Of a stretch of DNA of 64,000 nt, positions 1-64,000 are shown piece after piece (position 1 is the first letter of the stretch; each line of letters begins with the position of its first letter). Both the position numbers and the translations under genes were made by a program. The notes beneath the pieces are model-generated. The model saw only the letters and a list, made by a program, of their open reading frames with translations, did not search any database and was not told where the DNA came from. Source of the DNA: Macrostomum lignano (Eukaryota); the NCBI GenBank assembly GCA_002269645.1, contig NIVC01000677.1, forward strand, positions 372,001-436,000, read 5' to 3'.

Positions 1-733
1 ATAAGTAGACATGCCACTTAAAAAATGCAATCATCTAATCTTTTAGTAGCACTGTAAGACTAGCAACCTTTTTTTGTATTGATAAAAAATCAACATTATC
101 AAATTATTTTTTTTAGTTTTTAATGCCGCGAAAGTTGCCTCTGGCTCTCTACAAGCAGACCCATTCAATTAGCATCTTCAAGCTGCACCCAAATCCAGTG
201 CATGTGCATAGCAAGCAAGAGAGAGAAGGGGTGGCGCTCCAGCCAGACCGAAAACAGTTTGGCTTTCTTCTTACCCGCTTGTATCTACCTCCTTACTGAT
301 CTCTGATTGGCTAAGCCAGACTGCCAGATTGAGCCTGCCCCTAAGCCTGAGTTTCGTCCGTCTCACTTTCACCTCTCTCCTTACTGCTCTCTCATTGGCT
401 GAGTCATTGAGTTAAATGCCTATTGTTAATTCTACGAGTGTCCCTAAAGGTAAAGGCCACAAACCCCGAAGAAGAAAAGGAAATTTTAGCTGCCAAATTA
501 GATTTAAGTGACACTGCGCAGACAAACTACTGAAAAAGAGTAGACGCTCTTTTTTTCACAACTTTAATTGCGAGTGACATATCTCGTTACTCTCATATAT
601 TTTTATGTGACTAGTAATGGGAATTTAGTTTCAACAAGTCTTACCTTTCTGACGGTATTGAATTCTGGTCACTTAAAATCTTGCTGCTAACGTAGTGGAA
701 TCACCCTGTTACTTATCAACTTTATCGAAACAG

Positions 734-3700
734 AATCTTCGCTATGAAGAAGGTGTGCTTAGACAGCGAAGAAGAGACGCGGTCAAGGTCCTTTGTCGAA
801 CGGGAAGCCAAGCTGCTGCAGAGGCTGTCCTGCTCGCATCTGGTCTGGTGCTACGCTGCCTTCGCTAACGAGGACTGCACCACCTTCTCCATTGTCACTG
901 TGAGCTAAATTGTTTTTTATTTTTACATGCTGCTCATAGTGACAATCTGACATGGCTTTTACTATTTCCTGGAACTTTAGAATTAGACTTTGGGACATCA
1001 AAGTGGACATTGGGCCCTCAAGTTAGACTTTAGGGGCGCCAAAGTAGACTGAGGATCCAAAGTAGACATTTCAGGCGCCAAAGTAGACATTATAGGCGCC
1101 AAAGTAGACATTATAAGCGCCAAAGTAGACATTAGAGGCGCCAAAGTAGACATTATAGGCGCCAAAATAGACATTGGAGGCACCAAAGTAGACTAAGGAT
1201 TCAAATTAGACATTGGGGGCGCCAGAGTCGACATAGAGGATCCAAAGTAGACTGAGGATCCAAAGTAGACTGAGGATCCAAAGTAGACATTGGAGGCGCC
1301 AAAATAGACATTGGATCTAAAGTAGCCATTGGGGAGTCAAAGTAGACATTGGGGAGTCAAAGTAGACATCGGGGAGTCAAAGTAGACATCGGGGAGTCAA
1401 AGTAGACATCGGGGAGTCAAAGTAGACATCGTGGAGTCAAAGTAGACATCGGGGAGTCAAAGTAGACATCGGGGAGTCAAAGTAGACATTGGGGAGTCAA
1501 AGTAGACATCGGGGAGTCAAAGTAGACATTGGGGAGTCAAAGTAGACATTGGGGAGTCAAAGTAGACATCGGGGAGTCAAAGTAGACATCAGGGAGTCAA
1601 AGTAGACATCGGGGAGTCAAAGTAGACATTGGGGAGTCAAAGTAGACATCGGGGAGTCAAAGTAGACATTGGGGAGTCAAAGTAGACATTGGGGAGTCAA
1701 AGTAGACATCGGGGAGTCAAAGTAGACATTGGGGAGTCAAAGTAGACATCGGGGAGTCAAAGTAGACATCGGGGAGTCAAAGTAGACATTGGGGAGTCAA
1801 AGTAGACATTGGGGAGTCAAAGTAGACATTGGGGAGTCAAAGTAGACATTGGGGAGTCAAAGTAGACATCGGGGAGTCAAAGTAGACATCGGGGAGTCAA
1901 AGTAGACATTGGGGAGTCAAAGTAGACATTGGGGTAGCCAAAGGAAGCACTGGGATACTACTGCAAAGCGGAGGTCAAGAATTCTGTTCAAAAGCAATCT
2001 CAACCTCGAACGTTCCCAAAGGACTATTGCGAAGGCGGAAATCTCGCTAAGCACATCGCCTGTAGGAAGATGGTGAGCTTGCTAATAGCATAAATTATTC
2101 GGATAAATTCCTAATTCGAATACTATATTAACTAAGCTTGTACATGTGTAAAATTTTTCAGACCAATGAAATTTTCGACGAAGACGAGATTATGCATGTA
2201 AGCTGCTCTCAGCTTCATTTCTAGTTGAACACTGTTATATTTGTAATTTATTTTCATTGCGCTTCATTTTGGCGCGTTTTAACTTTCTATTTTAGTGGTT
2301 CGTTCAAGCCACTCTTGGTCTGAACTATCTGCATAATAACGGAATTCTTCACAGGTGAGGCATCGGACTGACTGATTTTGTTTTATGCAGTAAGAGCAGT
2401 CTGTCTTGGTTGTGTTTCTTGGTATTTTCTTTTACCTGCTCTTCTAGATGCCAATCCATCCTCTTAGTCTTTGTTTAGGATGTCATTTAATCTCTTAGTC
2501 TTTGTTTGGAATGCCACCTCATCTGGTCTTTGTTTGAGATGCCAAACACATCTTCTGGTCTTTGTCTGAGACTCAGGTGCCAACCTCATCATCTGGTCTT
2601 TGTCCGAGATGCCACACACATCTTCTGGTCTTTGTCTGAGATGCCACACACATCTTCTGGTCTTTGTCTGAGACTCAGGTACCAACCTCATCATCTGGTC
2701 TTTGTCTGAAGCTCAGGTACCAACCTTATCATCTGGTTTTTGTCTGAGACTCTCAGGTACCAACCTCATCATCTGTTCTTTGTCTGAGGCTCTCAGGTAC
2801 CAACCTCATCATCTGGTCTTTGTCTGAGACTCTCAGGTACCAACCTCATCATCTGGTCTTTGTCTGAGGCTCTCAGGTACCAACCTCATTATCTGGTCTT
2901 TGTCTGAGACTCTCAGGTACCAACCTCATCATCTGGTCTTTGTCTGAGGCTCTCAGGTACCAACCTCATCATCTGGTCTTTGTCTGAGACTCTCAGGTAC
3001 CAACCTCATCATCTGGTCTTTGTCTGAGGCTCTCATGTGCCAACCTCATCATCTGTTCTTTGTCTGAGACTCTCAGGTACCAACCTCATCATCTGGTCTT
3101 TGTCTGAAACTCTCAGGTACCAACCTCATCATCTGGTCTTTGTCTGAGACTCTCAGGTACCAAACTCATCATCTGGTCTTTGTCTGAGGCTCTCAGGTAC
3201 CAACCTCATCATCTGGTCTTTGTCTGAGGCTCTCAGGTACCAACCTCATCATCTGGTCTTTGTCTGAGACTCTCAGGTACCAACCTCATCATCTGGTCTT
3301 TGTCTGAGACTCTCATGTGCCAAGTCCAGCTTCTAGTCTTTGTCTGAGACTCTCAGGTACCAACCTCATCATCTGGTCTTTGTCTGAAACTCTCAGGTAC
3401 CAACCTTATCATCTGGTCTTTGTCTGAAACTCTCAGGTACCAACCTCATCATCTGGTCTTTGTCTGAGACTCTCATGTGCCAAGTCCAGCTTCTAGTCTT
3501 TGTCTCACTGTCACGTGCCAACCCCAACTTCTAGTCTTCGTCTCAGACTCAGGTGCCATCCGGTATAAAGTCCATTGTAGACAAAAATGTTCAAATTATA
3601 ATCCAAAACCATTGCAGAGATCTTCGGCCCAGCAATGTGAATCTCACCAATAGAAATGTAGCCAAGCTGTGCGATTTCGGCTTCTCAAAATGCGTCGACA

Positions 3701-5947
3701 ATTTTCTCGATCTAATTAACGGAGTTGTTGGCTTGCCGTTCTATCAGTCGCCTGAGGCCTGCAACTTCAACGCCTACACGTCAAAGTGCGACGTTTGGGT
3801 GAGTGTGATGTCATGTCTTACAGGTGATGTCATGTCTGACAGGTGATGTCTTGTCTGACAGGTGATGTCATGTGTGACAGGTGATGTCTTGTCTGACAGG
3901 TTATGTCTTGTCTGACAGGTTATGTCATATCTGGCGGGTAATGTCATGTCTGACGGGTGATGTCATGTCTGACAAGTGATGTCATGTCTGACAGGTTATG
4001 TCATATCTGACGGGAATGTCATGTCTGACGGTTGATGTTATGTCTGACAAGTGATGTCATGTCTGACAGGTGATGTCAAGTCTGAAAGTAATGTCATGTC
4101 TGACAAGTGATGTCATGTCTGACAGGTAATGTCATGTCTGACGGGTGATGTCAAGTCTGAAAGTAATGTCATGTCTGACGGGTGATGTCAAGTCTGAAAG
4201 TAATGTCATGTCTGACGGGTGATGTCAAGTCTGAAAGTAATGTCATGTCTGACAAGTGATGTCATGTCTGACAGGTAATGTCATGTCTGACGGGTGATGT
4301 CAAGTCTGAAAGTAATGTCATGTCTGACGGGTGATGTCAAGTCTGAAAGTAATGTCATGTCTGACGGGTGATGTCAAGTCTGAAAGTAATTTCATGTCTG
4401 ACAGGTGATGTCAAGTCTGACAACCTTATCTGGCAGGTGATGCCAATTCTATTATTTAATGCATCAAATAACAATTACTTGTCTGACAGGTAATTTGATG
4501 TCTGGCTAGTGATAAAGTGTCTGATAATTTTGTGTCCAACAAGTATTAGGCTAGTCTTAATTTTCAGTTAAACTCTTTCGTTATTGTTATATCTAGTGCT
4601 GTTGATAAACTCCCCCAGTCCCTCGGCTGCCTGCTGTACGAGCTGGCCTGCCTTCGGCCGGCTTTCTACTTGGAGTCTGGCGCTCGCACTGTCCTTGACC
4701 GGGTCAGGCGGGGCAGCTTCGCCAAGCTGGACCGCCGCTCGCTCGGTTTGTCCTCGGCGCTGACCAGCCTGGTTGACGAGCTGCTGCAGGTGAGGGCGCT
4801 TTTTTGTCTGAGGATATCTCACCGCGACCCCTGGTTCGATTCCGTGCGCAAACACATTAATTTGGCTTCCACACCCGTGAGAGCCAGCCCCCAAGGCACA
4901 GAGAGTAAATCTCTGACTAGAAAGTCGGCTGTGCACCCTGTGTGAGCGAGTGTTTGAGTGCGTGTCTGCGCACAGTATTGGGCGCACGCTAGAAAAATAA
5001 TAGACTTAGTACTAATTAGATGACGAGGCATTAAGCCTGAATAAGGTAGTCATAGTTACTCTTACCGTTTACCCAAAATTGCGTTAATTTTTGCTCTACA
5101 GTTTCTTTCAAAGGTAAGTCGCATTTTTGGTAAAAAAAAAGTCAAAAAATTATTTTGGGATTTCGTCTGTCTGTCTGCGATATCCCCACTTTTCCCTAAC
5201 CGGCTGGCCCTCACTCCACAGGTGTCGTGGGAGAAGCGGCCCTCGTGCAGGCGGCTGCTCACGCAGGGCAGTCTGGTCCGGCGCCACCTGGCCCAGTTCA
5301 GCAGCCTGGCGGAGGAGAACGCCGAGGAACGTGGCGGCGTCACCAGCCGGGCTAGCGGCGGCCTTCGGGGCGGCTCCGCGTCGCCGTCGGACTCCCCGCG
5401 TCGCGGCAGCCGCGGCAGCGCCACAGAGCGGCCGCTGTCGCGAATGTCGCGGATCCAGACACCCCGGCCGAGGCCTCGCTGGTCCGCGGCGGGCAGCGCC
5501 GGCGGCGGCAGGGCCGGCATCGTGCCGGAGGAGACGGACGACCTGGAAGACCTCATTGACATGCGGGACAACGGCAGCAGCAGCTCCGAGGACTCCGACG
5601 ATGACGACGACGCGGGCGGAGCTGGAAGCCGCGGCCGGCGCCACCAACAACGCGGCGGTCGTTACAATGACGACGAGGCGGCCGAAGACAACGACGATGA
5701 TGACGAAGCAAGCAGCAGCAGCGACGAGGAGGAGTGCGCTGACACGGAGGATTGGGCGCTAGTGCTTGAGGAGGCCCGACGCGCTGTTGAGGACGGCCAG
5801 TCCGCCGCAGCGGCCGCCGCCGCCTCCGCCCCGGCGGGGTGCTACGACTCTGTCGCCGATTGCCTGTTTGACGCCTACGGCGTTGATGGCAGCTGCGTCG
5901 ACAAATCCGGCCGACACGTGTGCGCCGAGTACCTCCGGAGCGTGTGA
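734..5947 (+). CDS. NIMA/NEK-like Ser/Thr protein kinase, 5' exon(s) not located; exons 734-899, 2022-2072, 2162-2197, 2296-2354, 3618-3798, 4619-4789, 5222-5947
   Basis: GT-AG exons join in frame: IFAMKKV...EAKLLQRL...VT-DYCEGGNL-...WFVQATLGLNYLHNNGILHR-DLRPSN...KLCDFG...SPE...KCDVW-SLGCLLYEL; acidic low-complexity tail. Gly-rich loop exon not found. Confidence 0.85.
1021..1931. repeat. 20-bp minisatellite (AGTAGACATYGGGGAGTCAA) in a kinase intron, degenerate at the 5' end
   Basis: Exact 20-bp periodicity 1320-1931; diverged GGCGCC-containing units 1021-1310. Confidence 0.95.
2464..3552. repeat. 40-bp minisatellite (CAACCTCATCATCTGGTCTTTGTCTGAGACTCTCAGGTAC) in a kinase intron
   Basis: Direct tandem repetition, over 20 units. 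Confidence 0.95.
3806..4440. repeat. 19-bp minisatellite (TGATGTCATGTCTGACAGG) in a kinase intron
   Basis: Tandem units start just after the donor at 3799. Confidence 0.93.
5000..5150 (+). mobile_element. Diverged internal fragment related to the hAT-MITE family
   Basis: TAGTACTAA..TGACGAGGCATT..GTCATAGTTACTC..CCGTTTACCCAAA..GCGTTAATTTT..AAGTCGCATTTTTGG matches the interior of 25553-25834; TIRs not found. Confidence 0.6.
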
Positions 5948-7361
5948 GTGGATTGTGGCTTTTTTGTAGCTCGTATATTGGACTCGATCGTATGAAACTG
6001 GCACCGCGGACAGGCGTTTAGAGGGGACAGCTGCCCCTGGCATTGAGATGGGGGCACTTGCCCCCTGGCAGTTAGATGGGGGCAGGGGGCTTCGGGGGCA
6101 CTGCCTCTACAGCATTTGAGACACAACAAAGAAAAATGTTTCCGAAGTGCCTGGTATGAAATATATAAATATATGTTAATTCAATACTGACCGCAAGTAG
6201 TTAAATAGTATTTTAGTGACAAATTCACTGTATCTCTACTAAGTTGCTTAGCTACGAAAGTTTTTCCTTGGATGCGTTTTAAAAGTATTTTTATTGTTTA
6301 CCAGTTACAATTATATATTAATTAGATAAGTATAAGTCATTTTGAAAGGCTGGACTTCCATACATAAACATAAATAGTCATGAAAAATGTTATCATTCTT
6401 ACTGTTAAGTAGTAGAAGTAGTGAAATAGTGTGGATAATTTTTGTTTTATCAGGAAAAAATGCTTTTTAACTTTTGGTTTATACCCTGTAAGTAGTATAC
6501 TTGGTGCATGAATCGAGTGGAATGTATATGTCAGTATTCTATCAAATATATTGATTGTTTTTCAGGTTCGACAAAGGCAGTCGGAAGGGCTAGCGGCGGT
6601 TAATAATAGTTTGCTAACGCGGAGTTTCTTCATTGCTCCAATGAAAAAATAGTTAATCATGTTAAATACAGCTCCGTGTCTGCGCGCTGTGTCAGATATG
6701 GGCCAGCCAGCTGTGTCAGTACAATCGATAGTTGCTAAGAAAATCCCGCATTGTTTCGCTTTTTGTTAAAATTCTTACAACGTTTTCTGCCTTACACCGT
6801 GTACTGTTATTTTATTTTCTTTCTCTATTAGCCATTTTGTCAACTGTCCGTGTCTTATTATTGCTTATTACTACTTACAGTAGTGTGGCAGTGCCTAGTT
6901 ATTGTTGATTTATTAAAAAAATTGCCCTACTTTGCATTGCTATTTCGTTATGTTTCTGACTTGATCAAAGGCTATTATTGTGTGCATAAAAATGGCTTGC
7001 AAATCATTCCGATATTAGAATTTGAAGCTTTTTGAGGCGTAGAAACATTTATTTGTATAAAAAATTCTCTGTTTTATTACACTTTCTGTTTGATTGGCGC
7101 TATCGTGCAGAGTTTTACTGAGCACTTTGAATTCTTGGAATCATTTTGTTATTTTATAAGCACTTTTTTTGCGTTGTTCCTTGATGCAGCTGATCTGCCG
7201 GATAAAAGGGCTGTGCAGCTGTCTTTGTGCAATTCCGCCCAATCCGCCCCATTAGTGGATACATCAAGTTGAAAATGTGTCTGCATCTAGATCGTAAATA
7301 CTTAGTTTAATGCGCCTTTTAACTCAATAGGCACTCAATCCATGCCTCTCTGCAAACCCAC

Positions 7362-7956
7362 CTCACCCCTTCCACACACCCACCTCACTCCCTGCCCCTT
7401 CCACACACCACCTCACTCCCTGCCCTCCACACACCCACCTCACTCGCTGTCCCTTCCACACCCACCTCACTCCCTGCCCCTCCACACGCCCACCTCACTC
7501 CCTGCCCCTCCACACACCCACCTCACTCCCTGCCCCTCCACTCGCTAACCTCAATCCCTGCCCCTTCCACACACCCACCTCACTCGCTGTCCCTTCCACA
7601 CACCCACCTCACTCCCTGCCCCTCCACTCGCTTACCTCAATCCCTGCCCCTTCCACACACCCACCTCACTCCCTGCCCTCCACACACCCACCTAATTCCC
7701 TGCCCTCCACACACCCACCTCACTCCCTGCCCCTTCCACACACCCACCTCACTCCCTGCCCCTCCACTCGCTAACCTCAATTCCTGCCCCTTCCACACAC
7801 CCACCTCACTCCCTGCCCTCCACACACCCACCTAATTCCCTGCCCTCCACACACCCACCTCACTCCCTGCCCCTCCACTCGCTAACCTCACTCCCTGCCC
7901 CTTCCACACACCCACCTCACTCCCTGCCGCTCCATACACCCACCTCACTCCCTGCT
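7362..7956. repeat. C-rich minisatellite (~27-33 bp, core CACCTCACTCCCTGCC)
   Basis: Tandem variant units; shares its core with the 30-bp array at 8748-12912. Confidence 0.92.
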
Positions 7957-8747
7957 TAAGCTAGTTAAAAATTAACTAAAAAATGCTGGGAAACAGCTTT
8001 GCTAAGAAGTTCCACTTTGTCAGCAGCGGATCTACAGGTATCTTGTGGAAGAAACCAATAATACTTATGTCTAACCTGTTATTGACAGTAGCCATTTCGT
8101 GTTGTTTTTACACCAAGCAGAATTAAATCTCTTTATTGATAATCAGGTAAGGCGTTGCTCTGATATTATATAAACTTTAAATTACTTATAGGGGCATATT
8201 GTCCATTCAGAGATGCTTTTCTATTTTCCGTCCCGACAAAACTGCGTTTTTTCCTGCAGTTCAGTTTTTCCTTGTACGCCGTCCGTCCAAAGTTCTTGGG
8301 TGTTTGCTAAAATTAAGCGATTTATCAAGCTTCTCCGTCTCTGGAATCTTTGTTTGTACATACGTATACACAATTTCTATTGATTAGTCTTTGTTGTCGG
8401 GCACTGCTACACAGTAGAGTAGCATGCAGATAGCTATCCTAGATAGATTCTATGCCGATTAAATTCTCTGCAGTTGATTTAATAGTACAGTCTACTTCCC
8501 GTTGAGTTTCCCGTAGTAACTACTCTGAAACCCTTTTTATCGGATATTGTTTTAGTTCGAGCTAATTGGATAGCCATGTCTTGATTAATGATAAAATGAA
8601 TTACATTTTGTTTATCTGGCTCCTTCATTTTAAATATATCTTACTTATAATCCTATAAAATACGTAGGTTGCCTGAGTTTTCATTCTTTTGCTTTGTTAC
8701 GAGCATATTTAAAACATTTGGCTTGAGTAACTGCTTCCGTCAACTTT

Positions 8748-9263
8748 CCACCTCACTCCCTGCCCTTTCAAACACATCCACCTCACTCCCTGCCACTCTG
8801 AACACATACACCTCACTCCCTGCCACTCTGAACACATCCACCTCACTCCCTGCCACTCTGAACACATCCACCTCACTCCCTGCCACTCTGAACACATCCA
8901 CCTCACTCCCTGCCACTCTGAACACATCCACCTCACTCCCTGCCACTCTGAACACATCCACCTCACTCCCTGCCACTCTGAACACATACACCTCACTCCA
9001 TGCCACTCTGAACACATCCACCTCACTCCCTGCCACTCTGAACACATCCACCTCACTCCCTGCCACTCTGAACACATCCACCTCACTCCCTGCCACTCTG
9101 AACACATCCACCTCACTCCCTGCCACTCTGAACACATCCACCTCACTCCCTGCCACTCTGAACACATCCACCTCACTCCCTGCCACTCTGAACACATCCA
9201 CCTCACTCCCTGCCACTCTGAACACATCCACCTCACTCCCTGCCACTCTGAACACATACACCT
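8748..9263. repeat. 30-bp minisatellite (TGCCACTCTGAACACATCCACCTCACTCCC), left part
   Basis: Near-perfect 30-bp periodicity, interrupted at 9264 by a transposon. Confidence 0.97.
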
Positions 9264-12200
9264 CACAGCACCCATGGAACATCTTTTAGGGAGAAAAAAA
9301 GTACGAAGCAATCCATTCAACTTTTCTTGTTCCATAGACACCTGTAGATGAAAAAAATGAAAAACAGAAAAAAATTTGCGATAGCTTCATGTTTTATTGC
9401 ACTTTTTGCATTTTCATGTACTTTTAATTGGCAAAACAGGAAGACATTCCATAAAAACTGCCATTTATGCTTACAGGTCATCAGCGAATTAAATTCAGCT
9501 ACCTGCTTAACTCTAACTATCAGGCCGAAGAAAAAAAACTTTATGCAGAGTGTGAGGCTAATTTAAATAGTGTTTTTTAAATAAGTTTTTACCATAAACA
9601 AATATATTATAGATAGCTTAAAGACACATTTTTTCTATCTACCATTGCAAACAAAAAAAGACTTAGAAAAAGAAAATGTTCTTACTATTAAAGCAGGTCA
9701 CAAATGCCGCGAGCAGTACGCAACAGTGCACTTCAGCAGCTGTTGTGCATACTGAGAATTTGTAGGACTAACTTTGTAGCTGCGGCACCACAGGCTGTTG
9801 AAATCGCGATGCACAGCTTCGCCAGCTTGCTCAGACCAAAAGCCTAGTCCACGTCGGGCTTCCCTGTTGTCAGCGCTTGAGAGGAAAGGCACCACGTGTT
9901 CAATCAGCGCGTGCACCTTCGGCGTGGTGCTAATACCGAGATCCGCGTAAGCCTGAGCAAAGTGAGCCACGGCGGTCTCGAAGCTATCGCGCAGTCATTT
10001 CCGTTTATTTGCCTGCCATTCTGAGGCTGTCGCTGAACTCCCAGTCGAGCAAGCCAGTCATCAATGCGCACCGAACAGTCATTTGTCGCTTGGAGTCGCG
10101 TGTCCAGTTCTTCCAGCAGCCGGTTGGTAATTCCCAGCATCAGGTGCAGTTCCATTGGAGGCACGATCGTTAGAACCTCGGTGTCGTCAGGCAGATCTGT
10201 TAGTGGATCATGCACACAATTCTTGAAGTTGGCAGCTCCAAGCTGCAAACTGCCCCGATGCTACTGAGCTGCCTGCTGATACTGGGCTGCATTTCTTCGA
10301 ATGGCACCGAGCGTCCGCAGCTGGATGTCACGATGCGCATCACCAAAAAGGTTCCGCCTGCACTCGCACCAAGGACACGGATGCAAGCTGCTGCATGCCT
10401 GAAGCCCAAGGAAGATGTTGGCCATCTTCATGTCCATCGAGCAGTAATATCGGACGCCTTTCATATTCAAAAGATCCAGCATGGTCTTAAGGTTGGCATA
10501 CGTTTCTTTCACTCCTTGAACAATTCCTAGTAGCATGAGTCTCTTGACACCTCCTTCGGCAAAGTGGCTTGAGCAGACATCGGCAGCCTGAGTCTCGAAG
10601 TCACTTGCATCAGTTGATGTGTCAACTATGAGGCTGAGACAGATTTTCAGAAAATCACCACCACTGTCCATTCCAACTTTTGCAACGAACTCAGAACCAA
10701 AAGGCGCCCTCCGGTGTTGCAGCATGTAATCAATGAGACCTGCTGGGTCCCTGCAGAATATGACGGAGCAGCGCTTCTTCTGACCGCCGCTGATCTCAAA
10801 CTCTGCATCGGTCACCGAAAAATACTCGCTGAGGCTGCTGTCCAGCTGCTGCAACTTCGACTCCAGGCCTGCTTCAATTGACTTCCGCCCTTTCCACTTA
10901 TGGAAGAATTGCGCTGCAGTCCTCGTTTGCCGTCTGCTTAGACTCAGCGCCTGCTGAAAGCAGCTCATTTCAGATGCTGAGATCGGCGAATCGTAAAAAG
11001 CAGCCGAGTTTTTAGCTTGTGATGGGGCTGGGAGACTGAGTGTTAGATTACGCCCACGAGTTGCCAGTTGAATTGGAGCAGCACCGTGCGCATCGACAGA
11101 TTTTCTTTTGATTACTTTGGCTGCGTGCATCTCAGCCCCTCGCTGGTCCACAGAGTACTCTGTGCACAGGTTTTCCCTGCGTTGAGTGATGGTACAGCAG
11201 TGACTGACTCCTCGCCGGAGGATGCAAAGGCAGCGTCGGCAGATTTTGGCTGGTAAAGCTACAGGCAGCTGGTCGTTGGATGTCTTCGGCCGGCCAATCG
11301 GTTGAGCCGGAACTTTAACAGAGCCAAGCCCCTGACCAATAGGAGTCATCCGGGCGACTTCACACAGATCACAATGGCACAGGGGATTCTGTCGTGTGAC
11401 TGCTGTCTGCTTCACTTTTGAGAAGTCATATGGTTGGGGCAGAGCATCCACTGGCTTTCTACCACTGTCGACATCAAGAAGAAGTTTGCGACACCGAGCG
11501 CACAAAGATGCTGGAAGACTTTCATCAGTGATGTCAATATCTTCGATAAAATTTCGATTGATGCGTTGTAGATTTGCGTCACAAATAGGTTCATGAGATG
11601 CTCCTTTTTTAAAGCAGATTAGGCATACTTTCAATCGGTTCTCCGAATGAGTTAAAGCCGTTGAAGGCATTGCAGAGCTATCAAAAGTGCTATAAAAACT
11701 GATGATAGAATATAACTTTGTTTGAAGTTTGTTGACGTTATTTTATGCTAGGATAGAGTGGATTTTCCAATCACTGTGAGATGTTTACTGAGTTTGTAGT
11801 GCATGATTGTACATTTTAATTGAACCGTATAGTTGGCCTGCTTGCGGGCATGAAATTTTCAGACGAGTGCAGCATTGTGAATGTCTTGTGGATGTACATC
11901 TGTTAAGTTAAAAACTGGCCGCCTAAAGTTAAGCAATCGATTGGTTGATTTCATTCAGCTTAGCTGCGTGTACAATGATTTGGCCAATCAAATGCTATCG
12001 ATTATGTGAGCCAGAAATAAAGGTTTAGTTACTCTGTAGATCATTGAATACTCAAATCAATCTAGACTTTGTGCAAGACTAGTGGTACTTTAATTTGACT
12101 AGTGTGTGACTCGCGGAGATACTAGCTTCAATGTAAACAAGTCTTTAGTTATTTATTTGGCTGTATGGGATAAAAAGGTAGCTGAATTTATTTCGCTAAT

Positions 12201-12416
12201 GACCTGTAAGCTGAAATGGCAGTTTTTATGGAATATCTTCCTCTATTGCCAATTAAAAGTACATGAAAATTCAAAAAGTGCTATAAAACATGAAGCTATC
12301 GCAATTTTTTTTCTGTTTTTCATTTTTTTCATCTACAGGTGTCTATGGAACAAGAAAAGTTGAATGGATTGCTTCGTACTTTTTTTCTCCCTAAAAGATG
12401 TTCCATGGGTGCTGTG
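9264..12416 (-). mobile_element. Chapaev-type (Transib/RAG1-related) DNA transposon, 3153 bp, ~240-bp TIRs, 4-bp TSD ACCT
   Basis: Ends CACAGCACCCATGGAACATC / GATGTTCCATGGGTGCTGTG; ACCT at 9260-9263 and 12417-12420; inverted repeats ~9264-9504 vs ~12176-12416. CAC/GTG termini with a 4-bp TSD are Chapaev hallmarks. Confidence 0.85.
9698..11670 (-). pseudogene. Disrupted Chapaev/RAG1-like DDE transposase
   Basis: N-terminal H-x7-CxxC, CxxC, CxCxxC zinc region; GMDSGG (D1); DMKMAN..C..HPCPWC (D2 + CxxC); MELHLMLG; TPKVHALIEH; SEQAGE (E). In-frame TAG at 10261-10263 and a frame break after NGNDC near 9990. Confidence 0.8.
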
Positions 12417-12912
12417 ACCTCACTCCCTGCCACTCTGAACACATCCACCTCACTCCCTGCCACTCTGAACACATCCACCTCACTCCCTGCCACTCTGAAC
12501 ACATCCACCTCACTCCCTGCCACTCTGAACACATCCACCTCACTCCCTGCCACTCTGAACACATCCACCTCACTCCCTGCCACTCTGAACACATACACCT
12601 CACTCCCTGCCACTCTGAACACATCCACCTCACTCCCTGCCACTCTGAACACATCCACCTCACTCCCTGCCACTCTGAACACATCCACCTCACTCCCTGC
12701 CACTCTGAACACATCCACCTCACTCCCTGCCACTCTGAACACATCCACCTCACTCCCTGCCACTCTGAACACATACACCTCACTCCCTGCATTTTCAAAC
12801 ACACCCACCTCACTCCTTGCCACTCTGAACTCATCCATCTCACTGCCTGCTTCTCCGCACACACCCATCTCACTGCCTGCTTCTCCGCACACACCCATCT
12901 CACTCCTTGCAC
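12417..12912. repeat. 30-bp minisatellite, right part
   Basis: Same unit as 8748-9263 resumes in register after the TSD, then degenerates. Confidence 0.97.
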
Positions 12913-13059
12913 TCCTTGCTCCTCTGCACACACCCACTTGCGACATTATTAGCTATCGGTAGAACCAATATGACTAGCGCTCTGAATCACCACAGCAGTG
13001 CTCTCCACAGCTCTGCTTCATATTATTATTTGTCTCTTTGCATGCATTCAGAGCTGCCA

Positions 13060-15326
13060 ATGGGTTCTAGTGGGAACATAGCGACAGCGCATCTGAACGA
13101 TCCGGATGTTGACGATGAGCGAGCGTCTCTTGAAGCAGCGGCCGCTTCAACGGCAGTGGCAGGCGACGGAGGGCAGCGGTACCGCGGCAAGCCTCTGACA
13201 GTAAAAGACGTGCTTTCCTGGCGCCGCCTGCAGCTGAGCCGGGCAAAGCTGAAAGCCAGTAGCCGTACATCCGCTCTTCTATCCGGCTTCGCCATTGTCG
13301 CCATGGTTGAGCTGGAGATCTCGTCCGGCAACAGTTCCTCGACCTCGTCGTCGCCGGCAGCGGCGGTGCCCAGCTGGCTGCTGGTGCTGTTCGCCAGCTC
13401 TGCCGCGCTGCTAATTGCCGTCCACATGCTGGCCTTGATGATCAGCACCTGCCTGCTGCCCAATCTGGAGAGCGTCAGCGAGAACGATGCCAGGTACATT
13501 GTGCTTGTTGACCTTTATTGTTCGATTCTTTATCTGGGAATGTCAATGGTGATGCCGTCAGCATTTAAGTGCTGGGGACATTTGACTGTCAGTGACATTT
13601 GACTGCCAGTGACATTTGATTATCAGTGACATTCGACTGCCAGTGACATTTTACTGCCAGTGACATTTGACTGCCAGTGACATTTGACTGTCAGTGACAT
13701 TTGACTGCCAGTGACATTTGACTGCCAGTGACATTTGACTACCAGTGACATTTGATTGTCAGTGACATTTGACTGCCAGTGACATTTGACTGTCAGTGAC
13801 ATTTGACTGCCAGTGACATTTGATTGTCAGTGACATATAACTGCCAGTGAAATTTGACTACCAGTGACATTTGATTGTCAGTGACATTTGACTGCCAGTG
13901 ACATTTGACTGTCAGTGACATTTGACTGCCAGTGACATTTGACTGCCAGTGACATTCGACTGCCAGTGACATTTGACTGCCAGTGACATTTGACTGCCAG
14001 TGACATTTGACTGTCAGTGAAATTTGACTGCCAGTGACATTTGATTGTCAGTGACATTTGACTGCCAGTGACATTTGATTGTCAGTGACATATAACTGCC
14101 AGTGAAATATGACTACCAGTGACATTTTTGACTGTCAGTGACATTTGACTGTCAGTAACATATAACTGCCAGTGAAATTTGACTACCAGTGACATTTTTG
14201 ACTGTCAGTGACATTTGACTGTCAGTAACATATAACTGCCAGTGACATTTGACTACCAGTGACATATAACTGTCGGTGACATTTGACTGTCAGTGAGATA
14301 TAACTGCCAGTGACATTTGACTGTCAGTGACATTTGACTACCAGTGACATTTGACTACCAGTGACATTTGACTGCCAGTGACATTTGACTGCCAGTGACA
14401 TTTGACTGCCAGTGACATTTGACTGCCAGTGACATTTGACTACCAGTGACATTTGACTACCAGTGACATTTGACTACCAGTGACATTTTTGACTGTCAGT
14501 GACATTTGACTGTCAGTAACATATAACTGCCAGTGACATTTGACTACCAGTGACATATAACTGTCGGTGACATTTGACTGTCAGTGAGATATAACTACCA
14601 GTGACATTTGACTGTCAGTGACATTTGACTACCAGTGACATTTGACTACCAGTGACATTTGACTACCAGTGACATTTGACTACCAGTGACATTTGACTAC
14701 CAGTGACATTTGACTGTCAGTGACATTTGACTACCAGTGACATTTGACTACCAGTGACATTTGACTGTCAACAGCGATTCCAACTGGACTCTGAAACAAG
14801 TCCTGCGCAGTGAGCCAAATTCCGCAGAGATCGACATTCCCATACTTTATAGAATTGCCTATGACAAAACAGCAAAAAGACAATACTCGTATCTTCTTAC
14901 TTTTAGAAAATTAGCATGCATATATATTTTACATTTGTGGTATGTCATCCGTTTACCCCTGAGCTGCTCCGCATCTCCCATCAACCCCCGTCCCTGCCTT
15001 GCAGAACCATTCGAGCATCGCCGCACGACAAAATGCGCTTCTACATCGAGACATCCTGGATATTCAGCACCGGCTTAGGCATCCTGCTATTCCTAGTTGT
15101 TGTGGTGCTGCAGACCTGGGTGAAGTTCTACGCCGTCTCCAAGACGGCAGCCATCGCGGCCACCGCCATCATCGCGCCCGTAGTGGTGGTGTTTGTCGTG
15201 TTCGCCCTGGTGTTCTATCACCAGCTGACTCTGCACAAGTTCCGGCGCGCCGCACTCATGGTCGAGCGGCTCCAGCTGGATTTGCGCGCTTTTAGCGCCG
15301 CCGGCGACGACGTGAAGATGGTGTGA
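13060..15326 (+). CDS. ORAI: Orai (CRAC channel pore subunit); exons 13060-13493 and 15005-15326, 251 aa
   Basis: [33 protein letters not shown] (TM1), [15 protein letters not shown] (TM2), [16 protein letters not shown] (TM3), [14 protein letters not shown] (TM4); phase-2 GT-AG intron. An acceptor at 13051 suggests an upstream exon. Confidence 0.95.
13580..14770. repeat. 17-bp minisatellite (GACATTTGACTGCCAGT) filling the Orai intron
   Basis: About 70 tandem variant units. Confidence 0.95.
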
Positions 15327-16923
15327 CGCAATCAGTGTACTTTTATAACTGTGTGTCACGTGATCAGTGCAGAGTTGCTCAAATGGATAGCTAAAGTACA
15401 AGGGGCGCTATCGAAACAAATTAACAATTTTCAAATCAATCAATTCACAATATCTCTCATGCTGGACTCTCGAATAGCAAACAAAGTGAGCATTTGTTTT
15501 GCCGGAGGCTTCTCAAACTTTTTAGTAGCGGGCGGAGCAGCTCAGCAGTTACAGAGTCCGACTCTCGTGTCGCGACCCCTGGTCTTTTAGTTGTCCATCT
15601 TGTACGCCTTACTTATCGTATTGTGTAAATTTTTTTAACGGAACAAGCATTCTGAAACTATTCACGTGCAATTGTCATTTATTCTGTGTTCATTCCAATT
15701 CCATTGAAGCAAATGGCACCAGTAATAAATAAACTGGAACGTCTTCCCAAACAATTATTTTTATAAAGTATATTATCGGTTGAGATCAACAGGCCACCAA
15801 GTTGGCACAGCAGTTTTACTAAATGTATTTGATTTTAATATATAGAAATTATAATATAAACAAATATGCACATATATTATAGTGAACTCTGGCAGCTACA
15901 AGGCGTATAAAGGAGCGCAGAAGTGGCGCATTCGATCAATTACTGAATAATTAATAGTCATGTGCGCAATAGTTACTACTGAGTAAGTAGTATGGTTATA
16001 GACTCTAATGAATAATATCTCGCTAATTTACCTGATGCAGACTTAAATAGCTTATTTATTATATAATCATTTATATAAGCGCGTTACTAAGGCGCATCAT
16101 CACAAACAGCTATAGAATATAAAACAAAAAACAGTCCGTCATAAATAAGAAATCAAAATAGTGCTGTTCACTACTGTACAACGCGCATGAAATTATGATT
16201 TATATAATAATTTTCATGCTCTGAACTCTTAAAATTAATCATTTGCTACTGTTAAACCGATTGCAATAACCGATAGAATAAGAAATGCAATGAAAAATAA
16301 TTCAGCAACTATTGATGATAAATTAATCGAATAACCTGTTCAAGAAGGTCCAAGTATAGGAGTCCATGGCTGCACTATACTATGTCAACCCGTTTCCAGT
16401 CCAAGTAGGTTCATCAGTCCATGGCTACACTATAGCAGCCAGTTTCCAGTCCAAAGAGGTTCAGGAGTCCATGTCCATGAAAAATTATACATGTACTAAA
16501 GAATAAAAAAATCGACGGCCTGAGAATCAAGGACCAGCAGCAGGAAGAGGATGTCGTGTAATTCAATATTTACAAGAAAATCAAATTGGCAATGCGTATT
16601 TTTAATCCAAAATTGGCACAAAATTAGCGCGCTACATCCTCATAAACTAACTAGTGGTCCTTGATGCAAATAGACACGAATCTGAAATCTGATTATACTG
16701 AACCAGACAGCATGCTGTCCTATTAAAACAAAAGTCAAAGCATGCAAACTGCTTCATTTTGTTAATCAAATAAACTTAGTAAAGAAATTCACACGAGGTG
16801 AGTACAAGGCAGGAGTGAAACAAGATAACTTAGCTACAAACAGCGATTAGCTACGTGCGAATAGAAATTGATAACCCGGACTAGATAACGCCTAGCGAAG
16901 CACAAATTTTAACAGTCATAACA

Positions 16924-17412
16924 CTCACAGTGGGACCGGAAGTGGCAGTCACGAAGAGGGAGAGTAGCGACTCACAGTGGGACCGGAAGTGGCAGTCACG
17001 AAGAGGGAGAGTAGCGGCTCACAGTGGGACCGGAAGTGGCAGTCACGAAGAGGGAGAGTAGCGACTCACAGTGGGACCGGAAGTGGCAGTCACGAAGAGG
17101 GAGAAAAGCGGCTCACAGTGGGACCGGAAGTGGCAGTCACGAAGGGGGAGAGTAGCGGCTCACAGTGGGACCGGAAGTGGCAGTCACGAAGGGGGAGAGT
17201 AGCGGCTCACAGTGGGACCGGAAGTGGCAGTCACGAAGGGGGGAGAGTAGCGGCTCACAGTGGGACCGAAAGTGGCAGTCACGAAGGGGGACAGTAGCGG
17301 CTCACAGTGGGACCGGAAGTGGCAGTCACGAAGGGGGAGAGTAGCGGCTCACAGTGGGACCAGAAGTGGCAGTCACGAACGGGGAGAGTAGCGGCTCACA
17401 GTGGGACCGGAA
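16924..17412. repeat. 47-bp minisatellite (CTCACAGTGGGACCGGAAGTGGCAGTCACGAAGAGGGAGAGTAGCGG)
   Basis: About 10 tandem units, just past the ACAP stop codon. Confidence 0.95.
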
Positions 17413-17556
17413 GTAGGTCCAAATGTCCATAAGAAGAGTTTGGCGCCATTACGTAAAAAATAAAGCAATTCAAAAAGCTTGGATTTTGGAGCACCGCACT
17501 TTAAACTTTGGCTCAATGAGTAACTGTATAAGCATGATAAAATCCGAATCGCACTT

Positions 17557-20500
17557 TCAAGAATTTGTTGAACTAGCATCGCTATTAGCAGTAGTAGCTG
17601 TCAGAGCGGCTGCGTCTTTGAAAACTCCATCAAATTCTAATTGAAAAAAGTCGTGAAACACTTCGTGGCACATTTGCAAATCCTCGCCGCCACCGCCGCT
17701 ACTGCCGCCGCTAGCGGCGCCGTTGAAGGCCTCGGCGGCGCCAAGTTCGTTGAGCTGCGCCAGCCGCAGCAGGGTGACAGAGTCAGCATTCACGGATCGC
17801 ATGGCCAGGTCGAATGCGGTGTCGCCAGCCGAGTCGGGCAGCCGTTGACTTGCCCGACGACGCAGCAGATGGAAGACGCATCTGGTCAGCTGCAGTTCGC
17901 AGGCGTGGTGCAGCGCAGTTTTACCTTCGGCGTCGGGCAGGTCGACACGAGCCCCGTTCAGCAGCAGCAGTTCGCAGCCGGCCACGCTGCCCGCCCTGGC
18001 GCAGGCGATCAGCGGCGTCCGGTTGGCCGAGTCCAGCCGGTTCACCGAGGCGCCGTGCGCCAGCGCCGCCAACATTCCGGTCAGGTCGGCGTCGGCGGCC
18101 GCGGCCGAGGCCAGTGCAGCGTCGGGCTCCAGACCGTCTGGCAGCGGGCGAAGATAGCGGCGGTGCAGCCACTTGTCCGTGATGAACTCCTTGCGGCGAG
18201 CGGGATCGGCAGTGGGCCCCAGACGCGGCTGGCTGTCTGGTCGGCTGTGCTCTTGGATGGCGTTCACCTAAGGGAGGGGGCGGTGTAAAACGAGCATCTC
18301 TGACTATGGGGACGCGACAGCGAGATCAATAGCGGCAAGGCAGGAGCAGTGGCGCAGTCTGAGCATTTGGGGCATACCCTCCTGAGAAACCTTAACCCGA
18401 GAATCTGGGATAACAGCGGCTTAACCTGAGGATCTGGGATAACAGCGGCTTGACCTGAGGACCTGGGATAACAGCGGCTTAACCCGAGAATCTGGGATAA
18501 CAGCGGCTTAACCTGAGGATCTGGGATAACAGCGGATTAACCTGAGGATCTGGGATAACAGCGACTTGACCTGAGGATCTGGGATAACAGCGACTTGACC
18601 TGAGGATCTGGGATAACAGCGGCGTGACCTGAGGATCTGGGATAACAGCGACTTGACCTGAGGATCTGGGATAACAGCGGCGTGACCTGAGGATCTGGGA
18701 TAACAGCGACTTGACCTGAGGATCTGAGATAACAGCGTATTAACCTGAGGATCTGGGATAACAGCGGCTTGACCTGAGGATCTGAGATAACAGCGTATTA
18801 ACCTGAGGATCTGGGATAACAGCGGCTTGACCTGAGGATCTGTGATAACAGCGTATTAACCTGAGGTTCTGGGATAACAGCGGATTAATCTAAAAATGTG
18901 GGATAACAGCGGCTTGACCTGAGGATCTGGGAGGATAGCACTACAGCATGGTATCATGATCTGGTAGGAAGCAGGACACGAATAGAAGCCAATCCAGGGA
19001 GCTTGATATCACTCACCTTGGCATTGCCCAGCGCTAGCATGAGCCTCAGCGTGAACGGCTCCCACGTGTCCAGCGTGAGCGACTTGACCTTGGAGACGTG
19101 AACACCCAGAGATCTGTGCACCCCAGAGCAGTCGATGCACACCAGTATGCCGCGATTCACACATGACCAACGCGGCTTGTCGGCGCCGCAGTCGCAGCAG
19201 ACGGAATTGCCTGGCACCGATTGGATGAGGCGAACAGCGTCCTGATGCTGCGCCTCCAGCTGACCGGCTCGTTCAGCGGCCGCTGCGGCCGCGTCAAAGG
19301 CGGAGGCTTGATGAGTTGGCTGATTGGAAGATCCCGTAGAAGAAGAATTTACCGACGCCGACGCGTTGCCGGATTCCGACAATGACTGCAGGCCTTCAGA
19401 TGCGGAGCCGGGCGTAGAAGCCGAGGTGAGCGTGTTGGAGCGGTGATGCTGCCAGCCGCTCTGCAGGGCGGTGCACCACAGCAGCAGGTCGGCGGGATTC
19501 TCAGCCTGCAACAGGTGAGTCCGCTCGGGCGCGATCAGCTCCAGTACGTAGCGCCTGTCGTCCTGCGGTCGCGACTTTGCCGTACAGATTCGCAAATCGT
19601 CCTCCAGACAGGTGACATCGGAGGCGTCGGTCTTCTTGCAGTAGTACAGGCGATTGTCTTTGATGAAGAACCAGCGACGGACCCAAGGCTTGAACTTCTT
19701 GTGCGCCTTGCGGAACAGGTAGCCTTCCAGGTTCCGGCCAGTGGGCGACGCGGGCGTCTCCTGCGGTGGGAACGTAGTCTGAGAATTGTAGCTGTTAGCA
19801 GCCTGTTGGTCAGCTATTGACAGCCTGTTGGTCAGCTATTGACAGCCTGTTGGTCAGCTATTAACAGCTTGTTGGTCAGCTATTAACAGCCTGTTGGTCA
19901 GCTATTAACAGCCTGTTGGTCAGCTATTGACAGCCTGTTGGTCAGCTATTGACAGCCTTTTGGTCAGCTATTGACAGCCTGTTGGTCAGCTATTAACAGC
20001 CTGTTGGTCAGCTATTAACAGCCTGTTGGTCAGCTATTAACAACCTGTTGGTCAGCTATTAACAGCCTGTTGGTCAGCTATTAACAACCTGTTGGTCAGC
20101 TATTAACAGCCTGTTGGTCAGCTATTGACAGCCTGTTGGTCAGCTATTGACAGCCTGTTGGTCAGCTATTGACAGCCTGTTGGTAAGCTATTAACAGCCT
20201 GTTGGTCAGCTATTAACAGCTTGTTGGTCAGCTATTAACAACCTGTTGGTCAGCTATTAACAGCCTGTTGGTCAGCTATTGACAGCCTGTTGGTCAGCTA
20301 TTAACAACCTGTTGGTCAGCTATTAACAGCCTGTTGGTCAGCTATTAACAGCCTGTTGGTCAGCTATTAACAGCCTGTTGGTCAGCTATTGACAGCCTGT
20401 TGGTCAGCTATTGACAGCCTGTTGGTCAGCTATTGACAGCCTGTTGGTAAGCTATTAACAGCCTGTTGGTCAGCTATTGACAGCCTGTTGGTCAGCTATT

Positions 20501-23500
20501 AACAGCTTGTTGGTCAGCTATTGACAGCCTGTTGGTCAGCTATTGACAGCCTGTTGGTCAGCTATTGACAGCCTGTTGGTCAGCTATTGACAGCCTGTTG
20601 GTCAGCTATTAACAGCCTGTTGGTCAGCTATTAACAGCCTGTTGGTCAGCTATTGACAGCCTGTTTGTCAGCTATTGACAGCCTGTTGGTCAGCTATTAT
20701 CAGTAATGCGTTAGAATACCAGAAAAGCATAAAATTACACCTGGATTTTACACAGACCGTACAGAGAAAGGCCCTATCGCTAGGCTTGGCAAGTATCAGT
20801 TGGCATAAACTCTATGCAAATTTTGGCAGCTGATTTATAATCTACCCTGCCCCTTCGTCTCTCTGCCACTTTGATTACTGATAATCTTCAAACATTTCCT
20901 CATGCAGCCTTAGTGCAGATCGATAAAAGCAGATAAAAATGAATACGCTTAGCTGCAGCGCTCTGCTAGCATCAGTTTTAGCCACATGGCAAAATTCATA
21001 CTGCAATTTTATTATATAGAATTTCTATATGATGCATCACTATATAAACAAGCAGCTTTGTTCTCTATAAATACAATCTAAATGATGAATATTATACGGC
21101 AAACAGTTGTAACACGCCTAAATTTCAATGGTTTCGAAGTCTTCCAACTTGCACTAACTTTACCAACTGGTTGCGCAGATATTGATAATTCACACTTAAT
21201 TGGAATGTAATTAAATACAATTAAAATTTGTTGAAATGATTAAAAATCAATTATTATCATCAGTTAATAGGTAATCACGTATGAAATTCAAGGCTTTAAA
21301 ATTCAATTAATTCAAAGTACTTACACTTCGACAAGTCTGCAAAAATGTCACGAGAGGATGGTAAATACAGAATCACACAAGGTATTGTTCTGAATAGTAA
21401 TTATAATTATTTTCTAATTAACACCAAATTTCTCTGTTTATTACAAATGGAAGCGTTAATAAAAGTTTTAAGCAAGTGGTTTTAAACACAGAATAAACAT
21501 GCACTCGATGAACCCAAACACCATAAAGACTTCACTGCCAATTTGGTGGAAGGCTTGGCGAGAATACACAATGTAAACATTCTACTGTATAAGGCCTTTG
21601 TTTTGTTTTTTATTATACCGTTGAAAATTGGAGCACTGCTTTTGTGCCAGTATGACGGATAAACACACTGACAGACTCAAAACAAACCGAAACACACAAA
21701 GACACACTGACAGACTCAAAACAAACCGAAACACACAAAGACACACTGACAGACTCAAAACAAACCGAAACACACAAAGACACACTGACAGACTCAAAAC
21801 AAACCGAAACACACAAAGACACACTGACAGACTCAAAACAAACCGAAACACACAAAGACACACTGACAGACTCAAAACAAACCGAAACACACAAAGACAC
21901 ACTGACAGACTCAAAACAAACCGAAACACACAAAGACACACTGACAGACTCAAAACAAACCGAAACACACAAAGACACACTGACAGACTCAAAACAAACC
22001 GAAACACACAAAGACACACTGACAGACTCAAAACAAACCGAAACACACAAAGACACACTGACAGACTCAAAACAAACCGAAACACACAAAGACACACTGA
22101 CAGACTCAAAACAAACCGAAACACACAAAGACACACTGACAGACTCAAAACAAACCGAAACACACAAAGACACACTGACAGACTCAAAACAAACCGAAAC
22201 ACACAAAGACACACTGACAGACTCAAAACAAACCGAAACACACAAAGACACACTGACAGACACAAAACAAACCGAAACACACAAAGACACACTGACAAAC
22301 ACAAAACAAACCGAAACACACAAAGACACACTGACAAACACAAAACAAACCGAAACACACAGACACACAGCCAGAAACAAAGAGACACTGACAGACACAA
22401 AGACACACTGACAAACACAAAACAAACCGAAAGACACAAAGACACACTGACAAACACAAAACAAACCGAAACACACAAAGACACACTGACAGACACAAAA
22501 CAAAACGAAACACACAAAGACACACAGCCAGAAACAAAGAGACACTGACAGACACAAAGACACACTGGCAGACACAAAGACACACTGAAAGAAACAGACA
22601 CACTGGCAGACACAAAACATATTGAGACAAAGATACAGTGACAGACACAAAGACACACTGACAGACACAAAGACACACTGACAGACACAAAGACACACTG
22701 GCAGACACAAAGACACACTGAAAGAAACAGACACACTGGCAGACACAAAACATATTGAGACAAAGACACACTGACAGACACAAAGACACACTGACAGACA
22801 CAAAGACACACTGACAGACACAAAGACACACTGGCAGACACAAAGGCATGTGTGAGACACAAACATACACCATCATACACCAGACAAAACGAAACACCAG
22901 AATACCCAGAGAGCCGAAAATACTGGCGCAACGGTAACCAAGCAGGGATGATGAAGAGAGCTATTCCAGACTCTCACCTGTCGAAGTAGCTCGTGCCGGG
23001 TCTCCATTCGACGCAGCTCCGCGTCGGTCTGGGCCCGAACGTCGCTCATCTGCTGCTGCACGAACTCCATCCAGGGATTGGTGTCGCTTAAAAATGCGGC
23101 AGAATTCGATATGCAAGCCTTGTACCTGTCTACTAGGCGAGCTAAGCAGTCCAATAAGTTCACGTTCTTGCGCACCTGCAAAGGCAAAGGAGGGAAGGAG
23201 GCCAACGTTGGATTCGGGGCTGATTGGGAATTCAACTGACATGGATTCAGGGCTGATTGGGAATTCAACTGACATGGATTCAGAGCTGATTGGGAATTCA
23301 ACTGACATGGATTCAGAGCTGATTGGGAATTCAACTGACATGGATTCAGCTGATTGGGAATTCAACTGACATGGATTCAGCTGATTGGGAATTCAACTGA
23401 CATGGATTCAGCTGATTGGGAATTCAACTGACATGGATTCGGAGCTGATTGGGAATTCAACTGACATGGATTCAGCTGATTGGGAATTCAACTGACATGG

Positions 23501-26249
23501 ATTCAGAGCTGATTGGGAATTCAACTGACATGGATTCAGCTGATTGGGAATTCAACTGACATGGATTCAGCTGATTGGGAATTCAACTGACATGGATTCA
23601 GCTGATTGGGAATTCAACTGACATGGATTCAGCTGATTGGGAATTCAACTGACATGGATTCAGAGCTGATTGGGAATTCAACTGACATGGATTCAGCTGA
23701 TTGGGAATTCAACTGACATGGATTCAGCTGATTGGGAATTCAACTGACATGGATTCAGAGCTGATTGGGAATTCAACTGACATGGATTCAGCTGATTGGG
23801 AATTCAACTGACATGGATTCAGAGCTGATTGGGAATTCAACTGACATGGATTCGGAGCTGATTGGGAATTCAACTGACATGGATTCAGAGCTGATTGGGA
23901 ATTCAACTGACATGGATTCAGAGCTGATTGGGAATTCAACTGACATGGATTCAGAGCTGATTGGGAATTCAACTGACATGGATTCGGAGCTGATTGGGAA
24001 TTCAACTGACATGGATTCAGAGCTGATTGGGAATTCAACTGACATGGATTCAGCTGATTGGGAATTCAACTGATATGGATTCAGAGCTGATTGGGAATTC
24101 AACTGACATGGATTCAGAGCTGATTGGGAATTCAACTGATATGGATTCAGCTGATTGGGAATTCAACTGACATGGATTCAGAGCTGATTGGGAATTCAAC
24201 TGACATGGATTCGGAGCTGATTGGGAATTCAACTGACATGGATTCAGAGCTGATTGGGAATTCAACTGACATGGATTCAGAGCTGATTGGGAATTCAACT
24301 GATATGGATTCAGAGCTGATTGGGAATTCAACTGACATGGATTCAGAGCTGATTGGGAATTCAACTGACATGGATTCAGAGCTGATTGGGAATTCAACTG
24401 ACATGGATTCAGAGCTGATTGGGAATTCAACTGACATGGATTCAGAGCTGATTGGGAATTCAACTGACATGGATTCAGAGCTGATTGGGAATTCAACTGA
24501 CATGGATTCAGAGCTGATTGGGAATTCAACTGACATGGATTCAGAGCTGATTGGGAATTCAACTGACATGGATTCAGAGCTGATTGGGAATTCAACTGAC
24601 ATGGATTCGGAGCTGATTGGGAATTCAACTGACATGGATTCAGAGCTGATTTGGAATTCAACTGACATGGATTCAGCTGATTGGGAATTCAACTGATATG
24701 GATTCAGAGCTGATTGGGAATTCAACTGACATGGATTCAGAGCTGATTGGGAATTCAACTGACATGGATTCGGAGCTGATTGGGAATTCAACTGACATGG
24801 ATTCAGAGCTGATTGGGAATTCAACTGACATGGATTCAGCTGATTGGGAATTCAACTGATATGGATTCAGAGCTGATTGGGAATTCAACTGACATGGATT
24901 CAGAGCTGATTGGGAATTCAACTGACATGGATTCGGAGCTGATTGGGAATTCAACTGACATGGATTCAGAGCTGATTGGGAATTCAACTGACATGGATTC
25001 AGAGCTGATTGGGAATTCACTGACATGGATTCACATGAAATGTATTCAACGTGGATTTAACATAAATTACATAATAGTCAGTTCCAATCGTCACTGATGC
25101 AAGCAGTCATAAATTAACCAACCTTCAACTCTTTGATCGCGTGCAAATAGTCCAGACTAGCAATGCAGTACTGGTTGCGATGCAGCTGAGCTAAATTATC
25201 CAAATCTGTTTCAACTTTAGTACGCGACTGGCCCAGGCTCTTAGCCAGCGAAGCCTCATAATCGTCGCTAGCTTTTTCGAAGGCTTTGGCCAGGTCAGCC
25301 AGCGGCTGCAGCGAAGTGTTAATAAAAGTCTGCATCCTGGTCTGCGTGTCGCGAATTGAAGCCACCAAATCCTGTTTGGGAAGAGTTTTGGCAAATATCA
25401 AAGCGACAGTCAGTCCTGATAACCTACTTATTCTAATTCCATTGGCTAGCATAAAAGCAGATATTCGCAGGACTGTCCCGCAACCAGCGGTGCAGCCATT
25501 CTACCGATTCGCAGATACTGTACATATAAACACGACAATTTTCGTGCACAAGCATACATGCGCAACAGTCGGCCGACCGATTTGGCGGCCAAACAAGGAA
25601 GTCGCAAAAATGCCCACCCAAAAAATACCCAAGTAGTAGTACTAAGTAGCTGACGAGGCATTTTGACTTAATAAGACGGTCATAGTTACTCCTGCCGTGT
25701 ACCCAAAGTAGCGTTAATTTTGCTTTACGCTAGGTTTTTTTACACGTAAATCGCATTTTTGGCCAAAAACTACGTCGCATTTTGTTAAAACTAAGTCGCA
25801 TGGCCGACCGAATTTTGGAGGTTGCGCATGTATGTGCACAAGCCCCAAACACGGAATCGAACCAGGGTTGGTGGCGCGTTTACCGCTGAGCATCTCTGTC
25901 CCGTTTTCAAGCTAAAGGCAGGCATACAATTCCGTTCGCAACTGGAAACCAAACCAACCTGAAAATCGTCTTGAAAGTGTTCAACAATTTTGACTAGTTT
26001 CTTTGACGAACTGGTAACTTTATCGTTGTCAACAAAGGATTCGGTCAGCTCGGTCAGACTGGACGTTAACAGTCCCAGGGAGGCGGCAAACTGCCTGCCA
26101 GCTTCGGTCACTGTGGCTAGAATCGATGCAGTCTTCTGGTAGCGGCACTTCAGCATAGCAACCTCGCGCTCGCTAGAAGCCAGGGAGTCGCGGAACCGAG
26201 GCGTATCCTTGATACCAGCCTCAAATGTTAGGCTGTTGAGCACTTCCAT
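17557..26249 (-). CDS. ACAP: ACAP/centaurin-beta (BAR-PH-ArfGAP-ankyrin); exons 26249-25959, 25371-25123, 23175-22978, 19778-19017, 18267-17557, 736 aa
   Basis: BAR start ([14 protein letters not shown]), PH ([19 protein letters not shown]), ArfGAP CCDC-x16[12 protein letters not shown], ankyrin repeats (RTPLIAC, KTALHHA); all introns phase 0 GT-AG. Confidence 0.93.
18388..18932. repeat. 29-bp minisatellite (ACCTGAGGATCTGGGATAACAGCGGCTTG) in ACAP intron 4
   Basis: Direct tandem repetition. Confidence 0.95.
19789..20702. repeat. 22-bp minisatellite (CAGCCTGTTGGTCAGCTATTGA) in ACAP intron 3
   Basis: About 41 units abutting the exon-4 acceptor. Confidence 0.96.
21325..21336 (-). other. Candidate 12-nt ACAP microexon (Thr-Cys-Arg-Ser)
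   Basis: Minus strand TTTTTGCAG|ACTTGTCGAAGT|GTAAGT; phase 0-0 matches the flanking exons. Confidence 0.55.
21655..22860. repeat. 39-bp AC-rich minisatellite in ACAP intron 3, degenerating to shorter units
   Basis: Unit ACACACTGACAGACTCAAAACAAACCGAAACACACAAAG. Confidence 0.96.
23208..25032. repeat. 33/31-bp minisatellite (TGATTGGGAATTCAACTGACATGGATTCAG[AG]C) in ACAP intron 2
   Basis: About 55 units in two length variants differing by AG. Confidence 0.97.
25553..25834 (+). mobile_element. hAT-family MITE (282 bp), TSD TGCACAAG, in ACAP intron 1
   Basis: TIR CATACATGCGCAAC / GTTGCGCATGTATG; identical 8-mer at 25545-25552 and 25835-25842. Confidence 0.92.
25843..25900 (-). mobile_element. tRNA-derived SINE head fragment
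   Basis: Minus strand GGGACAGAGATGCTCAGCGGT (A-box-like)...GGTTCGATTCC (B box); similar to 45915-46005. Confidence 0.5.
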
Positions 26250-27856
26250 TGTGCAGTAGTTATTAGCTAATGTCAATATTAAAGTCAATGAATTCAGTGG
26301 ACAGATTGAGTCACATCTGATTTGATTGGCACAGCAATAAGTATTGGGATGAATATGAGAACATTTGTAATGTGTTACAATATATTGGGCTTACTGCAAC
26401 AGGAAAAATCAAAAACATTTTCCATAAATTTTACATGGGTCTTATTTTCTCTATAATAATATATTTGCAATCTCTATATTTGCTAGAGACTGCAAGGACA
26501 GACTGACAACTATCACTTATTTGCTGAATAGGGTCAATGCCAAAGTTAAAATGTTCTATGTTGCATTGCATTTTTGAGCTACAATTTTAGACCTCTGTGT
26601 TGCATGTCTGTAGGCTTTCTACACTTATTCTAATAGGGATATCCATATATCAATAACAAATGTAGGCTTTGGCATACGAATTTGTACTCAAGCTTCACAT
26701 AATGCATACTCAAAAATTATATCAAAATACATTTCCCCACACATGTGATACAACCCTAAGTGTAGGTTTCATAGAGAGGATTTCAATGGTTTTTAGTTTC
26801 AAAAAAGAAATTAATAGATTTTTTACAAAGTTTTAATTGATAAACTATAGTTTTACCAAGAGAATTTTAATGGATTTTAGTCCTAGTACTCAACTTCTAA
26901 TGTTCAACTTCCTTATCTCAACTTCTATTATTCAACTACTATATAATTTTTTAACTTTTAGCTTGTAATTAAAAAACATACTTTTTGAAAAGGTTAAGCA
27001 GACTTTTTGACTTGAAATGCATTATAAAAATGCTATAAAAAACTGAATGGCTGAATTGTAATTTTTTTATCATACTAGGCTTTTTATTTATTGTCTGTTT
27101 GCTTATTGACAGTGAACTGAATTGTGTCACAGTGTTAAAATCACAATGTTTAAGCATAGGCCCCCTAGCCCTATAGTACCAGACTTGATTCAGATTGCTT
27201 AACCTTAGTGTTAACTTTAATTAAAACAGATACTGACTTGCCTGAAAATGGATTATGTCATAACTAGGCCTAATTTATAACTTTTAGTCAAACTGATTTG
27301 GTATAAATATTCAATTATAATAGAAGTACTACAATTTATTTAAAGATTTGAATAGCCTAAACTGCTAATGCAACAACTTGGGTTTGAATCTTAGTATCAT
27401 AAATTTTTCATTAAAACTTAAAAGCTTAGCATTTTTTTTTGTTTTATGATACCCATATTTGCATCAATTTTGCTTTTCAATACTTATGGAAAGTAATCAA
27501 AATTGAAATAGACATAGCCATGATTGCAAAAATATTACAATTGTAACTTATTAGACCTAGAGCACAACCCTTATATTCAGCTTTGTTAGGCCTGTACAAT
27601 TCTTTAAATGGAGACTTTGTTAATAATATATCATAAAATAAAAGTCAAGGGATAGAAATGAAAATGAGGGACAATTTGTTAATATTGTCATATCTATTCC
27701 TTTCTAGCCATGGCAGCAAGACACAATTCTCCTGGCTCTTTAAATTTAATAAATTTTTGCTTCCCTATCTCACTTTTGTTTTACAATGCATTCTTAACAA
27801 ATTCTCCATTGAGTGAATATAAGGATGATGCTTTAGTAATAAGTTACAATTATACT

Positions 27857-28142
27857 CATATATGCACAAACCCCCTGATTTGCACTGGTCATGCGACTTA
27901 CTTTTTGACCAAAAATGCAACTTACTTATGAAAGAAACCCTAGAGCAACATTAATGCAATTTTGGGTAAATGGCAAGAGTAACTATAACTGTTACTCCTA
28001 ACTGTTACAAGGGCTAAATGCTTCATCATCTAATTAGTACTACATCTGTATTCTTTGGGGTGGGCATTTTTGCGACTTACCCCTAGTCTACCATAATTTA
28101 GTGGCCAGATCGGCCAAGTTGGCTAGCAGTTGCACATGTATG
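27857..28142 (-). mobile_element. Old, decayed copy of the 282-bp hAT MITE
   Basis: Reverse-complement similarity to 25553-25834; TIRs CATATATGCACAA / TTGCACATGTATG; 7/8 TSD ATTATACT / ATTATATT. Confidence 0.75.
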
Positions 28143-28169
28143 ATTATATTTATATAGCATTTATATAAT

Positions 28170-28946
28170 CATGGCGGATCCTAGAATATTTGTCAACTTT
28201 TTTTATCAACTAAGAGTTGACAAAAATTAATTGGTAGTTGGAATGTTCATCAACTGCCAATAGGAACAATGGAATATTTGGCAAATACCAATGAGAAAAG
28301 TAGAAGCATATTTTAATAAGTAAATTTATTAAACTTTATTGTTCAATAATTACTTGGCGGAAATTAAACTTGCCAGCCATACTACATTTTACTTTTTTGT
28401 TTTTCACTTCCAACTTTGACAATAATGCAGTAAATATGTCTTTATTGTTTAGATATGTTGTAACCAAGAGCTGCTACTATATACTGGTTCTAGTAGCACC
28501 ATTCGGTGCAATTTTTTTTTGGTGCAGTTGTCAATATTGTTGTTCATTCCATGCAAGTAACAACAAAACAAAACAAAAGAAAATGCATAAGTAGATATAT
28601 ACTCCACAAATCAGTCGCACCTAGCATATTTTCTCTAAATTGTGTTAGACACTGCCAACTCGCGTGCCAACTCGCGAGTCATGTACATCTGCTAGCTAGT
28701 TCATGCTCAGATTGTAATACACAACAACATTGCACAATTGCAATCAACATATATTGAATACACAATACAGTGTATGCAATAAAACATATACAAAGGCAGT
28801 TCTCTGATGCCTTCAAACTGGCTGTGGAACTTTTGTCAATAGGCAGTGAAAGATTTGGAATATTTGTCAACTGCAAAAATGAGGGTTAGAACATTTGTCA
28901 ACCAAGTTGACAAAAAAAGTTGACAAAAATTCCATAAACTATCATG
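28170..28946. mobile_element. Degenerate TIR element with GTTGACAAA subterminal repeats
   Basis: CATGG..GAATATTTGTCAACTTTTTT at left and AAAAAAGTTGACAAAAATTCC..CATG at right; no clear TSD. Confidence 0.4.
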
Positions 28947-31375
28947 GCTATATCTATTTCAATTTTTACAATTTTTCATTGGGTAGGCCTATTATATAAC
29001 AAAATTGATGCAAATAATAAATAGGGCTATAAGCATTATAAAAAAAGAATGCCAAAAGCTTTTATTAAATAATTTAGGCCCTATCAAAGACAAGGATTAT
29101 TGTATTTAATGAGTAAAAGATTATTGCACTTGCACTTATTGATATATTAATTATTGTACTTGATGAGTTAAGCATTATTGCACTAAATTAGTAAAGGTTT
29201 TTGAAATAGCTGAAAAAGTAATTATTGCACTTGTTCTTGCTGAATAATTTTTTCTCCTTACTTAGCTGGCCAATAGGGGAACTAAATTGCTAGTTTTTAC
29301 TATTATTATAAATTATATTATAGGGCCTAATACCTCCATAACTCAGTCACATTTAAAAAAAAATTTGGGTCACTTTGAGATAATGACAATCAGTCCTACT
29401 CCCTACGTTAGCTAGGTAGGCAGTTTTAGCGCGTCGCTTTTCCATCTTATTTTCTTCACATTTCTATCTTAATAAATATACTCAATCAATCAAGGTGAGC
29501 TCGTTGTCGTTCAGTAGTAGTAGTAGTAGTTGTAGTATTAGTAGTAAGAATTTGGCTCAGGCAATTAGCCTGCTTGGCCAATATATTGTATTGCCATAGG
29601 GCAATGTATTTGGAGAAATTTTTGAAATTTTTACAGAAGATTCGACGAAATTGTAAAGATAAAGTATTTGAAAGCGCGCCAGAATTTTTTACGGTATTTT
29701 TGGACGAAAAGTGACGACTTTTTTTATAAGAAACCGACAAACTTAAAGTTTTTAAATGAGTGTGAATATGAATATGGATGAGTATAAATATGAGTACAAA
29801 AATAAGTACGAATTATTGCTTTGATTACGAGATTACGAGATAAGGTACGAATGAAGTTCGAACAAAAAATCGAAAAGAAAAAAATTGATGTAGACCAGTT
29901 TTAAAATGATCGCGAATAAGAATAACGATAAATAACCGTATTTTATGTCAATATATCAATGCATATATAACCGTGTTACCGTATTACAATAGCATTTAAA
30001 TATTTGTGTTACCTGTTAAATAAATTGTTTTAACATTTGTAAATAATTAAGAGTATGCGAAAGGGTATGCGTAATTCGTAAAAATGCATAGAGAAGTTTT
30101 GAAAGGCTAACATTTGACGCACAGAAAAGCGGGAAAAAAGACAAAATAGCGCCTCAGAGAACGAAGAAATGCAAACAGATAGCACCCAGGAAGAGAAAGC
30201 AATTCATGATATCAACAAAAAGAGGAAAGTAGAGAACAAAGATTCCCTCTTATCATAGTTTCGGGTATTTAAAGAACCAATTAATCAATTAATATTAATA
30301 ATCTAGTCAAATTTGTGCCAAAAAGAGTTGTTAAACGCCTGAAAAACACTAAGTGTTTTAGGAATTTTAAGCGTGAACTTAAGAATAAATGTACAAAAAT
30401 AAAATAAATAACCTGATTTTGGAATGCCAAAAGTGATTCTTAAGGGTTGTTTGTCATTGTTTAACAAAATTCCTTGGCGCGTTTGTTAAAGGGTTAATTT
30501 TAACGAGCAGTTTAAATTAATATGGCTTCCATTTTCCATGCGGGTTATTTTCCGTTACGTTTTGATTTCTTGGTTCCTAGTCAGTTTGTCATCTGCCATC
30601 ATTGTCGTGATCTTCATCTAGTGTTTCTAATACCCCACCTCGATTCGAGTCACTTAGGCTAGTGATTTTAATTAGCGTGCACTAACTATGAAGGGAGTCA
30701 GTTCATCAGACCTCAGTCAATGTTAATTTCTAATTCCAAGGGAATTATTGCGGAAATTTGTGTATATTAGGCCTACACTAAGGGGGGCTATAAATTAGGT
30801 AAATGAAGGTTTTTTATAAAAAATATATTTTGAAAGACTTGACGTCTATTTTTGGCAATTTCTCTTCTAATAGTGGATAAAGAAGGATCCAGATTTCCAG
30901 TTTTAGTTTTGTGTAGGCCTATATCATTATCATTGCCATTATTGTTGTTTTGTCTATGTATGTTACAAAGCCTGAAAGCCAAGACAAGAATTGTTATCTA
31001 CCATTTCACTGATTTGTTGATAACAAAGTATTATAAGTAGGCCTATTCAGCTATTAGTATTTGATAATTTAGTATTTGGTATTTATAAGATATTTCTAAA
31101 CTAAAGTCATTTTATAGCCATAGGCCTATCATATATATTTACAAGGTTACTTTGCTTAGCCCCATTCTAATCCTAATCAATTCTATAATCCTAGTTTATA
31201 TCAATAGTAAAATAACTTTGAAAGTTTGATTTTTTCTTTTTATATCTTCAATCTTTTTATAGGCCTACTTATTGTTAACCTATGCCTATCTATAGCTTCA
31301 ATTTAATTTAGATCATGGCAATGATAACATATATTTTTTACAAAAATTTAAAGATATAGAGCCTAGGCCTATAAG

Positions 31376-31725
31376 CATACATGCCTAACACCTGTCCAAC
31401 CTATCCAAACCAGATAGGTGAAATCGCCGCTAGCCAAGGTAAGTCGCAAAATCAAACATGCAAAAAACAAAAAACAAGGGTAAGAAAAAAGAAGAGGAAG
31501 AGAAAAAAATAAAGAAAGAAGTAAGAGAAGAGAGAGGGGAAAAAGGAAAGAGAAGAAAAGAAAAAATGCAAGAAAATTCATATACAAAATGATAATTAAG
31601 TTGCAATTGGGGGAGCAAAGTTGCAATCAGGAGGAACTAAGTCGCAATTGGGAGAAACTAAATCACAAATCTAGACAAAACTAAGTTGCACCAGATAGGT
31701 AAAATTTTGAGGTTAGGCATGTATG
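31376..31725 (+). mobile_element. hAT-family MITE variant (350 bp), TSD CCTATAAG
   Basis: TIR CATACATGCCTAAC / GTTAGGCATGTATG; identical 8-mers at 31368-31375 and 31726-31733; internal AAGTCGCA/AAGTTGCA motifs and purine-rich filler. Confidence 0.88.
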
Positions 31726-32045
31726 CCTATAAGCCTAATAAAGTTAAGCAATAGGCCTATAAAGTAATATAGACCTAATAAATATAATATATTCTATTTC
31801 TATGTTAGACTAATATATATTAACCTAAAATTAAAACTTGTTACCATATTTTGAATCATGTAGTATATATTCAAAAAATTTTATATGTAAATTTCAAGTT
31901 TTCTGGTTTTTAAACTTGTAATAGACATTTAAACAAATGTTTATATATATATGTATATATATAATTTAGTCTTTTAGTCCAATTGCAACTTAGTCTTTCT
32001 TGCCTTTTTGACTAAACTATCTTTAGTAAAAAATCAATATATATA

Positions 32046-32196
32046 TTTTTGGTAGATAATTTGGTTGCTTATTTATCTTTCTTGCCTTTTTGACTAAACT
32101 ATCTTTAGTAAAAAATCAATATATATATATATATATAAGATAGTTTAGTCAAAAAGGCAAGAAAGATAAATAAGCAACCAAATTATCTACCAAAAA
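32046..32196. repeat. Perfect 60-bp inverted repeat with a 31-nt (TA)n loop
   Basis: 32046-32105 is the reverse complement of 32137-32196; partial direct copy at 31994-32045. Confidence 0.85.
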
Positions 32197-32705
32197 GATT
32201 ATTTATACAATACAAAAGGTCATTTATTGTTGCAACACTAACAGATTTGAAAGTGTAGGCGTACACTAATTTTTTGGTTGCATTTATAACTATTCAATTT
32301 TTGTTCATGCATGCATTAAGCATGATCTGGATTATAGAGTTGCACTAATTAATTTAACTAAAAGTAGGTACTAAGGCCTATTTATAAAATGGTGCCTATT
32401 CTATATAGTATAGATATGCCTAGATGGTGGGTCAAATTAAGCCATATAGAGTTTAATGTCTTATTCAAAAAAGTATTTCAAGTAGTTTAGTTAGTAATAA
32501 GTAAGTAGATAGTTATTAGGTAGGTTAGAAATCAAAACTTTGACCCTTTGATTTTATAAATCTAATGCTCTAACTAACCACTAGTCTATAACTTAAATAC
32601 TTTTGGATATTAGACTAAATGTTATCTATTTTTTACCTAATTGTTTATTGCCTAACTATATCTTTAAATGTTATAATTTGGATGAATAGATATAAACACA
32701 TATAA

Positions 32706-32995
32706 ACATATGAGCAGACTGCAATATGCAGATGAGCAGACTGCAATATGCAGATGAGCAGACTGCAATATGCAGATGAGCAGACTATAATATGCAGATG
32801 AGCAGACTGCAATATGCAGATGAGCAGACTGCAATATGCAGATGAGCAGACTATAATATGCAGATGAGCAGACTGCGATATGCAGATGAGTAGATTGAAT
32901 ATGCAGCAAGCAGATTATAATATGCAGATGAGTAGACTGCAATATGCAGATGAGCAGACTGCAATATTAACACTGCAATATTGAGCAGACTAATA
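32706..32995. repeat. 22-bp minisatellite (GCAGATGAGCAGACTGCAATAT) just upstream of the CPOX start
   Basis: About 12 tandem units. Confidence 0.92.
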
Positions 32996-33019
32996 TCAGT
33001 TATTTGAACTACTGGCTTC

Positions 33020-36000
33020 ATGTCTCTCCGTCGACTTGTCCAATTCGCCACTGTTGGCACTGCATCAGCATGGCGACGGCGTCGGCCCTACCTTCTGGTT
33101 GGCATGGCAACCGTGGCCACATCGGGCGCGGCGCTGGCTCTGTCTATTAAAAGAGAAAACTGGCCGGAATTGCCACTTCCAGCTGTTGTCAAATCGGCAC
33201 CCGTGTGCAGCGCGGCCAGCATTGGGCGGCCGCAGCACTGGATGACCGACCCAGTGTCCGAGACAGGCTGGCTATGCGATCCGTCCAATAGTGCCGAGCC
33301 CCGAGTCGGCATGGAGCGACTCTGTATGGATTTGCAGGTTTGACTGGCTTGTGTCTATGCTGCTCCTAGATAGTGCGTGTTTTCATTGCCTAGGTCATTG
33401 ATTGTTTCCTTAGGAATGCCTGTTTCCTAGATTTGCGTCTAATCTTATCGCCCTCTAGAGTCGTGTCTAATCGCCATCTAGATTCGTATCTAATCACCAT
33501 CTAGAGTCGTGTCTAATCGCCATCTAGATTCGTATCTAATCACCATCTAGAGTCGTGTCTAATCGCCATCTAGATTCGTATCTAATCACCATCTAGAGTC
33601 GTGTCTAATCGCCATCTAGATTCGTATCTAATCACCATCTAGAGTCGTGTCTAATCGCCATCTAGATTCGTATCTAATCACCATCTAGAGTCGTGTCTAA
33701 TCGCCATCTAGATTCGTATCTAATCACCATCTAGAGTCGTGTCTATTCCCATCTAGATTCGTATCTAATCACCATTTAGAGTCGTGTCTAATCAACATCT
33801 AGAGTCGTGTCTAATCACCATCTAGAGTCGTGTCTAATCAACATCTAGAGTCGTGTCTAATCACCATCTAGATTCGTATCTAATCACCATCTAGAGTCGT
33901 GTCTAATCGCCATCTAGATTCGTATCTAATCACCATCTAGAGTCGTGTCTAATCGCCATCTAGATTCGTATCTAATCACCATCTAGAGTCGTGTCTAATC
34001 GCCATCTAGATTCGTATCTAATCACCATCTAGAGTCGTGTCTAATCGCCATCTAGATTCGTATCTAATCACCATCTAGAGTCGTGTCTATTCCCATCTAG
34101 ATTCGTATCTAATCACCATTTAGAGTCGTGTCTAATCAACATCTAGAGTCGTGTCTAATCACCATCTAGAGTCGTGTCTAATCAACATCTAGAGTCGTGT
34201 CTAATCACCATCTAGATTCGTATCTAATCACCATCTAGAGTCGTGTCTAATCGCCATCTAGATTCGTATCTAATCACCATCTAGAGTCGTGTCTAATTGC
34301 CATCTAGATTCGTATCTAATCACCATCTAGAGTCGTGTCTAATCGCCATCTAGATTCGTATCTAATCACCATCTAGAGTCGTGTCTATTCCCATCTAGAT
34401 TCGTATCTAATCACCATTTAGAGTCGTGTCTAATCAACATCTAGAGTCGTGTCTAATCACCATCTAGAGTCGTGTCTAATCAACATCTAGAGTCGTGTCT
34501 AATCACCATCTAGAGTCGTGTCTAATCATCATCTAGATTCGTATCTAATCACCATCTAGATTCGTATCTAATCACCATCTAGATTCGTATCTAATCACCA
34601 TCTAGAGTCGTATAATTTCTCCAAGTGACATGTCTCCATAGACTGAGTACAACATTGTATGACTATAACATAATTAAATCTACATATTCAAGGGCCGCCT
34701 ATGCCGCGCCATGGAAGAACTGGACGGCGAAGCCCGTTTCATAGTTGACAAATGGGCTCGGCCCTCCGGCGGCGGCGGCATCTCCTGCGTGCTAACCGAC
34801 GGTGTCGTGTTTGAACGGGCCGGCGTCAACATCAGCGTGGTGCACGGCAGCCTCACCCAGCAGGCTGTGCGCCAGATGAACTCGCGGCCGGATCGGCACA
34901 AGCTGCCCGAGGGCAAGGAGCTGCCATTCTGCGCTATCGGCATTAGCTCGGTTATCCATCCGCGCAATCCGTTTGTCCCAACTATGCACTTTAATTTCCG
35001 CTACTTCGAAATTGACGATGGCAAAGGCGGCGTCTCTTGGTGGTACGGCGGCGGCGCCGATCTGACGCCGACGTTTCTCGATAAAGACGACGCGACGCAT
35101 TTCCACAGGACGCTGAAGGCCGCCTGCGATAACCACGACAAGTGAGCGACGTTGCGTTACGTTTATTGACCTTGGGTAGGCAGGGGTAACGCCTCTGTAG
35201 CGCAAGCAGTCAATCATGGCTTGAATCGACACAGTCGGTTAATAGCCGATCTAGAGTTTTATTAGGCATAAACACCTTTTTAGATCTTCAGACCTTTAAT
35301 GGACCTTACATTTCAATAGGCATCCAGACCTTCAATACACTCAGACCCTCAAAAGACACACCCAGACCCTCAATATATATACAGTCAGCCCCTCAATAGG
35401 CACCCAGACCTTCAATACACTCAGACCTTCAATACACTCAGACCTTCAATACACTCAGACCTTCAATACACTCAGACCCTCAAAAGACACACCCAGACCC
35501 TCAATATATATACAGTCAGCCCCTCAATAGGCACCCAGACCTTCAATACACTCATGCTTGGGCGCAACCTAGGGATTCACCCGGCCGTTTCTATTGGCAA
35601 CACACACACGTAAGTCGCTATTGGACAGAATAGTAGTCACGTGACTGCTCTCAACCAATAGCGACTTACATGTGTGTGTTGCCAATAGAAACGGCCGGGT
35701 GATTCCCAAGGTTGCGCGTGTATGAATACACTCAGACCTTCAATACACTCAGACCCTCAAAAGACACACCCAGACCCTCAATATATATACAGTCAGCCCC
35801 TCAATAGGCACCCAGACCTTTAATACACTCAGACCTTCAATACACTCAGACCCTCAAAAGACACACCCAGACCCTCAATATATATACAGTCAGCCCCTCA
35901 ATAGGCACCATACATGCGCAACCTTGGGATTCTCTCGGCCGTTTCTATTGGCAACACACACATGTAAGTCGCTATTGGCTGAGAGCAGTCACGTGACTAC

Positions 36001-36832
36001 TATTCTGTCCAATAGCGACTTACATGTGTGTGTTGCCAATAGAAACGGCCGAGTGAATCCCAAGGTTGCGCCCAAGCATGATAGGCACCCAGACCTTCAA
36101 TACACTCAGACCCTCAGTAGACACACTCAGACCTTCAATAGGCACTCAGACCCTCAATAGACACACTCAGACCTTCAAAAGACACTCAGACCTTCGATAG
36201 ACACACTCAGATCTTCAATAGGCACACTCAGCCCCTTTACAGGCACTCAGACCCTCAATGGGCACACTCAGACCCTCAATTGACACACTCAGCCTCTCAA
36301 TAGACACACCCAGACCCTCAATAGACATCACAGACCTTTACAAGATATCCAGGCCTTTATTAGCTAGCTACGTATACCACTACAATCTACTGCCAGATCG
36401 CTGTACCCCAAGTACAAAGCCTGGTGCGACAATTACTTCGTCATCGAGCATCGCGGCGAGCGACGCGGAGTTGGCGGCATCTTTTTCGACGACGTTGACT
36501 CGCCCAACCAGCCAGCCGCGTTCGCTTTCGTATCCTCGTGCGCCGACGCCATCGAAGCCGCCTACCTGCCAATAGTGCGCCGGAATATGCGACGCGGCTA
36601 TTCCTACGCTGACCGGCAGTGGCAGCTGCTCCGACGGGGTCGCTACGTAGAGTTTAATCTGGTGTACGATCGGGGCACCAAGTTCGGTCTGTTCACTAAG
36701 GACGCCAGGATTGAGAGCATCTTAATGAGCTTGCCGCCGCTGGCTCGCTGGGAGTACTGCCACGATCCCGACTCTGATCCGGTCAAGGCTCAGCTGATGC
36801 GGGTGCTCAGGGAGCCAGTTGACTGGGCCTAA
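33020..36832 (+). CDS. CPOX: Oxygen-dependent coproporphyrinogen-III oxidase; exons 33020-33337, 34693-35141, 36397-36832, 400 aa
   Basis: [100 protein letters not shown]; Arg-rich N-terminus with a hydrophobic segment like a mitochondrial presequence. Confidence 0.97.
33452..34611. repeat. 23-bp minisatellite with 46-bp dimeric higher-order structure in CPOX intron 1
   Basis: Alternating CATCTAGAGTCGTGTCTAATCGC / CATCTAGATTCGTATCTAATCAC. Confidence 0.95.
35553..35724 (-). mobile_element. 172-bp hairpin hAT MITE, TSD AATACACT
   Basis: Ends CATGCTTGGGCGCAACC / GGTTGCGCGTGTATG; near-perfect internal palindrome; 8-mer at 35545-35552 and 35725-35732. Confidence 0.9.
35909..36080 (+). mobile_element. 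172-bp hairpin hAT MITE (inverted relative to the neighbouring copy), TSD ATAGGCAC
   Basis: Ends CATACATGCGCAACC / GGTTGCGCCCAAGCATG; 8-mer at 35901-35908 and 36081-36088. Confidence 0.9.
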
Positions 36833-36884
36833 GTGCGCTAGTGATCTAGCTATTGGCACTAGGAGCTCTAGATAAGATTTCCTC

Positions 36885-37520
36885 AAGCTGCTGGGCAACT
36901 CGCCAGCCTCCCAGATCCTCAGCTGCTGGGCCACCCGCCAGCCTCCCAGATCCACAGCTGCTGGGCCACCCGCCAGCCTCCCAGATCCACAGCTGCTGGG
37001 CCACCCGCCAGCCTCTCAGATCCTCAGTTGCTGGGATACCCACCAGCCTCCCAGATCCTCAGCTGCTGGGCAACCCGCCAGCCTCCCAGATCCTCAGCTG
37101 CTGGGCAACCCGCCAGCCTCCCAGATCCTCAGCTGCTGGGCAACCCGCCAGCCTCCCAGATCCTCAGCTGCTGGGATACCCGCAGCCTCCCAGATCCTCA
37201 GCTGCTGGGATACCCGCAGCCTCCCAGATCCTCAGCTGCTGGGCAACCCGCCGGCCTCCCAGATCCTCAGCTGCTGGGCCACCCGCCAGCCTCCCAGATC
37301 CTCAGCTGCTGGGATACCCGCCAGCCTCCCAGATCCTCAGCTGCTGGGCAACCCGCCAGCCTCCCAGATCCTCAGCTGCTGGGCAACCCGCCAGCCTCCC
37401 AGATCCTCAGCTGCTGGGCAACCCGCCAGCCTCCCAGATCCTCAGCTGCTGGGCAACCCGCCAGCCTCCCAGATCCTCAGCTGCTGGGCAACCCGCCAGC
37501 CTCTCAGATCCTGAGCTGCT
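36885..37520. repeat. 35-bp GC-rich minisatellite (CAGCCTCCCAGATCCTCAGCTGCTGGGCAACCCGC) downstream of CPOX
   Basis: About 18 units; related array at 46478-46695. Confidence 0.95.
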
Positions 37521-38309
37521 CGTTAATCTTCTTAGCATAAGTCAGTCCTGAAAAATATGTTATAAAGTGTAACCACTCGATTTGTGAGTTTTGCTAATCA
37601 TCGTCTTATCTATTACTTTTTCATTACATATACACTCTGGCGCTGGTTTTCCCTAGTTTGAATTGGTGCTCTTTTGCTTATACTATGCGCATATTTGCAT
37701 CCTGTGTAGTTTCCAGTTTAGCGACCAAGAGATTCATTGATAATTTGACAGCAATCACTTAATTAATGCACTTAGTTATATGCGCTTTAATGTGCATTTT
37801 TATTGCCCTAAATATACGTTATTTCCTAATTAATCTTTCTAATGCTTCAGCTTTACTCATAGAATGTGTTTTTTATCGGAAAGCTTGTTTCGCAAATATC
37901 TGGATTGTATTTTACCCCTAATTCTGCAGTAAAAATGAACGGGGTCTGGATGCTTAGTAAAGCATATTGGGTCGAATTTTCCTGTTTTATATTTTTTAAC
38001 CAGACAATTACTTACAAGTCAGGCATAGCAGGCTTTAGTTTGAGCAACACAAGCATTAGACAGGCAACTTTAGTTTGAATGGGTTGTAGCATAGTCATAC
38101 ATGCGCAACAGTCGGCCGAGTCGGCCGATCCGGCCGACCGATTTGGCGGCCAACCAAGTAAGTCGCAAAATTGATTAACCGCCAAAAAAAACGAAAAAAC
38201 AAAAGACGAAAAAGGGGAAAGGAAAAGGAAAAAATGAGAAAAAGGGAGCAAAGAGAAAGAGAAAAACACAAAAAGAGTTGTAAGTGCTGTAAGTTGCAGC
38301 ACTGAAGAC

Positions 38310-39830
38310 AAGGTAAGTCGCACCGAGGGCAAGCTAAGTCGCACCGAGGGCAAGCTAAGTCGCAGCAGGACCGAGCTAAGTCGCATCGAGGGCGAACTAA
38401 GTCGCACCGAGCGAGAGCTAAGTCGCACCGAGGGCGAGCTAAGTCGCACCGAGGGCAAAATAAGTCGCACCGAGCGAGAGCTAAGTCGCACTAAGTCGCA
38501 GCAGGACCGAGCTAAGTCGCACCGAGGGCGAGCTAAGTCGCAGCAGGACCGAGCTAAGTCGCACCGAGGGCGAACTAAGTCGCACCGAGCGAGAGCTAAG
38601 TCGCACTAAGTCGCAGCAGGACCAAGCTAAGTCGCACCGAGGGCGAGCTAAGTTGCAGCAGGACCGAGCTAAGTCGCACCGAGGGCGAACTAAGTCGCAC
38701 CGAGCGAGAGCTAAGTCGCACTGAGGGCGAGCTAAGTCGCAGCAGGACCGAGCTAAGTCGCACCGAGGGCGAACTAAGTCGCACCGAGCGAGAGCTAAGT
38801 CGCACTAAGTCGCAGCAGGACCAAGCTAAGTCGCACCGAGGGCGAGCTAAGTTGCAGCAGGACCGAGCTAAGTTGCACCGAGGGCGAACTAAGTCGCACC
38901 GAGCGAGAGCTAAGTCGCACTGAGGGCGAGCTATGTCGCAGCAGGACCGAGCTAAGTCGCACTAAGGGCGAGCTAAGTCGCACCGAGGGCAAAATAAGTC
39001 GCACCGAGCGAGAGCTAAGTCGCACTAAGTCGCAGCAGGACCGAGCTAAGTCGCACCGAGGGCGAGCTAAGTTGCAGCAGGACCGAGCTAAGTCGCACCG
39101 AGGGCGAACTAAGTCGCACCGAGCGAGAGCTAAGTCGCACTGAGGGCGAGCTAAGTCGCAGCAGGACCGAGCTAAGTCGCACTAAGGGCGAGCTAAGTCG
39201 CACCGAGGGCAAAATAAGTCGCACCGAGCGAGAGCTAAGTCGCACTAAGTCGCAGCAGGACCGAGATAAGTCGCAACGAGGGCGAGCTAAGTCGCAGCAG
39301 TACCGAGCTAAGTCGCACCGAGGGCGAACTAAGTCGCACCGAGCGAGAGCTAAGTCGCACTAAGTCGCAGCAGGACCGAGCTAAGTCGCACTAAGTCGCA
39401 GCAGGACCGAGCTAAGTCGCACCGAGGGCGAGCTAAGTCGCACCGAGCGAGAGCTAAGTCGCACCGAGGGCGAGCTAAGTCGCAGCAGGACCGAGCTAAG
39501 TCGCATCGAGGGCGAACTAAGTCGCACCGAGCGAGAGCTAAGTCGCACTGAGGGCGAGCTATGTCGCAGCAGGACCGAGCTAAGTCGCACTAAGGGCGAG
39601 CTAAGTCGCACCGAGGGCAAAATAAGTCGCACCGAGCGAGAGCTAAGTCGCACTAAGTCGCAGCAGGACCGAGCTAAGTCGCACCGAGGGCGAGCTAAGT
39701 CGCACCGAGGGCGAGCTAAGTCGCACCGAGCGAGAGCTAAGTCGCACTGAGGGCGAGCTAAGTCGCAGCAGGACCGAGTAAGTCGCAGCAGGGCCGAGGT
39801 AAGTCGCAGCAGGACTGAGTTAAGTCGCAG
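38310..39830. repeat. ~21-bp subterminal satellite (CTAAGTCGCA + variable 11-mer) with ~220-bp higher-order repeat, inside the hAT element
   Basis: About 70 copies of CTAAGTCGCA; blocks 38795-39025 and 39015-39245 repeat at 220-bp offset. Confidence 0.95.
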
Positions 39831-40033
39831 AGCATCTTTAGGATTATTAGGATAGGATTAGTTTAGGATGAATTTAATGTATCACTTACTAGGGTGTAGG
39901 CTACGTGTGCATTAACGCATCAATTTGAAAAATTAAGAATTACGAAGCCAGAAATGGCTAAGGAATAGAAATAGGGATAGAATAACTTATAAGCAGTAAT
40001 TTTTCAGCCCTATTACAATTGCAAATCATACTT

Positions 40034-43000
40034 TTAATAATATTTAATTAGCAAATTAAAACTGCAAGATTCTAACGGTCTTATATATGAACTTAGAAGA
40101 ACTGTAGTCTGACCAGAGATTGTCCTTTCTGTAGCGCGTTCTGAAGCATCTGCATCTCTAGAGTCTGAATCAGAAAGATGGTCCTCTGTTTCAGATTCAG
40201 AGCTGTCATCTTCCATTCCAAACCGTCTAGCAAGAGGTATGATTCTCGAACTGTATGTAAAGACAGTATGTAATGTTTCAGCATTAGGCAATAACACTGG
40301 GTTGAGCACATTAAATATTGAGTAGTCATCCTCAGGAAAATAATTACGCAGCTGATCAATTATGCTATCAATGATTCGACTGCGAATCTCATCCAGTGCT
40401 GGATAAGCTCCCATGTCAACAACACTGCCACGTCCACTAGCATCAAATAATCTATTTCTTAGAGATCTGTCTGCAGCAGAACCTGGTTGCTTCAACTCAA
40501 ACCTCTCTGTTGGATCGCTGCTTCCAGGGCCGGAAGGACAAGCAAAGTTAGAATAAGATAGGTCTCTTGTGTGACATCCTGAATGGTATTCCAGCTGCGG
40601 ATATCCATCTGCAGTTCCCAAAACTCGACGACACTTGCAGGAAGCCAAAAAGTCCACAATGCGAGGACCATTGTTCGTTTTTAAGGTTTCTAGTGAATGG
40701 ATAAGGTTAGTGTGGCGTTCTTGCAAGCCAATAAATGTACCCTTGGCTCTTTGAAACTGCAAGGACTCAAATTCCAGTAATTTTAGAATGTCCATGAGAA
40801 ATAGATGTAATGAATAATACCGGACATTTTGCAATGTTTTCAATAATCCAGAGGCAGTTGCTTTACTTTCGTCATCAAAGCCTGAGGAAGGTGATTTGAT
40901 ATTTTCTAAATTTGTCAGAAGCAAGTAGTACGACTTTCGAATCACATCAAGAGCAGACACTTCCGATGCAACCCACCTGATGCGATATATTCTTTTTAAT
41001 TCATAGAAAACCAAGTTGAGTGCTTCCGAAGTTTGTGCCAAAGATGCCTTACGTTTAACAGCGTGGCTCATATAAAATTTGTGTAGAGAATTTATATTCT
41101 TATCGAGATGTTGCATAAATGGGAAGATTTCAAAGGCATGATAGATTGAAAGTTCTAACTTATGCGCTGCACAATGGTGCTGAAAAAATTGTTTGCTAGC
41201 CCAAGGCCTCAGTTGACTTATTAATCCCACTCGACTTCCTGTCATTACGGATGCACCATCAGTTGTCACCCCAATAGCCTTCGTTTGATTTCATCTTCTA
41301 GCTTGTCATCCGAAAATAAACGGATGAGAAGTTCATAAATGCTTCGTCCAGTCTCTACTTCAGTCAGACGTTTAAACCGATAAAAAACATCAAATGTTGG
41401 CTGTTTTCAAGAACTCTGAAGTATATCATGACGTAGCTGTTTGAATGAATATCAGACGTTGTATCTAGTACAATAGAAATCGGAAGATTGTCAGCACTTT
41501 TAATGTAATTCACAAATGTCCGATGCATTGTATTACTGATTGATTCCACCATTGCTGCGGCACTTTTGCGATGCTTATGATGGCTCCCCATATCCAACCC
41601 ATTTTTTACTTGTAAATCAATTATATTTGGATGAGCACTGAATGGAATATTAGATTTGACTTCGGCATAAACTGTTGTCAAAACTCGGGCTGTTATTTCA
41701 TCTCGTTTAGTTTTAGCTAGTCTAGCGGCCTCATTCATCTGTTTGAGTTGCTTTGCAAGAACTGAAGTATGTTTTTCCTTCATCCACTTTATGGCGTCAC
41801 TGAAGTGTATTTGATGAATGTTCCTGTAGTTTTCTTCGTACGCTATCTTTTGCATGACCTTTGGGAATGTAGCCTTGTTCTGTTGCAAAAGTTAACTTAC
41901 GTTGGCTCTCTAGATTTGTCTCCTTTTTCTTATGTGCATTCAAAAATTTTCTGCAGATCCGACATTGTATTCCAGATCTTGATAGATCTTCGGTGTTTTG
42001 AACATATTGAAACCATGTCTTCATTTCTTGTGACACAAATTTTCTTGAAAATGATCTGCAATGGTCAAATTAGAGAATATTTTGGGATTTGGACTATTTG
42101 TGAGTATCTAAAAGCAATATGCTAATAAGTGCAATACACAATACACTATACATTAATTTACAGTTCGTCAGTTTCCATTTACTTACTGTGACTGGTGCAT
42201 CTCCAAAGAATGTAACCACTCCTCTCGAAAACCAGATGTATCCTCCCAGTCCTTTTTAGGGAAAACTTCAATATTTTCGCCCATCATAGAGGAAGACGAG
42301 GGCTTTGATGCTGAAGTGGCTAGACATGCGTCTGCAGATGTGCTTATGCATGGTATTTTTTTTTGCGATGGCCCTGCTTCTGCAGTATTTACTTGTACTA
42401 TTTCAACATCACCTGAACCCCTTGAGTCGCTCGAATCTAAATCAACAATAGGACTTTGGCAAAGTGATCGTTTCGTTGATTGTCTTTGAATATTTACTTG
42501 CCTAATAATTTCCACTTGTAGTTTGCTTGTTTGCTGGTCATTCTCCAACAACTCTCTTCTTTCCTGTACATTTGCAGCAGAGCAAAAATTAGAAGTTTCT
42601 GCAGCAGCAGTTTGAACAGCATGATCTCGATTAGCTGCTATTTGCTCTGAAAATTCATAGGACCTGGCCAATTCACTACGGTGTGAGCTTTCAGAACATG
42701 GAGCTGGAGCAGGAGCTAGTCGCATTTCGATTCTTTCTGTTGCTGATGAAGCAGATGCTAATGCTGAGTCTGCCAATGTACCTGCTTCTCTTGAAGGTGT
42801 ATTTATGATGGCTTCAATATTGTCCTCTAAAATCCAATGAGCACCTGAGCAGTCATTTTCTCTACCTGGAGTCAACTGTCCAAGTTTCCACCTTGTAAAA
42901 AGCAAAGGCTTTCGTAACTCACTGCTGGATTCAGGGCACCGGTTTATTGAATAGTCCTCATGACCAAGTTCATCCCATTCTCTTGCTGGCTTTAAGATGT

Positions 43001-43813
43001 AGTTGGGCTTGTCTCTTAGCCTACGATAAATGGACTAAAAAATGTGCACCTGTTATTTTGTGTACTTCGTGCATAGATGATCATGTCATGCACATTGTTC
43101 CTAATAATTTCAGCTAATGAGTTATCAATGATAATTTTATCTTCATAAACAGGTCTTCTTTGTGTTGCATGCATTTTAGCTAGTCGCAGTTTTCCAATGC
43201 TACTGGCAGTTGTGGAACTTGAACTGTCCGATTCTGATCTAGAAAAGTCTCGTTGATACAAGAGAATAATGGCCATAGCACTTTTACCATTCCCATTCTT
43301 TAATGCATTTGGTTCTGTTGGAATTGTCTTACTAGCAGACTTGAAAAAATCAATGATGGATGACTGCGATGATCCACTAGGAGCGGAACTTGGCAGCCCA
43401 TGTCTAGTTTTTCCCTGATACCCAATAGATGTATCGGTAAAAAACATATCTGCTGCTTCCTGCTTCTCTTTTGATGCAATAACAAAGAAACTGCTGTCCG
43501 TTTTGAAGCCCGAGGACCGATAGAAGTCAGCAGAAAATGAAACCACAGGTCGTCTAAAATCGCCGCTATATTCTTGAACTCCAATCAGAAGAAAATCACG
43601 GAGTCTCACTAGCACTGATCCTAATAGCATTGCAGTTGTGGAACAAACTTTCTTCAGCTCAATGAACTCTGAAAATTCTTGAGATCCAATATTAGGCTCA
43701 TCAGTATTTAACTCATTTATAACAATTGAGCACTCACTCTCAGCTAGAATACCATTGATAGCTAGGATGCCACTTAGAATCAGTAGGCAAAGACAACTAA
43801 GGCTGTACATCAT
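40034..43813 (-). pseudogene. Frameshifted signal peptide / LTD-like / zinc finger / ZNF862-like hAT transposase
   Basis: Segments: MMYSLSCLCLLILSG..; INELNTD..EFIEL..D.IIY..SINRC..WKLG..TPGRENDC; intron 42186-42056; W-F..C..C..H zinc finger; SIVLDTTSD (D1); TTDGAS (D2); HCAAHKL (CxxH); RWVASE. Four frame breaks near 43030, 41800, 41385 and 41270; no C-terminal catalytic-Glu/dimerisation region seen. Confidence 0.8.
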
Positions 43814-44257
43814 TCTGTGAAAGATTAAGTCGAGTATATGATTTTGGTGATAAAATAAAATTGATTTATGAGTATTACTATATAAATAAAACATTTAAAA
43901 GCCCTTACCTTTACCAATTCATGTACAGAAAGTAAGTGTAAATACAACCAATTGCCTTGGTAGTTTAGTTATATGCTCGTATCAGATGCAGGCAGACAGC
44001 ATAGGCTGCCAAGGTGCTATAAGTTAAGGTTAACTTTCACTATTTGGCTTTACAGACTGCTTTTATCGCTGCATGCATTGACTTAGCCTTAGCTTGTGCC
44101 ATCATACTCATACAGCTATATATACATATGTATCTCTGCCACTCCCCACTTTTGCAACCTTACACTGTACAATCATGCCTAAAACACTCCGTGTCAAGTG
44201 TACTGTTCTAGTGCCACATGGGGTACAAATACGATTAGGAATGACAAGAGTCAAAAC

Positions 44258-44544
44258 CATACATGCACAATAGTTGGCCGATATGGACGACTGATTTGGC
44301 GGCCAACCAAGGTAAGTTGCAAAAATGCCCACCCAAATAAATACCAAAGTAGTATTAAGTAGCTGACGAAGCATTTTGCCTTAATAAAGACAGTTATAGT
44401 TACTCCTGCCGTTTACCCAAAGTTGCGTTAATTTTGCTTTTAGGTTTTTTTCATGTAAGTCGCATTTTTGGCCGAAAACTACGTCGCATTTTTGTTAAAA
44501 CTAAGTCGCACGGCCGACCAAATTTTGGAGGTTGCGCATGTATG
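44258..44544 (+). mobile_element. MITE-like module forming the right end of the hAT element (internal second left TIR at 44258)
   Basis: CATACATGCACAA at 44258; colinear with the free MITE 25553-25834; no TSD of its own. Confidence 0.85.
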
Positions 44545-44849
44545 AGCATAGTGGTTAGAACGTTCGGATTAACGACTGAAACATTGGGGGTTCGATTTCG
44601 ACCCAACTCGGAACAATTTGTGTCCTTGAGCAAGACACTTAACTCTGCATTGCTTCAGTTCAACCAGCTGTAAAATGGGTGCCAGCACTAGCTGGGGTAG
44701 TTGAGGCTGTGTGTGTGGCGACCCCCCCCCCCCCAGTTTTGGGACTGAACAGCCGTACGCAGCCTTCAGCTGCAGCTGAGCTGTCGGTTGCACATCAGCT
44801 CATTAGAGCAGGTGTGATCAAATATTATAGTTATAATTATTTTGTTTGA

Positions 44850-45105
44850 CCAATACAAGCATTAGACAGGTAGTTGTAATTGACCAATAGAGACATTAGG
44901 CAGACAGTTTTCTGTTCCATGCAGACATTAGACAGGTAGTTGTAATTGACCAATAGAGACATTAGGCAGACAGTTTTCTGTTCCATACAGACATTAGACA
45001 GGTAGCTGTAATTGACCAATAGAGACATTAGGCAGACAGTTTTCTGTTCCATACAGACATTGGACAGGTAGCTGTAATTGACCAATAGAGACATTAGGCA
45101 GACAG
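44850..45105. repeat. 66-bp tandem repeat (~3.7 units)
   Basis: Unit CATTAGACAGGTAGTTGTAATTGACCAATAGAGACATTAGGCAGACAGTTTTCTGTTCCATGCAGA. Confidence 0.92.
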
Positions 45106-45193
45106 CCTTGGGCGGTCCGCAGAGGCATTGTACAGACTCACCTGAGCTTGATAATTCACAATTAAATCATTTAATATATTCCATGCCTGCCAG

Positions 45194-47327
45194 TTGCGCA
45201 TTGCAGCGAAAGCAGCCGCTAAACTGCTGCCAATCAGTGCACACAGGCTCGGCAACTCAGTAACTAATCACTACCGTCGACTTCTTATTGCTTCGTCCGC
45301 CACAATAGCAGCAGCAGCAACAGCAGTCGTCATGTCCGATAGAGGCCGAGCCAAGCTGCACGGTGCTTTTGGCACCAGTTACGATCCCAAGCATAGAGGT
45401 TAGTTTGAAGATTTCGGCGGCATTGAATCTTGCAGTCTGTCAGTTTGTCAGGTTCAGTGGGTGGGGCTTTCGGGCGCGGCCGCAGATCTACGAGTATGCG
45501 ACTGTTGGCCCGCAGCCAATGAGGAGGCAAGCAGTCATGTCCGTTTCGCACTGGCCGCTGAGCACGCGCACGGATACGTACGCAGGCACAGGCACAAAGT
45601 ATACATGTACTCAGCAACATTGAAAAGTCGCCACTCTATGCGCCAGTGAGCAATTTCTCTTGGACTATTCTGAAATAAAAGATACAAGAAAATTGAGAGG
45701 TAGCTTTAATCCGTCCAAACCTCGCACATCGCTCCCCCACTTGATTCTTCAACTCAAGTCTGCATCGGCGTAGCTAAGTTGCGTCACTCGCAAAGACCTG
45801 CACTTTCAAAAGTGGCGACCACAGATGGAATCTTACGCTATGACTTTTCAATGTTGCTGAGTATAGAAAAGCCAACCCCAAGGCCGATTTTCAAACAGAG
45901 CATAGCCACAAATGGATGTGGCCGTAGCTGTGCTTGGAATCGAACCTAGGACTTTGACGCGAGATAGTCGGTCGCGCTTACCACCGCTGAGCTACTCTGT
46001 CCCCGTTGCAATCTGTTAGAGATATTGATACTTGAGAATCAATTGAGAATATGGCAAATAAGACAACTCATCGCTAAATCAACCCCCCCCCTAAAGATGA
46101 GTTCCTGTCCATGCCGCTGGAGGAGCGCCGGAAGCAGTACAGCTGCGGTGAGAACTACACCCCCATTGTCGACATTCCAACCTGGGCGCAGCAGGCCGGC
46201 GCAGCCAAAGGACTTAACGACGGCGACCCGCTAGCCAGACGCGTCTCGCTGCACGTTGGCGACATCACCAAGCTGGAGATCGACGCCATTGTTAACGCCG
46301 CTAATAACAGCCTCTTGGGAGGCGGCGGCGTTGACGGCGCCATTCACCGGGCTGCCGGCCCGCTGCTCAAGGTCGAGTGTGCTCAGCTGAAGGGCTGCGA
46401 AACCGGCGATGCCAAGGCCACCTGCGGTTATAAACTGCCTGCTAGGTACAGTGCAGCTCGGATTGCTCAACGCTACTGCCAGCCTCCCAGATCTTCAGTT
46501 GTTGGGTCAATTACCACCCTCCCCCATCCCTAGTTGCTGGGCCACCGCCAGCCTCCCCCAATCCTCAGTTGCTGGGCCAACCGCCAGCCTCCCAGATCCT
46601 CAGTTGCTGGGCCAACCGCCAGCCTCCCGGATCCTCATTTGCTGGGCCACCGCGAGCCTTCCAGATCCCTAGTTGCTGGGCCACCGCCAGCCTCCTAATC
46701 TCTATAAATGTCGGGCAGTTTCAGCATCCCAAAACATGCCCTCCCAGGTACGTACTGCACACGGTCGGGCCGATGGGCTCCGGTGACGAAGCCCTGAGAA
46801 GTTGCTACAGCCGTTGTCTGGAATTGGCGCGTCAGCACGGCCTCACCAGCGTCGCTTTCCCCTGCATCAGCACCGGAGTCTATGGCTTCCCGGCTGAACG
46901 AGCGGCCAAAATTGCCTTGGAGACTGTGCGCGATTTTCTAGCCAACGACAAGTACGGCGAGAAAATTGAGCGCATCATATTCTGCGTGTTTCTCGATGCG
47001 GACTACCGCCTGTACACCCAGCTGCTGCCCGAGTACTTCCCCACTAAGCGACTGCCCACCAAGAAGCAGAAGGAAGAGCAGGAAGCGGCCGCTGAGACAT
47101 CCGCCCCTGCCGCTGAGACATCCGCCCCTGCCGGTGAGACATCCGCCCCTGCCGGTGAGACATCCGCCCCTGCCGGTGAGACATCCGCCCCTGCCGGTGA
47201 GACATCCGCGCCTGCTGGAGAGACATCCGCCCCTGCTGGCGAGACATCCGCCCCTGCTGGTGAGACATCCGCCCCTGCTGGTGAGACACCCGCCACTGCC
47301 GGTGATACCACCCAGCCAGCCACTTAA
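45194..47327 (+). CDS. MACROD: MacroD1/2-like ADP-ribosylhydrolase; exons 45194(or Met 45331)-45398, 46097-46445, 46748-47327
   Basis: [87 protein letters not shown]; splice phases consistent; true start uncertain. Confidence 0.93.
45610..45861. mobile_element. Possible Tc1/mariner-type MITE (20-bp TIR CTCAGCAACATTGAAAAGTC, TA flanks) in a MacroD intron
   Basis: Perfect inverted repeat 45610-45629 / 45842-45861, with TA outside each end. Confidence 0.45.
45915..46005 (-). mobile_element. tRNA-derived SINE head
   Basis: Minus strand GGGGACAGAGTAGCTCAGCGGTGG (A box)...GGTTCGATTCC (B box); no canonical anticodon arm or acceptor stem. Confidence 0.6.
46478..46695. repeat. Short diverged array of the 35-bp CAGCCTCCCAGATCC minisatellite in a MacroD intron
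   Basis: Units match the 36885-37520 family. Confidence 0.85.
47090..47300 (+). repeat. Coding 21-bp repeat (ETSAPAG x~10) in the MacroD C-terminus
   Basis: GAGACATCCGCCCCTGCYGGT tandem, in frame before the stop. Confidence 0.93.
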
Positions 47328-48308
47328 ATGAATTTAATTTCAAAAGATTCGTTGTGCGACTATTAACACTGCCATTTTTATAAGTTTTTAACATGTCTTA
47401 AGTCCCATATATTCAAGCTGTTTTCCTTTCTCTTATTCAGAAAAATTTTCAAGATCGTGTTTTGGCTTTTTTCGTTTTATTTTTCTAACTCGATCTTAAT
47501 ATACGAAATCTACGAATATACGACTTTTGCATAGGGATCGCTGCAGGTGGATTGGCCACTATTTTATGGTAAAGTGATTACAATGCATACAAAACTGAAA
47601 CACCAAACCAAAAAAACTTGCTACAAAACTTTTTGTTGCGCTCATTCTAAAAAAATATTGAAGTCGCCAGCCTTCTGGACCATCGATATTTTGAAAGATT
47701 CTGTCAGAAGGTTGGATTTTCTTCTATGAATGCTAGTGTAGTCCCCTGTTTAGTCCGGCCTTGCTAAGTCTTCAACTTTCATTAGTGCGTTCATCTCTGA
47801 CTTCGTTGGCCCTCTGGCCTTCAGCCAGGTGGAGCTTCTGGACCTTCAACAGGGTAGCACCAGGTGACTATGGACACCCTGTTTGCAACTATGTCAGATT
47901 TCGCTGACTAATTAAGCCTTGACCTCAACTCTAGTTATCCTCCTGAACTAGTCTCTCAAGCATTCCGTCTGTGGGCCTTACCACGAGGTATTTCTAGCTC
48001 GTACTGTTAATCGGATGCTTACTGTTGGATCCTCAAGCACTAATTCTCTTGTACAATATAATAAAATGATGAATAACATCGACACGGCTCTTTGAGAACA
48101 GAAATATTTGGCTGCTTCTGCTCATTAGAAACCGAGCAGCCGCGACAAGTCCCGATGTATTTCTCTTTGTTGGCAAATAAATGAACGCCGGCAACTCTAA
48201 AACAGGACGCTCTCTAATACAGAAGCGCGATTGATTATTGGCCAGAAAATGAAAATGATTGTCCACACAATTGTTATTAAACTATATAGCTTTAATATCG
48301 GGGACGGG

Positions 48309-49537
48309 TCAGCCGTTCACCTTGCTCAGAACCAGCTCGGGCGCCATGCGGCCGGCCTTGTCCGCCACTAGCGACCACTGCGACACGAGCGCGTACTTGG
48401 ACATCGGTGCCTCTCCGTACTTGAAGCCCATGAAAGTGTGCAGTATGCCGCCGACGTCGCCTTCGTCGTCGTCTTCGTCGTCATCCTGGCCGAGTCGGAG
48501 CATGGGCGACTTGGCGCCTGGACTGCGCGGAATCGGGCCAGCCGCTTCGTCGTCCACTATCAGGGCCCGATGAATGACGGCAAAGTTGACGCGCGGCCTG
48601 CGGTACTTCTTGATCGGCTTCAGCACTGGCTGGCCGTTTGCCTCGTCGTTGGCGATCTTCAACAGAAAGTGGCAGTGGATCAGCTCGGACGAGGTCACGC
48701 TGGAGATGCGGTAGTCTCCGACCGCCACCTTGGGCAGTTCGCAGTACACAAAGTATTTTTTGCGCTTCTTATCGCCGTGCCTTTGCCGACTGCTGTCCCG
48801 ACGACGGCGCTTAGTGTCCTCAGCCCCGGAGTCTGGCGACGCATCCGCTTGCTGCCGCTGCAGCTCCTCTTGGTGGCGTCGCTCCTCTTCCTGCTTCTGC
48901 CGCAGCAGCTCTTCCTCTCTCTCTGCTTCTTTCGCTGCAGCGGCGCTGCCTTTGCGGAAATCTTCCTCCAGATTCTCCTGTTGCGCCTCGCCGCCTGCCT
49001 CATCTTGACCGTAGCGAATTAAGGGACTCTTCACGTCCGGGCTCTTCGGTATGGGACCTCTGGCATCCTCGTCCTCGATAAATGGTCGGTGAATGACGGC
49101 CACGTTGACCACTGGCACTTTGTAGGCCTTTATCGGTAGTAGAGTCAGTGGAACGTCTTCATTCTCGGAGATCTTCATCAGAAAGTGGAACCGAAGTATG
49201 CTGCCAACTACGCAGCTTGACTTGTGATAATCACCGATCTAAAAAATAGTTCAGTTATAAGCAGAAAATAATTACATTTTACGAGGTACTGTTATTAATA
49301 TTTAGCCAATCGTAATACACGTCATTGTTCTGTCATTCTTCTGCTCATTAAACCTACCTTGACCTTCGGCAACTCCATGTAGACCAGGTAGCGCTTGGTA
49401 ATGTGCCCCTGATTGGCATAGTTGTTGGCATTCTTCGTTCCATTCAGCTCACAACTTTCGATGCTGCTTTCGTGTGAGAAGTCCCGCGATAGCAGCTTGT
49501 GTCTGTCTACTACCGCCATTGTTTTTTGTTGTGCCAT
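48309..49537 (-). CDS. Hypothetical protein (~369 aa) with two copies of an ~85-aa domain; exons 49537-49358 and 49238-48309
   Basis: Phase-0 GT-AG intron joins YLVYMELPKVK to IGDYHKSS..., completing a unit repeated later as YFVYCELPKVAVGDYRISS...; 3' end could splice further at AAG|GTGAAC. Confidence 0.75.
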
Positions 49538-50374
49538 TCGGTCGCGATTTTAACTGCGTGTTGGTTCTCTCTACTAAAGTAAGCAGGTGGCTTAAGCAAA
49601 ATTTATGTCCTGTCTAGACCTGGAGAGCCGCCTAACGTCTAAAACCCTCTCTTTTGAAGTTCGGTGTATGACCGAAGTTCTTTTTTTATGCCATAGACTA
49701 TAACATTAAACCTACATGATAACTAAGACCTACGAGTATTCAACAACAAAACAAGCATGAAGTACTTTCTCAATCATAAAATGCTAATGTAGAACTAATT
49801 GGATGAATTCTGTAGATTTTATACTTAGTGGAAGCAATGTTACGAGTATACTGCAGTTAAAACATTAACAGAGCCTCTGACAAGATTATAATAATAACTT
49901 GTCGTTAAGTTCGGGGATTAAAACTACACCTTAAGGCAAATACACAATAGAGACAAAGAAGAATTAGTTGGGCTCGAAAATAATGCTATTGAAGTAGTAT
50001 ATACAAACACAACACTACAACGTACTGTACATGTAAGACTGACGAAGTAGGCATAAACGTATAAAGTAAAGTAAAGTATCCAAGTAAACAAAAGCTACTG
50101 TTATAAGCACACGTTGAAGCTAAATTGCCATGGGTGTGTTTTTCTATACAAACTCTGCATAACCCTCTTGTGGTTTTAGGGTAGATCGTAGGCTTTTGTT
50201 TTAGCTCTCGAGCACAAGCTGTAGCTAACCTTTCGTTCGGATGAAATATTTGACAGAAGGCTGGAAGTTGATGGAATTCAAACATGGCGAGTCTTTTAAT
50301 GACTTGAAAGGTGTCAAGAAATGCACGTTGAACCAATGCGAGTGTGTTTAGAACTTTATATTGCAATAATTTGA

Positions 50375-50885
50375 CCACAAGCCCTATTCCACTCGCCCCT
50401 CAATGTACACACAGCTTGACCATGCAGAGCCCTATTCCACTCGCCCCTCAATGTACACACAGCTTGACCAGAGCCCTATTCCACTCGCCCTCAATGTACA
50501 CACAGCTTGACCAGAGCCCTATTCCACTTGTCCCTCAATGTACACACAGCTTGACCAGAGCCCTATTCCACTTGTCCCTCAATGTACACACAGCTTGACC
50601 AGAGCCCTATTCCACTCGCCCCTCAATGTACACACAGCTTGACCAGAGCCCTATTCCACTCGCCCCTCAATGTACACACAGCTTGACCAGAGCCCTATTC
50701 CACTCGCCCCTCAATGTACACACAGCTTGACCAGAGCCCTATTCTACTCGCCCCTCAATGTACACACAGCTTGACCAGAGCCCTATTCCACTCGCCCCTC
50801 AATGTACACACAGCTTGACCAGAGCCCTATTCCACTTGTCCCTCAATGTACACACAGCTTGACCAGAGCCCTATTCTACTAGCCC
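50375..50885. repeat. 44-bp minisatellite (CTTGACCAGAGCCCTATTCCACTCGCCCCTCAATGTACACACAG), left arm copy
   Basis: About 11 units; reverse-complement array at 56795-58225. Confidence 0.95.
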
Positions 50886-51532
50886 CTCCAAAACACACGG
50901 CCTTGATTAGCCCGATTTCATGGACGCCGAATTGTACAGATTTATTATTGGAAATTTGTTTTGCCCGGCAATTTACAGCATTTTATATGAGCTTTATTGC
51001 AGGTCTAAATTCTATAAGAGCTCTGCATAACCCTCTTGTGTTTTAAGGTAGATCGTAGGCTTTTGTTTTAGCTCTCGAGCACATTAATTGTAGCTAGCTA
51101 TTTTTCGGATCGGATGAAATATTTGACAGAAGGCTGGAAGTTGATGGAATTCAAACATGGCATGTATTTTAATGGCTTGAAAGGTGTCAAGAAATGCACG
51201 TTGAACCAATGCGAGTGTATTTAGAATTTTATATTACAATAATTACTGTTACAAAAAAGAAGTAATGCCAACAGGTGTTAAAAAGCACGAAAAATTAGGA
51301 ATACGATCGAATAGCTATTTTGTATTGATTTGATACACTTTAAGTGCAAGATACAATCGAACTGAAACATAAAATATACGAACTTCTACTTGTACAGGTG
51401 TAAATGAGTAAAACTGACAATACATGCTTGCATTTAAGCCGAGGCTAGTGAAAGTGAAACGGATGTGACATGCAGTTCAAAACAGCAAGTCTGCAAAACA
51501 CGAGTACAGTACATTAGTGCCATACGGTGAGT

Positions 51533-52360
51533 TCACTGCTCTGTGGCCTTCTCCGTTTCCATGGGAACGTCTTTCAGCTGCGGCTGCTCCCGAGCTGCCG
51601 GAGCCTCGAACGGCGCCTCGATGCACAGCCGGCCATCGTGGCTGAGCTTGCTCACCACCTGGTCCAGCTTGGTGCCGTCGGGCAGCTGGTAGATTCGCTC
51701 CAGCCGCTTGTGGACCCGCTGCCCGCCGGCCTCCTCCTTGTGCTCCGCCTCCACCAGCACGCAGTCGCCCTGCTGTCGCACGCGAATCTCGTCCGGCTTG
51801 AACTCGCGCACCGACAGCTCCGCCTTGAACCGCTTGCTGCCATCGTCCGCCTCCACCAGCTGGCCGGACCCCTCAGACTGCAGGTCGCCTCGCAGCAGGC
51901 CGCGCAGCTCGTCCCACACGGAGTCGCCCTGCGGTTTCTGCTGCTGCTGCTGCTGCTCCTGCTGCTTCAGCTGCTGCTGCTTCTGCTGCTCCTTGAACGG
52001 CGCCTGCAGCACCAGCATGCCGTCCCGGGTGAAGCCGCTGTTCAGCTTCTCTGCGTCCACTTCCTCCGGCAGCTCCACCGTCCGCTTCACCTCCGTCACG
52101 TCCTCGCCGTTCTCCAGCCGCGCCACCACCCGCACCTTCCGCTCCTCCCGCTTCACCGACACGTCCTTCGGCGAGAAGCCGCGAAGGTCCACAGTCCGGC
52201 TCCACTGACGCGGTCGCCTCGGACCTCTGTGCCGCAGCAGCTGCACCAGCGGGTCATACTCCGGCGTCAGCCAGTCGTCCAGCTCGCTCATGGCTGCCAC
52301 GAGCGGCAGAGAGTGCGAGAACGGCGTGTACACGTTACTGGGTGCGATCCACAGAGACAT
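51533..52360 (-). CDS. Small heat-shock protein with two alpha-crystallin domains and a poly-Q linker (275 aa), copy 1
   Basis: VDLRGFSPKDVSVK..KRTVELPEEVDAEKLNSGFTRDGMLVLQAP and LSVREFKPDEIRVR..ERIYQLPDG..VVSKLSHDGRLCIEAP; first ATG downstream of the TATA box. Confidence 0.92.
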   Translation of the reverse strand: MSLWIAPSNVYTPFSHSLPLVAAMSELDDWLTPEYDPLVQLLRHRGPRRPRQWSRTVDLRGFSPKDVSVKREERKVRVVARLENGEDVTEVKRTVELPEEVDAEKLNSGFTRDGMLVLQAPFKEQQKQQQLKQQEQQQQQQKPQGDSVWDELRGLLRGDLQSEGSGQLVEADDGSKRFKAELSVREFKPDEIRVRQQGDCVLVEAEHKEEAGGQRVHKRLERIYQLPDGTKLDQVVSKLSHDGRLCIEAPFEAPAAREQPQLKDVPMETEKATEQ

Positions 52361-52482
52361 GCTTGCTGTGTCGCTTGTAAATGATAGAGTTTGGCGATTG
52401 ATTCGCTTTGCTTGAGATTGCTTTGCTTGCGGTTGCTTTGTGTGCTCCAATCCTGCCTCACTCTCGGATCCAGCTGTCTCGC

Positions 52483-52658
52483 TTTTATAGACTGGCACTG
52501 AGGAAGCTTCTCGAATTTTCTTGCCCACTGACTCATTCTGGAAATTTCTAGAAATCGAGCCGCCTACCCAAATTTAGACAGCAAAATGTTCATATTTCTA
52601 CTGTTAGTAGATGAAACGCGCGTGCCTGTTTATCGAATTAGAAAATTCTAGAACTTTC
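52483..52658 (-). promoter_or_regulatory. Heat-shock promoter of sHSP copy 1: TATA plus three 4-unit HSEs and an AP-1-like TGAGTCA
   Basis: TATAAAA 52483-52489; alternating nGAAn/nTTCn at 52503-52520, 52536-52553 and 52641-52658. Confidence 0.9.
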
Positions 52659-53443
52659 TGACTGTGGCTACGCCTAAAGTAAACATGTAAACAGGCTGTT
52701 ACTGTTAGTAGATGAAACGGCCGTTTCTTTTTAATATTTTGAGTGATATAAAAAATTGTCTGTCGCTTTCTCGTTACCGTGAGCAACTGTGAACATTTAC
52801 GAGTACTGAAACGGGAAGCATGTGACCATAGTTGACCATGACCTATTGAGCCAATAATTAAATGCAGTGACTCTGTACATGCACCCTACTGAAGTTTCAT
52901 CCCCTTTTCGTAATAGTCGTTATGGGAAAAATCTGATAGTCTATTCTTCTCGTTCAACAAAAGCAAAAGAAATTCTAGTTGTAGTGGTATTAAATAAAAA
53001 TGCGTCCCCATTAGTAACAGGAAGTAGCGCGTACATTGTGTATTTTAAGCTGCAAAAGCAAACCATCTTTTCCTACAATTGTGAGTAAATAAATATTTCT
53101 TTTCCCAGCCTCCACACTGCTCAAGGCGCTAGTAGTATTGATGGCACACTGTTGCGTGGAGTATATAATTGAAAGTCATGCTGCTTAGATCAGCAGGTGT
53201 CAGGAGTTAAAAAGTGAAGCTGAGGACGGCATTCGCGCTGGCGGTCCGCGTGTATCGGCAGCCCAGTAGGCAGCTCAACCTTTTCCAGCACAGCAAAGGG
53301 AATATTGGACCGTGCGAGACTTATTGTTAAAAATTAAGACTTCAGTAAACTGGTTGAGCAGCATTCAGCGCCATTCTCAGTTGCAGTTTTCAGAGCCAAG
53401 CAGAAGCAGCGGTGAAAAGCTCAGAGGCTTCTCAACTAACGGC

Positions 53444-54286
53444 TCAGCGCTTCCGCTTGTCCTTCCGCTGCTCGCGCTGCTCCCGCTTGTTTGACGTCGA
53501 GCTGGCCCGCTTCTCCCTGTCCGACCTGCCCCCGCCGTCTCTCTCCGAGGTCCTGTGACGCCCGGAGTTCGACACCCGGTGGCGTCCTTCGTCCTCGTCT
53601 CTGCTGCCTCGGGCGCCGCCTCGATGCCGGCCGTGCTGCTCCTTCGGGCTGTTGGCCTCGCTGGCTGCCCGCTGCGGCTTGATGGACAGCTTCATCTTGA
53701 GGTGGCACTTCTCCGGCAGCTTGTTCTCGGCGCTGAGCTTGTAGATTGCGACTCGAATCTCCTGAGTGGCCCGCTCGATGATGCGCTCGAGGTACTTGTC
53801 CTCCTTGAAGTCGCCGCTGCCGTCGCCGCTGTCCCTGCGCTGCATGGCAACCGAGTGGCTGTTGGACGGCTGCGACTGGCGTCTGTGCCGGCTGTCCGAG
53901 TGCGTCTTGCGCCGGTGCTCCGCCTCGGTGCCGTGCCGGTTGTTCCGGTTGCGGTTCAGCGTCGCGCCGGAGCTGTCGGAGCTGCACGAGTCCATGACGG
54001 CGGAGCGCCTGTCGCCGGACTTCCTCTTGAATTCGTTGTGGTTGTTCTGCTGGCTGGCCGTGCTCCGGAGCAGCGACTTCATGCGGCTCAGGGCGTCGCC
54101 CTTCAGCCGGTCGATGAGCACCTGCCGGCCCCGCTCGCCTACCGAGTTCGTCGACAATGACGACGGAATGGAGACGGAAGTGTCGTCCGCGAACAGGCAG
54201 ACCTGCGAGTCGGACATGGCCATCCACTTGGCCACCTTGTCGATCGTGTGGTTGAGGTTGGCGCAGTTGAACTCAACGGAGACCAT
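53444..54286 (-). CDS. Orphan intronless protein (280 aa), basic and Ser/Arg-rich
   Basis: Long GC-rich ORF with C/G-ending codon bias like the sHSP exons; AG acceptor just before the ATG; no recognisable domain. Confidence 0.7.
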   Translation of the reverse strand: MVSVEFNCANLNHTIDKVAKWMAMSDSQVCLFADDTSVSIPSSLSTNSVGERGRQVLIDRLKGDALSRMKSLLRSTASQQNNHNEFKRKSGDRRSAVMDSCSSDSSGATLNRNRNNRHGTEAEHRRKTHSDSRHRRQSQPSNSHSVAMQRRDSGDGSGDFKEDKYLERIIERATQEIRVAIYKLSAENKLPEKCHLKMKLSIKPQRAASEANSPKEQHGRHRGGARGSRDEDEGRHRVSNSGRHRTSERDGGGRSDREKRASSTSNKREQREQRKDKRKR

Positions 54287-54883
54287 GGGTTCTGTGCACT
54301 GCCAGGGCTGATTGTGCTTTATGCAGTGGCAGCGGGATGGAGCGCAGCCTGGGGCTCCTGAGTTGCTTTTCCTCTGATGCTCACTGCAGCCTGGCCCATA
54401 GACTGATGTTGCAGTTTAAGGCTTGCCAAGACTGCCAAAAATACAATAGAAAATCTGCAAAAGCGACTATTTCTGTCCAAAATGTTTCATTCAACCTTCA
54501 ACCTCTTGAGCCTCTTAAGCCCGTCCATACCAGAGAATATCTGAGCTGAATATACTCGAAAAAGAATGCCAAAACATGATTCATTTTTTAAAGTAGAGAT
54601 CATGGCCGTTTTTACTGAGATTTATGTATGAGCTAGGCTACAAATTTATTCAACAAGCAATGAGAAAGGATGCAAGTACCAATGGGGCAGCGGCCAAACT
54701 GAAAGTACCCAGGCCTACCCCCCGGCCGCTGCCCACCATTGAACGTGCCACTGGCCGCAACAAGCGCAAACCCGCCTTTGTTACACAAATATTTTCGCTA
54801 ATACGTAAGCGTCATTCGAAGGCAATCCTTTTTTCGAATGCACGAGCGTATGCTACTTTGTCTCGTAAACAAGTTTTGCTTTG

Positions 54884-55199
54884 GCCTGTTTACATGTTTA
54901 CTTTAGGCGTAGCCACAGTCAGAAAGTTCTAGAATTTTCTAATTCGATAAACAGGCACGCGCGTTTCATCTACTAACAGTAACAGCCTGTTTACATGTTT
55001 ACTTTAGGCGTAGCCACAGTCAGAAAGTTCTAGAATTTTCTAATTCGATAAACAGGCACGCGCGTTTCATCTACTAACAGTAGAAATATGAACATTTTGC
55101 TGTCTAAATTTGGGTAGGCGGCTCGATTTCTAGAAATTTCCAGAATGAGTCAGTGGGCAAGAAAATTCGAGAAGCTTCCTCAGTGCCAGTCTATAAAAG
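54884..55199 (+). promoter_or_regulatory. Heat-shock promoter of sHSP copy 2: four 4-unit HSEs (one module duplicated, 101-bp period), AP-1-like site, TATA
   Basis: HSEs at 54922-54939, 55023-55040, 55128-55145 and 55161-55178; TGAGTCA 55146-55152; TATAAAA 55192-55198. Confidence 0.9.
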
Positions 55200-55320
55200 C
55201 GAGACAGCTGGATCCGAGAGTGAGGCAGGATTGGAGCACACAAAGCAACCGCAAGCAAAGCAATCTCAAGCAAAGCGAATCAATCGCCAAACTCTATCAT
55301 TTACAAGCGACACAGCAAGC

Positions 55321-56148
55321 ATGTCTCTGTGGATCGCACCCAGTAACGTGTACACGCCGTTCTCGCACTCTCTGCCGCTCGTGGCAGCCATGAGCGAGCT
55401 GGACGACTGGCTGACGCCGGAGTATGACCCGCTGGTGCAGCTGCTGCGGCACAGAGGTCCGAGGCGACCGCGTCAGTGGAGCCGGACTGTGGACCTTCGC
55501 GGCTTCTCGCCGAAGGACGTGTCGGTGAAGCGGGAGGAGCGGAAGGTGCGGGTGGTGGCGCGGCTGGAGAACGGCGAGGACGTGACGGAGGTGAAGCGGA
55601 CGGTGGAGCTGCCGGAGGAAGTGGACGCAGAGAAGCTGAACAGCGGCTTCACCCGGGACGGCATGCTGGTGCTGCAGGCGCCGTTCAAGGAGCAGCAGAA
55701 GCAGCAGCAGCTGAAGCAGCAGGAGCAGCAGCAGCAGCAGCAGAAACCGCAGGGCGACTCCGTGTGGGACGAGCTGCGCGGCCTGCTGCGAGGCGACCTG
55801 CAGTCTGAGGGGTCCGGCCAGCTGGTGGAGGCGGACGATGGCAGCAAGCGGTTCAAGGCGGAGCTGTCGGTGCGCGAGTTCAAGCCGGACGAGATTCGCG
55901 TGCGACAGCAGGGCGACTGCGTGCTGGTGGAGGCGGAGCACAAGGAGGAGGCCGGCGGGCAGCGGGTCCACAAGCGGCTGGAGCGAATCTACCAGCTGCC
56001 CGACGGCACCAAGCTGGACCAGGTGGTGAGCAAGCTCAGCCACGATGGCCGGCTGTGCATCGAGGCGCCGTTCGAGGCTCCGGCAGCTCGGGAGCAGCCG
56101 CAGCTGAAAGACGTTCCCATGGAAACGGAGAAGGCCACAGAGCAGTGA
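55321..56148 (+). CDS. Small heat-shock protein with two alpha-crystallin domains (275 aa), copy 2
   Basis: Translation identical to copy 1. Confidence 0.92.
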   Translation: MSLWIAPSNVYTPFSHSLPLVAAMSELDDWLTPEYDPLVQLLRHRGPRRPRQWSRTVDLRGFSPKDVSVKREERKVRVVARLENGEDVTEVKRTVELPEEVDAEKLNSGFTRDGMLVLQAPFKEQQKQQQLKQQEQQQQQQKPQGDSVWDELRGLLRGDLQSEGSGQLVEADDGSKRFKAELSVREFKPDEIRVRQQGDCVLVEAEHKEEAGGQRVHKRLERIYQLPDGTKLDQVVSKLSHDGRLCIEAPFEAPAAREQPQLKDVPMETEKATEQ

Positions 56149-56794
56149 ACTCACCGTATGGCACTAATGTACTGTACTCGTGTTTTGCAGACTTGCTGTT
56201 TTGAACTGCATGTCACATCCGTTTCACTTTCACTAGCCTCGGCTTAAATGCAAGCATGTATTGTCAGTTTTACTCATTTACACCTGTACAAGTAGAAGTT
56301 CGTATATTTTATGTTTCAGTTCGATTGTATCTTGCACTTAAAGTGTATCAAATCAATACAAAATAGCTATTCGATCGTATTCCTAATTTTTCGTGCTTTT
56401 TAACACCTGTTGGCATTACTTCTTTTTTGTAACAGTAATTATTGTAATATAAAATTCTAAATACACTCGCATTGGTTCAACGTGCATTTCTTGGCACCTT
56501 TCAAGCCATTAAAATACATGCCATGTTTGAATTGCATCAACTTCCAGCCTTCTGTCAAATATTTCATCCGATCCAAAAAAAACAAGCTACAATTAATGTG
56601 CTCGAGAGCTAAAACAAAAGCCTACGATCTACCTTAAAACACAAGAGGGTTATGCAGAGCTCTTATAGAATTCAGACCTGCAATAAAGCTCATATAAAAT
56701 GCTGTAAATTGCCGGGCAAAACAAATTTCCAATAATAAATCTGTACAATTCGACGTCCATGAAATCGGGCTAATCAAGGCCGTGTGTTTTGGAG

Positions 56795-58225
56795 GGGCTA
56801 GTAGAATAGGGCTCTGGTCAAGCTGTGTGTACATTGAGGGACAAGTGGAATAGGGCTCTGGTCAAGCTGTGTGTACATTGAGGGGCGAGTGAAATAGGGC
56901 TCTGGTCAAGCTGTGTGTACATTGAGGGGCGAGTGGAATAGGGCTCTGGTCAAGCTGTGTGTACATTGAGGGGCGAGTGGAATACGGCTCTGGTCAAGCT
57001 GTGTGTACATTGAGGGACAAGTGAAATAGGGCTCTGGTCAAGCTGTGTGTACATTGAGGGGCGAGTGGAATAGGGCTCTGGTCAAGCTGTGTGTACATTG
57101 AGGGGCGAGTGGAATACGGCTCTGGTCAAGCTGTGTGTACATTGAGGGACAAGTGGAATAGGGCTCTGGTCAAGCTGTGTGTACATTGAGGGGCGAGTGG
57201 AATAGGGCTCTGTTCAAGCTGTGTGTACATTGAGGGGCGAGTGGAATAGGGCTCTGGTCAAGCTGTGTGTACATTGAGGGGCGAGTGGAATAGAGCTCTG
57301 GTCAAGCTGTGTGTACATTGAGGGACAAGTGGAATAGGGCTCTGGTCAAGCTGTGTCTGCAGTAAGGGGCGAGTGAAATAGGGCTCTGGTCAAGCTGTGT
57401 GTACATTGAGGGGCGAGTGGAATACGGCTCTGGTCAAGCTGTGTGTACATTGAGGGGCGAGTGGAATACGGCTCTGGTCAAGCTGTGTGTACATTGAGGG
57501 ACAAGTGGAATAGGGCTCTGGTCAAGCTGTGTGTACATTGAGGGCGAGTGGAATAGGGCTCTGGTCAAGCTGTGTGTACATTGAGGGGCGAGTGGAATAC
57601 GGCTCTGGTCAAGCTGTGTGTACATTGAGGGGCGAGTGGAATACGGCTCTGGTCAAGCTGTGTGTACATTGAGGGACAAGTGGAATAGGGCTCTGGTCAA
57701 GCTGTGTGTACATTGAGGGCGAGTGGAATAGGGCTCTGGTCAAGCTGTGTGTACATTGAGGGCGAGTGGAATAGGGCTCTGGTCAAGCTGTGTGTACATT
57801 GAGGGGCGAGTGGAATAGAGCTCTGGTCAAGCTGTGTGTACATTGAGGGGCGAGTGGAATAGGGCTCTGGTCAAGCTGTGTCTGCATTAAGGGGCAAGTG
57901 AAATAGGGCTCTGGTCAAGCTGTGTGTACATTGAGGGGCGAGTGGAATACGGCTCTGGTCAAGCTGTGTGTACATTGAGGGACAAGTGGAATAGGGCTCT
58001 GGTCAAGCTGTGTGTACATTGAGGGGCGAGTGGAATAGGGCTCTGGTCAAGCTGTGTGTACATTGAGGGGCGAGTGGAATAGGGCTCTGGTCAAGCTGTG
58101 TGTACATTGAGTGGCGAGTGGAATAGGGCTCTGGTCAAGCTGTGTGTACATTGAGGGGCGAGTGAAATAGGGCTCTGGTCAAGCTGTGTGTACATTGAGG
58201 GGCGAGTGGAAAAGGGCTCTGGTCA
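56795..58225. repeat. 44-bp minisatellite, right arm copy
   Basis: About 32 units, reverse complement of 50375-50885. Confidence 0.96.
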
Positions 58226-58763
58226 TACAAGGCCGTGTCCTGGTCACATGTAAAATTACTTTACTTTGATCCAAAAACTAAATGTACATACGGCAAATTG
58301 GCATCAGGGAGGCGATGTTTACAGTGAGCAAATATAATCCTCAAAAATCGATCACTGAGAATGGTACAACTAGCTATTCGCCAGTGTGCAAATACGAGTG
58401 AACATATTTTCTTGTTTAAGGCTAGTTTGTAAAACCTGTTTACAGAGACAATAACTGATTGCCTGTAGGTTTTGTGTCAATACACATCAAATTTTATCCA
58501 GCAGATAATTAGATCTATCACGCAGGGAGACATTTTATTGGAAGTCGCTCATGCAGCACTGCACAAGCCAATCAATCTACTTTGCTTTACGGGTATGGTT
58601 TTAACGACTGTTTAACTTTGCTCAGCAAACACACCTGGTCTGTGTACTTTATTTGCACTTCCAGTATAGACATATCTTTACTTAGTTACTTGTATATATT
58701 GGCTTCATACAGTTAAAGAGCCAGAATTCAGCAGCCAAATCCAATCAAATCATCAAACCAACT

Positions 58764-60662
58764 ATGACTGACAGAATTTCGCTACACTCGGTCGGTTCCG
58801 ATGCTTCGCGTTCCGACCCGATTTCCAGCAGTTGCACCGCAAGCAGCGTCGCTTCCGCGCTACTGGAGGCAATGCGAAACGGACAGTGGGACGAATTCAG
58901 TGACCAGCTTGAGAAGCTCGATGCAGACGAGATCCAGGACCTGCTGCTACCGAACTCGGTTGTAGAGACTGCGTCTGTTCACTTCAAGAGTGGAAGTCGA
59001 TCTTCTTCAACGGATTGCGAGATCGCGCCGCTGGTTGAACTCATGCTCTGCCGGAAGCCAAAGCTGACTAAACGTGCTGTGGAGTTGATGCTCATCCCCT
59101 GCTCGGAGAATCTCGTCGACTGTCCGATGGTCTCACTAGTGCAGAGAGCGAGATTCGCTCTATTCCAACTGGTTGACTTCTGTCATGATCACGAAGATTA
59201 CGAGCAGCCCATGGCGAAGCTGTTTCAGCTGCTGTGCAATGACCAGCCAGCATTCTGGGCCGCATTGCTGACTGTAGAGGAAACTGTTGACGCGCTGACT
59301 GCCTTGGAGTATGCAGCCGTGCGGCGCTGCTTCCGCCTGGCCAGGGAGTTCATTGAAGCGCCCCAAAGCATTAGAACGACTCGAGTGTCCAATGCAGACC
59401 GCAGGATGCATCTGGATAAGTATGACCTATCGCGTTATCACTGGCTCAGCGGTGACAGATTCTCGAAATCGCCGTTTGTCCAGCTGGGATGCGCCACCAC
59501 CCGACGACTCCAAGACCAGTTACCCGACTCATACGAAGAGTTCTACCGCTGCCCAGTAGTTCAAGGCTACATTCGCAGCTCCGGCAACGTCATATTCTCT
59601 CCGGCTAGCGCCATCATAGCGGCAATATTTTACTTGGCCTATTATATTATCTATATTGTAACGTTCACAGCTCAGCTTTTTACCCGCGGTCAGTTTCGAG
59701 TCGACGCTGTCGTTCGAATCGCTGGCGAATCGGCGGGAATAAACTCGACAATTTGCTATTTGGAGAATTTACCTCAGTCGCTATTAACCGTCATCGATTT
59801 TGCTAATAGCGGGCGCATAGCGTTGCAGGCTGTTACAGCTGTTACTGCGGGCATGTTCCTGCTCTTCTCCTGCTTTGGCAATTGGAGTCTGCCAAGACCC
59901 TCAAGAAGGAATTGGATTGTCCTGCATTGGCTGCGCAGCGCCTGCACCTATGCAGCGGATATTCGCGAGGGATCGATTCTCAACCTACTATTGTTTCAGC
60001 TGTATTATTTTGCAAATCAGTTCGAATATTTGAAGTGGGACTATGTCTACTGCAATGGAGTTGCCTACGTTGATCCCCTGAATCTGAAATGTCTATTTTT
60101 AATCCACTCTGTGTACCTAATTATGGTGATACTTTTTCTAATCAACCACTTGTCTCACCACTACAAGATATTCTTCTTTCTAATGCACAGCCTCCAAGAG
60201 TCTGTGAATGTTCTACTCATCACTATCACACCGATTTTCATGCTGTGCATGTCCGCTGTGATCTGCTATCCCTTCACTCCTTCCGGCAGCGTTCACATCC
60301 TGGATCAGCTGTTTCAAATAGCCATTGGCGCCTGCCGGTTTGTCTTCGGTCTCGCTGAATATCCCGATTCAAAAAATACGATTCTGCAGTGGATTCAGCC
60401 GATTTTTTTCGTTCTCGTTGCGATATTTTTGACAAATTTTTGCATCGCTCTGCTAACCCAGCGTATATCGATATTGGAGCGCCAAGTTGACCTCAAGCAG
60501 GCGATGGCACAAATAGATTTGCAGCATCAAATTCTGCTCGGCATCCGGTATTTTGGCTTCATCGACCGCGTGTTCATCAGGAGGCGGCGAAAGTTAATCG
60601 TGGAAAATATTCAACTGAGGGTCACGGTTGAGAATAGAGTCACAGTCACCTGCGAAGACTAA
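58764..60662 (+). CDS. Divergent intronless TRP-like cation channel (TRPA/TRPV-like), 632 aa
   Basis: Helical N-terminus with one ankyrin-like motif (TALEYAA), pre-S1 CPVVQGYI, several hydrophobic segments, pore-like ACRFVFGLAEY, S6-like FFVLVAIFLTNFCIALL and a following helix. Confidence 0.55.
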   Translation: MTDRISLHSVGSDASRSDPISSSCTASSVASALLEAMRNGQWDEFSDQLEKLDADEIQDLLLPNSVVETASVHFKSGSRSSSTDCEIAPLVELMLCRKPKLTKRAVELMLIPCSENLVDCPMVSLVQRARFALFQLVDFCHDHEDYEQPMAKLFQLLCNDQPAFWAALLTVEETVDALTALEYAAVRRCFRLAREFIEAPQSIRTTRVSNADRRMHLDKYDLSRYHWLSGDRFSKSPFVQLGCATTRRLQDQLPDSYEEFYRCPVVQGYIRSSGNVIFSPASAIIAAIFYLAYYIIYIVTFTAQLFTRGQFRVDAVVRIAGESAGINSTICYLENLPQSLLTVIDFANSGRIALQAVTAVTAGMFLLFSCFGNWSLPRPSRRNWIVLHWLRSACTYAADIREGSILNLLLFQLYYFANQFEYLKWDYVYCNGVAYVDPLNLKCLFLIHSVYLIMVILFLINHLSHHYKIFFFLMHSLQESVNVLLITITPIFMLCMSAVICYPFTPSGSVHILDQLFQIAIGACRFVFGLAEYPDSKNTILQWIQPIFFVLVAIFLTNFCIALLTQRISILERQVDLKQAMAQIDLQHQILLGIRYFGFIDRVFIRRRRKLIVENIQLRVTVENRVTVTCED

Positions 60663-61322
60663 AAAGCATGCAGGTGCGCTTGTATTCATTCATTACTGTT
60701 TTTGACTTACAACAATATAAGTTCTTGGGTTCTAACCTACTATGATATTAGTTCACTTTTGTGTTTGTTAAGAGGTAAATTATAAATTTTTCCCTGAAAT
60801 GTTTTAAACTTTTTGTAAGCGCAGCTGTGTGTGATTAGATGATATTTAAATTCGTCCAATCGCCACTCGTCAGATCACTCAATTATAAATGGATTTTTAT
60901 ACTTGCAAAAATGTGCAGCTTCTTACTGTTTTTTTATTATTCAAATTAATACAAAATAAACGTCTCCGGAAATATAAAGTTCGAGAGACAACTGCACATT
61001 ACACCCGATGGCTGATGCATGGTTTGCAATGCAAAGCAATTGTTACTCTCATACACCGGTAGGAGTGCGATATCTCCGAAAACTCCTACGAAGCATTTGC
61101 ATGGGACCGAAAAGTTGGACAAATGGGTGTGCTGTATAAGCGGATCGGGGTTTTGAGATGGCAGTCCCTGCATCTGTTGACATGGTGGAGAGAACTATAG
61201 AGCCGTAGGATTTTTTCAGCAGTGATGCTATTCCTCCATTTTCTCCGCCTTTAGCCTCCTACCCCTTTAGCCTTCAAAACTTAGGCTACTGAAATGAGTC
61301 GTCTAACACCATTTGCCGAATG

Positions 61323-61532
61323 CAGTGGCGTACGCAGAGGTAGAAAGGTAGGTAGAGAGGGCCGCGGCTGCGGCCTATACCCAACCGCCCCTGAAAAATT
61401 TTATGCTACTCCAAAAACAAATGAGAGGCAATTAATCAACATCACAACAAAAAGCCGCCCATTAAGAAGACACCAAATTTTTGGCGTTCTTGTTACGGCC
61501 CTCTGCAATTAAAATTTACGCGTGCGCCACTG
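61323..61532. mobile_element. MITE-like element with CAGTGGCGTACGC / GCGTGCGCCACTG termini
   Basis: 12/13 inverted terminal match of a hAT-like type; no TSD found. Confidence 0.5.
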
Positions 61533-63639
61533 CATCAATAGATTCACCTCGAATTTCTGCTACTGGTAGGACCATTATAAATTGATTAATTAAACTTTTT
61601 AGCCAATTTAATTAGTGTGCATTAGTGTGCATGTAAAAAATGTGCATTTAATTTCAATGATAACAGTTTACTAAACTTATTGTTTTTTGTCTACGTTCTA
61701 AACGTCTTACCGGCAAGCTATATATTTATTTAGTATTCTCTAACCTAGGAGTCTAGTCTAGTAAATAAATTGTTTAAACATGACGATTTTTCAAATCCAC
61801 GCAAAAAATTGCCCGACTCGCTCGCGCGCGATATAATAGTCGGGCGGGCAATATAATATTTGTCTTATTGTCTTATTTAAGAACAATGCCTTATGAAAGT
61901 TTAAAGTACTATCCAACAGATGATAGGCCCTAAATTTGCTGCGAAGGGAACCCCTTTAATTCATTTTAGAAATTCTAAAAACATTGTTTACAGTTGAAGC
62001 ATTTTTTCTATTTGGATTTAATTTTGCAACTAAGTCTAGAATGTAAGCTTTAAGATAGACATAAAACAGAGTATATACTATAGACACATTAAGATGAAAA
62101 TAGATTGATAATCACTAGGACTGGGGCCTAGTGGATAACTTTGATAACTTGATAGATTACTGTTTAGGCCTATTCTTTATTATAGGGCCTATGACTTTCT
62201 GTACCTATATCCTCTGTGATAGGCCTAACTATTAGAAAATTAGAAAAAGAATAAATTTTTCATACATTTCTATGGCTTTTTCCTAAATACAAATGGTTTA
62301 AAACCAAGATGGCCATATACCAAGATGGCTAGGCCTACAACAACATTGAATCTTTATTTTATCTATCTCTCTCTAGTAGCCTAGGGGGGGGCTATTAATT
62401 AGCAACTTAATAAAACTTGCCATATTAATTATTATATTTAATCAATCATATTCATAAACATTAATACAATAATAATAGGTTTGAATTGAAACTAATTACC
62501 TATAATATAAACACCTTAATAGGGGTGCCAATCATTTCGTCTGCTGACAGTTCGTCTGCTAAGCAGACGAAAAGTTTTCTCTTTCTAAAACTGTTCATCT
62601 GCCAGGAAATAGGGGTGGGGCCGGGGTATGTGGAGTGGGGTGGGGAGCTGCCCAACTCACAACCTCTTCATTAACATTGTTAAACTGCTGTAAGGACAGT
62701 TGGTCTCTTCAAAATGAATCTCTTCAAAATATGTCATCCGTGCATTAAGTGCCTACTGGGGACTTTGTCAATTTTTAAACGCATGCCCTAGACGCAACTA
62801 TAATATAGAGCGAAATGCAAGTTTACTAGCTAGAACAGTCGTTTAGAGAGGGGGAGACACATTATGTGACAATTATAGATGATTTGAAAGCTTCTTAATA
62901 AGTAAAAATTGTTTTGTTTCATATTAGGATCATTTATCTACAAAGTGTGTTGCATGATTAATTTTTGTTGGATTAAGTTTAGTTTGTTTTACTTGCGATA
63001 CTTTGCTATAGCAAACATACCTTGAATTATAAATTTAATAATCTCAGCAACGTTGAAAATCGTACTAGAGCAATTTATAATAGCAGATCAATTTTTGACT
63101 TTATAAAGTCAACTATAGTTCACTGCTACAATCATGTAACTAACTAGCCTTAAGACTATATGCAAAGGACCGCCTAAGGCTAAGCCAATACTATTTAGTC
63201 TGCAATGATGATTATAACATGTTACGGGGTACATTTACATATATGTACTACTACCCTGTCAGAAATCTCGGTGCACCAGCGGGTTGGCGATTGCGGAGCC
63301 TATAGCAACAGGTGACTGTTGTCTAGGCAACTGATTGCCATGCATACTACTCGTACTATTTCGAAGACAGATTTTTTACCCTACAGAGAAATTGCTCCCT
63401 GCTGAGTTTGGTGTTGTCATTTGTCAAGAAGCCGTTGCGGTATCTAGTTTTTGTGATTGCACATTCTGTTGTTTGAGTTGAATATCTGAATACAAAAGGT
63501 GGGCGGGGTTGCTGTCAATTCAAGCTTGAATGAACAAAGATTTATTTTGGTCAAATTTTTGTCACACCCCTTCTCTCCTTATGTGCATTGTGACTAATGG
63601 TGGTGGTAACTCACGGATCGTTACACTCCCTCTTATTTC

Positions 63640-64000
63640 TCTCCCTCTCACTCACTCACTCACTCACTCACTCACTCACTCACTCACTCAATCTCTCTCT
63701 CTCTCTCTCTCTCATGAGTGAGAAGATGAGCTAGAGAGAGAAGAGAAGGAGATCGAGAAGAAAGGGGAGAGAGGAGTGGAATGGAGATTAGAGGAGAGAG
63801 GTGAGGAGATGAAAGGAGAGAGAGGAGAGAGGAGAGGAAGATGGGAGAGGAGATTGGAGAGAGGTTGAGAGTGGAGAGAGGCTGAGAGTGAGCTGAGAGT
63901 GAAGATTGGAGAGAGCTTGAGAGTGGAGAAAGGCTGAGAGTGAGCTGAGAGTGGAGATTGGAGAGGTTGAGAGTGGAGATTGGAGAAAGGCTGAGAGTGA
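63640..64000. repeat. (ACTC)n and (TC)n microsatellites, then a GA-rich repeat to the window end
   Basis: Direct reading. Confidence 0.95.

Follow-up and report, generated by a model that had tools for sequence, protein, structure and literature searches.

A decayed hAT transposon of Macrostomum lignano whose single gene appears to place a signal-peptide-like leader and an LTD-like domain ahead of the transposase

Results

Organization of the element

Throughout this paper the window is the whole stretch of 64,000 nucleotides of Macrostomum lignano DNA that was analysed (contig NIVC01000677.1, positions 372,001 to 436,000), and positions are counted from its first letter. The segment 38096-44544 is a hAT transposon: its TIRs are 14 bp long, a perfect 8-bp TSD flanks it, and its gene lies on the minus strand with the start ATG at 43813. 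The features of the element are as follows.

38088-38095, no strand: TSD on the gene-3' side, 8 bp, AGCATAGT on the plus strand, same letters as 44545-44552
38096-38109, minus: TIR at the gene-3' end of the element, 14 bp, CATACATGCGCAAC, perfect inverted match to 44531-44544
38314-39830, minus: 21-bp tandem array of about 72 units, motif GCGACTTAG (TRF)
40034-42055, minus: exon 2, with a putative finger of the CxxC...H...H pattern ahead of the hAT RNase-H-like core, frameshifted and truncated by a deletion
42056-42186, minus: phase-2 GT-AG intron, 131 nt, donor CA/GTAAGT, acceptor TTGCAG/A, joining HQSQ to SFSRKFVSQEMKTWFQY
42187-42824, minus: linker of exon 1, low-complexity and helical, with basic patch QKKIPC at 42365-42348 and KDWEDTSGFREEWLHSLEMHQS motif at 42254-42189
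42825-43741, minus: N-module, putative cysteine-rich LTD-like (lamin-tail-domain-like) beta-sandwich with insertions (AF2, hhalign, dN/dS), frame broken at a T-run
43742-43813, minus: signal-peptide-like hydrophobic leader, MMYSLSCLCLLILSGILAINGILA, position conserved in relatives
43814-44257, minus: 5' non-coding region, presumed promoter/5'UTR, colinear with L005 (99%) and L001 (85%) down to 44257
44258-44544, minus: MITE-like gene-5' terminal unit, whose outer TIR lies at 44531-44544 and whose inner site, at 44258, resembles a TIR (TIR scan)
44545-44552, no strand: TSD on the gene-5' side, 8 bp, AGCATAGT

A preliminary description of this DNA, made from the letters alone, had placed the gene in a TIR/TSD-bounded hAT element. 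The TIRs located by our custom scan, with AGCATAGT on both flanks, bear this out. Two further M. lignano copies, L005 and L006, are bounded by the same CATACATGCGCAAC TIRs, and each insertion has its own perfect 8-bp TSD (CTTGGGTT for L005, AATTTAAA for L006). The terminal unit at 44258-44544 is 86% identical to a free MITE at 25547-25838, and two MITEs in the window have perfect 8-bp TSDs of their own (TGCACAAG and CCTATAAG). Judging from the TIRs, the TSDs at three insertions and the MITE derivatives, the mobility of the element is that of ordinary hAT cut-and-paste. The 21-bp array is common to the window, L005 and L006 copies; it holds 63 of the 65 exact matches to GCGACTTAG in the window (chance expectation for the whole window, 0.36), and the motif is found also at the opposite subterminus, at 44501-44509. 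A TIR/TSD search of the contigs L007, L016, L017 and L019, which are AT-rich or truncated, gave nothing convincing.

It could be supposed that the first exon belongs to a host secreted-protein gene that is adjacent to the transposase by chance, or that we are looking at a host gene domesticated from a transposase. Nothing beyond missing annotation speaks for such a view, and against it stand the inclusion of both exons in one TIR/TSD unit at three independent insertions (window, L005, L006), the decay of the copies by frameshifts and deletions, and the presence of the MITE derivatives; we regard it as scarcely conceivable.

Two exons and one polypeptide

The predicted phase-2 intron at 42186-42056 that had been proposed to join the upstream frame to the zinc-finger frame (HQSQ/SFSRKFVSQEMKTWFQY) has its splice sites and reading phase precisely where they had been placed. 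A GTAAG donor occurs in phase 2 and in the same codon in five sequences (window, L005, L001, L006 and L004); L006, which is 72% identical to the window copy, has a different intron sequence, and its acceptor still keeps the frame. The spliced junction is colinear with the uninterrupted ORFs of nine relatives (P0024, P0025, P0027, P0028, P0029, P0037, P0098, P0125 and P0161), and in a further lineage (L019) an N-module ORF and a transposase ORF share a strand, an AG acceptor lying between the two.

A reading with two genes, in which a captured ORF for a secreted protein would terminate at the TAA in GTAAGT and a transposase would start from MKTWFQY, agrees with the behaviour of ORF callers, which stop P0001 and P0002 at that TAA, and with the GenBank models of the M. 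lignano paralogues P0003 and P0004, both of which begin inside exon 2, P0004 precisely from MKTWFQY. However, the TAA comes automatically with a phase-2 GTAAGT donor; the residues FSRKFV upstream of the MKTWFQY Met are conserved and are in frame after splicing in L006; the Met itself is absent in the relatives, whose ORFs run through WEDTSxF...HQ...K.W..Y...C..C; and at least 35 relatives are single fused ORFs. The two-gene reading is thus close to refuted, and we give it very little credence. Nor is the alternative start that had been suggested borne out, as relatives beyond the Macrostomum clade do not conserve the MKTWFQY Met. On the sequence evidence, a single gene comprises both the upstream ORF, as its first exon, and the transposase, as its second.

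A profile search returned 184 relatives, all of them unannotated metagenome or read-archive proteins; for 20 relatives the cluster sources were metagenome or Logan only. Among the matches listed, 35 of 150 carry head and transposase fused in one polypeptide, and 17 of these 35 are full length (1000-1250 aa). One relative, P0030, is the sole ORF longer than 100 aa on its strand of a 4625-bp contig (there is one 100-aa antisense ORF), and this contig ends in 43-bp inverted repeats. A word-indexed protein search with an alignment of 71 sequences found 5 close proteins, none of them named, and in the literature that we searched neither a fusion of LTD and transposase nor a hAT transposase with a signal peptide is described. 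Other copies with the two modules in one ORF, which the preliminary description had asked for, are thus represented by at least 35 relatives; against the possibility that the upstream ORF is separate and unconserved, the modules are fused in these relatives and the head is conserved.

Decay of the window copy

The 1-nt frame correction near 43030 on which the preliminary description relied corresponds to the loss of one nucleotide in the T-run at 43036-43043; intact relatives are one base longer and read RCTFFESIYRRL. Exon 2 contains three frameshifts that the preliminary description does not mention, at ~41801 (−2 nt), 41383 (−1) and 41270 (−1), and a 506-bp deletion at 40109/40110, likewise unmentioned, has removed the hAT dimerisation region (PF05699) and the catalytic-E (ERGFS) motif, so that the apparent end at 40034 is only the point at which a truncated tail, out of its context, runs into a stop. 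With four frameshifts and this deletion the window copy is, by its sequence, a non-functional pseudogene. The exon-1 frameshift is common to the window and L005 copies, although these are independent insertions: either copies with a broken head would have been mobilised in trans, or some of the indels may be homopolymer errors of long reads. Programmed −1 frameshifting at 43036-43043 was considered and rejected, since the register of the heptamer is wrong and the intact relatives differ simply by one additional base.

The leader

The hydrophobic signal-like N-terminus noted earlier is present as MMYSLSCLCLLILSGILAINGILA. A hydrophobic core, defined as 8 aa with KD >= 2.0 upstream of the first strand, precedes the motif C-x-VINE-x-N in 60 of the 76 relatives with a complete N-terminus, and the median distance from the Met to the motif is 25 aa. 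These leaders have an n-h-c layout in which a polar or acidic mature end is preceded by small residues; their sequence is variable and their position fixed. Judged by hydropathy, position and residue pattern, the leader is signal-peptide-like, of the classical-looking N-terminal type.

The LTD-like N-module

The motifs on which the LTD assignment had been based (INE/EFIEL, DYSINRC and TPG..N) are all found on the minus strand where they had been placed: ECSIVINELNTD at 43735-43700, EFSEFIEL at 43678-43655, SINRCP at 42950-42933 and LTPGRENDCSG at 42875-42843. Support for the assignment itself is mixed. Pfam LTD (PF00932) does not match the window or P0001, and both halves of the conceptual translation of the window gave nothing in Pfam even at E<=10. 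Among 71 heads of the family, 6 match Pfam LTD at E<=10 (best E 0.0011), and this is the only family that matches more than 2 of the 71; residues 55-103 of P0062 align to LTD positions 7-53 with 14.6 bits, under the gathering cut-off of 34.3. NCBIfam gave nothing relevant for the 71 heads, and a sequence-profile search of the PDB with the head gave nothing. By contrast, hhalign aligned the head alignment (4-239) to eight PGAP-annotated LTDs (1-152) colinearly with P 1.8e-4 and a probability of 48%; the separate halves were also colinear with the same eight LTDs (N-half P 3e-4, C-half P 6e-5). The observed scores of 28-33 lie above those of 60 column-shuffled controls (mean 9-10, maximum 15.8) and of reversed controls (8.6-13.6). 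This profile-profile support for homology is moderate and not decisive.

The AF2 models of the head are confident and strand-rich (pLDDT 83.7, pTM 0.81). Foldseek with two of these models against the PDB gave no match at 1e-3, and no lamin tail among the best 50 matches; the best were Ig V-type domains (E 0.012, probability 0.72, TM 0.2-0.4). One model searched against BFVD gave no match at E<=1e-3, that is, no viral fold likeness. What stands of the LTD assignment is therefore the colinear hhalign match above shuffled controls, and what does not is any match above the Pfam cut-off or at 1e-3 in Foldseek; the head is probably a remote homologue of LTDs, and only that.

Identity between the heads of the relatives is about 25%. 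The head contains six conserved Cys columns, four of them near-invariant (C275, C312, C341 and C392), while C47 and C76 are present or absent together. The dN/dS ratio is 0.21 for exon 1 (window versus L001) and 0.14 for the N-module (L001 versus L004), with 0.14 for the transposase core; as judged from these ratios, the N-module is under purifying selection as strong as that on the catalytic core. The idea of captured cargo, in its local sense, is not supported: by these comparisons the head is an ancestral part of the transposase in a whole hAT clade, hitherto unannotated, and has been maintained by selection.

Linker and transposase

The basic patch of the linker is RKRPC in intact relatives versus QKKIPC in the window copy; basic clusters occur in the linkers of 13 of 19 long relatives, and the linker contains no TM segment. 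In the AF2 model the pLDDT is low at 373-384 and at 484-553, and helices lie between these two stretches. The WEDTSxF...W motif of the KDWEDTSGFREEWLHSLEMHQS region is conserved in the relatives.

Exon 2 is 98% identical to M. lignano P0003, for which PF27073 and PF05699 are precomputed annotations, and 70% to P0004. The DD/CxxH/RW core that had been reported is present on the minus strand and aligned with the relatives: LDTTSD at 41468-41451, TTDGAS at 41266-41249, HHCAAHKL at 41179-41156 and IRWVASE at 40981-40961. The CRIC...H...H pattern is conserved and has no Pfam match in the window; the relatives P0010 and P0015 carry PF25431 (zf-C17orf113). The PF05699/ERGFS region that the window copy has lost is found in L005/P0003, with K for E, and in P0030, P0034 and P0057 (E 2e-6 to 8e-6).

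Discussion

In our judgement the window probably holds a decayed copy of an autonomous M. lignano hAT transposon, with a single two-exon gene for one polypeptide of leader, LTD-like domain and transposase, whose head is clade-wide. That one gene encodes these three parts had been proposed beforehand, and the splice sites, the fused relatives, the TSD-flanked two-exon units and the position of the leader support it. The polypeptide would begin with the signal-type leader and a Cys-rich beta-sandwich that is remotely homologous to LTDs and carries large insertions; next would come a linker, in part disordered and in part helical, that bears a basic patch resembling an NLS, then the WEDTSxF...W / CxxC...H...H finger region, split by the 131-nt phase-2 intron, and finally a hAT RNase-H core of the FAM200/ZBED5 type with, in intact relatives, hATC and its catalytic-E motif.

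The nearest named relatives are hATs of the FAM200-ZBED5 type (PF27073) designated 'KIAA1586-like', 'C17orf113-like' and 'ZNF862-like'. Shared with these are the 8-bp TSD, the short TIRs, the D / D / CxxH / RW motifs, the N-terminal CxxC...H...H finger pattern and, in intact relatives of the window element, a C-terminal hATC with ERGFS. The clade of the window differs from the named hATs by the conserved ~400-500 aa of leader, LTD-like domain and linker ahead of the finger: in an exhaustive search with a transposase-free head profile (A2, from P0001 and P0002), none of the named relatives P0008, P0010 and P0011 (397-691 aa) was matched.

For the head the closest comparison is with prokaryotic secreted LTD proteins (PF00932), for example WP_168723441.1 of Streptomyces sp. 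SAT1, which have a leader followed by x-I-N-E-x...E-x-[IV]-E-L, the pattern S-x-x-R-C-P...G-x-P-N-D-C-G at the end of the domain, and a colinear profile match over the whole domain. The transposon head is, however, larger (~300 aa versus ~110-150 aa), with variable loop and helical inserts between its halves; it scores below the cut-off in Pfam and is joined to a eukaryotic transposase. The Ig-fold of the nuclear lamin tail belongs to the same Pfam family and is likewise a beta-sandwich, in a nuclear-envelope setting, but has no direct sequence or Foldseek match to the head (the best 50 PDB matches are mostly antibody V domains), and lamins, unlike the head, have no signal peptide. We infer that the head derives from a secreted protein of the LTD type, with retention of the leader and of disulfide-type Cys.

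To our knowledge DDE transposases are regarded as purely nucleo-cytoplasmic enzymes, and we know of no established mechanism by which an ER signal would be conserved on a nuclear enzyme. Tentatively, and with less than even confidence, we prefer an explanation in which the leader would give partial or inefficient ER targeting, a cytosolic fraction would be imported into the nucleus through the basic patch of the linker, and the LTD-like domain would serve as an accessory module that binds DNA, chromatin or the nuclear envelope.

The same data can be read as a purely nuclear head, in which the LTD-like domain provides additional binding to DNA or chromatin, the Cys residues bind zinc and the hydrophobic stretch is not a secretion signal but, say, a helix that is buried or mediates oligomerisation, or else a tether to the inner nuclear membrane. 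A transposase has to reach nuclear DNA, the linker offers basic NLS-like patches without a stop-transfer TM segment, and C275, C312, C341 and C392 could make a Zn(Cys)4 site; furthermore, bacterial LTDs frequently occur in fusions with nucleases, and DNA binding is a property of the lamin Ig-fold. Yet the n-h-c organisation of the leaders is that of cleavable signals, one would expect an ER signal without a use to vanish over such a divergence between heads, and the C47/C76 pair and the RC...NDC pair, the latter shared with the secreted Streptomyces LTD, look like disulfides. We consider this reading possible but doubtful.

At the other extreme, the protein or its head could be exported, or kept in the ER or perinuclear lumen, for an intercellular step, say from soma to germline or from one individual to another, or for a regulatory step in the lumen. 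The conserved signal-type leader, the Cys-rich extracellular-type domain related to secreted prokaryotic LTDs and the lack of a TM segment to hold the transposase in the cytosol are consistent with such routing, which is nevertheless improbable: neither a precedent nor a sign of export is known to us, a secreted transposase brings no transposon DNA with it and would have to re-enter cells, escape from endosomes and be imported into the nucleus, and the basic patches of the linker suit simple nuclear import equally well. The Env proteins of errantiviruses and ERVs provide a conceptual analogy, being mobile-element proteins with an ER signal; Env, however, has an ORF to itself in an LTR retroelement and possesses a TM anchor and fusion machinery, whereas here the leader is on a DDE transposase with no TM segment. 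There is a small chance, in our opinion, that the leader is a working ER signal and that the transposase or its head passes through the secretory pathway, which would imply a luminal or extracellular step in the life cycle of this hAT clade, for example a supply of the transposase to germ cells by somatic or accessory cells, its transfer between organisms, or a checkpoint in the perinuclear lumen. We know of no DDE transposon for which a step of this kind is on record.

M. lignano is a transgenic flatworm model, and exon 1 is left out of its present gene annotation of these elements; with the clade recognized, about 180 orphan metagenome protein clusters gain a name. A signal-type leader and a Cys-rich LTD-like head kept by a whole clade are odd for an enzyme that works in the nucleus: the head may be a new accessory domain for binding DNA or the nuclear envelope, drawn from a secreted protein, or the transposase may have a trafficking step that has been overlooked.

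Structure and copies of the element

Our analysis shows that the element at 38096-44544, with its gene on the minus strand, is an ordinary hAT cut-and-paste transposon whose transposase bears a conserved leader and a head resembling the lamin tail domain (LTD, PF00932). A custom scan of the window recognized a perfect 14-bp inverted repeat (CATACATGCGCAAC) at 38096-38109 and 44531-44544, with a perfect 8-bp duplication (AGCATAGT) on both sides, as expected from the preliminary description of a TIR/TSD-bounded hAT element. The same element is present at two Macrostomum lignano loci (GCA_002269645.1), each with the TIRs of the window copy and a perfect 8-bp TSD of its own; the three copies are independent insertions of one hAT family. 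Exon 1 (leader, head and linker) and exon 2 (finger and transposase core) both lie inside the mobile unit.

Copies, repeats and short derivatives of the window element
NIVC01002610.1: copy L005, 98.5% nucleotide identity, TSD CTTGGGTT
NIVC01000196.1, 8079-13323: copy L006, about 72% identity, TSD AATTTAAA
38314-39830: 21-bp tandem array, about 72 units, motif GCGACTTAG, gene-3' part of the element
25553-25834: MITE-like short element, TSD TGCACAAG
31376-31725: MITE-like short element, TSD CCTATAAG
27857-28142: MITE-like short element, TSD with a 7/8 match
35711-35724: solo end
35909-35922: solo end

The tandem array is common to the window, L005 and L006 copies, and 63 of the 65 occurrences of its motif in the window fall within it (0.36 expected for the whole window). 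The motif is also seen at the opposite subterminus (44456-44510) and in a MITE (25791); its copies are candidates for transposase-binding subterminal repeats. The 14-bp TIRs of the MITE-like elements, whose TSDs are likewise 8 bp long, are the same as, or near-identical to, those of the full element, and both these elements and the solo ends are its non-autonomous relatives. The gene-5' terminal 287 bp (44258-44544) form a complete MITE-like unit, which shares 86% identity with the free MITE at 25547-25838 and has a TIR-like site on its inner side, at 44258; the homology of a relative at locus L001 ends exactly at 44257, and a 56-bp direct repeat connects 44272-44327 with 38119-38173. One end of the element may have been restored from a MITE. 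Just outside the element, at 44853-45105, is a 66-bp tandem repeat with units 95-98% identical.

The upstream reading frame and the transposase

The minus-strand ORF starts at 43813 with MMYSLSCLCLLILSGILAINGILA, followed by ECSIVINELNTD...EFSEFIEL; past the T-run at 43036-43043 it continues as SIYRRL...SINRCP...LTPGRENDCSG...KDWEDTSGFREEWLHSLEMHQSQ, and a phase-2 GT...AG interval of 131 nt (42186-42056) connects its frame to SFSRKFVSQEMKTWFQY...CRICRKF, downstream of which are the hAT-type motifs LDTTSD, TTDGAS, HHCAAHKL and IRWVASE. The preliminary description was correct in all these details (leader ORF, frame correction, intron and motifs), and its reading of leader, LTD-like module and hAT transposase as one gene is supported by the splice sites, by fused relatives and by remote LTD homology.

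In the window, L005, L006, L001 and L004, the last encoding a head only 53% identical, a GTAAG(T/A) donor follows the second base of the same codon, and the TAA within it is the apparent stop of the upstream ORF. The L006 intron differs in sequence and length, yet splicing still restores the frame (HQSA|YFSRKFVTNEMKTWFQY), with conservation of the residues ahead of the Met. Nine distant relatives run uninterrupted across the junction (WEDTSxFxxxWxxxxxxHQ......K.W..Y......S.F.C..C), and they show no conservation of the MKTWFQY Met. An exhaustive protein search with a profile built from P0001 and P0002, the heads closest to that of the window, matched 184 proteins at E<=1e-3; among the 150 matches listed, at least 35 are fused to a transposase in the same polypeptide and at least 17 are 1000-1250 aa long. 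One fused relative, P0030, comes from a 4625-bp contig that ends in 43-bp inverted repeats and has no other ORF >100 aa on that strand (there is one 100-aa antisense ORF). In the L019 lineage the head and transposase ORFs share a strand, and a polypyrimidine-AG acceptor separates the two. These several lines of sequence evidence agree that the upstream ORF and the transposase are one gene, not two.

In the alignment of relatives (A4), many head-only ORFs of other organisms (P0038, P0045, P0051, P0053, P0059, P0061, P0063, P0066, P0075, P0096, P0118) share a conserved endpoint, W-E-x-x-K-[YH]-F-[KRQ], through which P0056 reads to NDWIDKIEKHQ. This pattern suggests a conserved intron in those lineages, at a site different from that of the Macrostomum intron.

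Fold and affinity of the head

AlphaFold2 with family alignments gave confident, strand-rich models (P0001, residues about 20-365; P0035, pLDDT 83.7, pTM 0.81). Foldseek returned at most weak Ig V-type matches for them (best E 0.012, probability 0.72), with no lamin tail among the top 50 and no match in a viral structure library. Pfam LTD is the only family matched by more than two of 71 heads (best E 0.0011), always far under threshold: P0062, for example, scores 14.6 bits against a cut-off of 34.3, with only the N-terminal half covered. The head alignment was also compared by hhalign with eight prokaryotic proteins whose annotation names a lamin tail domain. Whole head and whole LTD are colinear (P 1.8e-4), the N-half aligning to the LTD start (P 3e-4) and the C-half to its end (P 6e-5); the observed scores were 28-33, as against a mean of 9-10 and a maximum of 15.8 in 60 column-shuffled controls, and 8.6-13.6 in reversed controls. 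The end of a secreted Streptomyces LTD, ...SWSRCPDG...TLGAPNDCGG, can be set beside ...SINRCPES...KLGQLTPGRENDCSG in the window head. On the basis of these comparisons we classify the head as a divergent LTD carrying large insertions, a remote homologue rather than a member by Pfam's standard. Heads have six conserved cysteine columns, and C47 and C76 are jointly present or absent in 52 of 56 sequences, a pattern that fits disulfides and would still allow zinc binding.

Selection and decay

The dN/dS ratio is 0.21 for exon 1 (window versus L001), 0.14 for the head (L001 versus L004, with dS saturated) and 0.14 for the transposase core (window versus L006); by this measure the coding sequence of the head has been preserved no less strictly than that of the enzyme. 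Judging from the following lesions, the window copy itself is a pseudogene.

Lesions of the window copy relative to intact relatives
43036-43043: 1-nt loss
about 41801: 2-nt loss
41383 (T-run) and 41270 (G-run): 1-nt losses
40109/40110: 506-bp deletion, taking out the hATC region with the ERGFS motif

Some of the homopolymer indels could be long-read assembly errors; this is unlikely for the 2-nt loss and the 506-bp deletion. Because the first frameshift (43036-43043) is common to the window and L005 although their insertions are independent, this subfamily was probably mobilised in trans. L005 has a 2-nt insertion of its own and a 39-nt deletion, and encodes K at the catalytic-E position of the relatives' ERGFS motif (10001-11953 / P0003). 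The GenBank paralogue models P0003 and P0004 begin within exon 2 and lack exon 1. L006 lacks the part of exon 1 that lies 5' of RSTHNNRCTFF, where about 840 bp of unrelated sequence stand in place of the leader and the head's N-half; its exon 1 also has an in-frame stop. In L001, a 92%-identical relative, exon 1 is intact; compared with the window, 658 bp are inserted upstream of the ORF (428-1085) and the intron has a CCACT-type microsatellite expansion (2964-3040).

Leader and linker

Among 76 relatives that begin with Met and have the C-x-[IV]-[IV]-I-N-E-x-N strand, 60 carry an 8-residue hydrophobic core upstream of it, at a median Met-to-motif distance of 25 residues. Leader sequences vary, with a common n-h-c layout in which small residues precede a polar or acidic mature end. 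Such a leader is present on several of the full-length fused proteins (P0023, P0029, P0030, P0057, P0070, P0101). None of 19 long relatives has a TM-like segment between head and transposase, and in 13 of these the linker contains a basic cluster, which is RKRPC in the intact Macrostomum relative and degraded to QKKIPC in the window. A nuclear-only and a true-secretory reading of leader and head are rivals of the mixed targeting that we prefer.

A conserved N-x-R-K-R-[RKH] patch in the relatives' linker (A4 columns ~780-800) fits a pat4-type NLS and also a furin/Kex2-type cleavage site; should the protein pass into the secretory pathway, the second alternative would become relevant.

Origin and possible function

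Our literature search, which for M. lignano hAT transposons covered titles and abstracts, turned up no account of an LTD fused to a transposase or of a hAT transposase with a signal peptide. None of 20 relatives' clusters looked up has a name or a reference-database source, and word-indexed protein searches returned no named head-bearing protein. The occurrence of a leader and an LTD-like head on a hAT transposase is real: the transposon itself is of a known kind, but its conserved N-terminal module is unprecedented. We infer that the head is functional and goes back to a single acquisition, from a secreted LTD-type protein, at the root of this hAT clade. In the reading that we prefer, the secretion-type leader on this nuclear enzyme would give partial ER targeting, the remaining fraction of the transposase would be imported into the nucleus, and the head may be an accessory domain that binds DNA, chromatin or the envelope.
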